A stretch of 64,000 nucleotides of DNA from Podarcis bocagei (taxonomy: Eukaryota). A program made the position numbers and the translations under genes. Of the stretch, positions 1 to 64,000 are shown piece after piece. A model generated the notes under the pieces. It had not been told where the DNA came from. It saw only the letters and a list, made by a program, of their open reading frames with translations, and did no database searches. Positions within the stretch are counted from its first letter, which is position 1. Every line of letters starts with the position of its first letter. Where the stretch lies: the NCBI GenBank assembly GCA_964188305.1, contig OZ076888.1; one strand, given 5' to 3'.

Positions 1-330
1 TTGAGTCCCTATAAGTGGGTACAGGTGTGCAACCTTAGATGTGACAAGGTAAACCCTTTTTCTTAAAAGAAACTGCAAAGTGTGATTGATATTTGAAAAA
101 TTACTCAGTGAAGATTTCTGTTCAATTAAATGTTGCCTGAGTTAGCTCAGCACAACTTTCGACGGTTGTTTGGTAAACTACTATTTGGTTGCCCGTCAAA
201 AGCTAATCAAAGTAGACCTCTGTACATGTCGAGGAGAGCCATTTGCAGTAGGACTGGGCAGAAACCTGCACACATCCCTATATCTCATTGGGTCACCTTG
301 GGTCAGTCACACTCTCTCTTAGCCTAACCT

Positions 331-622
331 TGTTGTTGTTGTTGTTTAGTCATTTAGTCGTGTCCGACTCTTCGTGACCCCATGGACCAGAGCACGCCAG
401 GCACTCCTGTCTTCCACTGCCTCCCGCAGTTTAGTCAAACTCATGCTGGTAGCTTCAAGAATACTATCCAACCATCTCGTCCTCTGTCGTCCCCTTCTCC
501 TTGTGCCCTCCATCTTTCCCAACATCAGGGTCTTTTCCAGGGAGTCTTCTCTTCTCATGAGGTGGCCAAAGTATTGGAGCCTCAGCTTCATGATCTGTCC
601 TTCCAGTGAGCACTGAGGGCTG
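331..622 (-). mobile_element. Bov-B (RTE clade) LINE 3' fragment with (CAA)n tail, apparently inserted into an older CORE-type SINE remnant
   Basis: ORF 346..591 translates to the Bov-B C-terminus (KLRLQYFGHLMRREDSLEKTLMLGKMEG...RWLD...VHGVTKSRTRLND). (TTG)n at 331-346 is the tail. The left flank gggtcaccttgggtcagtcac...cctaacct resembles the SINE at 19090-19275. Confidence 0.92.
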
Positions 623-833
623 ACCTTACCTCATATTAATTTATCTTACAATTGCTAAGCCATCCTTCATCCAAACAGATTGCAGGTCCAGTAAGAAGAA
701 AATAATTGGTATGGCCAGCAACTACCCTGGGGACAATGCTAAGATTGGTGCCCTGAAACATATTATGGAGGTTTCGGAAAATCCATGGATATGAGATGCT
801 GAAAGGCAAGTGGGGGGTGGGAATCTTCTAGAG

Positions 834-1089
834 CATGGGTAGGCAAACTAAGGCCTGGGGGCCGGACCCAGCCCAATCACCTTCTAAATCTGGCCCGCTT
901 ATGGTCCGGGAATCAGCCTGTTTTTACATGAGTAGAATGTGTGCTTTTATTCAAAATGCATCTCTGGGTTATTTGTGGGGCATAGGAATTTGTTCATTTC
1001 CCCCCTCCCCAAAAAAATATAGTCCGGCCCACCACATGGTCTGTGGGACAGTGCACTGACCCACTGCTGAAAAGGTTTGCTGACCCCTG
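834..1089. mobile_element. Non-autonomous hAT (Charlie-type) MITE
   Basis: Imperfect TIRs catgggtaggcaaact / aggtttgctgacccctg; perfect 8-bp TSD ttctagag at 826-833 and 1090-1097. Confidence 0.88.
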
Positions 1090-1549
1090 TTCTAGAGTAG
1101 TTTGTGAGGTGTCTGTAATCTGATGCTGGGTACATTAGAAATAACCAGTAAAATGTATTTTTCCCTCAAAGCTGCTGCTCCCTTGGTAGGTAACGATGGT
1201 CTGACATACTGAATAAAAGAGGCATTGATTTTTTTCTCCTTCAGGTAGAAAATGTAACAGTGCCTCGTGCTCCTTGTTGTTTTCTCTGCACATAGTAGAT
1301 GGTGGTTTTGTACGCATTGAAAACATGGCCACGTCTTTATCTGAAAGGATTTGCGAGCCTAATTAATGGCAGACAGTCCTTTCTAAATGTGTCTCAATTA
1401 AAACTGTACAGAGATATACAGTTCGGCAGAGAATTACCCCTTACACATGGAACAGACTGCTGCCATCTAAAAAAAAAAAAGACCACAAGGTTTTTTACGG
1501 TTAAACTTTTTTGATGCTGCAACATTTGAGGGATAATATCTCACAGGCT

Positions 1550-1911
1550 GGGACGCGGGTGGCGCTGTGGGTAAAACCTCAGTGCCTAGGACTTGCCGAT
1601 CGTATGGTCGGCAGTTCGAATCCCCGCGGCGGGGTGCACTCCCGTCTTTCGGTCCCAGCTCCTGCCCACCTAGCAGTTTGAAAGCACCCCTAAGTGCAAG
1701 TAGATAAATAGGTACTGCTTTATAGTGGGAAGGTAAACGGCGTTTCCGTGTGCTGCGCTGGTGCCGGCTCGCCAGAGCAGCTTCGTCACGCTGGCCACGT
1801 GACCCGGAAGTGTCTCCGGACAGCGCTGGTCCCCAGCCTCTTAAGTGAGATGGGCGCACAACCCTAGAGTCGGACACGACTGGCCCGTACGGGCAGGGGT
1901 ACCTTTACCTT
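1550..1911 (+). mobile_element. Sauria SINE, full length
   Basis: tRNA-like head gggacgcgggtggcgctgtgg with B-box-like gttcgaatcc; Bov-B-like 3' motif gagtcggacacgact; (ACCTTT)n tail; 13-bp TSD tatctcacaggct at 1537-1549 and 1912-1924. Confidence 0.93.
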
Positions 1912-2526
1912 TATCTCACAGGCTCCTGAAATGTTTTTTTGAAGGTGGTGTATGAGTGCCATGACAAATTGAGGGGGTCTAAGGCAGCCACCCCAAAAGT
2001 CCTTGGGGTGCTAGATATGGCCTGCAGGACAAAGGTTAGCCTGGTTTAATGGGTACATGTGAATCATTATTAGTTGCTTTATTTAAGTGAGGAAGTAATT
2101 GTTTGCAAAAGTATGTCCTTATTAGTATCTTCATATTTAGGAGACAGGAATAAGCGGAGGAAAGAGTAGCTTAGCACCAAAAAAAATCTGGAAATCCTGG
2201 CTGGAAAACAAAGCTTGTAAACAGAAATATCCTCTGTTCTATTCTGAATTTTGGATTTTTCCGTGATAGCACTTTAAATACACAGACACATACACACATT
2301 GTGCATAGTCATTTACTTGTGGGATCCAAGACAATCACTAGTGAAATGCAAATTTCCCCTTAACTAGTTGTGCTATTGTAATTCTGTGTCATGTCAAATA
2401 TGGTCATTGTTGCATGAAAGTCACACAGGCCTGCTAAAAGTGTCATGTATGACATGGGGGAAATCATGTGAATTGGGTGTCTGTGCAGTCAGACATCTGC
2501 ATGGAGCATCATCAGCATACATGATG

Positions 2527-2527
<1 letters not shown>

Positions 2528-2565
<38 letters not shown>
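2528..2565. repeat. (CA)n microsatellite
   Basis: Direct reading. Confidence 0.97.
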
Positions 2566-2568
<3 letters not shown>

Positions 2569-4427
2569 GTTGCACACCACCCCAATCTCTGAGCGGTGTG
2601 AGATTGCAGTGTCCGTGTTTCCTTTAGGAAATGAGGCACAGCAGAGACTGTGGTGCCTTTATGATATATGGTTTATTTACACCTATATACAACCTGAACC
2701 TATATTTGCAGCATTAACACTGCTGGAGGGTCTTGCTTCTCCCATAGGCAATGTCTTGGATCCCAACAGTGATCAACCATCGTGCTCTGACTCTCTCTCC
2801 AGCTTGCTGCCTTTACCAGCCTGCAACCTTTCTTCCCCTAGGTCACATCAATTCACACTCTGCCTTTGTCTTCTGACTGACACTGAGTTGCTGGAGGGAC
2901 ACCCCACCCATTTGCCACCTGGCTCAAAGCCTTTGCTTTGCATTCTTAGTGGCTCATCACCTTTCCTTTGTTTTTTTAATGGTTCATCTCCCAGGCAATT
3001 ATCTCATCAGGAAACTGGCCTAGATCATATTTTAACAATTGCTGAATCCAGGGGTTCAAGAATTTAGGGGAGACTGGCATACATAAACTCATAGCGCTCT
3101 ATCTCTCTCTCTGAGCTCACTGCTCTATTACAAGAATTATACCAGTGACCTGATAAGTGTCTGAACCAAGCCATAGTGCCTATGACATTATAAGTGATGA
3201 GCAAAGCAATTGTTATTGCTGTTACGGGAAGTCTATAGTTCAGTGTTAGAATACATGCTCTGTGTGCATTAGATCCCAGGTTCAATCCCTTGCAGTAGCA
3301 GACAGTGTAGTGGGTCACCAGACTTCTGGTCAGCAACGTTGCTGCCGCTTACTGAGAGGTAGAGAGGGAAGGCTGAGTCTGCAAGGAAGTTGGCGTAGTG
3401 CAAATGCACCAGTGAGAGGGCTGGATTGGCTCTGCCAGTGTATTAGCACCACACCAACCCTGCTATCTCTTCATCCATTCCTCCCTACCTCCTGGTAAGC
3501 AGCAGCAATGGGACCAACTGGCGATCAAGTGAGTGGTGTCATCCCCATCCCAGGCTGTCCACTACTGATCCATAGCATCTTCAGGCAGTGGCAAGAAAGA
3601 TAAATGTTCAAAACCCTAGAAAGCCACTGCTTGTTGAAGTGCAGGCAAGACTGAGCTAAACGGACCAATGGATTCAGTAAAATGCAACTTCCTATTATTG
3701 TAGTAGACCTTTAAAAGCAAAATGCATTCCCACTACATGAGTGTAACTCTACAAAATAACAAAAACTCAGAAGTACTACCCTTCTCCTTGTACGGCACGA
3801 AACTACCACTATTTTATAGAGCTTTGGCTTTTTAAAAGAAAATGTATTAAATTCATTTAAAGTTATGTGTTCTCCTGTTCTAGCACTAAAGTATACATCT
3901 GCTTTCATTTTTTTAATATAAAAAGGAGCAGCCAGTATTTCAACAATTCTCGTTGCAGACTGACTAAACTCCGATACCCATCTGTTACATCTGAACAACA
4001 TGGTATTGTGCCAGAAGTTTGAATCAAAGTTGTGAAACTACAGCTGGGGCACACTATAATTATCAGGAAATAACCTGTCCTTCCTTTTGTGCTCAGATTA
4101 CATTCATTGTTTCAGTTTTTAGACACACACAATTTTCAGGTTACTTGTTGCAAGAAAGTCCTATGGAAAATGTTACTTTGCAAGTAGCTCTGCCATTGTC
4201 TGATGATTCCAAAAGGTGACATTTTCAATAAAATTATGAGTTGCTCATTTCAAGAACTGACAATCTCCAAGATGAAGGTAATTGTTATGAAAAATACATT
4301 TTTATACTGTAGAAATGGGGGGGGGGACAGCAATTCTTTGCAAACTTCATGAGATGTATTTAGAATCTATAATATGAAAGAACTGCAATCTCATTATGCC
4401 ACATCTAAGTATTTTAGCACTAGGTAC

Positions 4428-4613
4428 GGTAAAAGGTAAAGGGCCCCTGGATGGTTAAGTCCAATCAAAGGTGACTATGAGGCACGGCACTCATCTCAAT
4501 TTTCAGGCTGAGGGAGCCGGCGTTTGTCCACAGACAGCTTTCCAGGTCATGTGGCCAGGATGACTAAATCGCCACTGATGCAAGTGACGAGTGCCAGAGA
4601 GCACGGAAACGCC
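4428..4613 (-). mobile_element. Sauria SINE 3' half, diverged
   Basis: Begins ggtaaaaggtaaagg (reverse of the ACCTTT tail); contains gtcatgtggccaggatgactaa and gcacggaaacgcc, the reverse complements of motifs in the other copies. Confidence 0.8.
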
Positions 4614-5762
4614 TTTAGCACCTCATATATTACATAAGTGATGCAAAACCATATTTGACAGCTATGGTTGGATTGCTATTCTCTTCATTATGACAGATAC
4701 ACTGGCCCCAGTCTGCATGTAATGAGAAACCATGGTTTATTGTTAAGAGAATAAGATTCAGGCTTTGGTGCTCACCCTTCCCCTATATCCTCCACAATGC
4801 CCATGAGTTCATTCCTAACCTTGCAGTCACCCTAACCCACCTCAGCTCATCCACTAACTGCAAAGATGTCAGTGTTGGGAAGGTGGCTCCACAGCTCCAA
4901 CACACCACCACACTGGCAACTACTGGAAGATGGGAAACGTCTTGTTCCACAGTGAGACACAGCTTAGTGTTGGGTCAGAGCAGTAAATGGTGGGTTAATC
5001 TTCACCATGGTTAAGAAATGCCTGTGGTGATGAAGTGATTTCCTTAACACGACATAGAATTCCTCCCAATGTTTTTTTTTTAATCATTCAAATCATTTCT
5101 GCATCACTTAAAATATAAAAAATGCCTCAAAGCAACAATGGAAGCATCAAATGGAAACAGCACAGCAAATGTTACAAAGCCCCACTGAATTCAAGAGGAC
5201 TTACTTCTGAGTAGACATGGCCAGCAAGCACACATGAAAACAGGAATGTGAGCCTAATTTTTTCTTTTTGTTGGCCAATCTGGAAAACATAAAGAAACAC
5301 CACATGCTCAGATATGTGATATTAATAACATCCACTAATCACCAAAGCTATTATTCATTTTTCTTCCTTCCTTGGTATTTTTGGGATTTTCCTTTGTCCT
5401 GCTATTTCAACATTTACAATTAATCAACATTATTCCTACAGTAGTAAAACTAATTGTTCTGGAAATGACTCACTGGGAAATTCTAAGGGCAAGTGATTTT
5501 AGAAATGCCATAGAAGGCATCTTTTTATGTTTACTGATGATGGCTGGACCATGTTGTCAAATCTGTGCAAAATGCAAAACTTTGGCTGCTTAACTTTCTC
5601 TCAGGTGTTCACCCACACTAAAACCTACTGTACACTAGAGCACACTGTACCTGCCTAGACTATCACTTTGCAAAATCAGAACTACAAGTGATGGGGAAGC
5701 GGTCCATGATCTGGAATTAGTAAAATGCCCAAATGAGGGAGAAATGAATCTCAACAGAGATA

Positions 5763-5969
5763 CAGTGGTACCTCGGATTAATTCGTTCTGGAGGTCCGTT
5801 CTTAACCTGAAACTGTTCTTAACCTGAGGTACCACTTTAGCTAATGGGGTCTTCCGCTGCCGCCGTGCAATTTCTGTTCTCATCCTGAAGTAAAGATCTT
5901 AACCCGAGGTGCTATTTCTGGGTTAGCGGAGTCTGTAACCTGAAGCGTATGTAACCCGAGGTACCACTG
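5763..5969. mobile_element. Tc1/mariner-pogo (Tigger-like) MITE, family A copy 1
   Basis: TIR cagtggtacctcgg / ccgaggtaccactg with TA on both sides; internal aacctga repeats; homologous to copies at 37641, 47880, 60962 and 61739. Confidence 0.9.
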
Positions 5970-7099
5970 TATATGAAAGAATAAAGGAATTCCTGTGGGA
6001 CCAAGACCCAAGATTCAACAGGCCTAGAAAACTGCATTGCACATTTGTGGGGGCAAGACCCATCATAATAGGTAGGCCATCAATATGGTGTTTGCAGGTA
6101 TGCATCATGTACCCCCAAAGAATTTCCCTACCACCCACAAGGTCTCATTGTCCCATGCCTCTCACTTTGCTGAAATTAGGCTTTCTGTTGTAGCAAATAA
6201 AATCTTTTTCCCCCAACCTTAATAGTGGTTTGTGGGGGGTGGGGAATACAAGTGGGAAAGGGAGAGTTAACCACTGTATGGTTGCAGGGCATTTCTGGTT
6301 GTGTGGCTATGATGTATCACACATTCGTAACTGTGTTCACACATACACACACACCAAGTTGGCAACCGTGCCTTAATATTTTGCAATGAACACCAAAATG
6401 CTGAAAGACCAGGCCATATCATTGTTCAACATGATGTTTGTCCTTCTAAATTTAAATCTGCAGAGGCCACTGCAATTGCAGGCTTGCCATTGTTAATGTC
6501 AGCACATCCATCAGATCACAGAAAAGTAATGTGGGACGTCAGTTCCTCAAGTGACCACATTGCTTATGCTGTCTATTCTTTCCCAGCATCACTGTAGGCA
6601 GTTTTGTGTGTGTAAGGAAGGCGGTTGCTTTTCCTAGAAAATTCCATACTGGCCAACCAACAACTCTTTTATAATTCAGCCTCCAGCCAAATCACTGTGT
6701 TGTGGAAGGTATGAGTTAAGAGTCTAATCTCTGCTTTCAGGATGACTGAAAATCAATGTGACTGACAGTTTTGTATCCTTTTTTCACAGGTGATTATGTG
6801 TCTCTCCTCAACGAAGTTTGCAGAACTGGAAAAGCACGCTACAGCCTGACAGTTCCTCTTTTCTTCTGTCTTTATTTTTTGAGTCACTGGTACTTCCTGA
6901 GCTAAAATACACACCAAATAACTGTGACCTAGATTCTTTTTCTCACCAAGGCTGGCATAACCCGTTAGGTCACCTGGGGAAGTGGAAGCACTGATATTAG
7001 CAAAAGGAAATAAGAAATTAAACCCACTTCTCTCTGAAGGTTAAAATTCAGGAGCGACATTTCAAAATGAAGCACTGAAAGTTCAAAACACCAAATTTA

Positions 7100-7359
7100 C
7101 CATATTTTTCGCTCTATAAGACGCACCAGACCACAAGACGCACCTAGTTTTTGGAGGAGGAAAACAAGAAAAAATAATAATCTGAATCTCAGAAGCCATA
7201 ACAGCAAGAGGGATCGCTGCGCAGTGAAAGCAGCAATCCCTCTTGCTGTTATGGCTTCTGTGATAGCTGTGCAGCTTGCATTCACTCCATAAGATGCACA
7301 CACATTTCCCCTTACTTTTTAGGAGGGAAAAAGTGAGTCTTATAGAGCAAAAAATACGG
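7100..7359. mobile_element. Tc1/mariner-type (Tc2/pogo-like) MITE with internal hairpin
   Basis: TIR ccatatttttcgctctataagac / gtcttatagagcaaaaaatacgg; TA TSD at 7098-7099 and 7360-7361. Confidence 0.88.
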
Positions 7360-7432
7360 TATAGAGAGAGAAGCATGTCATAGAGCAGCAACAGCCAATG
7401 TGATGCCCTCCAGCTGTTTAAGACTACCACTC

Positions 7433-7796
7433 TCGTCGAGATAAGGACAATAGAGATTTTAAGAAAGACTGGGAACCATTTATGTTATATTTACAGAAAC
7501 AATGTAAAGATCTGGACTCACTAGCAGGTTTTGACTAAACACTTGCAATCAACAAAATTAAATACAGGAATCATAAGGAAAATGTGATATAAGAAGAGCA
7601 TAATGATAATTAAGTTGAAGATTGTTAAATTAAGATATGTTAAAGTAAGCAGGAGAAGTTAAGATACAGAAGAGGAAGTTGAGGGAAGTTGCGGGGGCGG
7701 GGATTCAGGAATTGGGTTTTTATGTTTTGTGTGATTTGATATGTTATTTGAATGTTTAAAATGAAAAATTTAATAAAAAATTATTTTTTAAAAAAA
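7433..7796 (+). mobile_element. 5'-truncated L1 fragment inserted in a palindromic MER5-like hAT MITE (about 7386-7890)
   Basis: Encodes RDKDNRDFKKDWEPFMLYLQKQCK..., like the L1 ORF2 C-terminus. G-rich 3'UTR, AATAAA and poly(A); 13-bp TSD aagactaccactc at 7420-7432 and 7797-7809. The flanks join into a ccctccagctg...actaccactcccatcagc...gatgggagttgtagg...ggagggc palindrome. Confidence 0.82.
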
Positions 7797-9147
7797 AAGA
7801 CTACCACTCCCATCAGCCCTGGCTACCATGGTCAATGGTCAGAGTTGATGGGAGTTGTAGGCCAGCAATATATGGAGGGCACCACATTGGAGAGAGCTCA
7901 CTGCCAGTTTGGAACTGCTAATGATTAAAAAAAAAAAATCTCATGTTTAAATTTTAAATTAATTATTTTAAATTAAACTAATTATAATTTGATTTTCCAA
8001 GCCCTGCAGCTTTGCTGTACTCTGCATCCTGTAATTCAGTAGTGGGGAACCTTTAGGGCCAGATGCAGAAGTGGGTGACTTTTACCATGCAAAAGCCCCC
8101 ACACCACCATCATCCTGGTTCTAGGCAAGAAAAAGGCACAATCATAGCTCAAAGAGACATTTCAGCCAGCCAAAGCAGTCGAGGAGAGTGTGGTCTGTGG
8201 GAGGGGCTGTGGTCTGGGGAGAGTCTTGAAGGCCAAAGAGAGAGCATGGAGGGCCGCGTTTAATTCCCAGGCTTGAGTCCCACCCCCCACTCCATCCAGC
8301 TGTAATTACAGTTTTTAGCTCCTATCCTATATATTATTAAGTCATCATAAATTACTGGACTTTGATCCCTGGACTCACAAGGACACTCCATTTTCTGCAT
8401 TTCAAACACATGTGTGGTTTCTACGTTTTGATGCTTGCTTTCAGCATACCTGAGAGGACTAAGTTTGCTGCTGATTTGCCAGAATATCCTCTGGTTGTGC
8501 TGACTTGATATTTGCTCTCGCTGAGCTCATTAAGCTAACAAGGATTATTTAAGGAATACAAATTATCTGCATTTGTAGAGAGAGGGTGAATAGGCTTACC
8601 TAACTGGTGCATCTGACACCGGGTGCCTCCAGACTGTCACAATTTTGCAGGAGAGAGCCTAGAGTATGAGTTTGTACAGTTAAAGTGGATCAAAGGGCTC
8701 TTCCGTCCTAGTGCAACAAATCCACATTAAAAAAAGAATCAGCCTTTTTGTGATTTGAAAAATGATGGGCACTAAAACTTCCCCACAAGCAAATCAGAAT
8801 GAATGGTCGCTAAAGACCAGATATAATATAAACGCCACATAAGCTTTGTGCAAGCAAATCAGGATGAATGCTGAGTAAACAGGTCTTCTGGGTGGTCTCA
8901 TGGCCTCTTTAAAGAGACCTGCTGTTTACCAGAAGCCACCAAATCACTGCACCTCCAACTCACCTCCAAGAGAACCGGTCCAGCAAGTTACTGTGGTTGA
9001 TAGCATCAAAAGCTGCTGAAAATCAAGGAAGAGCAACAGGGCTTCTGTTGCACCTTTTCAAATAAAGGTCATTAAGGACATTTTAGTTTGACATTTTAGT
9101 CAAACTAGGTTGGGACCCAAATTGAAATTGGTTTAGATAATCATTTC

Positions 9148-9285
9148 CAGTGCTTTTTTTCTAAACAAATGTTTAGGGGTACTCTCATTTTCCTACTCAT
9201 ATTGAAATACTGCCCCTCAATGAGGCCAAACTTAGATTCACAAATAGTTTAGGGGTATGCGTACCCCCAGAAAAAAAAATCACTG
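9148..9285. mobile_element. hAT-type MITE, family B (cagtgcttttttt TIR)
   Basis: TIR cagtgcttttttt / aaaaaaaatcactg; degenerate 8-bp TSD atcatttc / atcactcc; homologous to 42418-42590 and 57535-57699. Confidence 0.8.
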
Positions 9286-10000
9286 ATCACTCCCATCCAA
9301 AAGCATCTGAAGTTAGACAGCAGCCAACCACCCTCTTGAAGCAAAGCTAGCAACCGTACAGTAGTTATCCCAGATGTCTGGGTCCAAGGTGGCTTTGGTA
9401 AGCAGCAAGTGCACCACAGTCTCTTTAATGCCCAGGGGCATCCCTCCTTTCTATAAATATATATATGGTCACACCCAATAATTTCCCCTCATCTAGGCCA
9501 TATAAATCAACAAGAACCAAGAGGGTGTGGCTGGCCTCAAACGTCTTATCCATGTCCTCAGGCTGCAATAGCTGAAAAAGATCCCACAACTTCTAATGCG
9601 ATGGTACTTTGGACGCCACTGCAGATGTGCTAGCCAGTGAATCAAATGCTGATTCAGTGGTTGGTCATGTACTTCCCCTGCATCCTTCAGTTCAAGAGCC
9701 CAATTATTTTCTCATTCAATTGAATGTTGGTTGGCCAGCTTGGTTTTCTTTTTTAAAAAAAAGCACATGAGACAATACATCTTTAGAAACTTTAAGTTGC
9801 TCCAGGGAGGAATGGTGAGTTCATCACCCAGAGGCACAGACTAGTCATTGCATACACGGCTGACTTTTGCTGGAAACAGGTAGAACTAGTTATCTTAAGC
9901 TTGAACCTGAAGAGGAGGTTGTTTGTGTGAACAAAATGGAGGAGTGTGCATCCAGAGGAACACTTCTGCTCAGTTTATATGCATTCTTATGCAGCCTAGT

Positions 10001-10702
10001 TGTCAGGGACTGGCTGTATATTGATGAGTGGGCAGCGGGGGAAGGGGAACTGAACACTGACTTGGAAGAAGGGATCGGTGAACTGTGGGAGCCTGTAACA
10101 GACGGGACTTCATCAAAGGTCAGACAAAGGAGAAGCCACAGGACTGGAGGGAGCGATTGGTCAGGTCCTGCTCCTTTGTCTCCCAAGACCAGAAGAGGAT
10201 TGAAGCAGGAGGAGCAGAAACAGGTTACACACAGGCGGACTCTTTGCCTGCTTGCACACAGCTCGGATTGGGGAGATACATAAGCCAAAGTCAGGAGCGG
10301 GGCCTCTCTGTTGCGCCAACTGCCTCATTAGTGCACACCTAGGAGTAACTGAAGAGATGATACTGGAAGGAAGAACAGCAAAAAGGCCTGAGCCTTAGTC
10401 AGCCTCTTTTCTTTTGGCCTTAGGCCCACCCCCAGCCGGCCGGCCATTGTCCTCCCTGGCCGAGAGCGGGTCAAAGGCTGGCTCAAGCAGGTGGGTGGCA
10501 CCCACCCAGGTGAGCCCTGCTCGGTGCCGCAATCCTCGCCCACCTGTGGGGAAGGGAGGGTGGATATTGGTGCACACCTAGGAGTAGCTGAGAGATGTAG
10601 GACTGGTGGACATGGATTCTCCTAACTTGTAAGTGTACTTTTGACAATAAAGAATTGATTCCTCTCTCTGGGCATTCCGTACTTGGCAGTACCACAGTGA
10701 CA
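10001..10702 (+). mobile_element. Solo-LTR-like element (Gypsy/BEL/ERV-L class not resolved)
   Basis: Termini tgtca...tgaca; perfect 5-bp TSD ctagt at 9996-10000 and 10703-10707; AATAAA about 55 bp before the 3' end; homologous sequence at about 62330-63555. Confidence 0.8.
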
Positions 10703-10764
10703 CTAGTTTTTCCATCAGTGATACGATAATCATTATGTATCCTCAGATCTACTAAAAGTTTGTA

Positions 10765-10979
10765 CAGTGGTACTTTGGTCTGCATACATTTTGGATTACA
10801 AACACGTCAAACCCAGAAGGGCGTGTCCCAGTTTGCAACCTTTCTTTGGATTACAACCCATTTTTTTGGATTACGAACAATTTCCCCCCCGCCCCATTGG
10901 CGAAAGCATGCTGTGGGTTACAACCTGCTTTGGTTTACAAACGGACCTCCGGAATGGATTGTAAACCAAGGTACCACTG
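10765..10979. mobile_element. Tc1/mariner-pogo MITE (TIR related to family A, different interior)
   Basis: cagtggtactttgg / ccaaggtaccactg with TA TSD. Confidence 0.85.
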
Positions 10980-12536
10980 TAATTGGTTAGCACTATGCAT
11001 AAGAGGTTGGTAGATGTTGTTTCTATATTAGCAGAACCCATAAGGCTTTGGATTCTGCTTTCCATAAAACTCACACCCTTTTTGAAAAACTTGTGCACCC
11101 ATCTTTCACAACACATTCAAAAAGCATAGCAAGAGTCATTCTGAAATACTTTTCTTACTGTCAGATTTTAGACTCACTGAGGCTAAGACTATGCACTGTT
11201 CCATCTTGAGCATGCTGCTGACCTCCAGAATGTCATGTATTCAATTTGAGCCAAGGTCCCTATTGCAACCACCCTGCTTAGGAAGCACTTTCCAGCTCTG
11301 GCTTTCTGGGAATGCTCCCAGTGTGGCCCTGGGGGGGGGGAGAGAAATTTGGGTATCTCATCTGCCACAACTTCTTAAAAACAGGGATTAATAGCTTGCT
11401 ACAAATCCTACCCTAGCGGCAGTATTAAATTTGGAACTGAAGAGCTTCTAAGCTTCACATTATTATCACACTCTGCCACTCAGTCTTTAGCATTAAAGAC
11501 TCTGATAAAAGTTAATCGCTTATAGCGTAACATATCCACCCGAAAGCAATATGATATCCTGATGAATCATCAGCATGCTTTGGTCACAGTGACCTGAAGA
11601 GGAACTGTCTCTTGAGGTTAATGGGTCCCCATGATCCAATCAATGCTTAGCCCCAACTTCCAGCCCTAATTCCGAATGGTATTCTATGTGAAATGGAAGC
11701 CTTCTCTGAGATAAGGCCCTTTAAAACATTTTAAAGGCTATATAATTTACTGGAAGTACTTAGTGGATAGAAGGCCTCATTATTATACTTCTACAGGTAA
11801 AGTGAAGATGGGGAGTGGGAAGTATGATGATGCAGAGAGACATCACTCTCAAACAACCCTCTAGGCACAACATAGCACCTTATGGCAAAAAATACAATTT
11901 TTTTCCTATTAGCTGCTCTTCAGTAAGAAACTATGTGGTTGTGTAAACAGGCAAAACCTCCCCAAATTCAGACATACAGGAAAGATTATTAGATCATGTG
12001 ATTTTTCTAAGCTCTGCATAAATTTCCTTAGAGCCAAATGCAATTTGGTGGACACTGGACTAAGGAAAGCTTTGTTCAGATTTTAGTTCAAATGGTGGAC
12101 CCGCTAAAAAAGGAAAGAGGAGGCAAAGCGCAAATTATCCAGGCTTGTACAAACTTATCAAGCACAATTACTGGTGTGCGTTTAGAAATTGCCAAGAGAA
12201 AACTGGAAGACTCATCCATGTGATTGCTGCCCTTTAGGCAGTAACAACCAGCATGGCACGACTGCAGAGCCAGGGTCACTACAGCTTACCTGCATGATCC
12301 TGGGGGTGGGACAGGGTGGCAGGGGTTTGGGGTTGCACAGACACATCCGCAGGAACACCAGATTGGCTCAGTGCGTCGCTGACCTCATCAATACCTTGCC
12401 ACACCTCTTCACCATCCAGGTAAACTGCAGCAGTGTCAGGAGGTTGGCTTCACGCCATGACATCAGGCTGCCATTAGCTCATTTTAATTGCCTTTGTTTA
12501 AAGTTGTGTCTCTGGCCTCCTGGTTTGTATTTGTAT

Positions 12537-12870
12537 GGCAGGTGGCACTGTGGGTTAAACCACAGAGCCTAGGGCTTGCCGATCAGAAGGTCAGCGGTTT
12601 GAATCCCCGCAATGGAGTGAGCTCCCGTTGCTCGGTCCCTTCTCCTGCCCACCCAGGAGTTCGAAAGCACAACGTGCAAGTAGATGAATAGGTACCGCTC
12701 CGGCGGGAAGGTAAATGGCATTTCCATGCCCTGCTCTGGTTCGCCAGAAGTGGCTTAGTCATGCTAGCCACATGACCCAGAAGCTGTACGCCGGCTCTCT
12801 TGGCCAGTAAAGTGAGATGAGCACCGCAACCCCAGAGTCGTCCACGACTGGACCTAACTCTTTACCTTTA
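12537..12870 (+). mobile_element. Sauria SINE
   Basis: Colinear with 1550-1911; ends ctttaccttta. Confidence 0.9.
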
Positions 12871-14462
12871 TGGACATTTAAAGAGACCCAAGCATAAATG
12901 CCCTTTAGCCACTGTTCCCTGAGAAACAGACACTGGGATTTAGTGTCTGTTTTTCTATCTACTCTTTCTCATTCACTCACAGTTGTTCTGGGATTTCTAT
13001 CAGCACCACTTCCTCCTTAAATCCTTGGGATCTTAGTCTCTCTGATTATTATCATGCTTTGCCTTTCCTCAGTCAGCTGCCACACCCTGTTCCTTCCTTC
13101 TGTCTGTGCATAACTGTGGGGCTTCTTGTTCCTCAGATGTTACTTAAGGGTCATGCATCTTTCTGCCTCTTAAGTCCTACAGAACCTGCTATATGTTTTA
13201 GGACGCAGGCTGGATTCACCATTTGGAATGTTGCTAGGGTTTTTGCCTTTGTAATAATTTTTTCTTATCAGCTCCAGCAAATCTCACAAGCTCCTAAAAT
13301 ATCCAGGCCAGGGCAATAATTTCGCAGGAGCATCTACAAGCATGTTCTAGAATGCAAACTTTGTGATATATTTCTCTGCCTCACACATGTGTAGGAAAAT
13401 GTCTGTATTAGTAGAAAGAGTGCGTAAAAAATTCACACATCACTGAAAATAACATATAAATTATGGCAATATATTAGAATAAATTACTTGCAAAAAATGT
13501 GCATATTCAACCAAATTGCATAGATAAATGGGGAAATGCACACTAAAATGCTAATGAATTTTTGTGAGGACTTTTGTTCTTTGAAAAACCTGACAAACCA
13601 TGTGGAAATGTGGTGAACTGCATTTAAGCTTGAAAAAAAATGAGAAACTGAAATTGACTGATTTATCCATTGCTCTGCAAGTGAAAGATGATAAACCAGG
13701 AAAAATTAAACAATGGGCAGTTTGCTTTGCAGGTGCACTAGCCATATTTTGTTTGCATATGCAACCTCCTCTCCAGGATTAGGGAAGTAGAGGATTCCTC
13801 AAGAGTCAATAAATTCCTTCATAAATCCTCCATAATCCTGTGACTTTTGCTCTTTAAAAAAGATGCTATAAGAGGCAAGCACTATGAAGCTAATTCTATG
13901 GCAAAAGAATTCAGGATATGGTGGTGATCAGGTGTGACGGAGATGGAGAGGGGCTCAGCTAAATTAACTACTTCTTTTGTTGGACCAAATGCAGCTATCT
14001 GCCTGTCATTATATCTTACGTTTTTTGTGGATTTTACACATCAGGAATTTGGCTTCAGGACCATCCATTTGCTGAGCTGACTCACAGCCAAGTCTGCCGT
14101 GTGTGAAAGTGTGCTCATTCTCTCTGCTGAGCAGATACTGACCCTTATTGTAGGAGGGACAAAATTCAGCTGCATGACTCACTGACTTAAAAATAATAAT
14201 ACTGTTCTTATTTTGTTACATTCATTATCTTAGGTCTTAGTCTGCTTGATTCTTTGTTGTTTATTATTATTATTGCAGCGGAAGGAAAGACAAAAAGGAA
14301 TGTAATTTTAGCAGCTGTCCGTCCCAATTTTATAACAATCTGTAAACAGCTCCCTAACCATGTCTCTATCCTATAAAGAAGAACGTTATCCATTTGCATG
14401 AACATTTAAAAACCAAGCCCTGTATTGCAGATATGCTTAACATTATAAATGCTTGCAAATTT

Positions 14463-14940
14463 GGAGATGAAGATTGAGGAGGGCATGATAGCATTCTTCA
14501 AATATCTGAAGGGCAAAGACTTGTTCTACCTTCCACTGTCAGAGGCTTTATGCTTCTGAATACCAGTTGCTGGGATTCACAGGTGGGCAGAGTGCTGTTG
14601 CGCTCACATCCAGCTTGTAGGCTTCCCACTGTCATTTGGTTGGCCACTGCGAGAACCAGATGTTGGACTCTATGGGCCATTTGCCTGATCCAGCAAGACT
14701 CTTCTTATGTTCTTCTCTGCTGCCCCAGAGGGCAGGCCTAGTTCTAATGGACTTAAGTGACAGGAAGGGAGATTTTGGTTGAACATTAGGAGAAACTTGT
14801 AAATGGTATGAGCAGTTCAACAATGGACCCTGTTACCTTGGGTGGAGGTGTCTTCCTTGCCAAAAGTCTTCAAGCGGAGGCAGGCCAGCCCTTTGTTCTG
14901 GCTGTCTTGAGCAGGGTGTAGGCTTAGACCTGTTTAGAAT
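14463..14940 (+). mobile_element. CR1 LINE 3' fragment interrupted by a second CR1-type 3' end (about 14530-14713)
   Basis: CR1-like atgatagcattcttcaaatatctgaaggg...agattttggttgaacattagg. The inner piece ends gggccatttgcctgatccagcaagactcttcttatgttctt, the same end as at about 43830-43885. Confidence 0.65.
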
Positions 14941-17403
14941 TCTCCCTCCAACTCTCTGAATCCTCCTCATTGGACTGTTGGGGGGGTAGGAGGAGATTTC
15001 TAGAAACATCAGTAACTTTGAAGTTCTCCAGAGCATACTGATAACCACCACCTCTAGTTTCTCAGGGTTCCTCTTTTGACAGGGTTCCATGTTGGCACTC
15101 ACTCCTTGTTTGCAATTATAGGGAATGATAAGCAGATACTGTACTGGATCAGTCTTGCTTGTTGTCAGCAACTGCACCCACAACAGGTACTGAATCAACG
15201 ACCTGAGGAGTGGGTGGTGGGAACTTAGCTTTGATGCTAGCCATACCTGCCAAGACAGCTTCCTGCTAGAGCAGGTGAGCTGTAAATCAGATTTGGAAAA
15301 GGCTTCCTTGATGATGTGAACAATAAACAGACCTTCTTTTGCTCTTAACAATGTTGTGATTTTATCAGTGTCCCAAGAACCAAATTGGCATCTCTCTTCT
15401 TCCTTGCACAAACTTCAAGACGCAGATTACTAATCACTTTTGAAATAGGAAGAAAAAAAATTCTTATTCCTTAATGCATTTATTAAGTCTACCAGCTACT
15501 CAAGCATTAGCAGTTTTCCTTCTCTCTGCCCCTTCCCACCCTGAGTTGCCAAATAACTGGGAAAAGTTGTCCTGACCTGCTCTTTCGCATTTACAGCAAT
15601 GAGGCATCAAGCTATGGAGGCGAGTGAGTTTACTCTTGAAGTGCCTTGCAAACAATTCACAGTCTAAATCACTATTCCCTAGAGTTGATGTTAACAGATG
15701 CAAAAAAAGAGAGAAGAAAAAGTGCCACTGGGCAGCTACTTGAGAATGCGATCGAGGCAGAGAAATGGGCCTTTTTCACCACCCTCACAGCCACAAAGTT
15801 ATCCCCCCCCCATGTTCAGTTGACTTCATGGCACAACTTTCACCACTTGCCCTCTAGCCAATGTCCAGCTTGTTTCATTGCCCTTTGTTCCCTGATATAC
15901 CAATGTGCAGAATGGGCTCCACAGCGCCAGAGAGAGAACTCAGGCCAGGAGTCCAAAGGCTTCAGCCTGATTACCTGCTCTATCTACCGGAAAGGGTCAC
16001 AAGCAGATAAACAATTGTTACATAGAAGGGCAGAATACAAATAAAACTGCAAGCTCCCTCAACAAGCCGTAATGACTTCCACAAGGATGATTCCTGGGAG
16101 AACAAAATCAAGCCATAATTTAATCAGCTGTTTCCTGATCCACTTTGCCATGGACAAGAATTTTGCCACTGTGATCTGATTTCCTGGAGTTTTGTCTCTC
16201 AACTCATGTAAAAACTTACTGACCTACCAGGTAAGGAGAACAGAAAAGGAGCAACGAGCTGGTTATTAATTCCAAAATAAATATTGCAAAAAAGGAGATG
16301 ACTCACAGCTTCCATTTCATCATCATTACATGGAAACACTCTCAAAGCCATTGAAAGGCCCACATACTGCCCCAATAAAACCTGGGAAGGCAGGAGGCAA
16401 TAAAACCTGGGAAGGCAGGAGGACTTTTAGGGTGGGATCCAGACTTAGTCGTGGTTAGAGAAGGCCCACTGAAATCAGTGGGACATAAGCTCACAATGAG
16501 TAACTGAAATACCATTGATTTCAAGCTGCAAATATGAGTAAATCTGGATCCAACTTTAATCCATCAAAATAAAATATTAAAACACAATAAATGCAAATAG
16601 ACTAAAATGTTAAATAAATGCATTTAATATCAAAGGCCAGTGCTTGCAAGTTTTGTTTTGTTTTTTAAAAAAACCATTTAAGATCTGTATGAAACATTTT
16701 GATTTGAAGATGTCAAAATCAATTAGTTACAAATCTTCATTTCTTTGCTGCCTGGTGTCTAAAATGTACAGAGTAAATTTAAGACAAGCACTTATTACTT
16801 TCTTGTGTGGCGTCTATCAGTCTGCAGAGCCCTGGGATATTGGGAAGACATGATATCCCAGTGACTCTCAGTGCACAGTGGTATAGGTGTAATTACCATC
16901 TCAATATATTTTTGACCATTATTTTGCAATTAACATACCTCTAACTTCCTTCCGACTTGATCGTTGCAGTTGAGAAACTGGGTCAGTAGCTGTGGATTGT
17001 TACACAAGCTAGAGCTGATGATTTTATGTTTAATAGTCACCTCAGGCTTTCTCTCTATGAAATATTCAGCGCATCCATGTGTGGCAATGATGTAATTATA
17101 AGGCCGCAAAGGTAAGGGCAGCACACTTTGGGAAAGTAAAACAGTACAGGAAGCAGCATCTCAGGATGGGTTCCAGGGAGGCCATCATCCAGGGAGGGTG
17201 TCACTTGTCCCCATTTTCCTGATGGGGCTCCTGTGCCTTTAAGCAGCTAAGCAGTAGGAAATTTAACTGTGCATTTCCATACTAGGAAAGACACACCTGT
17301 TGGGTTTTTGCCAAACATGCAGCTGTTAAAGGTACAGGCTCTCTGCCAAGGAAAGTTGACAATCCTAATGCAGAGAGGGGCTGATTCTGGATGCAGAGTT
17401 CAT

Positions 17404-18019
17404 AAGTATGGTGGTCTGGCTGGAGGAAGCATTGTCCCCATCAGATTAGAGCATCTCCGAGATTTGGTGTTTAATATTAAGGACTATCAAAAAAACCGGC
17501 AGAGAGGAACTGAGAGACAATTAAGGGCCTCGGATGTGAGATCTCCAGGCTGATAGCAGATTAAGACTGATGGACATTTGTTGGGGATTGAAACCGGGAA
17601 AGGGGATGGGGTGGGGTTTGGGGATCCAAAGGGTGTATAATTATAATTTGTCTTTTTCTTTTTATTCTGTTTTGTTATCAGTATGAAAAGTGGGGAATTT
17701 GTGGAAGGGAATTTGGGTCGACTTTAGAAAATAGGATTTAAGAATGAGTATTGAGGTATAAATTTTGAGGTTTATAAGGTAAAATAGGTTTTTTAAAAAT
17801 GAATTAAGTATAAAAAGGTTAAAAACTGGGGATAAGAACTTGTTGAATTTATAATTTGAATTGGAATATAAGAAGGGGAGGTGCAGGGAAGTCAGGGAAA
17901 TATGTTATAGAAAATAAGGATTGTAAACTGTATATGTTTTTAATTTTCCTTTTCTTTTTTCTTTTTGGCTTTTTCTTTTTAAAATGGAAAATTCTTAATA
18001 AATATTCATTAAAAAAAAA
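17404..18019 (+). mobile_element. L1-related 3' fragment with poly(A)
   Basis: 3'UTR aaggggaggtgcagggaagtc...aaatatgttatagaa resembles the 3'UTR of the intact L1; AATAAA and poly(A); direct repeat gattctggatgcagagttcat at 17383-17403 and 18020-18040. Confidence 0.75.
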
Positions 18020-18180
18020 GATTCTGGATGCAGAGTTCATGTATGGTTTTGAAGCGGGGGTGGGGGGATGTATATTTTGGTGAAAGGTTACTCTACCTTT
18101 CAAGGCTGTCTGACAAGCAGTGCTTTCCATGATCTGCAGCGGCAGTGATGGGGAAAGCTTTGCCTGCTGCTACCTCTATT

Positions 18181-18531
18181 GGGACGCGGGTGGCGCTGTG
18201 GTCTAAACCACTGAGCCTAGGGCTTGCTGATCAGAAGGTCGTCGGTTCGAATCCCCACGACAGGGTGAGCTCCCGTTGCTCGGTCCCTGCTCCTGCCAAC
18301 CTAGCAGTTCAAAAGCACGGCAAAGTGCAAGTAGATAAATAGGTACCGCTCCGGCGGGAAGGTAAACGGCGTTTCCGTGCATCGCTCTGGTTCACCAGAA
18401 GCAGCTTAGTCATGCTGGCCACATGACCCGGAAGCTGTACGCCGGCTCCCTCGGCCAATAAAGCGAGATGAGCGCTGCAACTCCAGAGTCGTCTGCAACT
18501 GGACCTAACGGTCAGGGGTCCCTTACCTTTA
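18181..18531 (+). mobile_element. Sauria SINE, full length
   Basis: gggacgcgggtggcgctgtgg head, ggttcgaatccc B box, ccttacctttac tail. Confidence 0.92.
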
Positions 18532-18849
18532 CTGGCAATACTGTGCAAAATGGACCAGTGGTCTGACTGAGCATGAGGCTGCTTCCTGTGTTCCCATGCC
18601 TCTGTTGAGAATCACAAGTGGGGAGAGCGCTGTTGCACTCATTTCCCGCTTGCTCATTTCCCATAGGTATCTGGCTGGCACTGTGAGAACAGGATATTGG
18701 AGCACTGGCCTGACACAGCAGGGGTCTCTTTTGTCATGCAGCTGTTAAAGACACAGGAGACCAGCTTTGGGGCAGGGTGGGACACTGGACCCTATTTATT
18801 TTCAAAGTGGGAATTGGGTTATCTACATGCAGACATCAGTGAGCGCCAA

Positions 18850-19045
18850 ATGGCAGGGTGGACTCGGAGGAGGTTTTGGCAACAGGGACAAAACAATACC
18901 CTTGCCAAACAATATTGAAGGTTTGGAACCAATTACCTATGGGTGTTACGGGCTCCCCCTCACTGGAGATCTTTAAATAGAGGTTAGACAGGCATCTGTT
19001 GGGAATGCTCAAACTCAGGATTTGAGCAAGAGATTAGACTACAAA
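18850..19045 (+). mobile_element. CR1 LINE relic
   Basis: tggaaccaattacc...ctccccctcactggagatctttaaatagaggttagacaggcatctgttgggaatg, typical of the end of CR1 ORF2. Confidence 0.6.
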
Positions 19046-19089
19046 CCCCTCACCTCCCACCCACCCCCCCAGCTCCACAAGGGTCATCT

Positions 19090-19275
19090 GTGGGGTGGAA
19101 TGTTTAGAATCATGAGCTAAGATCTGGGAGTTCAAATCTCCACTCAGTCATGAAGCTCACTGGGTGACCTTGGGCCAGTCACAAGTTTCTCAGCCCAACC
19201 TACCTCACAGGGTTGTTGTGTGGATAAAATGGGAAGAACCATGTAAACCTCCTTGAGGTGGTATATAAATGTAAT
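19090..19275 (+). mobile_element. CORE/MIR-like squamate SINE
   Basis: gagttcaaatctc B-box-like motif followed by the core gggtgaccttgggccagtcac...cctacctcacagggttgttgtg...ataaaatggg. Confidence 0.7.
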
Positions 19276-22200
19276 CAGAGAGTAAGCATTCTGCCTTCAC
19301 AAAGCTGGAGAATATCCTAGAAGCAGAGATTAGCATGCAGATCAAATTTCTCAGCTAGCCTGGATGAGACTGAAGATAGGGATGGAAATCTAGCTGAAGA
19401 AGCAATTACCCACCCACCCGCTGAGGATAGGAGGAACCCAACACAATAGAGACTCTTCATGGGCGACATAGGAGGCAACTCCTAGGGGCTGAGGTCCCTT
19501 TGCCCCCTCATAAAATATTTGAGGGCTCCCTCAAAGTTGATAGGCATTGCCATTCAATTGGTGTGCATGCACCGCATCTTGTGATCGATTATGTGGGACA
19601 GGGTTTACCTGGTTCCCCCAATAAGTTATTCAAGCTGGCACCCCTGATGGCCCATCATTCACTGTGAAAGCACCCAGGCCAAAAGGCACACTAAGCAAAC
19701 ATATGACAAAAAATCTTAAGTGTTTTGGAGCTTGTGATAGCTTGTGTATAAAATTGTTTCATTATTTTTTAAAACAATAAAATCCTGAAAGTTAATTTTC
19801 TAAACATTTTGACAGTTTTCTGTTAGCCTAATGTGAGTAAAAGGTTAAATGCTGAGGTCCCAAGAGAATAGCTGTGTAGGCTGAGCTCACCCTTTGAAAT
19901 AATTAGGAAGGCTGGACCCACCTAGACCCCTCCTCAATTCCCCTCCTTGCAATTGCTGTCTTAAGCAGGGAGACAAGTCAACACAGGCCCAAATCCCCTT
20001 CAACACAGCTAAGTCTTCCATAATACAGATGACCTCTCTGGCACTCCCCATTGGGAAGAATGTATTCTGTTTCTGTATGTAATCCATTCCACTGCCCCCG
20101 CCTCAAAAATGGCGAAACCAACTGCCTACTAATCACTGTAACTGTATTATATGCCTCTGACATAGTTTTCTAAGGTGTCTCAAGTCAAGTTTTCCCGTCT
20201 GGCATGAATTCCATTTACCGTAGTGATGACATAACAGAGGACCTCTCTTATTCCCAATCTTGAGGCACACCCCGTAGCTAGAGAGAGAAGAATGCAGCCG
20301 GCTACGTTCGAATCACAGCCGCAGCATTCCTGAGGCACCTTTATGAGCTTCTGTCTCATGATGAAACAGGAAGGATGAGTTTCAGCTAAAGCAGGCAATG
20401 ACTGTGCGGTGATTATATGAAATGGAGACTATTGATCCATCTCCCATTGCGTGCAATTCTGGTTTTGCTGGGAGAAATGGAAGCATCTTCAGCTACAGTG
20501 TCGTCTTCAAGGGGGGATGTTTGCTGCAGTCTAAACAGGAGTCCAGAGGGTGTGGGTGTGGGACTGGAGATGACAGCACATCCCCACGGATTTTTCAACA
20601 AGTAGGTGGTGGCTCCTGGCCAAGAGGATTTGGTGTAGGCCGTAGGAAAATTGTATGGCTTTGAGTTCTCATTGCATTTTCTCAAATTCCACAGCTGGGA
20701 AGAATTACAGTCATCCCCTGCCACAACCATTTGGATTAGGGCAGTGGTATCCAAACTTTTTTCAAAGAGGGCCAGATTTGATGAAGTGAAGGGCCATGAG
20801 GGCCAACCAAAGGGCAAACCAAAGTTGTTGACCTTTATTTAGGATTGAAGTTGTGGAGGTTTTTTTTAGGATTTTACCCCAGGAAATAAACTATCACAGG
20901 GGCCAGATTAAACCAACCAGCTTAACCTCTCACTCTTCTTCCATTTCAATGTGAAAAGGAGAGTGCTCAAGGATTTTTCTGACTGCTGGAGAAGGTGCAG
21001 TTTGGTGCTAGGAGATCTCATGTCTGTGCATGCCCTCCAATGCCCCACAGAGAAAAATCGGGACATGGTTTTTTCAGGGCCGTGCTCTCATGCAAGGCAA
21101 AATAGGACATCCCAGGATCCAATCAGAAGCTGGGATGCCTTCCGTAATTCTGGGATGTCCCGCTCAAAGCAGGACAGTCAACAGGTATGGCCTGTGCCAT
21201 TTTAACTTTTGTGTTGACAACAGCAATGACACAGTACGAACCTAAGAGGAATCCTGTTGGCTCAGACCAAGGATTCACCAAGGATTCAGTCCAGCATCCT
21301 CTTTCCCACTGGGAAGCTCGAGCCACATAGCCCTCTCAAAGTGCCCCTCCCCAGCAACTGGTACTACAGATGTGCCACAACCACAAACATGTGTCCTCTA
21401 GCCATGCACATGCATGCACACCCACTTCACATCCTCCTCACCAGCATTTAGGCTTCAAAAAAGGGTTTTCACATTTTTCAGGCCTAATTATGGGGTAGGA
21501 ATAGGGAGTGAACTTTATGAAGAGTGCATCTGGGAAGCCTAATTTCAGCCGGAGATGGATGAGAGGGCACCGGGGTTTTGTGGACATATGTACACCACCA
21601 GCAGATGCCACAAAGGTGACCCATGACCAATTCTGTATTAAAACAGAAAGACCAGGTGCAATTCTCCTGTGTCCATTTTACTTAGAGATCTTTTGATAAA
21701 CACTGTGGGGAAAATAACAGCCTTTCTGATTGCTCCTCTTTAGTAATTTCACTCTCTTGCTGGGAGATGGAGAATTTCCCTCTGCTTAGCTAGGGCACTT
21801 TGCTAGCTGTTCCCGCTGTGGGACCAAAGGGAGGGGGAATTGTCTTTCCTATCTGCACTCAGTAAAGGTACAAGCCAGCTGTGAACAGTGACACACATCA
21901 CGGATGAAGTGAAGGCCTTGCACAGACACAGCAGCAGGTTGCTTCTTGAGCTCCCCCACCCCCACCTCCTGCTTGCCTGCGTGAATGAGTCATCTCACTC
22001 TTGAATTGCTTCTGCACTACCTGCTTCCTTCAGAACTGGCACCGGAAACTTATTCTGCGCAAACCAGGTGATGTCACTTCCAAACCATTCCACGTTTGTG
22101 TGTTTTTCACATCCTTATCCCCTCCCCAACCCCAAATCATCATTTGTAGCATTAAGACAAGTAAGAAATTTGACTGCCCTGCAAATCTTTGCATGTTAGT

Positions 22201-24847
22201 TCCCTGTCCCTGGTGCAGTGCAATGCATTAGTAGCCCTGTCTCTGTGGTTGGGTGCCAATAGGGCACCAGTAAATTTTGAAGAAGTGAACCACGTAGAAC
22301 ATGGAAGTCCACATAATCTGCCCATCTGAGACTGTTATTCAGCAGAATGGACAGCAATATGGGGTGGGAGGCAGCAACCTTGCCAAAAGGAGAGGAATTG
22401 GACCTCATTTCAGCCTTGGAATGACTCCATGCGATCTCAGCAAGTGATAGCCCTGAGCCTGAAGGGGGTTCAAAATACAAACGTCAGCATGCCTCTCAGG
22501 CCCAAGCTCACATTAAACTGAGTGCAGATCTTCCAGTGTTTGAGAATAATTAGACACGTCTCCATTTTGGCCCCAGTATACTCATTTGCTCCTGAATCTG
22601 ACACAAATATTTCATTTCAGTTTTCTCCTGCCTCCCCAATGCATACATTCCAGGAAAGTGAGAGCTCTAGAAGTCAAGCATCTGCTCCAGTGGCAACAAA
22701 AAATGTCTCTCACATATAGTTCTCTACAGCCACAGCAGGCGCTGTAACTCTCCAACAGTTTGACACACACTGCCATTGCCTCCCAAGACAGATGGATGCC
22801 AACCAACATGTGCTAATAACAGAACCTTATCAGTGGGTCCACCTAACCTCTTAATGCCCCAAATACACCTTTGGGTCTGGCTGGCTAACATACCATTTCT
22901 AATAAAATTCTAGCATTTATTAACCCCAAGCCTTTAGCACCCACAGGGCAGGACTGGAACGGATAGGTAGAAATTACAAGGAAGCAGATTTTGCCTAAAT
23001 AGGAGATGAAGTTTCCAAACAGTAAGAACTGTTCAGCAGTACAACAGACTGCCTTGGGAGGTGGTGGGCTCTCCTTCCCTAGAGGTACTATTTGAGCAAA
23101 GGCTGGACAGTCATCTGTCAAGGAAACCCTGCTCACATCCTGTACTACAGATCCTGCACTGCACAGGAAGTCTAGATGGCCTCTGCTGATTCGTGATTCT
23201 TTAGTCACCCCTGCTTTCTTTACTGTCCATGCAGGAGGCAACTGGAAAGACTGTATTTATTTACCGGCTGTGCAGAATGTCTAATGTGCATGACATGGGA
23301 AGCACAGCAAGGGGCTAAAACAATGAGGGACACAAGGTCAAACCACCTCAGTCCACACGTACATAACGAATAGCCAAGTAAGGCGTAAATCCCCCAATTT
23401 CCCTCCACACTCCTTTTGGAGCTTCAAATGCACATTGGTGCTACAAACATACGTGATTCTGAACTGGCCTGCCACATCAACTAACAAAATATTAAACAAG
23501 TCACTGTTGAGTGTGCTTCACCAATAGCAATGCAACCAAAGAAATGGATAGGTAATGGAAATGGTTGCTAATATCAACCAAATATCCTACCAAATATCAA
23601 TGAGGGGTGGAGGGAGTTTGGGTTTCCAGCTGAGAGCTGCTAGAAGCATCTTGGTATGTAGCATTCTCTTAATATTTTCATCAGAACAAGGATTTGGATT
23701 AATGTTTGAATCAACACTGAACATTTCCACAAGGCATGACTCACATCTAACCACGGGGTAGATGCGAGTTAAGCTGGGAAACATTTTGAGGTGAGTCCAA
23801 GATTTTGCACTGTTGCCAGCTTGAGGGGTGGCTGAAATGTATAAAAATAACATGTTGCCTTTAAAAACCAAGCAATTTCAAACATACCGAACCCCTTTTA
23901 ATAAAAAGGTAAGTTACTCCGGGAAGTGCTTCAAGGAAATATTCATGATATCCCACCCTCTTCGACCAGAAATACGAGAAATTGGATTTCTAAGCAGAGG
24001 TTCACATGGCTTATGACAGTCTGAATAAGACCCTCAGGAAATAGCACAACTCTTTCCTAAAGAAACAAAGGCCCAATTCTTATGACCAAGCAGTCACATG
24101 GAGGCCGATCTGTATGGAAAATCATTCATGTGCAGCCACAAACATCTTGTAAATGTGGGTGTGCGGTGGCATAGTGAAAATCGGAGAATCGGCATGATGA
24201 GTGGCTACACATGAATGGCTCACCCTACAAAAAAAAGATAACAAAGAGGCCCTCTATACATTATAGCCGTGGTGGGAGAGAGGCTGCATCCCATGGTGCT
24301 GCTGTCATGCTTAAAGGGCCAACACCATATGGGTGGAGCCAGTCAGACAAGTTCTTCCCATGTAATCATCAACCCAACTGGGACTGGGTGGAAAGCACCC
24401 CTACACCATTGGTTCATTAAATTCCAGGCCTGGCACCAGCACATGGCATACTGGGGGAAATACTGGGTCACTGGCACTGCTCCTAGGCTGTTGCTGCTAC
24501 TGCAGCTGATGTGGCTCATCTGAGTGGTGGCAGGGATTGAGAGGATGGCAGTTGCAGTGTGTATAATCTCACGGGAGACACCATCTCAGATACAGTGGTC
24601 CTGCTCCTGGCCCCACTCCCAACAAGGCTGCAGCAAGGGCTTGAGAGGGAGCACTGAGCAGGGCTTCTGGCCTAATGTGAAGCTGGAGACCTTCCCAGAA
24701 AGCATATGCAATAGCAAGATTATGTTGTATATCACTAGACGATTCTGATTGGCTACATGGGCTCTGCATATTAGAATGCCTAAGCAAACATGAATGGCTT
24801 TCTCATGCAAAGAGAGAGCCACAGTGCCAAATCGGTAATAACTCAGG

Positions 24848-24849
<2 letters not shown>

Positions 24850-24891
<42 letters not shown>
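24850..24891. repeat. (CT)n microsatellite
   Basis: Direct reading. Confidence 0.97.
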
Positions 24892-24894
<3 letters not shown>

Positions 24895-24909
24895 GTGTAA
24901 TTGTGCCCA

Positions 24910-24923
24910 TTTATTTCTTTATT
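24910..24923 (-). promoter_or_regulatory. Two adjacent AATAAA signals, candidate polyadenylation site of the LC3C-like gene
   Basis: tttatt at 24910-24915 and 24918-24923, about 515 nt downstream of the stop codon. Confidence 0.4.
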
Positions 24924-25437
24924 GCAGTCTTGTCAGAAGGCTTTTTAAAAAAAGGGGAAGAAAGAGATGAAGTAACAAAAACAGCTGTGTGGTTAAAATT
25001 TCCACTCGTGGAACCCTCCAGATTCCCATTAGGCCAATCAGCTTCGTTTAAAATAAGAAAGAAAACCAGACAAAAGTTTCCTGTGCAATAGTAGTGATGC
25101 TCTTTTTTATATCTATGTCTATATCCGTCTGAAGAGATAAGGGAACAAAATAGTTTAAAAGAATAAGCTGGCAGTGGGTTAAAGTAATGGCCCTGCAGAG
25201 TTGGTTAAGAAAGTACATGACCCTAAAATACACCCTGTCATCTGGGCATCTTTTCAGGCAGATACAACATAGAAGGTAGTTCAGTTGCTTCAGGGACAAT
25301 GGCAAGAGCCTGCCTGATAGTGAATACTCTTCTCCCATGCCACTCTTCCACAAAAGCAGTTTAAAAATCCATGTTGTGATAACTATGCCTCAGAGAGAAA
25401 GGGAGGAGGGGGAGACTGCAGAGGCCTTGGAATGGGC

Positions 25438-25824
25438 TCAAGGGCCAACATCACCAAACATATCTTGAGATGCGTAGGTAATGTAGAGGAAGCTGTCATC
25501 ATCTTTGTTGGCTGCATGGACCTCTGAAACAGTCAGGCTCAGGCAGGGCAGGCTCTTGTTGTCCACCAGCAGGTAGAAGGCTTGAGTGGCTGTCAGGGAC
25601 AGGCGGGCCCTCAGACTGTAGACAAACTGAGACATAGATAGATCCCCTGAAACCAGGAATTTGACCCAGCTCAACTGAGGGAGTGTCTTCTCCTTCTGGT
25701 AACGCTCAAGCACCACCGGAATCTTGCTTGGATACTTCGTCCTGATATCAGTTGTTTCCTGCATCCGAGAGGCTAAACTTTTCCTCTGCTTGAATGGACG
25801 GTCATCACTCTGGAACCCCAACAT
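25438..25824 (-). CDS. Intronless MAP1LC3C-like (ATG8/LC3 family) ubiquitin-like protein, 128 aa
   Basis: RPFKQRKSLA..R, P.KIPVV.ERY..E..LP.L...KFLV, AFYLLV.NKSL and FLYITYASQDMFG align without gaps to LC3C/LC3B; ATG in good Kozak context (aagATG); scissile Gly124 followed by DVGP. No symbol given because orthology to canonical MAP1LC3C is not established. Confidence 0.88.
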   Translation of the reverse strand: MLGFQSDDRPFKQRKSLASRMQETTDIRTKYPSKIPVVLERYQKEKTLPQLSWVKFLVSGDLSMSQFVYSLRARLSLTATQAFYLLVDNKSLPCLSLTVSEVHAANKDDDSFLYITYASQDMFGDVGP

Positions 25825-26115
25825 CTTTCTTTAAAAACACAAAAGACCCTTTTCTCCCCCTCACCGGCCCTTTCCACTTCCACTCTACAGCACTAACTCC
25901 AGGCATATCTCTCTCTGTGCATGCTTTGCGTGGCACAGAATCTCATACATAAATACAGAACTTCATAGTAAAGTGCTTTTTAAATGTCCTTCAAATTTCT
26001 TGTAAGAAAAGTAAAATACTGAAAATTAAGCGGTTCTTCTGAGATTGCATTTGTTGGTTGGGGAAGAAGCAGATCAAGAGGGAATCCAGAGTTTAGTAGC
26101 GAGATAGCACCATCA

Positions 26116-26121
26116 TTTATA
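26116..26121 (-). promoter_or_regulatory. Candidate TATA box of the LC3C-like gene
   Basis: TATAAA on the minus strand about 290 nt upstream of the ATG; motif match only. Confidence 0.3.
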
Positions 26122-26249
26122 ATACAATCATCACTTTTGAGTTAACCTAGGCCTTTTTCTTTTCAATAGGCAGCCAATCTGCAGAATTTGGAACCCAGAA
26201 TCATGAGATTTTAAGCAGAACCTAAACTATATGACTAAACTATATGACT

Positions 26250-26569
26250 GCAAGAAGATCAAACGCATCCATTCTTAAGGAAATTAGCCCTGAGTGCTCA
26301 CTGGAAGGACAGATCGTGAAGCTGAGGCTCCAATACTTTGGCCACCTCATGAGAAGAGAAGACTCCCTGGAAAAGATGTTGGGAAAGATGGAGGGCACAA
26401 GAAGAAGGGGACGACAGAGGATGAGATGGTTGGACAGTGTTCTCAAAGCTACAAACATGAGTCTGACCAAACTGCGGGAGACAGTGGAAGACAGGAGTGC
26501 CTGGCATGCTCTGGTCCATGGGGTCACGAAGAGTCGGACACGACTAAACGACTAAACAACAACAACAAC
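26250..26569 (+). mobile_element. Bov-B LINE 3' fragment with (CAA)n tail
   Basis: ORF 26244..26555 gives TARRSNASILKEISPECSLEGQIVKLRLQYFGHLMRR...KSRTRLND; (AAC)n tail; TSD ctatatgact(a) on both sides. Confidence 0.93.
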
Positions 26570-29500
26570 CTATATGACTATACTCAGTCCCAACAAAAAG
26601 CCTAGATTTGAAAGGGATCTGCTAGGGTTCTCACGCAAAATCCTTTCAAGTCTGAATCTGTGGGGTTTGAGAATAGGTGACAAGAGGATGCCAGCTTTGT
26701 TTTCACAAGCGCATGCTTGTTCTGTGGCTCCATCCCCTGATGCAATCATGAGATTCGGTAACAGCAGGGGTATCAGGCCTGGTTTGAAGCCTGAGTAGAT
26801 GAAGAGAAAGGTGCTGGGAAGAAAGAGCCCTAAGGCAAAATCAAACCAAGCTGCAAGCTCTGATGTCCGCCAAAAGAAAGGAGCACATGCCCTGTGTCTC
26901 TTGTCTCTGCTCATAGCATGAGCTGCCTCCATGTAGGAGCATGTGATTTTGAGCGATCTGAAATTGCTCTGTGAAAATCGTCTGCTATCAATTACTTATT
27001 CATGTTGATTCCAACAGCTAAAAATAAACTTTTGTATACGTACTGTGATGCAGGAAGTATACCAAACAATGTGAGGGATTAAATTGAAATTTTCAGAGCA
27101 AAACTACCAATGCATAATCTGGAGAAGAAACTTGTGTGTGTTTGTGTGGCTGGAGTGTGGGTGCACATTTCATACTTTGCCTTCTGTTTGAGTATGGATG
27201 TGTGGCAACTTAGACCCACCTTTTTTTCTGAATAGATTTTCTTTCTTGATCATTAGCCTCCCCACCCCACAATACTAACTAAATTTCCCTATACTACCTT
27301 CAGCCTTGCTCAATCAGCCATAAGTTACACCATTCTCACCAATGTATCTCTGTCAAGTTGGATTATACTGGAGGAGTCTAACACATTTTTCAGTTGGGGC
27401 TGGACATCAGTATTGTTTAAGCCTGTGGGTCTGCAGAAAAGGAAATTGCAAAACATGGACTATCCTTTTCAAATCGAGAGCACTGTGGCAAATTATCTCT
27501 GTGAGAACTGAGAGCACAATCTAGAAGCCCCTGGCATTGCCACATGCAGAGATGAACACATAGGGTGCTGGCCATGCTGGAAATAACAATGCAGCTTCAT
27601 GCGTTTCTGGCATGGTAGGCACCCTCTAATTATAATTGTCACAGCAAATGCCACTACTGAAAAAAAAGCCCCACAGTGTAAGTATGCACACACAGAGATG
27701 CTGATTTCACCTTCTGAATGAAACCACTTTCAAACTTTTTCTTTAGGTGATAGGAAGGCTCATGCAGGGAGGGATATTCGCTTGGATGCACTAGCCCCAG
27801 GCCACATGGAATTTTACATACACAAATGTAAGACACATCAGATGTAATTTTTAGGCATTACAGAGCAGCCCTTTGGGAAGGGATATAGAGCCTATGCTTT
27901 GGATGTAAAAGCCTCAAGGACAATCTGGGACCTCTCTGGTAGCCTAATGGGGTAAGACCATTGCCTAAGGCCTCAGAGTGAGGTGGCTTTACATATGCAG
28001 CAAGCACTCTTTGCTCATAAATCATTTGCTCTCCCATCCCTAAGCGGACGTGTGCAAAGGAGGCAGGCTGTTAAATGAACGTTCATGAATTACTTATCCA
28101 CTGCTGTGAATTTATCAAGCCCTGTACAAGCAAGGGGACCAGGCATGTTTATAGAAACCCATTCCACCTTGTCCTTCTGATTCACTTTCCATTCTGCCCC
28201 CAAGCCATTCAAAGCCTGGAATCAAGAGAAGCCGGAAAGGTTGTTCCAGGATTAAGTGAGTAGTCTGTGCCTAGTCATAACAGAAAAGCATTTAATTGAA
28301 CAGTTGTTGGGCTGCATTAACAAAGACTACTCAAGGCACAGGAGTTATGCATCCTTTCTTTTTTTCACCTTTCTCTCCCCACCATCCAATTACCCATTTA
28401 CTTTTGTTGGGCTAAGCATGTGACAACATCACAGCATCTACAAAGCACAGATGTTGTTATGGCAATGGCAATGGCACTAGCACATGACACAAACACACGG
28501 GTTGCTGCTTGAAATGCAAAGTCTTGTCTCATGCACACCCTGGGCTGGTGGAAATTGCAGCCATTGGTTTAGAAGTCCCCACAAAGGGCTTGCCTGCAGG
28601 ATGCTCTTTGTCTGGGCTCAGCGATTGCTGGAGATTTGCAACAGGATTTCAGAAATGTCTCTCTGCATGAAGTTACAGCTTCACCTTTCCAGGCAAAGAG
28701 AATAAAGAAGGGTTCTTTTTAAGGAGAGGAACATCAATGAAGAAATGAATGTACACTAATATGAAATAATTTTCACTAGTCTACTGGGGTGGGGTGGAGG
28801 AACATGACGTGGAAGCAACAGTTTCATTATCAAGACTGCCAAGAACTCACATGGAAACCACTCTCTCTCAGCGTTTGGTTACCATTTGTAATATGTGGTA
28901 TTAACACTGGTCTGCTTTACAGGATTGTTGGAAATAAATGTTTGGGCTCCACTGAGCAGTAAACATGATTGGATTGACAAGTTCTGGTAACATCTCCAGC
29001 CCATCTGGCTCCCAATGAAGCAAGGAGCTGAGGCCTTGAAACATACAAGGCAAGGTCGCTATGAACCCAGGTTTTAAGATCAGGAGAGGCTGCCCTCTTG
29101 GACGTTCCACCTCCCTCATAAGTTTGAGGGATTGGCCCCGGAAATGACATTCTCTGTGGCACTCCCAAAGTTATGGAATTCCCACCCCACAAAGGTGCCT
29201 CTGATATCTTCACAGCTTTGCTGAAGGTGCACAACTTTCCCCCTAACCTTTGGCTTCCAAGTTGTATGTGCTTTCAACATCCACCATATTCCTGTAATTG
29301 CAATTTGTTTTTGTCATTTCTATTTCTCAATTTTAAATTGTTTAAGGTACTCTGGAACCTGCTGGCAAAGAGCGGGATATGTACCAGCTTGGCCTCCTGC
29401 TAATATTGGCTTTAAAATGCCATCTTATATCCTTTCATGATCCCTGTTCCTCACCCTTCACACAGATGCCCCGGGGACACAACTCTTACCAATGAGGTTT

Positions 29501-32500
29501 TAGACTTGGGAACTCTGGGCAAACCTTTCCTGAGGACTTGTGAGTGATTTCCTGTCATTTAGGCTTAAAAACAAAAACAAAAGTCTTTTAAAGGGATCTG
29601 TGGCTTAGTGGAGCTTAATTAAAGTCATTTCCTATAGAGTGCCCTGCTGCTTCTTTTAGTGCTGCTTGGAGAGGCTCCTTCTTCGTGCTGATAAATGAAG
29701 CAGCACAGGGCTGCTCTCTAGCTTGTTTTCTCTAGTTTGACTCCCCATGTTAGGGAATGACAAGAGGTAAACTGACATGGGACAAGTCTGCAGGCCAGAA
29801 AGGAGACTTGGCAGACCTAGCCCCTCAAGGGGGCCAAATGAAGAGCAAAGCCATTCTTTCAGCTGCACCTTCAAAGGAGGAAACGAACTGCAGACCTCCC
29901 AACGCTATCACTTCTTAGGGCAGCCTAGGCTATTACCATCTGATATATTTCCACCCACTTGGCAATTCGAGATGAAAGGCTACATAGTGCATGTACCTCA
30001 CTAAACTCTGGATTTTTGGGGAATTTGGATAAGCACGATAAACATGGAAGGGCTGAGATGGTAGATCAAACTGGATAAGTTTTTAAGAGCTCCTCAGCAA
30101 ATTCATTTAGATTAGCTTTGCAAGAGCTGAGAGGTGAATTAATTAAAAACAGAACTTTCAAACAGCATAGAGCAGGCAAGGAAAGTATCTCAAGTATATA
30201 AATTTAAACATAGGTTTAAGAAACCTAAATGGATAAAAATACATGGCTGGTGCAGGTGTCTATGAGTTAAGGTACATTATGAACAATGAAAGCAGGTAAA
30301 ATGGTGCTATAGTGGGGTTGAATGGGGAAGAATTCCATTTCCTATCACAGCATATTGGGGAAGGCAATAATTTCAAGACCTTCCCTCAGCTTCACAAGAA
30401 ATCTGGATTGCCTCATGTGACAAAATATTTGATAAAAGCATGGCAGATTTTCAACATCAGGCCTGGAAGACTGTATTTCCTTGTAACTCGCCTGTTATTT
30501 AGTAATGTTTTCGGCCTTTGGGGTAGAATCCTCTGTTCAGCTTTTGTGATTTATCTAACAATATTAGGGATAAAAGGAAATGGGACTTATAGTCAATCTC
30601 TCTATTTTTGGGCAGTGGCTTCAGAGGACAACTGCAACCTCAATGGTAATGCGGGCATTTGAATTTGAATGGACCACAAGCTTTGCCTTGTGGAACAATT
30701 TTACATGATTGTTCAAACATGGTCATAACTTGATGACTATAAAAGGAACACAAGAAGCTTCCCGGTATGAACTCCGACCATTGGTCCATCTAGCTCAGCA
30801 TTGGTGACACTGACTGGCTCTCCAGGATTTAAGGCAGAAGTTTGTCCCAGTCCTACCTGAAGATACTGGGAGCTGAACCTAGGACATTCAGCATGTAACG
30901 CAGATGCCTTGACACTGAGCTATGGCCCAGAATCAATTATTAATCTAAAAGCACCATTTGCTGTAGATGTGACTATTGCTTTAAGACAAGGAAGAGAGAT
31001 TTTTCCTAAACAGCAGATAAGGTATGAACTAAGAAATCTTTGGTTCAGATCTTAGTGTTGCCATGATTGACTGGGTGGCTTTAAGAAACCGACTCTCTTA
31101 TCAGTGTGCTGTCTTGAGTAGAGTGTTGGAATTAAGATGGTGAGTCCTGAATTCTTCCCTGCTCTTCCACAAAGGTTAGTTGGTGATGTTGGGCCCAGAT
31201 ACCTCTCTCTTTCAACCAACCAACATTACATGACAGTTGTGAAGATAAGGGGGTGAACCATGTATTACACCCTGAGTTCTTTGGTGGAAAGCAGAATAAT
31301 ACCCCACCCCCCAAATGAATACAGTCTCAGGTCTCCCAAAAATGGCAATAAGAGAATTGGTTTGTGTCCTAAGGCTGCTGTAAGGATTCGTGAGGCAAAG
31401 CCATTTAATTTCACTGCTAGATTTTATAGCAAAGGAAAATGTGTAAGGACAGAAATGCCTACCCAGATATTTAGAAAGCTAGTATAAGTTTTAATTAATT
31501 TTAGTCTACTCTATTGAGATTTTACCTTTTTGTATGCTTTAAATTATGCTTGTAATTTTCTTAGTGATAATTTTATTGTTTTATCTTATTAGTAAACCAT
31601 TCTGAGATTTATTCTACAATTCCAAAGGCTGTTGTGAAATGAGACGGCAGAAGTGTGTCAGCTGCTCTAAAGGATGGGATAAATATATCATAAATAGATT
31701 GCCATGTCTATGGAGGGTGTTCTGTTTATTCTTTCCTTTTCAAAATCCAGCTAGACATTGACACTATCCCTTCAGGGAACATAGCGAAATATATCCTGGG
31801 CTTTCTTGATGTCACCACCCCCTTTTCATTTCTAATCCCTTTTAATCCATTCCCCCCAACTAGAAAGTGAATTTGTTGGCTATTTGAGACTCCAGATGGG
31901 AATTGCTATTCAGAAAGAGAGCGCAGAAGAGCAGCGTGTATCTGCACCGTTTGTAACTCCTGGGAACATTTTGATTGTCATATTTCAGGAGCTGATAATA
32001 GACATGGCTAAATAGGATGTAATTAAAAAGCTGCATCTTCTGTCTTGAATTAATGTGGCACTTCTCCCCTAAGAACCGTAGAAATAATTAGCCTCTTCAA
32101 GGCTGAATGTTAATTATCTGCTACAAGCCCACTTTCTCTTATATAATGGGGAAGAAGCACCAACTTGGCTAGTCCATAATAACTGACTGATGAAAGTGAT
32201 AACTGTTAGGCATTCAGCTCTTTTGTCTCTAATTACTTTCTTTATCCAAGGAGATGTACAAGGATTAGACTGTTTACCTGAAGTAAAGAGATCGCTTCCT
32301 CTGCCTCCCTCTCTCAGTCTTTTCTTTCCCATTCTCTCCCATATTTACAATACAGTATTAAGCAGGTGCTACAAATCTGAAAAGATTGCAAGTCCATATG
32401 CTCAAGAAAACAGGATTCATGCTAGTGTGTTGACCAAGGGTTTGATTCTTACTTCTTTTCTGAAACTTCAGGTTCTGCTGAAAGTTATATGTTGAGAGGA

Positions 32501-32628
32501 GCCTTCCTTTTCCTACATACACACATGGCCAGGCATTAGCCATAACATCAGTACTTTTATTATCAGTTGGTTTGGAAGTTTTTGGTCTTTTAAGCCAATA
32601 TTCTGCTGAGTAAAGAGTCCTGAGTAGG

Positions 32629-32752
32629 CAGGGCTTTTTTTCCACCAGAACTCAGTTCAGGCACTTCTCAGGTGGGTTCCATTGCCATTATAAGAGAACA
32701 AGGGAGGTTTGCATGGTGAGTTCCGGTACCTCTTTCTAGAAAAATAGCACTG
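32629..32752. mobile_element. Short hAT-type MITE related to family B
   Basis: cagggctttttt / aaaatagcactg termini; degenerate 8-bp TSD tgagtagg / taagcagc. Confidence 0.6.
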
Positions 32753-34205
32753 TAAGCAGCAATGAAAGAAATGTGTTCTGAACATAATTTTTCACAATTT
32801 AAAGATATGGTGGAGTATCTTCTGTCACTCCTGCCCATCACCTATAAATTGTGCTCAGAAACGCACTTGCAGATCCATTGCAGATCCTTGGGTCCCAGCA
32901 ACCACTCCCAGCCACCACTCTGGCAGCCACATTCTGGATTCATTGTGTTTTCATGAAAGGGATGCTTTTGCATTTCTCATCCAACACAGCTGAAATCGGG
33001 AGCCACACTTGTATTTGACAGAACAGATAAATCTCATCTTACGGCCACAACACAAAGTGGTCTGGTTCAGGCATAAAGCTAAAGGATGATACCTCGATCT
33101 TTGACACAAGTGTTGAAGCTGAGTTTATTCAGTGGGTGAAGAACCCACTAAGAGTGCTCATGTAATGCTACATCTGTCATCACCCTAATGCACTTTAACT
33201 ATGACTACTTCAGCTACTAAATGTACAGTACCCACTATAAGGCATGTTGGCCTGGTTACTGCACAAAGCACAGGTATTAATACAATCCCTGCCTAGGGGC
33301 AGATAAGATGGCTTTGAAGAAGCAGCCAGGGCCAGACACATCAATAGTGGGATCAAGAACCAGTAGAGAAGGAGCCATGAAAACAAAAGATCTTGTAAGA
33401 TAAGGAGATTTTTCTTTAAGGAAAGGCTTGTTTTGTTTACTTCTTATCTAAAGGCATGAGTGTCTCTTGCCCTATACAGTACATTGCATAATTAGACCTG
33501 CTTTCCCCCATGTTGATAATGAGGATGATGAAACAAACAAAAAACTTGCACGTAGCAATTATTGTATGTAGCACTTACAACACTATACCTCAAGTAACAT
33601 AGGACTGAAACATTTTAATCTATTCTCTCCCTGCACAGGATGAAAAGAAATTGAGACTGTGCATCCTCTTCACACAGCCAATCCTGTCTCAGATTGGGCA
33701 TCCCCCACCCCACCTGACCTCTCCTCTTCTGCATCTTCCCTCTTCTCCTTGAAAAATTTCCTGTTATTTTTCCGCCTTCCTGCAACAGGATGTAACATTC
33801 ATCACAACAACAGAGTAACCTTCTAGGCAGCAAGCAAGAAGGTTGCCTTTTGTTCTCCAAATTCCTTCGTGTAAACTGGCTATCAGAAGAGAGGTTAAAA
33901 TCTGTGAAATGTGATCATCTCACTCTTTTTTCTTAGTACCATTGTGGAATGTTCAAGTGATTAATGAGTTTAGTATCTGTATCCATAATAGAGTAGTGAA
34001 AGGCATCCCTACACGTGGCACACTAATACCGTTTTTTTAAGCAGAACTGCTTTGGAAAGAAAGAGAAGAGAGGTAGCTGGGGAGGCGAAAGGTACTTTAC
34101 TCTTTCCCCATCCACCATTTCTCTATTCCAGATTCCCTGCAGATTACCACTCCTGTTTGAAATTTCAAATTGTTTGTAGCATTTTTATACCCCACCCTTC
34201 CCCCC

Positions 34206-34917
34206 CAAGGGCTGGATTTAGGTTTGATGAGGCCCTAAGCTACTGAAGGTAATGGGGCCCTTTATATGTCCAGCTGTCCTTTGTCAACCACAAATTGTCG
34301 CTTTTTTGTGTTGAATATATGCTATATGGTAGTTTATGGACCTAATAAGTATCTACACTGTAAAGCCATTTGCACATAACAAAATATGTATTTTATCAAA
34401 GTAATTGTTGAACTGAAATACAATTAAGAAGAAGTGTATTAATAGTGAAATAATTATTAAGCTCTAACTTAAAATGATTTTTTATTCATAACAAACTTAA
34501 TAATGCAAACACATTGGCATTTGGCAATAGCAAAAGTTCCTTTAGAAACATAATTGACAAAGACTCATAATCTAGTCTTTAGAAACTTGCTATTACGTGA
34601 AATAATAATAGGTGAAAAGATATGCTGCAAACTACTAATAATTATAAATAGCATAATGTAGGCACCCTATATATAGAAATGAGCAAACCAGTGATATTTT
34701 AGGGAGCAGGCTAGCAGGTGGGGCCCATTACCTACATCATAGGCACCTACACAACACAAAACACTGTTGGTGTATATAGGTTTTATTTTTTTGCTTTTTA
34801 TCTTATATTTTGGAACTGTACATCCAGGTTTTTTTCCTTTCATTTTTTGGGGGGGCCCCCCAAGAGAGTGGAGCCCTAAACTATAGCTTGTTTAGCTTAT
34901 ACGTAATTCAAGCACTG
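34206..34917. mobile_element. Non-autonomous hAT element with AT-rich interior
   Basis: Termini caagggctggattta / taattcaagcactg; subterminal ggccc motifs; flanking 8-mer cttccccc on both sides. Confidence 0.7.
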
Positions 34918-35104
34918 CTTCCCCCTGAAGGCTTGTCCTCATATTTGAAATGCTGTGAGGGATCAGCCATGATGGTGAGGCAATTGGGAGTCAGAATACA
35001 GTGATGTATGTAGGAAATAGTTAAGCGGATAGTTTAATGTTCATGTGGATAGTTATATGTAGTTTAGAAAGGTGTCTTTTGTGGGATAGTAAATATTTAA
35101 AAGA

Positions 35105-35470
35105 GGGACATGGGTGGCGCTGTGGGTTAAACCACAGAGCCTAGGACTTGCCAATCAGAAGGTCATCGGTTCAAATCCCCGCGACGGGGTGAGCTCCCGT
35201 TGCTCCGTCCCTGCTCCTGCCAACCTAGCAGTTCGAAAGCACGACAAAGTGCAAGTAGATAAATAGGTACCGCTCCGGTGGGAAGGTAAACGGTTTTTCC
35301 GTGCGCTGCTCTGGTTTCGCCAGAAGTGGCTTAGTCAAGCTGGCCACATGACCCAGAAAAACTGTCTGCAGACAAACACCGACACCCTCAGCCTGTAAAG
35401 CAAGATCAGCGCCGTAACCCCAGTGTCATCTGCGACTGGACTTAACGGTCAGGGGGTCCTCCTTACCCTT
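35105..35470 (+). mobile_element. Sauria SINE
   Basis: Colinear with the other copies from gggacatgggtggcgctgtggg to ccttaccc. Confidence 0.9.
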
Positions 35471-37139
35471 TTTAACCAAGTGCTGGGGGCAGGTTCAAAA
35501 TAGAAGTGGCAGTTTAACCCTTAGTGTAACCTATCTCTTTCTTTGCTTAGCTTATTTGGTGGGTTTCTATCTGAAAAAAGAGCATTAATTTGGTATGCAG
35601 AAGACAGCACCACCCCAGGAGGTGACATCATCTTCCCTGCTGTGTAATAATAAGTGCCAGTGCTTTGACCCTGACCCTCCCTGCTTGGCTACGCCACTGG
35701 TTACTGCCCTATTTGGAAGCTATTTTAAAACTTCCTGTTACTTTTGCTTTAATTTTCAGCCTGCAACTACTCTATTAAATTACAAGACCAAAGCAGCCAG
35801 TAAGACTAGCCACAGCAATTATATAATGTCTGTATGCAGGAAACACCCCTTAAGAGCCTAATTTGACTGCTGTTTCAATATATCCTGGCTGGGTCTAATA
35901 TGTAGGTTACTGGATTAGGTTATGTCACAGTTTGAGATGATCTGGTATCATAAATCTGCCACTTAAAACTAATTAAGTAATCATGAGTATTGTTTTCAAA
36001 AGAGGATTGAGCTAGTCATCCTCTGTTCCCATTGATACCAACAAGACTAGTTGCCACTGTAGCTAGTGTCAAAGAAGTGCTCATTTAACATGCCACTATG
36101 CTCAATTCATTTAAAAAAACCAAAACTTTATTCTAAGATTAAAATAACAGTCCAGTAAAAAAGAAAATAAAAACTTTTCTAAAATAACCCAGCTTCAAAG
36201 TACATTATCAAGCAACTCACAATAAGTTAGATGTCACAAAATAATAAATGACCTGATCCAAAGAGAATACAAAACAAATAAATACTAAATAAAGCCATAT
36301 TTCATTGGGACTTGCTATCTCCGTGACAGACTTTTCATATGAATAACAAGCAGCTGCCAAATAGAGGCAAAATCCATAGGTTTAGCTGCACTCTGAGATA
36401 CTGCTAATTTATGAGTCAATTTTTCAGAAATAAGGATAAACATGAAAAATTGATAAAAGACATTATTTGTGGTCTAAAGACACTATTATTTCAGAAATTT
36501 CCTTCACTGTCTCTTCCCAAAATTTGTACACATGTTTACAAGACCACCACATGTGCCAATAGGTTCCATTGCATTGCATTCCATCACCTCCAACACACAA
36601 GAGAACCTACTCTACGTTTATGGGCGAGACAGACTGGAATAAAAAAACAACAACTTGATTCCAGGTTATTTTTAAGAGGTTTCATTTTCCAATGCACCTA
36701 CAGTGCACTCCCAAACAAAGAAAATGAAATGAAAATAAACCCATCAAGATAAAGTCTTTGCTACCCCTTCACAGATATTAAAATTCCGATGCAATGAACC
36801 ATAAAGCTATTGTCCAGATTGCTGCTAGGTGTGGGTCCAAAAATGGAAAGCCTTCCAGGAAAAAGCAGAGGGGTGGAACTAGAAGGAAGAGGAAAGTATT
36901 ACCTGGAGACAAGACATTCCATAAACAAAAGCTCCCAGACATGAATGTTATTCCTTTTTGCCTCCAAATAGGTGTGTCTTTGTTTAGGACCACAAATGAC
37001 ATTTTCCTACACAGAGATAATATCAGAGCCAAACCATGGGAGATTTGTGACTGGCTCCCCTGACCTCAGGGCTTTATGTGAGAATATACCATATCACTCT
37101 CCCAAAAGCTACACCATGTCTTTTCAAGAGAAGTAACTG

Positions 37140-37448
37140 AGGCCTTTTTCCACACTTACCTTTTGCCTCACATTTTCCAGGCACAGGCCTGCACTTTAAA
37201 GCTCCATGTCCAAGCACTCATTCCCCCCCCCCTGGAGCTTTCCCCACAAAACCCGCTCTTTAAAGCTGAAGCGCAACAAGCAGCAGTTCAGATTTTTCCA
37301 CGGATTGCCATTTGCTCCAATTCAGTGGTAAAGTTTTCTCAGGGAAAGCTCCAGACTCAGAGCAAACAACAGAGTGCTTGGACACAGAGCTTTAAAGCAC
37401 AGACCACGCCTGGAAAGCATGGAGGACAGGTAAGTGTGGATAAGCCCC
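37140..37448. mobile_element. Old palindromic DNA-transposon relic (MITE-like)
   Basis: Inverted ends ggcctttttccacacttacct / aggtaagtgtggataagccc, with inner inverted pairs (ttttccaggc / gcctggaaa; ctttaaagctc / gagctttaaag). Confidence 0.65.
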
Positions 37449-37640
37449 AAGTCTGACCTGATTGGATACAAAACCATCCCATTTCCTCTGCCTGCTCCTG
37501 TCCAAGTTCTAGCATTGCCCGACATCTTTTTCTCCCTTAAAACTAGTCACAGGGGCACCAGTTTGGACTGGAGCTGTGGCACTGGAGGACCATTTCCTCA
37601 ACTTAAGCCATCAGACACGCAAGCTGCTATTAGCTATATA

Positions 37641-37866
37641 CAGTGGTATCTTGGGTTACAGACGCTTCAGGTTACAGACTCCACTAACCCAGAAATAGTA
37701 CCTCAGGTTAAGAACTTTGCTTCAGGATGAGAACAGAAATCGTGTGGTGGCGACACAGCAGCAGTGGGAGGCCCCATTAGCTAAAGTGGTACCTCAGGTT
37801 AAGAACAGTTTCAGGTTAAGAATGGACCTCCGGAATGAATTAAGTTCTTAACCCGAGATACCACTG
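37641..37866. mobile_element. Tc1/mariner-pogo MITE, family A copy 2
   Basis: cagtggtatcttgggtta / taacccgagataccactg; TA TSD; opposite orientation to the 5763 copy. Confidence 0.9.
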
Positions 37867-38215
37867 TATTGGGGCCGGATGAGAAAGAGAGAGATCTACC
37901 CATATCATATTTATATTTTATGCCCTCTGAAGCTCATAGTTGCTTTGAGAGGATGGAGTTTGATTGAGCAGATGGCCTAAGAAAAGGGTTTTTAAAAATC
38001 TATCCTCTCATTGCCCTATCCCCCCATCCTCAGCTGCTATTTTTAATCAAAGGAAAAGACATCAGGAAATCAAATCATGGGCCTCTCATGTCACATCTAG
38101 TTTGACATTCAGTCTTAAGAAAATTGTGTGCAGTGGCAAGTGTTTACCGAAGTGCATATTGTCATGAAGCCATTGCCAAGTAAATAAATCTTGCGTTATA
38201 AATGACAGTCTATAC

Positions 38216-38307
38216 CAGGAGTGGAGAACCTTTGGTGCTCCAGAAGTTCCTGAACTACAACTCCCATTAGCCCCAGAAAGGGGGTAGTCCAAAGTTCCCC
38301 ACACCTG
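38216..38307. mobile_element. Miniature MER5-like hAT MITE
   Basis: caggagtggagaacc / agttccccacacctg; TSD gtctatac / gtctacac; contains actacaactccca. Confidence 0.75.
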
Positions 38308-41300
38308 GTCTACACAATTTTGTTTCTCCATATGGGAAAAACATTACAGCAGAACACTGCGGTGCAGACCAATGGTCTTGGAGTTCTGCAGTAATCCTCC
38401 AATGCCTTCTTCTGGATAGCTGTCCTCCAGGACACAATATCCATCATTCCTGTTCTAGCAGTTCAACATTTTATGCCATTAGTAGCAACAGAAGCCACTG
38501 AGAGGTCCAGCACAAGTATCTAGGATGCAGTCCCCATGCCCAGTTCCCAGCCAAGGTCATCCCCCAACACAACCCTAACTGGGGGTCAGTCCCTCACTGG
38601 GTCAGAAACAACATGAATAGAATATTCTAACTAAAGAGTTTGTTTAATAGTCAGAATGACTGCTGGGAGGAGCACAGAAAGAGGAAACTTATTGGTCTCT
38701 ACAGGCACAGCAGGCACTGTAACTCTTCAATGGTTTTGAAATGTAAAATTTGTTGTGAGGCTCCTAGAGTGGCTTGGGCAACCCAGTCAGATGAGTGGCT
38801 TATTTATTTATTTATTTAACCAACATATATAAACACATTAAAAATTAAACATTAAAAAAAATCCCTACAAAGGGCTGCCTTCAGGTGTCTTCTAAAGGTT
38901 GTATAGTTACTTAACTCCTGGGGCTCAGGGGTTGCATAACTCCATACCCATTTCTCTGATGAAAATAGTGACATCCTAAGGAAAAGTGGGACATTCTAGA
39001 ATGAATTCAGAAACTGGGATGACTTCTGTAAATCTGGGACACTTGGAGGCTCTGGGTTTTTGTATGCACACCCAGCGGGGTCCAAATTCTGAGGATCTCT
39101 TGGGTACATTGCCTGAATGATGTTTCCACACAATCATTTTTGTTTTTCCGTTCTCCACAGCTGATTGCCTATTTTCAATCTGCACTACCTTCCCCCCAAC
39201 ACATATACCCTGTGGATGAAAATAGGCAGGATTGCTCCCAATTCCAGATCTGTGTGACTAATTCCAGTGTGTTCCTTTCTTTTAAAGAGGCAAGGCTATG
39301 GATTTGAGGGGAGTGATGATCAGTTCACTATTTCTCCAAACAGGGCAGGCACACTCTGCCATTCCCCTTTCTAGAAGCTGATCCATTCTTCACCTGAAAA
39401 CAAACTGCACGGCTGTAATCATGGCCAGACTGTCACCCAGCCCAGCTATTATAGAAGTGCCCATTCAGCAACACTGACACCAACACCTGCTCTTCCTCCT
39501 CCTCCTCCTTCCTCTGCAACCTCCACTGTCCTCATTTGTGTGGCTTCCTAATCTTAATTACCGCCTGCCTGCTGTTCTTTCTTCCTCAGCTCTCAATTGC
39601 TAATATCCGAGCACAAAATGAACTCCAGGCCCATAAAATACACTTTCAGCAAACACTGGGAAAGCAGAGCACTTAGTGATCAGAGGCAGGCGGCAGCAAG
39701 GTCCTTTGTCATAGGGAAATTTTGCAAAGAAGCAAAAATAAAGATTCTGTGCTTCTCTTTGTAGTTGTTTGTCTGTTTGTTCTCTCTCTCTCTCTCTCTC
39801 CCACCCCAACCTTTATTTTTTGTGCTCCCGCATACCACAGCCGCTCTCCAACCAGTGGCTGCATTGCAAACCAAACAGGAGCTTTCCAGTCTGCCTTATC
39901 TCTGCTTTATTTTTAGGTGAAGTCACGTTGTTGTCTACCGGCTGAAATATCTTGCAGCGCGAAGCGGACGTTTGCTACAGGAGAACCCTGGGCTGCTGTG
40001 CTAGCACACTTGGAGAAGACGTCACCGGGCTGGCACCTAGTGCAAATCTTCAGATCTGGTCCGCTTGACGTAGCCGTGCATCTGTCACTGCTTAGGCAAT
40101 GAGGCGGAAATGCTTTCCTTAGCCCTGGCTCAGATGCCTGTCTCCTGTCTTCTTCATTGAAAAAAAAAAGTCGACTCCAGCCAGCTTATCTGCTCTGCCC
40201 ATTCATGACAATAAAGAACAGCCGCTGCTCTATGCTCATTGGGCAGAAACGGTGTTCCATGGATTGCCTCCGACAATAAAGGTTTAAGTGAAGGCTATTG
40301 CCTTGGATGCCTCTGGTGTACATAACTGGCCCTGTAATCCAGTATTAATTCCTTTGCCCTTGAACCTTTCTGGTGCCAAATACAAGCTGTGGCTTCTACT
40401 GATTCAGCTGAGGTCTTATGCCATCCATGTTCAACCCACACAGCTCAGGAGGGAGGGGAGGGGTGAGGTCAGGGCGGCCTTTACCTAATGGTGAAACTAG
40501 TTTATGTCTGTTCGAAAGGAATAGGTCACTTTTTTGACCTGTTAACGTGAAAGTGGGATTTTTAAAAATGCCATATTGATCCTATATAGGGCACATACAG
40601 CCACCACATTCATTCCACCATCCACAAACCACCCAAAGATTGTCCCTTCCACCTGCTGATGTTAAGCCTCTGTAGGCAACCATACATTTCCTCCACATTC
40701 CCATTTCTGTTCTTCCCCAGGTTAAAATGCAAACCATGATCAATTAAAACTATGCTAGGTGGGGAACATTCTTAAGTTAATCAGAGATTACAGCTGCTAG
40801 AAAGGAAGACCTCCCATCCTGCTGGGTTCCCAGCAGGATATGAACCCAGACCTCATCCACTTCCTGTTCCGTCCCACAAGATAGGATTTGAATGGGGGAC
40901 ACCAATGACATTTGAAAAGGGGAGAAATGATGTGCAGCTCATGCTTCTTACTTTGGGCCACCTGTTTAACCTTTGCAACACAGCAATTCCTGCATTAATA
41001 CACTCGGGAAGACACAGCCCAGTAAAGTGTATGTTACTCCAGTTACAATGGTGAGAAAAGGAGAGTATTTTATAAGGCTAGCTAATAGGAATTACACCTT
41101 GGAAGCATATCTGGGCTGGGGCTCAAAGGCTAAGCATTTGCTTCCACCTTTGCAGTGTGAAAGCCTTGTCACCCGATTTTGGAATCAGGGGCATGGTGCC
41201 ATTTGATACATTGCTATTCAAGATTTACTACGTATACAGTATAGTATTGTATACAAGAATGTATACATTTACTATGTGTACAACAGATGCTAAGGAAGTG

Positions 41301-42417
41301 GAAAAGGACAAAGAAGGCAAAAACGGTCCAGAATTATATGCAGTATTACGATCCACCCATGGAGAGAGTTTCCTCAAAACATTGATAGGGAAGTCCTAGA
41401 CGGGGGACTCTGGGGAATGCCTTACAGTTCTCATATCTATTTCTCCAAGGAATGAACAGCCAAGTGAGCAAGAGGAAAGATGCACTGCTTAAGTTTTTTC
41501 CCTTGATTAACCTGCCCCACCTTTTCTTTCACTTGTTTCGCATACTAATTCACATTGCAGGCAGGCAAGATAGAATGGAAACTGGGAACCAGTCCATTCA
41601 ATAAGTTTACATGATCTTCTAAAAAAATACGCCCAAATGTTTTGCTTTCCAGACATTTCGCAGCAGTAATGGAGGCAGGCATGCTTTCCCTCCTGAGAGG
41701 CAGAGTCCTTCATTAGCCATAAGGCAGTTCCTGGGAGCACCTTCTCCAAGAGACCATCCTGGTCTGGCAGCAGGAGGACAACAATAATGTTTCCTGGCTG
41801 TGCCATTGTTCTTGGACTCCCTGCTGCTCCTCTACCCCCCCCCCTCCAAGCCCCGAACAGCATAAGGGTCCAGTCAACGAGCAGGGCAGCTCCTTGAGAA
41901 TGAAAAAATGTGAGCACTGGGAAACAAAACACAACAAATGTCCCATGACTGAAACATTTGGTAGGCATCACCCATACAGCTAATTAGTGAGGTACTGTAT
42001 TTCCATACTGTACTTAATTTTTAAGGATGCATAGGGAGAGTTCTCAATGAAGTGTAGCACCTGGCTTGGACTGCACCACTTCAGCTGGCAGGTGAGCTCT
42101 CAGAGGATGGCATTAATGTGGGCAAAAATCTTTGCAGATAGAAATCTAACATATCAGGGAGAAAACTAGGGTGCCACACATTTCCTTGGCATCTAGTTTT
42201 CTGTCTGCAAGGATTTTCCCTATTTTGTACGGAGGATCATCCAAATGACACATGTGATCCTTTAGGAACAATTTTTAAAACATGGTTTAATGACAGAGAC
42301 TGCAGTTTGAAACAGAAGGCAGGCATGGAAGGAGCCAGACCTTCCCTCAAGGCATTTTTCAATAAACAAACCCTCCCCAGTTGCTTTTAGCCTTGCTGGG
42401 GAATTGATACATATACC

Positions 42418-42590
42418 CAGTGTTTTTTTCTTTAAAAATGTTTAGCGGTACTCTCATTTTGACTCAAGAAAATCACCGTTTTATAGTTCAAATCAGGAAA
42501 AATAAATACAGTAAATGGACAAAAGTCAAAGATTCACAAAATGTTTAAGGGTATGCGTACCCCTGTGTACTCCGAGGAAAAAAAGAACTG
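42418..42590. mobile_element. hAT-type MITE, family B
   Basis: Shares aaatgtttag.ggtactctcattt and gggtatgcgtacccc with 9148-9285. Confidence 0.8.
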
Positions 42591-43609
42591 AATATATTTA
42601 CATCTTCCGTGTCACCACAATCTGGATATATATATTTTTTGGGGGGAAGCAATTTTCAGTAGTGAAATGCCACAAGAGAAAACTGTTAAGAGGTCTGTCT
42701 CCACCAACCCTTAATGGTTTTCTACTCTAAATTTCAGCCTCCCCAGAAAGTACCACAGAACTATTCATAAAGTGCCCTTCCTGAGAAAGGAAGGAAGAGA
42801 CTGATAAGAAGGAAGTTTTTGAAAGGAGGCAGGCACGAGAAGGTGGCTGCAGGGTGTTGTAGGTGGAGTGATAAAATTAAAATAAAAAATAAAGTGTCCT
42901 TCCATCCTTTAGAACTAGGCCAAAGTTTCCAAAAGAGTGTGTGTTGATAGAGGAAGATCTTTTGCACTTAGGGCTTTGAGGAGACTGCTGCGTTAATGCC
43001 TCTGACGCACATAAAACCATTTTACTTCCTGAACCATTTTACTGTGCAATTGCTTTTAACGAACTGCGAAAATTGCAGCATTAGTATCTTTTCCTAAGAA
43101 AGTCCCCTGCACCTTGTTTCTCCGCCTTTTAATGTCAGATAAAATATACTGAAACTAGCAAATAAAATCAGACCATTTGTATGACTTGGTTAGGTGCTAG
43201 GAATTAGCCGGCAGACTTTAATCCAGTGGCTCCTAGTTAACACTGCCTTTGCCTGGTAAGCTGATTATGATAAATAGGCATGCCATGTCTTAGAAGGCGG
43301 CTGGAATCAGATCAGCCAAATGCAGGTGGCCAGTCAAACATTTAAACACACACACACTTACTTAGGAGGAGGACTCTGCCTTAGCTTTGCTGACGGATCT
43401 CAGCAGGATTTCGCAAGAGTAATTCATGAACTGATGCCACTGACCATCCGAGTTTGAATGTCCCTAGTGAAGATGCTATGCAATTGTTTGGGTTCAAGTG
43501 AGCACTTGCTTGGTTGCTGCTGCTGCTGTTATTATTATTATCACCAACAGCTGAAGCAAAATGCTACCCCTTGAGATGAAACACACTTCTTCATGCACAT
43601 AGCTGAACT

Positions 43610-43886
43610 ATAGACTTTGCTCCCACACGAGGCCACCAACTTGCATGGCTTCAAAAGAAGATTAGACAAATTCATGGAAGGCAAGGATTTCAATTAGCCA
43701 CAATACCTATGCTCTGCAGTCAGAGGCAATCATGCTTCTGAATACCAATTGCTGAAAACTGCCGGAGAGGAAAGTACTCTTGTGCCCAAGCCCTGCTGAG
43801 GCATCTGGTTGGCCACTGTGACAACAGGATGCTGGACTAGATGGGCCATTGGCCTGATCCAGCAGAGCTCTTCTTATGTTCTTATA
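43610..43886 (+). mobile_element. CR1-type LINE 3' end
   Basis: ggcttcaaaagaagattagacaaattcatgga...ggatgctggactagatgggccattggcctgatccagcagagctcttcttatgttcttat. Confidence 0.72.
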
Positions 43887-44164
43887 TCAGCCATTAATTC
43901 ACTGGCCAAGGAGCCTCAGGCTATGACCAAATAATTCTGAGGGTCCTAAACGGAAGAGAAGAATTAGCAGATGGACAGACTGGGATGAAGGGAGCATCAG
44001 AAGAGCACTGCTAAATCAGACCAAAGACCTATCCACTCCCTCCAATAATCTTTGCCACAGCCTCTGATCAGATGCCTATGGAAAGCCAACAAGCAGAACA
44101 TGAGGATAAAAGCCCAGTGGTGCCACTGAGGCTTGACTTTAAGGCAGAGGTGGGGAACTCCTTC

Positions 44165-44335
44165 CAACCCACAGTTTAACAATGCATTCTGGGAAGAAGA
44201 AATGTCTCTTGCCTGTCTTGAATTTTCCACCATTGAGCTTCACTGTATCATCCTGAGTTTTGGTATTATACCGAGAGGGGAGGGACTTTCTCCACAGCAT
44301 GCATGGGCCTGAAATGCAGCTGTACACTGTATTTA
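44165..44335 (-). mobile_element. CR1 ORF2 relic
   Basis: Translates VKLNGGKFKTGKRHFFFPECIVKLW, the CR1 C-terminal motif. Confidence 0.7.
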
Positions 44336-46139
44336 AAATCTGTAACATTTCTACTTCTCTAAGAAGCACAGAACAGGGCACATGGGACTGCCAGACCCAG
44401 TCTCTCATCTAAGCAGTCTCCAAGCGTAGATATTCTTAGCTCCCAAAATAGAACAGCATCCCACACAATCTGACCATTTCCCATTTATTCATTACTTCCC
44501 AATTAGCTGAGTGTTCCTCCACCCCTGTCTACTTTACTAGACTAATCTAATCACTACACAAAGAAAGTAAGTGAAGCCAAGATCATCCTAGATGTAGTGG
44601 GAAATCAGGTACCAGTTCACTAACTAGAGCTGGGCATTCAAGATTGATAATAAAGCTTTGATCTAATATTCTCTTGCCCTCTTTCCAGTATGCAATCTCA
44701 GTGAGATGTGTTATCCGCATTTCCTGTCTGGTCCTTCAGATGTGGTTGATATGTGAGATAAGCACATCCCTCAGAGAGTTCATCTCCAAAGCAAAGGCTT
44801 TCAAGGTGTCACATAACCAAGCCATAACCAGATAAGTCATGTAGGAGGGAGTTACCGGTAAGCCTGGCTTTGCTGGTTAGTTTATGTCCTTTAGCTGCTC
44901 CTCTTTGACTGGGAAGCTCTCCCTTCTCTCTCTCTGCTATGCTGATTCAAAACAGGCCTGACACATAGGCGCAATCTGCATTAGAACTAGCCAAGGCTAA
45001 ACTTAAATGAGTAGCGATACAACTCAGCTTGTTGCTAAAAAAGCGATGCAGTTTTCCGCAGAAGCCTCAAGTCACAACATGGAATTTTGTCTTTGGCAAA
45101 GCTTACGTGGTTACTGGAATGTCATTGCATGCAATCTGCATTTATTAGGTCTTAATTAATTTACTGGAATTTCTGCAAGCCATTGTAAGCTTTGCACATC
45201 ACAAACAAGAGAGGAGAGGAAGCACTTACGATGGTGTTTCCTGCAAAACGTCCTTGGGAGAAGATGTATGTCAAGACTCACCTTAGACATTATACACAGG
45301 AAGTGCCAAGAGAGAAAGCCATGCCCTCTCTTCCTACTTCAGTGTGACTCACTAAGCCACTCTCAACAAACACTGTCACCCTAATCCAGCAAAGGAGATT
45401 CGTGTGCAGAAGTAGGCTTATGTGTGTGCAGCTGATGTGGATGCACATCCACCTCCTTGCAACCTCAGAACCCACCTTTATCCTCAATAGTACTGATGCA
45501 AAGGCAGATTGATGCATCATCCTCTACACCCCTTCCTTACCATTGCTCACCCTTTCCCACTGCCCACTGAAGCTAATGGGACTTTTCATTTTCAAAAAAT
45601 AAAATAAAATGAACTGCTGAGTATGTCCTTGGAACATCCAACCTAGATTGCTGTAACATGCTGAACATGGGGCTGCTGTCTCTGAAGAGTGTTTGGAGAC
45701 TGGGAAATGGTCCAAAAATGCAGCTGTGAGAGTCTCAACTAGGATTCATCAGATGGAGCTCAAGCAAGTGCTGCAATATTACAACTTCGTTGGCTTCCAT
45801 TCTGTTTCCAGCTCCACACATTCAAACAGCTGGTGCTTGAGATACTGGAAGATACCTTAAGGCCCTTCTCCTCCAATACAAAACTAGCCCTTCTCTCACA
45901 TCTTTCTTCTTCTGAGGCTCTGCTTTGTGTCATCATCAGAAGTAAAAGCAGATAGCTGTGTGGGACATGGCCTTTTCAGTAATTGCGTCCCAGCTTGGGA
46001 ACTCCATTCCCTGAGAAGGTCATTTGGCTCTATCACTCCTGCTTTTTGCTGTATTGTGAAGACTCTGCTGTCGCAGGCAGCTTTTGACAGCTTGTTAAAC
46101 TGAGTTTGCACTGATGCCAATTCTTTTGTCCTAGGAGGA

Positions 46140-46430
46140 AAGGTTACTGTGTTTGGGGCTTTTTAGTTTGGGGGGGGGAGTGAGTAATGGAGGACAGGAT
46201 AGAAGTGTATATGGTTATACACAGTGTCAAGAGAGATAAGCCTTTTCTCCTCCTCTCATTACTAGTACCTGGAATTATCCAGTAAAGCTGAATGGTGGAA
46301 GATTGAGAACAGACAAAAGGAACAACTTCATACTGCAAGTAGTTAGAAATTTGCTATCACACAGTGATGGTTGGTAACTAGGATGGCATTAAAAGAGGAT
46401 TAGAGATATTCGTGGATAGTATGGCTACTA
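46140..46430 (+). mobile_element. CR1 ORF2 relic
   Basis: ggggctttttagtttgg...aagctgaatggtggaagattgagaacagacaaaagg...ttaaaagaggattaga. Confidence 0.65.
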
Positions 46431-46679
46431 CTCACAGAGGCTGTGGATGGTATTCTGCTGTGTTTTATGTAGAGCAGACCTGTTAGAATTAAGGAACGTG
46501 ACTCAGGGGGCAATACTATAGTAAGATGAGCAACTTAGGATGCAGCAGATCTCTGGCTCTTCTACTTCATTCCTGGCTCAGCTGGCATGAAGTCCCCAAC
46601 CCCAGCTCAGCCAAACATGCTCCAGCATAACTTGCTCAGCCAGGACTCAGCTGACTGAGCTGCAGCTGCTAAAACTTTA

Positions 46680-46958
46680 GAAGAAGTAGAAGAGGAGGAG
46701 GAGGAGGAGGAGGAGGAGGAGGAGGAGGAAGAGTTTGGACTTGATATCTCACCTTTCACTCCCCTTAAGGAGTCTCAAAGTGGCTTACAATCTCCTTTCC
46801 CTTCCTCCCCCACAACAAACACTCTGTGAGGTGTGTGAGGCTCAGAGACTTCAGAGAAGTGTGACTGGCCCAAGGTCACCCAGCAGCTGCATGTGGAGGA
46901 GCAGAGACGCAAACCCAGTTCCCCAGATTACAAGTCCACCACTCTTAACCACTACATC
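46680..46958 (-). mobile_element. CORE/MIR-like squamate SINE with (CTC/CTT)n tail
   Basis: Core gtgactggcccaaggtcacccag; head ctcttaaccactaca; (GAG)n/(GAA)n run at 46680-46731 as the tail. Confidence 0.75.
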
Positions 46959-47879
46959 AACATGCAGTGCAACATTCTGCACTAGCTATATTTTCTGGGC
47001 CATCTTCAAGGGACACTCCATGTAGAGTGAATTACAGTAGCTGATATAGAAAAATAAGGCTGGTTGGCTTTTGCTGCCCCACTCCCCAAGGGACTGAGTC
47101 CCCTAGGCCCATGATCAGTCAGAGATGGATGGATGCAGGATACAGTGAAAGCAAGGCAGATATTTATTTTTCTGTTGCAAGAGAGTTCCCTCCCCTCCTA
47201 GCAAGAAGGCAAGAGGACCAAGAAGAAACATCTCTTAAGGATTTGCATTTGGCATGGCAAAGGAGGGCATCCACTCTACAGTCAGAAATTACATCACACA
47301 TAAGGTAGGGTTACTGTGGCTCAGGCAGGTCAAGGTGTGATATTCCTGAGGATTTAGCAAGTTTTACATAGTTCCAGACACAGTTTACAGAAAACACTAG
47401 CATTTGATAAGACAATCAGGGTGCCCGTCAAACATCCCTCAACACAAACATCCCTCCATTTGGGCAAACAATGACAATACAAAGGAGGTTCATAGTTATA
47501 GGAGAGGAATCCCTTCAGGAACCTCCCCTGATTGCCATCTGCCTAGTGTTCTTAGGCAAAGGGGAATAGGGAGGCAGAGAAAATATTTAGAGTCTTTAGG
47601 AGAGCCAAGATGGCTTTTGGATTACTCTCCTGTACATTTTAGCCATGTAGTTGATATACATGTGTGTGTTTACCTTGTGCAATTATCAACATTTATTCTA
47701 TATTTGAGACTTTCGAATTCTTATAACAGCAGCCAAGACAGGAGGTCATTAGAACATCTAGAACTGTAGCAAGGCTCCCTCAGTCTAGGAATAACTGTAG
47801 CTGGCAAACCAGCTTTATCTGGAAATAGATACTCCTTGCCACCTGGGCTTCCACTGACAACAATGGTTCTAGGAGCATA

Positions 47880-48126
47880 CAGTGGTACCTCAGGTTAAGT
47901 ACCGTACTTAATTCGTTCCGGAGGTCTGTACTTAACCTGAAACTGTTCTTAACCTGAAGCACCACTTTAGCTAATGGGGCCTCCCGCTGCCGCCGCGCTG
48001 CCGGAGCACGATTTCTGTTCTCAACCTGAAGCAAAGTTCTTAACCTGAAGCATTATTTCTGGGTTAGCGGAGTCTGTAACCTGAAGTGTATGTAACCTGA
48101 AGCGTATATAACCCGAGGTACCACTG
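47880..48126. mobile_element. Tc1/mariner-pogo MITE, family A copy 3
   Basis: cagtggtacctcaggtta / taacccgaggtaccactg; TA TSD. Confidence 0.92.
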
Positions 48127-51100
48127 TACCTAGAACACTACATACCTGCTCCTTTAGTGGGAATGCAACTTCAACCAGAACATAACAGATATCCTATTCC
48201 TGGACAGAAGAACCTACCACCAAGAGTTTGTCCATCTTGTCAAGATTCAGCTTCAAGTTACTGGCCTTTCATCCAGCCCCTTGCTGCTTCCATGCACCAG
48301 TTCAAGATGCAAACACAGCTACATGTGGTCCAGATGGAATGGAGATATAGAGCTGTGAGCTGTTTGCATACTGATAACACCAAGCCCAAACTCCCTGCAC
48401 CTCGAGGCTTCAAACAGATATTCAATAGCTTTGCCAAGGAGTGGGATGAGGAAAGGAACACTGTCAGGCCACGTAGCACAATTGCCCTGGAGCTGATAGC
48501 TCTGAAATGAATGAATTAAATAAAACAGTTACCCCCACAGCAAGCAGATAACTATTGCAGAATAATTAACCAAAATGAAAACACTTGGCAGTTGCTCAAC
48601 CCCCACCCCGCACCCTGAAATGTCTTCTTTTGATTTCACTCTTTAACAATTCTAAAACCTTTGAGACTAATCATGAGAAGATGGTGCTTCTGTTGGAGTC
48701 ACTGGAAGGAGCAAAGCTGGGAAGAAGGGAAGACAAGATGAAGACAAGATTAATCTATATGAAAGAAGCAGCTCAAAGGTAAAGTTTCCTGTTGACCACA
48801 GGAAAATCCGATCAAGCTGTTTCCTTCCTCTGTGCCTTTGATGTAGAGTGGCAAATATTTGAAGCATCTGTTTGTTCCCCTGGCAGCTTGGAGTATCCCT
48901 GAGCCAAGTAGGTAAACACACTGCAGAGAGCTTCCTCCTACACCTCTGATGTCACCCAGATTATACTGAGCACCTAAGACCATCACGTGTGCTTCTGACT
49001 AAGCCCTGTTTGCTTACTGTAACATTTTGCGGAGGGTGGCGGGGGGGGGGGGCAAGAAGCAAATCCCGGCAAAGCAAACAGCCTGGCAAGCCAAGCTGGT
49101 TCAAAGAAGGTTACATCCAGAGTCTTGCCATCTCAACAGTGGGGAATGAAATAAAAAGAACTGTGCTATGGCAGCATACAACATATGTGCGCTTGTGGAA
49201 CAGATAAACCCTGCATGCTCTGCTCACACGCAAGGTGTTCCAGCGACTTCGGGATAACCAACTTGAGGATTAAAGAAAGCACACTTTGATCCCCTTCTGT
49301 CATCTATGACATTTGCCCAAGGAAAGCGATTGGGATGGAGCAACCTTGCCAGTGCTTTTTTAAACAATTAAAAAGAAAAAAAAAATCCCGTTGTGCTTCT
49401 TTTGCTGTTCTACTTGGCAAGCTAGACTAAGAAAAGCTTCACCTAGTTCACATAGCTGCAACATGCAGATTTGAGGTTCAAGATACCGAAATAGAATCCC
49501 AGACTCTTGTTTCAACAAGGGAAATAGAGTTTCCCAGCTTAGTTGCCATGGCTGCGATTCTCACCTCTTCCCTAGATTTGAACCTCAGACAGCTTGAAAC
49601 AAAATATAATGTTCTGAGCCTACTAGCACGTACATAAAAATTTGCAAAAGACAAGTAGCTGGTGACAATAAATTCTGGGGATGGAGGATGTGTGGGGATC
49701 TGGCACCCCTATTATCCTCCTTGGTGCCCTAGAGCTGCCTGACAAGGTGTGAATGCATGCCTGTGTGATATTATTATTATTAGATAACTTTTATATTAAA
49801 ACCATAATCCTAGGCTTTGCACACCTGTGGTAGCTGGATGAATATTCAGCCTCTAAATCCAACGAGCGGTTCCGGCAGACAAATAAGCTAATTTAAATTG
49901 CAAAAGTGAAAAGATGCTTAGCCCACTCAGGTGAGGCACAGGTCCCAGGGTCAGTACTGCAGACGACAAACGAAAAATTGCTGGACTTAATTTTTTTGTT
50001 AATGAATAAATGTTACACTTCCTCAGTATTAACTAAGCTTTAACACTTTCTCTATTAATTGCTTGCTTTCTGATTTGTCTGACTTGCAAGGGGGCAAACC
50101 TGTACTATTAAAAGCAGGCCAGACTGCTGCTGAAGTTAAATCGAGTTAGAAATATGCTGTAGTGTGGGTGATGCATGCTAGCACAGGTGGGAAGGAGCAA
50201 AGGGGAACGCTAGATTTCATTTATGGTGCTTTGTCAGTGCCTGTGCAGCCCCTTAGGCAGCTGCAAGAGGCCTTAACACCTGGGTCTGGGAGCTGCCTGC
50301 TGTTTTAATTGCTCACAGTACCCCTGAGCAATGCTCACAGGTCATGGTGCAGATTGCAATTCTGCTGCTGCTTCCAGCACGTATGCGCATCAGAAAAGCC
50401 GGAGCAACCCACCACAGGGCACTTCCTCAGCAGTGGGAGGGAGCTGCCCCTGTGCTTCATATTGTTGCACAGTTATTAAAAACTACAGAAGAAGCACCAT
50501 CTCCATCTGGAAAATAGCATCCTGCTAATATCAGCATGGTTTTTAAAGCCCATGTGTGCTGAATTTGCTTCATTCTGCCCCCCCTCCCAGACCACAGCTA
50601 CACATGTGCAAGCTTCCTTAACACATGAACGCCACCAAAGGGCAGACGTACCCATAGCCACACACATTTCCCCAAAGTTTCCCCTCCACAAATGTATAGC
50701 TTCTCCTATATTTCCAGCTTAAAATAGGAATTGTATCTAGCGGTGGTTGTCAACAGGTGAGAGAGAAGTCTTGATCTGAACTCTTCAGTGTTTAAGGGAC
50801 TGAGGAATTCCCCCACTGGTGCCAATAGCAAACAGCAGTTTCAGAGGAGCAATAATCATTCGGACCACAGCAGGGAAAGAAAGGGTTATACTCTCCCCAC
50901 CTGCTGCACAGCAGCTGCTACTGTATTTAAATGCAAACATGCAAAGATCAGTTTAGTTTTTTGCCCAAATACAGAATTGTCTTCCTTGTATGTCACACTG
51001 CCCTGACACAGAAGCATTTCATTTTTTTTTTTATAAAATTTTTATTGGTTTTACGAAATTTTTAAAGAACAAACAAACACTTAAGAAAACAAACATACAC

Positions 51101-51289
51101 GTATAATTTCATAACATATTTTCATAAACCTCTTTTCTAAGACTTCCCCATACCCCCCCTTTCTGCATCCCAATGTCCATAATTTTATAGCAACTCCCAA
51201 TTGTTACTTTCCAACCTTAATCATCTTAGTCATCTCTATATTCTAACCTTATGTCACTGTATCCCTTTGTTCCTAAGAACCAAAACACT

Positions 51290-54200
51290 CTAACATTCCT
51301 TAAGTTTATAATAGTCCTTAAGATATCTTTTGAATTTTCTCCATTCTTCTTCCGCTGTCTCTTTTCCTTGATCACGGATTCTGCCTGTCATCTCTGCCAA
51401 TGTCATGTAGTCCATCACTTTCATCTGCCATTCTTCCAGAGTGGGTAGATCTTGTGTCTTCCAATACTTTGCGATGAGTATTCTTGCTGCTGTTGTAGCA
51501 TACATGAAAAAAGCTCTGTCCTTCTTTGGCACCAATTGGCCGACAATGCCCAAGAGAAAGGCCTCTGGTTTTTTAGAAAAAGTACATTTAAGTACCTTTT
51601 TCATTTCATTATAGATCATTTCCCAGAAAGCCTTAATCTTCGGGCATGTCCACCAAAGGTGGTAGAAGGTACCTTCAGTCTCTTTGCATTTCCAACATTT
51701 GTTATCGGGCAAATGATAAATTTTTGCCAGCTTGACTGGGGTCATGTACCACCTGTATACCATTTTCATAATGTTTTCCTTTAAGGCATTACATGCCGTA
51801 AATTTGATACCGGTGTTCCATAACCATTCCCAGTCATCTGACATAATGTTATGACCAACATCCTGTGCCCACTTAATCATGGCTGATTTGACTGTTTCCT
51901 CCTCTGTATTCCACTTCAGCAACAAGTTATACATTCTAGATAAATTCTTAGTGGTAGGTTCTAACAATTCGGTTTCTAATTTTGATTTTTCCACCTGGAA
52001 GCCGACTTTCCTGTCCTGTTTAAAAAATTCCATTATTTGACGGTATTGAAACCAATTTTCCACTTTATGTTTCAATTTCTCCTGGCTTTGTAATTTGAAC
52101 TTATCTCCATCCTGTTCTAAGATTTCCCAATACTTCGGCCATCCGACCTCCATATTGAGTTTTTTCACAGCATTAGCCTCCACTGGTGACACCCATCTAG
52201 GGGTTTTATTTTCCAATAGATCTTTATATCTTATCCAAACATTAAACAATGCTTTTCTGACAATGTGATTTTTGAAGGCACTGTTAACTTTATCATACCA
52301 AAGATATGCATGCCAACCAAAAGCGTTATTGAAACCTTCCAGATCCAAGATGTCTACATTCTCGAGGAGCATCCATTCTTTGAGCCAGCAAAAAGCTGCT
52401 GCCTCATAATACAATTTTAGGTCCGGCAGGGCAAAACCCCCTCTTTCTTTAGCATCTGTCAGTATTTTAAATTTAATTCGGGGCTTTTTGCCCTGCCAGA
52501 CAAATTTCGAAATATCTTTATGCCACCTCTTAAAACATTCCATCTTGTCAATAATCTGCAAGGTCTGAAACAAAAATAGCATTCTAGGCAATACATTCAT
52601 TTTAATTACTGCAATTCGGCCTAACATTGACAGTTTCAAATTTGACCATATTTCTAAATCTTTTTTAATTTCTGACCAACATTTCTCATAGTTGTCCTTA
52701 TACAAATTCTGATTCTTGGATGTTAGATAAACCCCTAGATATTTGACCTTTTTGACCACAGTCAGTCCTGTTTCCTCTTGAAATTTCTCCTTTTCCATAT
52801 CTGTTAGGTTTTTCCCTAAAACTTTGGTTTTTAGCTTGTTCAACTTAAATCCAGCTACCTGGCCAAACTGTTGTATTATTTCTAATACCTTTTTCGTACT
52901 AGTGTTTGGCTCTTGCAAAGTCAATACTAAGTCATCTGCGAACGCTCTTAACTTGTAATGTTTGGCTCCGACCTGCACACCTTTAACCTGCTGGTCATTT
53001 CTTATCATATTCAGCAAGACCTCCAGAACTGTAATAAAGAGTAATGGGGAAATCGGGCACCCCTGTCGTGTTCCTTTTTCTATCTTAAGCTCCTCAGTCA
53101 CCACATTATTTACAATCAGTTTGGCCTTTTGTTCAGAATATATTGCAGCCATACCATTCTCAAAACCCCGACCTACCCCCATCCTATGCAGATTCTTCTT
53201 CATAAAACTCCAAGAAATATTGTCAAAGGCTTTCTCCGCGTCCACAAATATCAATACTGCTTTAGTGTTTATATTCACCTCTAGCTTTTCCAGAATGTCT
53301 ATAACATTCCTTACATTGTCCGCCAGGTGTCTTTTAGGGAGAAAGCCTGCTTGGTCCTTATGAATCATCTCCATCAAAACTCTTTTGAGTCTTTTTGCCA
53401 AAATGTCTGCAAAAATTTTGTAATCCACGTTGAGCAAAGATATTGGGCGGTAGTTCTTGAGTTGGGTCTTTTCAGTCTCTGACTTTGGTATGAGTGAAAT
53501 ATATGCCTCTTTCCACGATTCAGGTGCCCTTTTTCCTTCAAGGATCTCATTACAAACTTCTTTTAATGGTTGAATCAACCATTCCTTCAGCGATTTGTAG
53601 TATCTAGAAGTCAACCCATCTGGTCCCGGAGATTTGCCCAGTTGCATATTCTGAATGGCAGCCTCTATCTCTTGTTCTGAGATTCTCTGGTTCAAGTCCA
53701 TCTTACTTTGCTGAGAGATGTTTTGTAATCCATATCTTCCAAGGAATTTGTCTATATCTTCTTCATTTTGCGGGCCTTGAGTATAGAGTTTTTTGAAATA
53801 ACTTAAAAAGCAATTTCTAATTTCATTGGGTTTAGATATGTTCTTTCCATCCACCTCTAGACTTGTAACTGTATTTAGTTTCTGCCTTTTCTTCAATTGC
53901 CATGCCAAAAGTTTACCACATTTATTTGCTGATTCAAAAGTTTTTTGCTTCATTTGTTTTATCTTCCATTCAATCTCTTGGTTCATCAATTCCATATATT
54001 GGGTTTGATATAACTTGATCTCTCTTAAAATGTCCTGAGACTTTGGTTTTGTTCTTAATTTCCTCTCTCCTTCCTTTATCATTTCCAAGATCTTCTCTTT
54101 TTTCTCATTTTGTTTTTTCCTCTTTATTGAGTTTTGTTGAATCAAAAAACCTCTCATAACCGCTTTACTTGCATCCCAGATCACTCTTTTCTCGACGTCG

Positions 54201-55021
54201 GTCCTCAAATTTATTTCAAAATAGTCTTTTAGGGTCTTTTGGGCCTTCGTGAGAATCTCCTTATCTCGAAAGAGGGTGTCATTCATTCTCCATCTAAATT
54301 GACCAGTTATTGTGGGTTTCATCTCCATCTTCACGGCGTTATGGTCGGAGCAAGTTTTTGGGCAGATTTCCACTTTCTTAATCTTTGGAGCCAGTCCACT
54401 AGTAACCCAGATTTGGTCAATTCTGGTCCAGGTCATCATTGCTTGGGAGAAAAAGGTTCCCTCTCTCTCCAGAGGGTTCCTTGTTCTCCAAATGTCTATC
54501 AAGTCCATATTTTCTGTCATTTCGAAAAAAGTCTTAGGGAGTCTCCCTTCTTTAGTGACTGTTAGTCTTTGTGCCTTGTCCATATTAGTGGAGACCACGC
54601 CATTCATGTCTCCCATGATTATCATATTGTAATCCAAATAGTCCGTCAAGGTTTCATGAAGTCTCTTAAAGAAGTCAGATTTGCCTTCATTTGGTGCATA
54701 AATTCCAACAACTAAGAATTTTTCTCCATGTACTTGTATCTCCACAGCCAGATATCTCCCTTGTTCATCTTTAAATATCATTTTTGGAGCCCATTTCTCC
54801 TTCACATATATTACAACTCCTCTCTTCTTAACTTTATCTGATGAAATAAATTCTTGTCCTAGCCTTTTATTTGAAAGTAATCTCCTATGGGCTCTGGTTA
54901 TGTGAGTTTCTTGTAGGCATATCAAGTCCAATTGTTCTTTATTCAATATATGAAATACTTGTCTTCTCTTCAAAGGCCCATTGAGCCCATTACAATTCCA
55001 ACTAAGGAATTGCAGAGCCAT
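51290..55021 (-). CDS. L1 ORF2p: APE endonuclease, reverse transcriptase and CCHC domain (1243 aa)
   Basis: EN motifs SWNCNGL, LQETH, YAPN, GDMN, RIDQ, SDH; RT motifs PGPDG, YRPISLLNVDYKI, QAGF, DAEKAFD, GTRQGCPISPLLF, FADD, YLG; CWKC-x8-H-x4-C near the C-terminus. Confidence 0.96.
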   Translation of the reverse strand: MALQFLSWNCNGLNGPLKRRQVFHILNKEQLDLICLQETHITRAHRRLLSNKRLGQEFISSDKVKKRGVVIYVKEKWAPKMIFKDEQGRYLAVEIQVHGEKFLVVGIYAPNEGKSDFFKRLHETLTDYLDYNMIIMGDMNGVVSTNMDKAQRLTVTKEGRLPKTFFEMTENMDLIDIWRTRNPLEREGTFFSQAMMTWTRIDQIWVTSGLAPKIKKVEICPKTCSDHNAVKMEMKPTITGQFRWRMNDTLFRDKEILTKAQKTLKDYFEINLRTDVEKRVIWDASKAVMRGFLIQQNSIKRKKQNEKKEKILEMIKEGERKLRTKPKSQDILREIKLYQTQYMELMNQEIEWKIKQMKQKTFESANKCGKLLAWQLKKRQKLNTVTSLEVDGKNISKPNEIRNCFLSYFKKLYTQGPQNEEDIDKFLGRYGLQNISQQSKMDLNQRISEQEIEAAIQNMQLGKSPGPDGLTSRYYKSLKEWLIQPLKEVCNEILEGKRAPESWKEAYISLIPKSETEKTQLKNYRPISLLNVDYKIFADILAKRLKRVLMEMIHKDQAGFLPKRHLADNVRNVIDILEKLEVNINTKAVLIFVDAEKAFDNISWSFMKKNLHRMGVGRGFENGMAAIYSEQKAKLIVNNVVTEELKIEKGTRQGCPISPLLFITVLEVLLNMIRNDQQVKGVQVGAKHYKLRAFADDLVLTLQEPNTSTKKVLEIIQQFGQVAGFKLNKLKTKVLGKNLTDMEKEKFQEETGLTVVKKVKYLGVYLTSKNQNLYKDNYEKCWSEIKKDLEIWSNLKLSMLGRIAVIKMNVLPRMLFLFQTLQIIDKMECFKRWHKDISKFVWQGKKPRIKFKILTDAKERGGFALPDLKLYYEAAAFCWLKEWMLLENVDILDLEGFNNAFGWHAYLWYDKVNSAFKNHIVRKALFNVWIRYKDLLENKTPRWVSPVEANAVKKLNMEVGWPKYWEILEQDGDKFKLQSQEKLKHKVENWFQYRQIMEFFKQDRKVGFQVEKSKLETELLEPTTKNLSRMYNLLLKWNTEEETVKSAMIKWAQDVGHNIMSDDWEWLWNTGIKFTACNALKENIMKMVYRWYMTPVKLAKIYHLPDNKCWKCKETEGTFYHLWWTCPKIKAFWEMIYNEMKKVLKCTFSKKPEAFLLGIVGQLVPKKDRAFFMYATTAARILIAKYWKTQDLPTLEEWQMKVMDYMTLAEMTGRIRDQGKETAEEEWRKFKRYLKDYYKLKEC

Positions 55022-55025
55022 CTTG

Positions 55026-56057
55026 TTATTTTCTTAAGACTCCTCCAACAGCTCCAAGTTGTTGCTCTTCTTCTGATGGTAATGCTTTTTGTCCAGGCAA
55101 GAGATTCAAGATGTCCAATGCTCTCCTCTGTTCTGCAAGTACGTCCACAGTCCCCTTTTGTAAATCCTCCTGGTATCTTGCCAAAAATTTGTCTTTGTCT
55201 TGAATTGTCTTTATTTTCACTTTCTTTGCCTTGTAGTCAAATGACAGTCCTTGTGGGAACTCCCACCTAAAGCGAATAGTGTTCTTCTTTAGCAAGAGAA
55301 CCAAGTCCTTGTAAAAGTTTCTTAAGTCCAAAATGTATTTTGGGATGTCTTTAAAGATCTGTACAGCTGAATTTCCAATTTGCAGGGCCTTTTCGAAGTG
55401 TAATCCTAATATTTTGTCTCTTTCCTCCTTGGATCTGAGTGTAATCAAACAGTCTCTCGGTGTCTTTCTATCTTGCTTTTTACCCAATCTGAAGGCAGTC
55501 GTGATTTTAAATTCGTCTTCCTCAAGGTCCCAACAATCCACAAACTCCCGTGTCAAGTATTCCACAAGGCTGTCTCTTTCGTTCTCCGGAATCAGTCTTA
55601 ATTTTAAATTTCTCTCTTTCCTCTGTAACTCCCACAAGGCCAATGTTGCATCATGCTCATAGACCTTCTTGGCAAGGGGCTCTAGCTTCTCCTGTGTCTC
55701 TCCGGCAGTGGCTTTGGCCTCCTCGGCAATTTGGCGCGTGGTGGCGTTCTCCTCTACCAATCTATTTATAGATTCTGTATTCTGATTTAATCTTGCTGAT
55801 ATTTCTGTTAATTTTTGTGTGTTCTCTGAAGTCTGTTTTGTCAAAGACTCCAGGGTTTGGTTTATCTTGAGCAAGGCCTCTGTCACAGCTTCCATAGAGA
55901 CGGCTGCTCCTTTGTCTTGACCTGTTGTTCCTGCTGATCCGGCTGTTGCGCCTGAGATTGAACCTCTTTTCTTTGCCTGTTGCAGCTGCAGCTGTTGTTG
56001 TTGCTGTTGTTGCTTGATCTTGGCTCTTGTGACTATCTCTTCTTGTGGGCCACTCAT
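55026..56057 (-). CDS. L1 ORF1p (coiled coil, RRM, CTD); first ATG at 56057, 343 aa
   Basis: Heptad-rich coiled coil, RKERNLKLRLIPE, AFRLG...PRDCLI, QIFKDIP, FRWEFP motifs; lies directly upstream of ORF2. Confidence 0.9.
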   Translation of the reverse strand: MSGPQEEIVTRAKIKQQQQQQQLQLQQAKKRGSISGATAGSAGTTGQDKGAAVSMEAVTEALLKINQTLESLTKQTSENTQKLTEISARLNQNTESINRLVEENATTRQIAEEAKATAGETQEKLEPLAKKVYEHDATLALWELQRKERNLKLRLIPENERDSLVEYLTREFVDCWDLEEDEFKITTAFRLGKKQDRKTPRDCLITLRSKEERDKILGLHFEKALQIGNSAVQIFKDIPKYILDLRNFYKDLVLLLKKNTIRFRWEFPQGLSFDYKAKKVKIKTIQDKDKFLARYQEDLQKGTVDVLAEQRRALDILNLLPGQKALPSEEEQQLGAVGGVLRK

Positions 56058-57534
56058 GTCAAGGTCAATTCCCACGGGATTTGTTCTCCCTTGGAAAATT
56101 CCACTGTCTTAAGCCGTGCCGAACTTTACTTTATCCTCTAGAGGGAGCAAATCAAAATGGCCATAGAACAAAATTTCCAAGTACCAAAACAAAGGAGACA
56201 GTCCAAAAAGTGAGAAAAAGGGAGATTAACACAGTCCAAGCCAATGTTACTAAATACTTATAACTTCAAATTGCCACAGTTGCCCAATTTATACTGTTTC
56301 TTCTTGTGATATACAATAGTCAGGCAGGACACAGAAGCATTTCAAGCCATTAGTTTAAAGAGTTTCTTCAGAGTAAAACAACTAATAATTATTTAGCAAT
56401 AGCTAGTAAATACTGATAAACTATTTTAACAAAATACATGGCACCTTACTTTTCACCAAAACATATGGCTTTAAAAGATCATTCTTTTAAATAATTTATT
56501 ATTCTCTCTTACTTTTTTTTTAGTTCCTAGAAATTTAACCCCCCCCCACTCCCATGGCCATACATGAAGCCCCATTCTTCCTCCTCTGTTAGCAAGGTTT
56601 TTGTTTGTTTATTAACATGTCCTAGAAGATTTTTTTAAAAAATCTATACACATACAAATTTTCATCATGACCACAGTCCTCTATTCCCTCATCTGTTTAC
56701 TTTCACACAGTTGGCCTCCTGCTCTAGCATGGTCGAAGTGGCATCCAGGGCTGTGTGGGCCTTATATCTTTAAAGCACATTTGAAGCACTGTCTCCCCTC
56801 AAAGAATTATGGGTACTGTACTTTAAGGGTTGTTGGGAATTGCAAGTCTGCAAGAAGTAAACTACACTGCCCAGAATTCTTTGAGGAGACAAACGTCCTT
56901 TGAATGTGTTTTAAAGGTACAGTGTGTATGCAACGTAAATCTTATATGGCTCCAAAAACCCACCCCACATGCTCCCTCTCTTTTTTTTTCCCCCAGATTT
57001 CCTCACCTCATGAATGTCACTTGCTCCAAGACTGATTGAGTTAGCATTTCCTAACCCATCTCTCATGATCTGGCAGGGACTTACATTTTCCTGAGAATCA
57101 CATGTTTAGCAACAAGGAGTATCCTCAATAAGAATGTTGCCTGACTATATTCTATAATTCTGTATGCATGCATACATGAAATATGGCACGGACCCCCTTA
57201 AATATATGATGGAGGAATTGAGAATCAGGGTCATACTGCTTCAGATTTCAGCTCAAAATATGATGACTGCTGGACAAGCCCACATAACATGCGCGAGCTG
57301 TGGCCCCAATAATTGTCCGTGGTTGTTATGCCTGGAGCATGAAAGGGAGTAGGAAACCCATACACTCTAAGCATCTATTTCTACTGCATAAGCTGCAGCC
57401 TCAGGTCTGTTGCCGAGGTCTTTATTACAGTCAGAACAACGTTCCATGATTAGGCTGATGTAATATTCACTTCGCCCGTGTGATGTTTTACACTCTTGCC
57501 CCAGTGATATAACTCCAGCACGCATATACATGAG

Positions 57535-57699
57535 CAGTGCTTTTTTCTGGGGGTATGCAGGGATATGCACACCCCTAAAAATGTTGTGAATCTTTGCACT
57601 TTTGTCCGTTTACTGTATTTATTTCCACAGGTTTGAACTATAAAATGGTGAGTCATAATGAGAGTACCCCTAAACATTTTTTTTAGAAAAAAAGCACTG
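57535..57699. mobile_element. hAT-type MITE, family B (reverse orientation)
   Basis: Perfect TIR cagtgcttttttt / aaaaaaagcactg; TSD tacatgag / cacatgac. Confidence 0.85.
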
Positions 57700-59137
57700 C
57701 ACATGACCACACCCATAAAGATATGCTTCAGTGCAGCTGAATAACCATAGTATAAAGACACAACCATATGGTACTTTTGAGGAGCTATCAGGGTTGCACA
57801 ATAATGCTAAACCTTGCAAAGCTTTTGACAGGACAGCAGAGCAGTTGGCCAGGCACTAAAATTGATTTCTTCCTACTTGGAACCCAGCTAGATGGGCTGC
57901 ATTGTTGGTGGTAATAAATGGCAGGTTTTCCCCACCCCTCTCTCATTGCTAGTCCATAAAAGGACCTTTTAAGTCCTTGAGATCCAAAATAATCATAAGT
58001 GTTCAACAGATCTTAACGAAAGATCAACACTTATTCTACACATCCTCCAGGCCAGTTGAATTAGCATTCCTTGTTATGCAGGTGCAACAGGATATGAATG
58101 CATCTGGTTCTGGAAAACCATGTCCATGGATATGTATGTGTATATGTGTGTAAGTGTGCGCAAGCATCATTATGTGTCTGTCTGTATACAAAATGAAATC
58201 ATAGCTCCATCATCTTGATATCCGGGCACATCATTAATTTTAAAAGAGTGCGCTGTCAGCCACTGGCCTCAAGCCCAGCTATCTTTACCTCTGCTGACTA
58301 ATTTCCTTTTCCCACACCTCCAGCTGCCTGACTAAAAAGGAAAAGAGAGAGAGAATAGGCTACATTTAATACAACATGCATCACTGCTTGTTTTGAAAGT
58401 CTCTAGACTTGGGATGAGAAAAAGAAATTCAAAACATGGGAAGCCTTCAGCATGAACTCCCACATCCACAGCTCTCATAATAGCAGCCATGACTGGGCAT
58501 ATCATATGAAAACAGCAGCCAGCCTACAATTGTAAGTATGGTATAAACTTTAGATGAGGAAATGATGCTTTAATAAATCAATATCCCAAGGATGTCGAGG
58601 GGTCATCATCAAGGCTTCCAGACAAAAATGTCTCTCCCATACTCAATGACCCAGTTTGGATCCTGTAAAATATTTCACATTGAGCATCTCCATGGGTACA
58701 AAGATTTTGTTTCCACCCTACAACCTCCCCTCAACTCTTGAGCGTGAAACTGTCATCTGTGCATATGCAATGGCTGTCTTGCTTAACTGCAAAGTAAATG
58801 TAACTTAAGTTTTCCTTTCGGGTTGATGCATTTTCCCTCAAATCAGCTTCAAACAGCCATATTTCTCAAGAAACTGCAGGATACCTCTGCATCATGGGTA
58901 ATGTCATGTGTACAGTAGTGGGAGTTCAGTGGAGCCAGAATAACTAGAACTGTGAAGACAGTCTGAATTTATGAATGGGTATTGGCACTGTTCATTGATG
59001 CAATTTGTGAGTTGTGAAAATTGTGTAAAGCTGGACCCCAAGGCACCTAATGATATGCTGAAAGAGAGGCATGTGTCAGCGGATCTCAGAGTGCCATAGA
59101 GCTGGCAAGTAAAATTCCGCTTTAAAATATCCCTTTA

Positions 59138-59378
59138 CAGTCAAACCTTGGTTGTCGAATGTAATCCATTCCAGAAGCCCATTTGGCTTCTGAAATGTTT
59201 GACAACCGAGGCACAGCTTCCAATTGGCTGTAAGACCTTCCTGCACTTAAGCGGAAGCCACGTCAGATGTCCAGCTTCCAAAAAATGTTTGAAAATCAGA
59301 GCAATTACTTCCAGGTTTTTGGCATTCGGGAGCCGAAATGTTCCAAAACGAAGGCGTTCGGGAACCAAGGTTTGACTG
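59138..59378. mobile_element. Tc1/mariner-pogo MITE
   Basis: TIR cagtcaaaccttggtt / aaccaaggtttgactg; TA TSD. Confidence 0.9.
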
Positions 59379-59561
59379 TACCCCTTGTGGTATGTATGTT
59401 GCTATAGGCTGCATAAGAAATAAAATATCAGTAAATTAGTGATTATGTATTTTTTAAAGTATGTTGTAAGCGGCCTTGGTCATGGTTTTAACTTTGGAAG
59501 GGCGGCATACAAATAAAATGATTGACTGAGAAAAGGATCTGCATCACCTGTGGCTCTAATA

Positions 59562-60217
59562 CATTGTTTCCCAACCACTGTTCCGTGGCACACTAGTGTG
59601 CCGTGAGATGTTGCCTGGTGTGCCGTGAGATGTTGCCTGGAGGGAGGCGGGCGAGTCGGGCGGCGAGAGGCGGGGCGGCGGCGGCGAGGAGAGGCCGCCC
59701 AGCGCGGGGCTCTCGCCGTCTGCCTGCCTGGCTGCCTGCGAGCTCAGCGGGCAACGCCTCCGTCCGCAGCGCCCGCCTCGCGGCTCTCTTTCCCTGCCCC
59801 TGCCAAAGCTCACCCAGCCAAGCCGCGCTCTCCTTCCTGCCTCGCTTTGCTGCCTCCTCCCCCCCACCCCCAAAGCTTGAAGGTTCCCCAGCAGGAAGGA
59901 GGGAACTTAATCCTCTCCAAGAGCTGCGGAAAACAGACATGCAAATGGGGGCTTGCCAGCTCTTCAAGCGCCGCCGGCTTTCTTCGGGAATTACCGCCCG
60001 CTGAGCCCGGTAACGCTGACAGGCCGAGCCGCGGGGCTTGGCAGCGCAGCCGGCAGAGTGTGGGAAAGGGCGGCCGCCACGCGCCGGGCAAGGCGAGACT
60101 CGACGGGGAGGACACCGGCAGCAGCGCCCCCCCCCCAGAAACCCGCTCCGGGCAGGTAATTCACAGAGAGTGGACAGAAGGAAGCCTTAAAGGGCTTCAG
60201 CCTCCCAGAGTGGCGGG

Positions 60218-60263
<46 letters not shown>

Positions 60264-60706
60264 TGACAGGTGGTGTTTTTCTAGGTGAGGGGGTGGGGAC
60301 TGTAATAACAAAAAAATCAGCTGTATATCAACCGCTGTTTTGCAATGAGGAATTGCAAATAAGGAAGATCAAAAGGAGAATGTTTTTTGGGGGGGGGGAC
60401 TCTCTTCCTCTTCCTCCTCCTCTCGTTCTTGCTCCTCTTCCTGGCAAAAGGGCTGCTGAGACCCCTTCTCTCTTGGGTGCTGGTGGGTGCTGTGACATTG
60501 ACGCTGCTGTGGCAAGTGCCTTTACTTTGCAGAGTGCATTCCCCTTTACACAGGAGGGGAGGGAAAAAAATTGAAACTTACACTTTCGTGCGTCCCTCCC
60601 GGCGTGACGCTGCGCGCTGACGTCACGGGGCTGTAATGGTGGTGTGCCTCGAGATTTTTTTCATCAAACAAGTGTGCCTTTGCCCAAAAAAGGTTGGGAA
60701 ACACTG
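59562..60706. mobile_element. Non-autonomous hAT (Charlie-type) element with CpG-rich interior
   Basis: TIR cattgtttcccaacc / ggttgggaaacactg; perfect 8-bp TSD ctctaata at 59554-59561 and 60707-60714; subterminal gtgtgcc repeats. Confidence 0.9.
60219..60263. repeat. (AAT)n microsatellite inside the hAT element
   Basis: Direct reading. Confidence 0.97.
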
Positions 60707-60961
60707 CTCTAATATACCAGACAATGGCTAAAAAAAATATGCTTTAAAATCAGGCAGTACGACACAAATCCCAGCCAGGCATGTGCAGATATGGGACTCA
60801 TAAAAGGTTCATTCAAATTTGTAACAGCAGTCCAGAGTTAGAAGATGCTAATGTTATGGATAGTGCCCAAGATAGCCTGTCAGAGATATGCACAAATATA
60901 ACAGAAATCTTCTCACCTGCACCTGGGACTTTATAGTATCATGTCTTGTTATAGAAGGTTA

Positions 60962-61203
60962 CAGTGGTACCTTGGGTTACATATGCTTCAGGTTACATAC
61001 ACTTCAAGTTACACACTCCGCTAACCCAGAAACAGTGCTTCAGGTTAAGAACTTTGCTTCAGGATAAGAACAGAAATCGGGCTCCGGTGGCGCGGTGGCA
61101 GCAGGAGGCCCCATTAACTAAAGTAGTGCTTCAGGTTAAGAACAGTTTCAGGTTAAGAACAGACCTCCGGAACTAATTAAGTACTTAACCCGAGATACCA
61201 CTG
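60962..61203. mobile_element. Tc1/mariner-pogo MITE, family A copy 4
   Basis: cagtggtaccttgggtta / taacccgagataccactg; TA TSD. Confidence 0.92.
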
Positions 61204-61738
61204 TATACTATTTAGATGTGTATGTGTTTATTTTGGAATATCATTTGTTTCTTATAATAAACTTTTCCCAATATTTTTTTTAAAATACACCAGGGAATAT
61301 TTGGCTGTGTGATGAGCCAGTAGCAGTGCTCAGACTATTCAGATATGAGCTGCACCTCTGCATCCTGTGACTCAGTTTCCCAATGTCATGCAGCAGGTCA
61401 CATTTGTGCTTTGTGAATATGCAAATATGCAATCCTTAACATGCTTTCCTGGGAACAAGTTGAATTGAACCTGTGGGACTTATTTTTGGGTAGACATGAA
61501 TAGGATTTTGCTCTAAATATAGTAACAGCAGGCCCAGTGTTTGGGGATGGGGTTGCAGCTCTCTGGGACCAAAGTTTGAAATCTTAGAGTCAGAGGTTGA
61601 AGTTAGATAGAAATCATTTCAGAGACTTGCCTAGCAACATGAGTAAAGTCTAAAACAGAAAAATGGAAGCTTATAGCAGCCAAGGTAGACCCTGAATCTG
61701 TCCATTACAGCACACCCATTTCCTGCCAGAACCTTATA

Positions 61739-61980
61739 CAGTGGTACCTCGGGTTACATACACTTCAGGTTACAGACGTTTCAGGTTACAGACTCCGCTA
61801 ACCCAGAAATAGTACTTCGGGTTAAGAACTTTGCTTCAGGATGAGTACAGAAATCGTGCTCCGGCGGCACAGCAGCAGCGGGAGGCTGCATTAGCTAAAG
61901 TGGTACCTCAGGTTAAGAACAGTTTCAGGTTCAGTACAGACCTCTGGAACGAATTAAGTACTTAACTTGAGGTACCACTG
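61739..61980. mobile_element. Tc1/mariner-pogo MITE, family A copy 5
   Basis: cagtggtacctcgggtta / taacttgaggtaccactg; TA TSD. Confidence 0.92.
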
Positions 61981-62872
61981 TATAACTCAAGAGTCAAGAG
62001 AGAAGGCTCTACGTAGTCAGATCAGCAGAACAGATCCATTTTAAACAATTTATTTAAGCAGTTTATTAATGCTCACATAATGAAGAATCTTGTTTGGCAT
62101 CTGCTCAGTTTCACAATTAAGAGCAGCAGTGGCCTGAAAGCAACATGTCAGGATGCTGGCTCCCCGCTCTACTTTTATGGATCAGCTTGCTTCTTTTGTG
62201 TTAGATTCAGGTGCACTGCGCTGCACTGACTGTGAGCATAAGGGCTAATGCATATCCATGCAAACCAGGACTAAGATTCAGGGCACACACTTGGGACATT
62301 CTAAAGTGCATTCTATGCACTCCAAGACCTTGTCAAAGGCTTCCACACCTCCTCCTCCTGCCCCCACCTCTGCTGCACCACCATCTCCCAGGACCAGAAG
62401 AGGATTGAAGCGGAAGGAGCAGAAGGTTGCACGCAGGTGAAGACTCTGCCTGCACCTTGGATGGGGGAGATACATAAGCCGAGGTGGGGAGGGACCTCTC
62501 TGTTGCAATGACTGCCTTATCAGGTGTACAGCTAGGAGTAGCTGAGACACTTAGGACTGATGGACATGACTCCCCCTAACTTGTAAGTGTACTTTTGGCA
62601 ATAAAGAGTCAGTTCCTCCTACTCTCAGCAGCCAGAAGCATCATAGCCAGACACTGGAGAGGCCTGTCAGGAGTAAGCATGGACCAGTAGTATCAAATAG
62701 TATGGGAAACTGCCCTATTAGAAAAACAAACCAATAAACTACAACTGACATGGGCACAAATAGAAGAAGACACCTTCATCCCAGTATGGCTCCACTTTAT
62801 CACATACATAGCCCAACAAGACACCAACAAGAATCCGCCAACAACATACAAATCAATCTGGCTAACCTAATT

Positions 62873-62874
<2 letters not shown>

Positions 62875-62907
<33 letters not shown>
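62875..62907. repeat. (CA)n microsatellite
   Basis: Direct reading. Confidence 0.95.
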
Positions 62908-62908
<1 letters not shown>

Positions 62909-62935
62909 ACTCACCCACAAAAGCAAATCTCACTA

Positions 62936-63195
62936 TGGTGATACCTCTGGTTGCGAATGGAATCCATTCCGGAGGCCCGTTCGCAACATGAAAGGAACGC
63001 AACCCACAGCGGCACATCTGCGCATGCGTGGGTTGCGATTCCCCACTTCTGCGCATGTGTGTAAGGTTATTTTGCACTTCTGCGCATGCACGAGCAGTGA
63101 AACCCGGAAGTAACCCTTTCCGGTACTTCCAGGTTGCCGCGGGACACAACCTGAAAAAATGTAACATGAAGCAAATGTAACATGAGGTATGACTG
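62936..63195. mobile_element. Tc1/mariner-pogo MITE nested in the L1 fragment
   Basis: Right TIR gaggtatgactg+ta; degenerate left TIR ta+tggtgatacctc; internal aatccattccggagg motif shared in reverse with the 10765 element. Confidence 0.75.
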
Positions 63196-64000
63196 TACAG
63201 CCAGCCAACCACACCCTAAGCCACCCTCAACCTCTCTCACCACCAAGGAAATACAACAAGCTAACAGTAAGAGAACCCATACAAGTAATGCTGACACAAA
63301 ACCCCACACATACAGTAAATAGGAGAATAGAAGCATAACCACCCAACTCACCATTCCCCCTCCCCTTCTTTCCCCCCTAACACTGTATGTCTCACAGTAA
63401 ATGAAACTGATCTGTAGAAAACACAACTTGAAAAAAGAGACAACAAATGTATTTTTGCAATATTTTGTAAGAAATCTTTAATAAAGATATATTTAAAATA
63501 AAAATAAAGGGTTAATTCCTCACACTGGACATTCTTGCCTGACAGTGCAGTGACATTGAGTCTTCTTGCCAAGAAGAGCATCCCATGTTCCTGCTCCGCT
63601 AAGGTGGAAGTGGGAACTCTGCAGGCCCCGAGTGTCAGTGTGGACGTGCCCCAAAGAGTTTCTTCTTGACTTCAACAGCAGCATTACTCACAAATAAGCA
63701 AGTCATTTGAATGCTCTGCCATTTCCCCCTTCACTTCTGCCATGACTAAGAGAATAGAAACAAACACTTCCCACATGAGAATTTGTGTTGCTGGTGCTAC
63801 TTCGCATGTTAATGCTGCTAGATGAGCCATGGCAGAGCAGCTTGCACTTAGCAGCAAATAAATATCTGTGCATAATCTCGGTTTGCTAATGGGCTTCCTA
63901 TCCCATTGATCTTCTGTGGTCACTTAACTGTGATCCTGATAAGTGTCTCTGCCACAACTAATTGCATTTCAGAATCCCTCATGTCTGTACTAAAAGTAGC

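Follow-up and report, generated by a model that had tools for sequence, protein, structure and literature searches.

The locus and its features

The window analyzed here is a stretch of 64,000 nucleotides of Podarcis bocagei DNA. On its minus strand, from 25824 down to 25438, lies an uninterrupted LC3C-like open reading frame (ORF) of 128 codons, which begins with an ATG at 25824–25822 and ends with a TGA stop at 25440–25438. This is the ORF that a first-pass annotation, made from the sequence alone, had put forward as a possible extra autophagy modifier, and the ORF is real, on the minus strand; a plus-strand reading of the same interval was rejected because it contains many stops. The features of the window that bear on its interpretation, all on the minus strand, are as follows.

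24845–24858, minus strand: candidate 3′ target-site duplication (TSD), AGAGAGAGATTCCT, directly after the tail; also present in the Podarcis raffonei orthologue (L003); inferred
24850–24893, minus strand: (GA)21 microsatellite in place of the poly(A) tail, which has decayed or been converted (TRF 24850–24892, period 2, 21.5 copies)
24894–25437, minus strand: 3′UTR-derived segment, ending at the parent poly(A) site and collinear with the parent last exon at 94.7–95.1% identity
24894–25900, minus strand: full-length processed retrocopy, intronless, comprising 5′UTR, CDS and 3′UTR; 96% identical over 1022 bp to a second intronless copy (L007) and 93.5% to a third (L008), with the same end points
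25438–25824, minus strand: 128-codon LC3C-like ORF with ATG8 fold, F123-G124 and tail DVGP; former exon junctions at 25773/25772, 25717/25716 and 25610/25609
25805–25906, minus strand: 33-codon upstream ORF read from the sequence, its ATG (25906–25904) in the flank, overlapping the main ATG out of frame
25825–25900, minus strand: 5′UTR-derived segment; base 25900 is an additional G that the parent genomic sequence lacks (cap-derived signature)
25901–25916, minus strand: candidate 5′ TSD, AGAGAGAGATATGCCT, directly upstream of the first copied base and conserved in L003
56075–51020, minus strand: apparently intact LINE that encodes a 349-aa ORF1 and a 1243-aa ORF2 (APE endonuclease and RT domains), with AATAAA and an A11 tail behind the ORFs

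By sequence, the encoded protein belongs to the ATG8 family. Its match to the Pfam ATG8 profile (PF02991) has an E-value of 7e-31 and a score of 106.9 bits (gathering cut-off 27) and spans ORF residues 20–124 and profile positions 2–104 of 104, which bears out the full ATG8 fold that had been read from the sequence. Among solved structures, human LC3C is the top match (E = 3e-38) and LC3A and LC3B rank behind it, in agreement with the LC3C-like affinity first proposed. The C-terminus reads Phe123-Gly124 followed by a four-residue tail, DVGP, also as first described, and would on this basis present a predicted site that ATG4 exposes for PE conjugation. The full-domain match and the Phe-Gly pair are thus both present; the invariant residues of the fold and of the LIR-docking surface are not all kept.

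The start codon has an A at −3, and two AATAAA hexamers lie downstream of the ORF on the minus strand (24923–24918 and 24915–24910), about 515 nt past its end. The first-pass annotation was right to record a good Kozak context and paired AATAAA motifs, but both are simply inherited from the parent mRNA. The TATA-like motif that it recorded belongs to unrelated flank and not to the copied mRNA, and nothing supports a promoter role for it.

The spliced source gene and its clade

A word-based protein search found no protein identical to that of the window ORF, and returned a graded series of proteins annotated 'MAP1LC3C-like': 92% identical in Lacerta agilis, 88% in Zootoca, 76% in Rhineura, 66–72% in other lizards, snakes and geckos, and 60–72% in turtles, birds and a gharial. 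Identity to the canonical MAP1LC3C of the same groups, including that of Podarcis muralis (P0063), is 55–60%. The source gene is the sauropsid 'MAP1LC3C-like' paralogue (XP_032998409.1 in Lacerta agilis, XP_028576821.1 in Podarcis muralis). The ORF protein is 94% identical to the Podarcis parent protein (P0121), with eight amino-acid differences, and the mRNAs are about 95.6% identical. The divergence from which the first-pass annotation had argued therefore shrinks to these values once the true parent is used, as against about 58% to canonical LC3C. The paralogue and the window copy have in common R at the position of LC3B K49 (changed in the copy by R53W, see below), S at that of LC3B P55, SMSQF, TLR/SLRxRLSL and LPC, together with the lacertid signatures S52, V54, G60, DNK, DDDG, QDTFG and the four-residue tail.

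In a maximum-likelihood tree of 70 proteins, the sauropsid LC3C-like sequences form a clade of 36 rows on a long stem (support 100/99), with members from squamates, turtles, birds and a crocodilian, and the amniote canonical LC3C sequences form a separate clade (98/90). The window ORF falls within the lacertid subclade of the LC3C-like clade (100/100). The clade carries its own signature (LDRTKFLVS replacing LDKTKFLVP, SMSQF replacing TMTQF, TLRxRLSL, and LPC), has its own substitutions in the LIR-docking strand, and evolves much faster than canonical LC3C. The branching of the clade relative to amphibian and fish LC3C gets no firm placement in this tree. Zebrafish map1lc3cl is also named 'LC3C-like', and no teleost LC3C-like sequence is among the tree rows used. 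A full-text literature search, judged by titles, found no description of the sauropsid LC3C-like paralogue or of its lacertid retrocopies. LC3C-like proteins are already in public annotation, and a cluster look-up places several of them in Podarcis and in Zootoca.

To compare gene structures and build codon tables and trees, exons were reconstructed under the constraint that they reproduce the annotated proteins, and the spliced CDSs were joined from the loci. The parent gene has four coding exons of 52+56+107+172 nt in Lacerta (L001), in P. muralis, P. raffonei and P. lilfordi (L004–L006), and in Zootoca (L009). The corresponding exons measure 52+56+107+184 nt in Rhineura (L002), 58+56+107+196 nt in the turtle and 52+56+107+220 nt in the goose; those of canonical Podarcis LC3C measure 58+56+107+211 nt. 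Because the intron positions are the same in the LC3C-like and the canonical gene, the LC3C-like gene arose by DNA duplication and has been multi-exon throughout. No neighbor genes were called within ±10 kb of the lizard parent loci, and the goose locus alone has an olfactomedin-type neighbor. In P. raffonei the parent lies on CM049751.1, canonical LC3C on CM049752.1, and the orthologue of the window copy on CM049754.1.

Canonical MAP1LC3C (human 2NCN/3VVW; P. muralis P0063) thus resembles the window copy in its ATG8 fold and as its best PDB match, and resembles the source gene in its intron positions (56- and 107-nt internal exons), but differs from the copy in sequence (55–58% identity), in belonging to a separate, well-supported clade, in its LDKTKFLVP motif and long C-terminal peptide, and in chromosome. 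The first-pass annotation correctly held that the window does not contain the canonical gene, which has four exons, lies on another Podarcis chromosome, and encodes a protein only about 58% identical. Nor is the window ORF the only MAP1LC3C of its species, since it groups apart from the amniote MAP1LC3C sequences and Podarcis has the canonical gene at another locus. The suggestion of a separate ancient LC3C-like paralogue holds insofar as such a clade exists (100/99), but the real gene has four coding exons and the window locus is only a retrocopy of its mRNA. The gene is constrained, its protein being identical in three Podarcis species, whereas the window copy has no introns, occupies another place in the genome, and is unconstrained.

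Structure and age of the retrocopy

From 25900 to 24894 the window carries a processed retrocopy that covers the full length of the mRNA of the four-exon lacertid MAP1LC3C-like gene. All parent introns are missing, the ORF running without a break over all three parent exon junctions (25773/25772, 25717/25716 and 25610/25609), and the copied sequence extends only from the parent transcription start site (TSS) to the parent poly(A) site. Against the parent genomic loci (L001, L004–L006), only exon 4 and the 3′UTR are collinear with the window (25611–24894, about 95% identity).

Both ends of the insert coincide with ends of the mRNA. Three independent retrocopies (the window copy with its orthologue L003, L007, and L008) all start GGAGTTAGTG, and the parent genomes read T-GAGTTAGTG. 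Such an extra, untemplated 5′ G is typically left when reverse transcription runs on into the cap. At the other end, all copies and parents share ...AATAAAGAAATAAATGGGCACAATTACACT, and directly past it (ACACT) the parent genome diverges into unrelated sequence. The tail site of the window reads A followed by (GA)21 (24893–24850), and the P. raffonei orthologue has at the same site an A-rich stretch, AAAAGAAAAAGAAAAAGAAAAAGAAAGAGAG..., that is, A4G(A5G)3A3G(AG)n. To judge from its sequence, this stretch is a decaying poly(A) tail, and its window counterpart has been converted to (GA)21. The insert is flanked in both species by a GA-rich, imperfect direct repeat (AGAGAGAGATATGCCT against AGAGAGAGATTCCT, 14 matching positions with two 1-bp gaps), a putative TSD that probably seeded the (GA)n microsatellite. 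The earlier reading had seen no adjacent poly(A) or TSD; the A and (GA)21 that follow the insert end at 24894 and the A-rich tail kept in L003 speak against it, as does, more tentatively, the imperfect repeat around the insert.

These properties liken the window copy to L1-type processed pseudogenes: it is a full copy of a spliced mRNA, opens with an extra G at the TSS, stops at the poly(A) site, has direct repeats on either side and, in the orthologue, an A-rich tail, lies on a chromosome other than that of the parent, lacks the parental promoter, and drifts neutrally. It is unlike typical members of that class in that its frame is open in this species, its tail is now a (GA)n microsatellite, and its TSD is imperfect. 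Retrocopies of ATG8 genes are familiar from the intronless human MAP1LC3B2 and from LC3 pseudogenes.

At least three independent retrocopies of LC3C-like mRNA exist in lacertids. L007 (P. raffonei CM049757.1) is an intronless copy within a PAD gene, in antisense orientation; it encodes the parent protein without change and ends in A9 and a clean TSD, TGACTTTGTAC. L008, in Zootoca, is an intronless copy lying antisense in a G-alpha gene, with an A-rich tail and a clean TSD, GAAGAAAACTT. Both match the window over exactly 25900/25901 to 24890/24892. As candidate orthologues of the window locus they were rejected, since their flanks share only dispersed repeats with the window, and they represent independent insertions. 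The P. raffonei locus L003 (CM049754.1) aligns collinearly with the window along 20 kb (95–97% identity) and has the same insert; the insertion is therefore common to both species. NCBI annotates the L003 insert as protein-coding, with a 150-aa product (P0123).

A maximum-likelihood tree of the mRNA-derived sequences joins the window copy and L003 with 97% support and places the pair as sister to the three Podarcis parents (78%), inside Lacerta and Zootoca. The window copy also keeps S100 and V126, the states of Lacerta and Zootoca, and A104, the state of Zootoca; in the Podarcis parent and in L007, a younger copy, these positions read A100, E104 and I126. From the tree and these retained states, the insertion would date to the Podarcis stem, later than the divergence from Lacerta and Zootoca but earlier than that from P. 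raffonei.

Sequence evolution and standing of the copy

No disabling stop or frameshift is present in the window copy, and its start, stop and Gly124 are all intact. On the branch leading to it we count nine substitutions, five of them non-synonymous (R3G, R53W, Y103H, G111S and T122M). The L003 branch has seven, of which four are non-synonymous (R20W, S52R, V58D and A104T), together with a 16-bp deletion directly after ATGTT that removes codons 3–7 and shifts the frame. The first-pass annotation had named frameshifts in orthologues as evidence that would count against a functional gene, and L003 provides one. The annotated P0123 frame survives there only through an ATG in the flank (window equivalent 25906–25904), the upstream ORF having been fused to the LC3 frame by the deletion. 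Four of the replacements, Y103H and G111S in the window and R20W and V58D in L003, fall on positions that do not vary at all (100% conserved) among 26 non-lacertid LC3C and LC3C-like proteins. The site of R53W, equivalent in our own numbering to LC3B K49, is always basic. Where canonical LC3C has LDKTKFLVP the window copy reads LSWVKFLVS; S52, V54 and S59 of this motif were inherited from the lacertid parent, and only R53W is specific to the copy. A Fisher test of hits at invariant sites, retrocopy versus parents, is not significant (P = 0.18).

The coding sequence has diverged at least as fast as its surroundings. Window and L003 CDS differ at 16 of 371 aligned sites (4.3%), compared with 3.2% in the flanks (352 of 10,991 sites, a subset), or about 2.7% when hand-summed over all listed flank HSPs. 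Among the three Podarcis species the parent CDS differs at 0–1 of 387 sites (≤0.26%), and the flanks of the parent locus differ by 1.6–2.1%. Parent-like constraint on the retrocopy is rejected (P ~6e-13 in a run with 17 substitutions; the conclusion is the same with 16). CpG transitions make up 9 of the 16 changes between window and L003, and CpG counts fall from 13–15 in the lacertid parents to seven in the window and six in L003, a loss typical of unselected, methylated DNA. The retrocopy has lost the selective constraint of its parent.

The ratio of non-synonymous to synonymous changes is 9:7 on the retrocopy branches, with 0–1:2 on the stem (9:7 to 10:9 overall), where neutrality gives N/(N+S) of 0.70. 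The resulting omega of about 0.43–0.55, which rests on only 16–19 substitutions, is not distinguishable from 1 (P = 0.06–0.18); the dN/dS check proposed in the first-pass annotation thus gives an omega near 0.5, nominally below 1 but without significance. The lacertid parent itself evolves fast with a similar N:S, its replacements being mostly conservative, and dN/dS consequently has little power here. A past period of weak purifying selection on the copy is possible. After 10–13 substitutions, the chance that the frame escapes hits to start or stop is 0.56–0.72, and with so high a chance of staying open, the open frame is not evidence of selection. The earlier argument from the open frame to past purifying selection falls on these numbers: the copy lies about 5% from its parent, its chance of being open is about 0.6–0.7, and its CDS diverges as much as the flanks or more.

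Sequence reads bear on transcription and on the reality of the replacements. Among the sequencing runs searched, none on record as RNA holds words specific to the retrocopy, and no run of the window's own species is among the RNA. Three RNA-like contig sets from other organisms align to 24950–25772, with 31 other letters and 24 gap letters. They show the parent state at all diagnostic sites listed (25668, 25518, 25494, 25460, and +CCTT at 25424), in a table that omits 17 further differences, 25516 being among the sites outside it, and they end exactly at the exon 1/2 junction, 25772. By these marks they are parent transcripts of other lacertids, not transcripts of the window copy; the check on transcription that the first-pass annotation had called for thus returned parent-type RNA and nothing specific to the copy among the runs searched. 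In one of these sets (X3), individual contigs reach word depths of about 16,000–70,000, so expression of the parent gene can be extremely high. X11, probably a DNA data set, spans the boundary between insert and flank (25870–26275) with 0 differences. It shares W53, H103 and S111 with the window and has the parent state at 25460, 25804 and 25818. The three radical replacements are therefore lineage-wide and real, not assembly errors, and R3G and T122M are recent or polymorphic.

In L1-type target-primed reverse transcription, cellular mRNA gives rise to full-length copies with a cap-derived G, a poly(A) tail and TSDs. Most likely, then, the locus goes back to an mRNA of the four-exon lacertid MAP1LC3C-like gene that had been spliced, capped and polyadenylated and was copied by reverse transcription into the genome of a Podarcis ancestor by LINE (L1-type) machinery, both the machinery and the timing being our reconstruction. 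The apparently intact LINE at 56075–51020, in the same window, speaks for such machinery. The insert comprises the whole mRNA, from transcription start to poly(A) site, and none of the parent's promoter. It has since evolved free of the parent's constraint, with divergence at the neutral rate, loss of CpG, and radical changes at invariant ATG8 positions; in P. raffonei a frameshifting deletion has arisen behind the start codon, and in the window's species the frame has most likely stayed open by chance. That one small gene has left three independent retrocopies in lacertids implies germ-line or early embryonic expression of the parent.

In our view the locus is most likely a processed pseudogene and at best a retrocopy free of constraint; that it does not act as an extra autophagy modifier is deduced from the evidence above. 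The first-pass annotation had set aside a processed pseudogene, a view at odds with a retrocopy of spliced mRNA whose orthologue has a frameshifting 16-bp deletion. A young functional retrogene, which would have gained a promoter from its new surroundings and would act as an extra, divergent ATG8 modifier with an altered LIR-docking surface (Trp at LC3B K49), is an unlikely alternative. It draws on the open ORF with its Phe-Gly124 and short, putatively cleavable tail, on an estimated omega of about 0.45–0.55 that is nominally below 1, on the presence of W53, H103 and S111 in the independent X11 data, on the annotation of the P. raffonei orthologue as coding (P0123), and on the several LC3C-like loci kept in lacertids. 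Yet divergence in the CDS equals or exceeds that of the flanks, CpG decay accounts for more than half of the changes, and each of the two species has its own radical replacements at invariant residues of the fold and docking surface. The frameshifting 16-bp deletion in the orthologue, the missing promoter, the out-of-frame upstream ORF overlapping the ATG, and the run search, which found no copy-specific RNA, likewise count against such a retrogene. More improbable still is a broader proposal, that the copy is or recently was a translated retrogene within a retrocopy-driven expansion, in wall lizards, of a fast-evolving LC3C-like ATG8 that is very highly expressed in at least one library. On that proposal these lizards would possess an extra ATG8 with Trp at the LIR gate-keeper position, and the sauropsid-wide LC3C-like clade, marked by a docking-site signature of its own, would amount to a further vertebrate ATG8 subfamily that has been overlooked.

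That the locus is instead a genuine ancient LC3C-like paralogue, or the species' only MAP1LC3C, which has lost its introns, is very hard to credit. The protein does fall in the sauropsid LC3C-like clade, but a multi-exon LC3C-like gene exists in three Podarcis species, Lacerta, Zootoca, Rhineura, a turtle and a goose, Podarcis also has canonical MAP1LC3C, and the copy carries the signatures of mRNA ends and nests in the lacertid subclade as sister to the Podarcis parents. We rejected the locus as the ancient paralogue itself on the spliced parents and the tree position. There is a negligible chance that an assembly artefact or cDNA contamination produced the intronless copy: nothing specific speaks for it, the same insert and flanks occur in an independent P. 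raffonei assembly, and the X11 DNA contigs run from the insert into the flank, 25870–26275, with 0 differences.

Read as a processed pseudogene or unconstrained retrocopy, the locus itself matters little: it is one more LINE-mediated retrocopy, and its open frame should not be counted as an autophagy gene. It does call for caution in annotation, as the P. raffonei record is a 150-aa LC3C-like protein with a flank-derived N-terminus, joined to the LC3 frame only through a frameshifting deletion. The lead worth following up is the source gene, a member of the sauropsid LC3C-like clade with canonical intron positions, and not the window copy.

Additional retrocopies of the LC3C-like mRNA

Beyond the window, three retrocopies were located in other lacertid assemblies:

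L003:10001-10453 (Podarcis raffonei CM049754.1), retrocopy orthologous to that in the window, annotated by NCBI as a 150-aa LC3C-like protein, XP_053243403.1
L003:10680-11057, SINE of ~380 bp inserted in the 3'UTR of this retrocopy
L007:9925-10960 (P. raffonei CM049757.1), retrocopy of the LC3C-like mRNA, antisense, in an intron of a PAD gene
L008:9924-10960 (Zootoca OY735907.1), retrocopy of the LC3C-like mRNA, antisense, in an intron of a G-alpha gene

Residues 1–29 of XP_053243403.1 are flank and 5'UTR read in another frame, and a 16-bp deletion in L003 fuses this N-terminal stretch to the LC3 frame; the entry is probably a pseudogene mis-annotated as protein-coding. The copies at L007 and L008 derive independently from the same LC3C-like mRNA and have clean tails and TSDs, and the protein encoded by L007 is still identical to that of the parent. 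Additional LC3C-like proteins are annotated in P. muralis (P0124/P0126 and P0125).

Mobile elements in the window

The window also contains a LINE and two kinds of repeat:

51020-56075, minus strand, poly(A)-tailed LINE, apparently intact
56075-55026, minus strand, LINE ORF1, 349 aa
55021-51290, minus strand, LINE ORF2, 1243 aa, with APE endonuclease and reverse transcriptase domains
26244-26565, plus strand, dispersed repeat with an ORF
336-623, dispersed repeat of the same kind
1534-1916, 12538-12858, 18181-18532 and 35104-35480, copies of a SINE-like family of ~350 bp

Downstream of the LINE ORF2, an AATAAA is followed by an A11 tail (near 51030-51020); the element may be a recently active L1-type LINE. 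The ORF of the dispersed repeat, which reads …RRGRQRMRWLDSV…SRTRLND, resembles the 3' end of BovB/RTE-type LINEs, and its depth is enormous in every read run compared with the window.

The LC3C-like clade and expression of the parent gene

Alignment A1 and a maximum likelihood tree of 70 proteins show that the LC3C-like clade spans sauropsids (squamates, turtles, birds and the gharial); a full-text literature search found no title about it. Its intron positions are those of canonical LC3C, and a docking-strand signature, LDRTKFLVS, is particular to it. In the tree its branches are much longer than those of canonical LC3C, the stems of lacertids and birds being especially long. In X3, a small RNA-like library of 78 M letters from another lacertid, contigs of the parent-type mRNA reach word depths of ~16,000–70,000 (over window 24906-25718), which implies that the LC3C-like parent gene is extremely expressed in some tissue.
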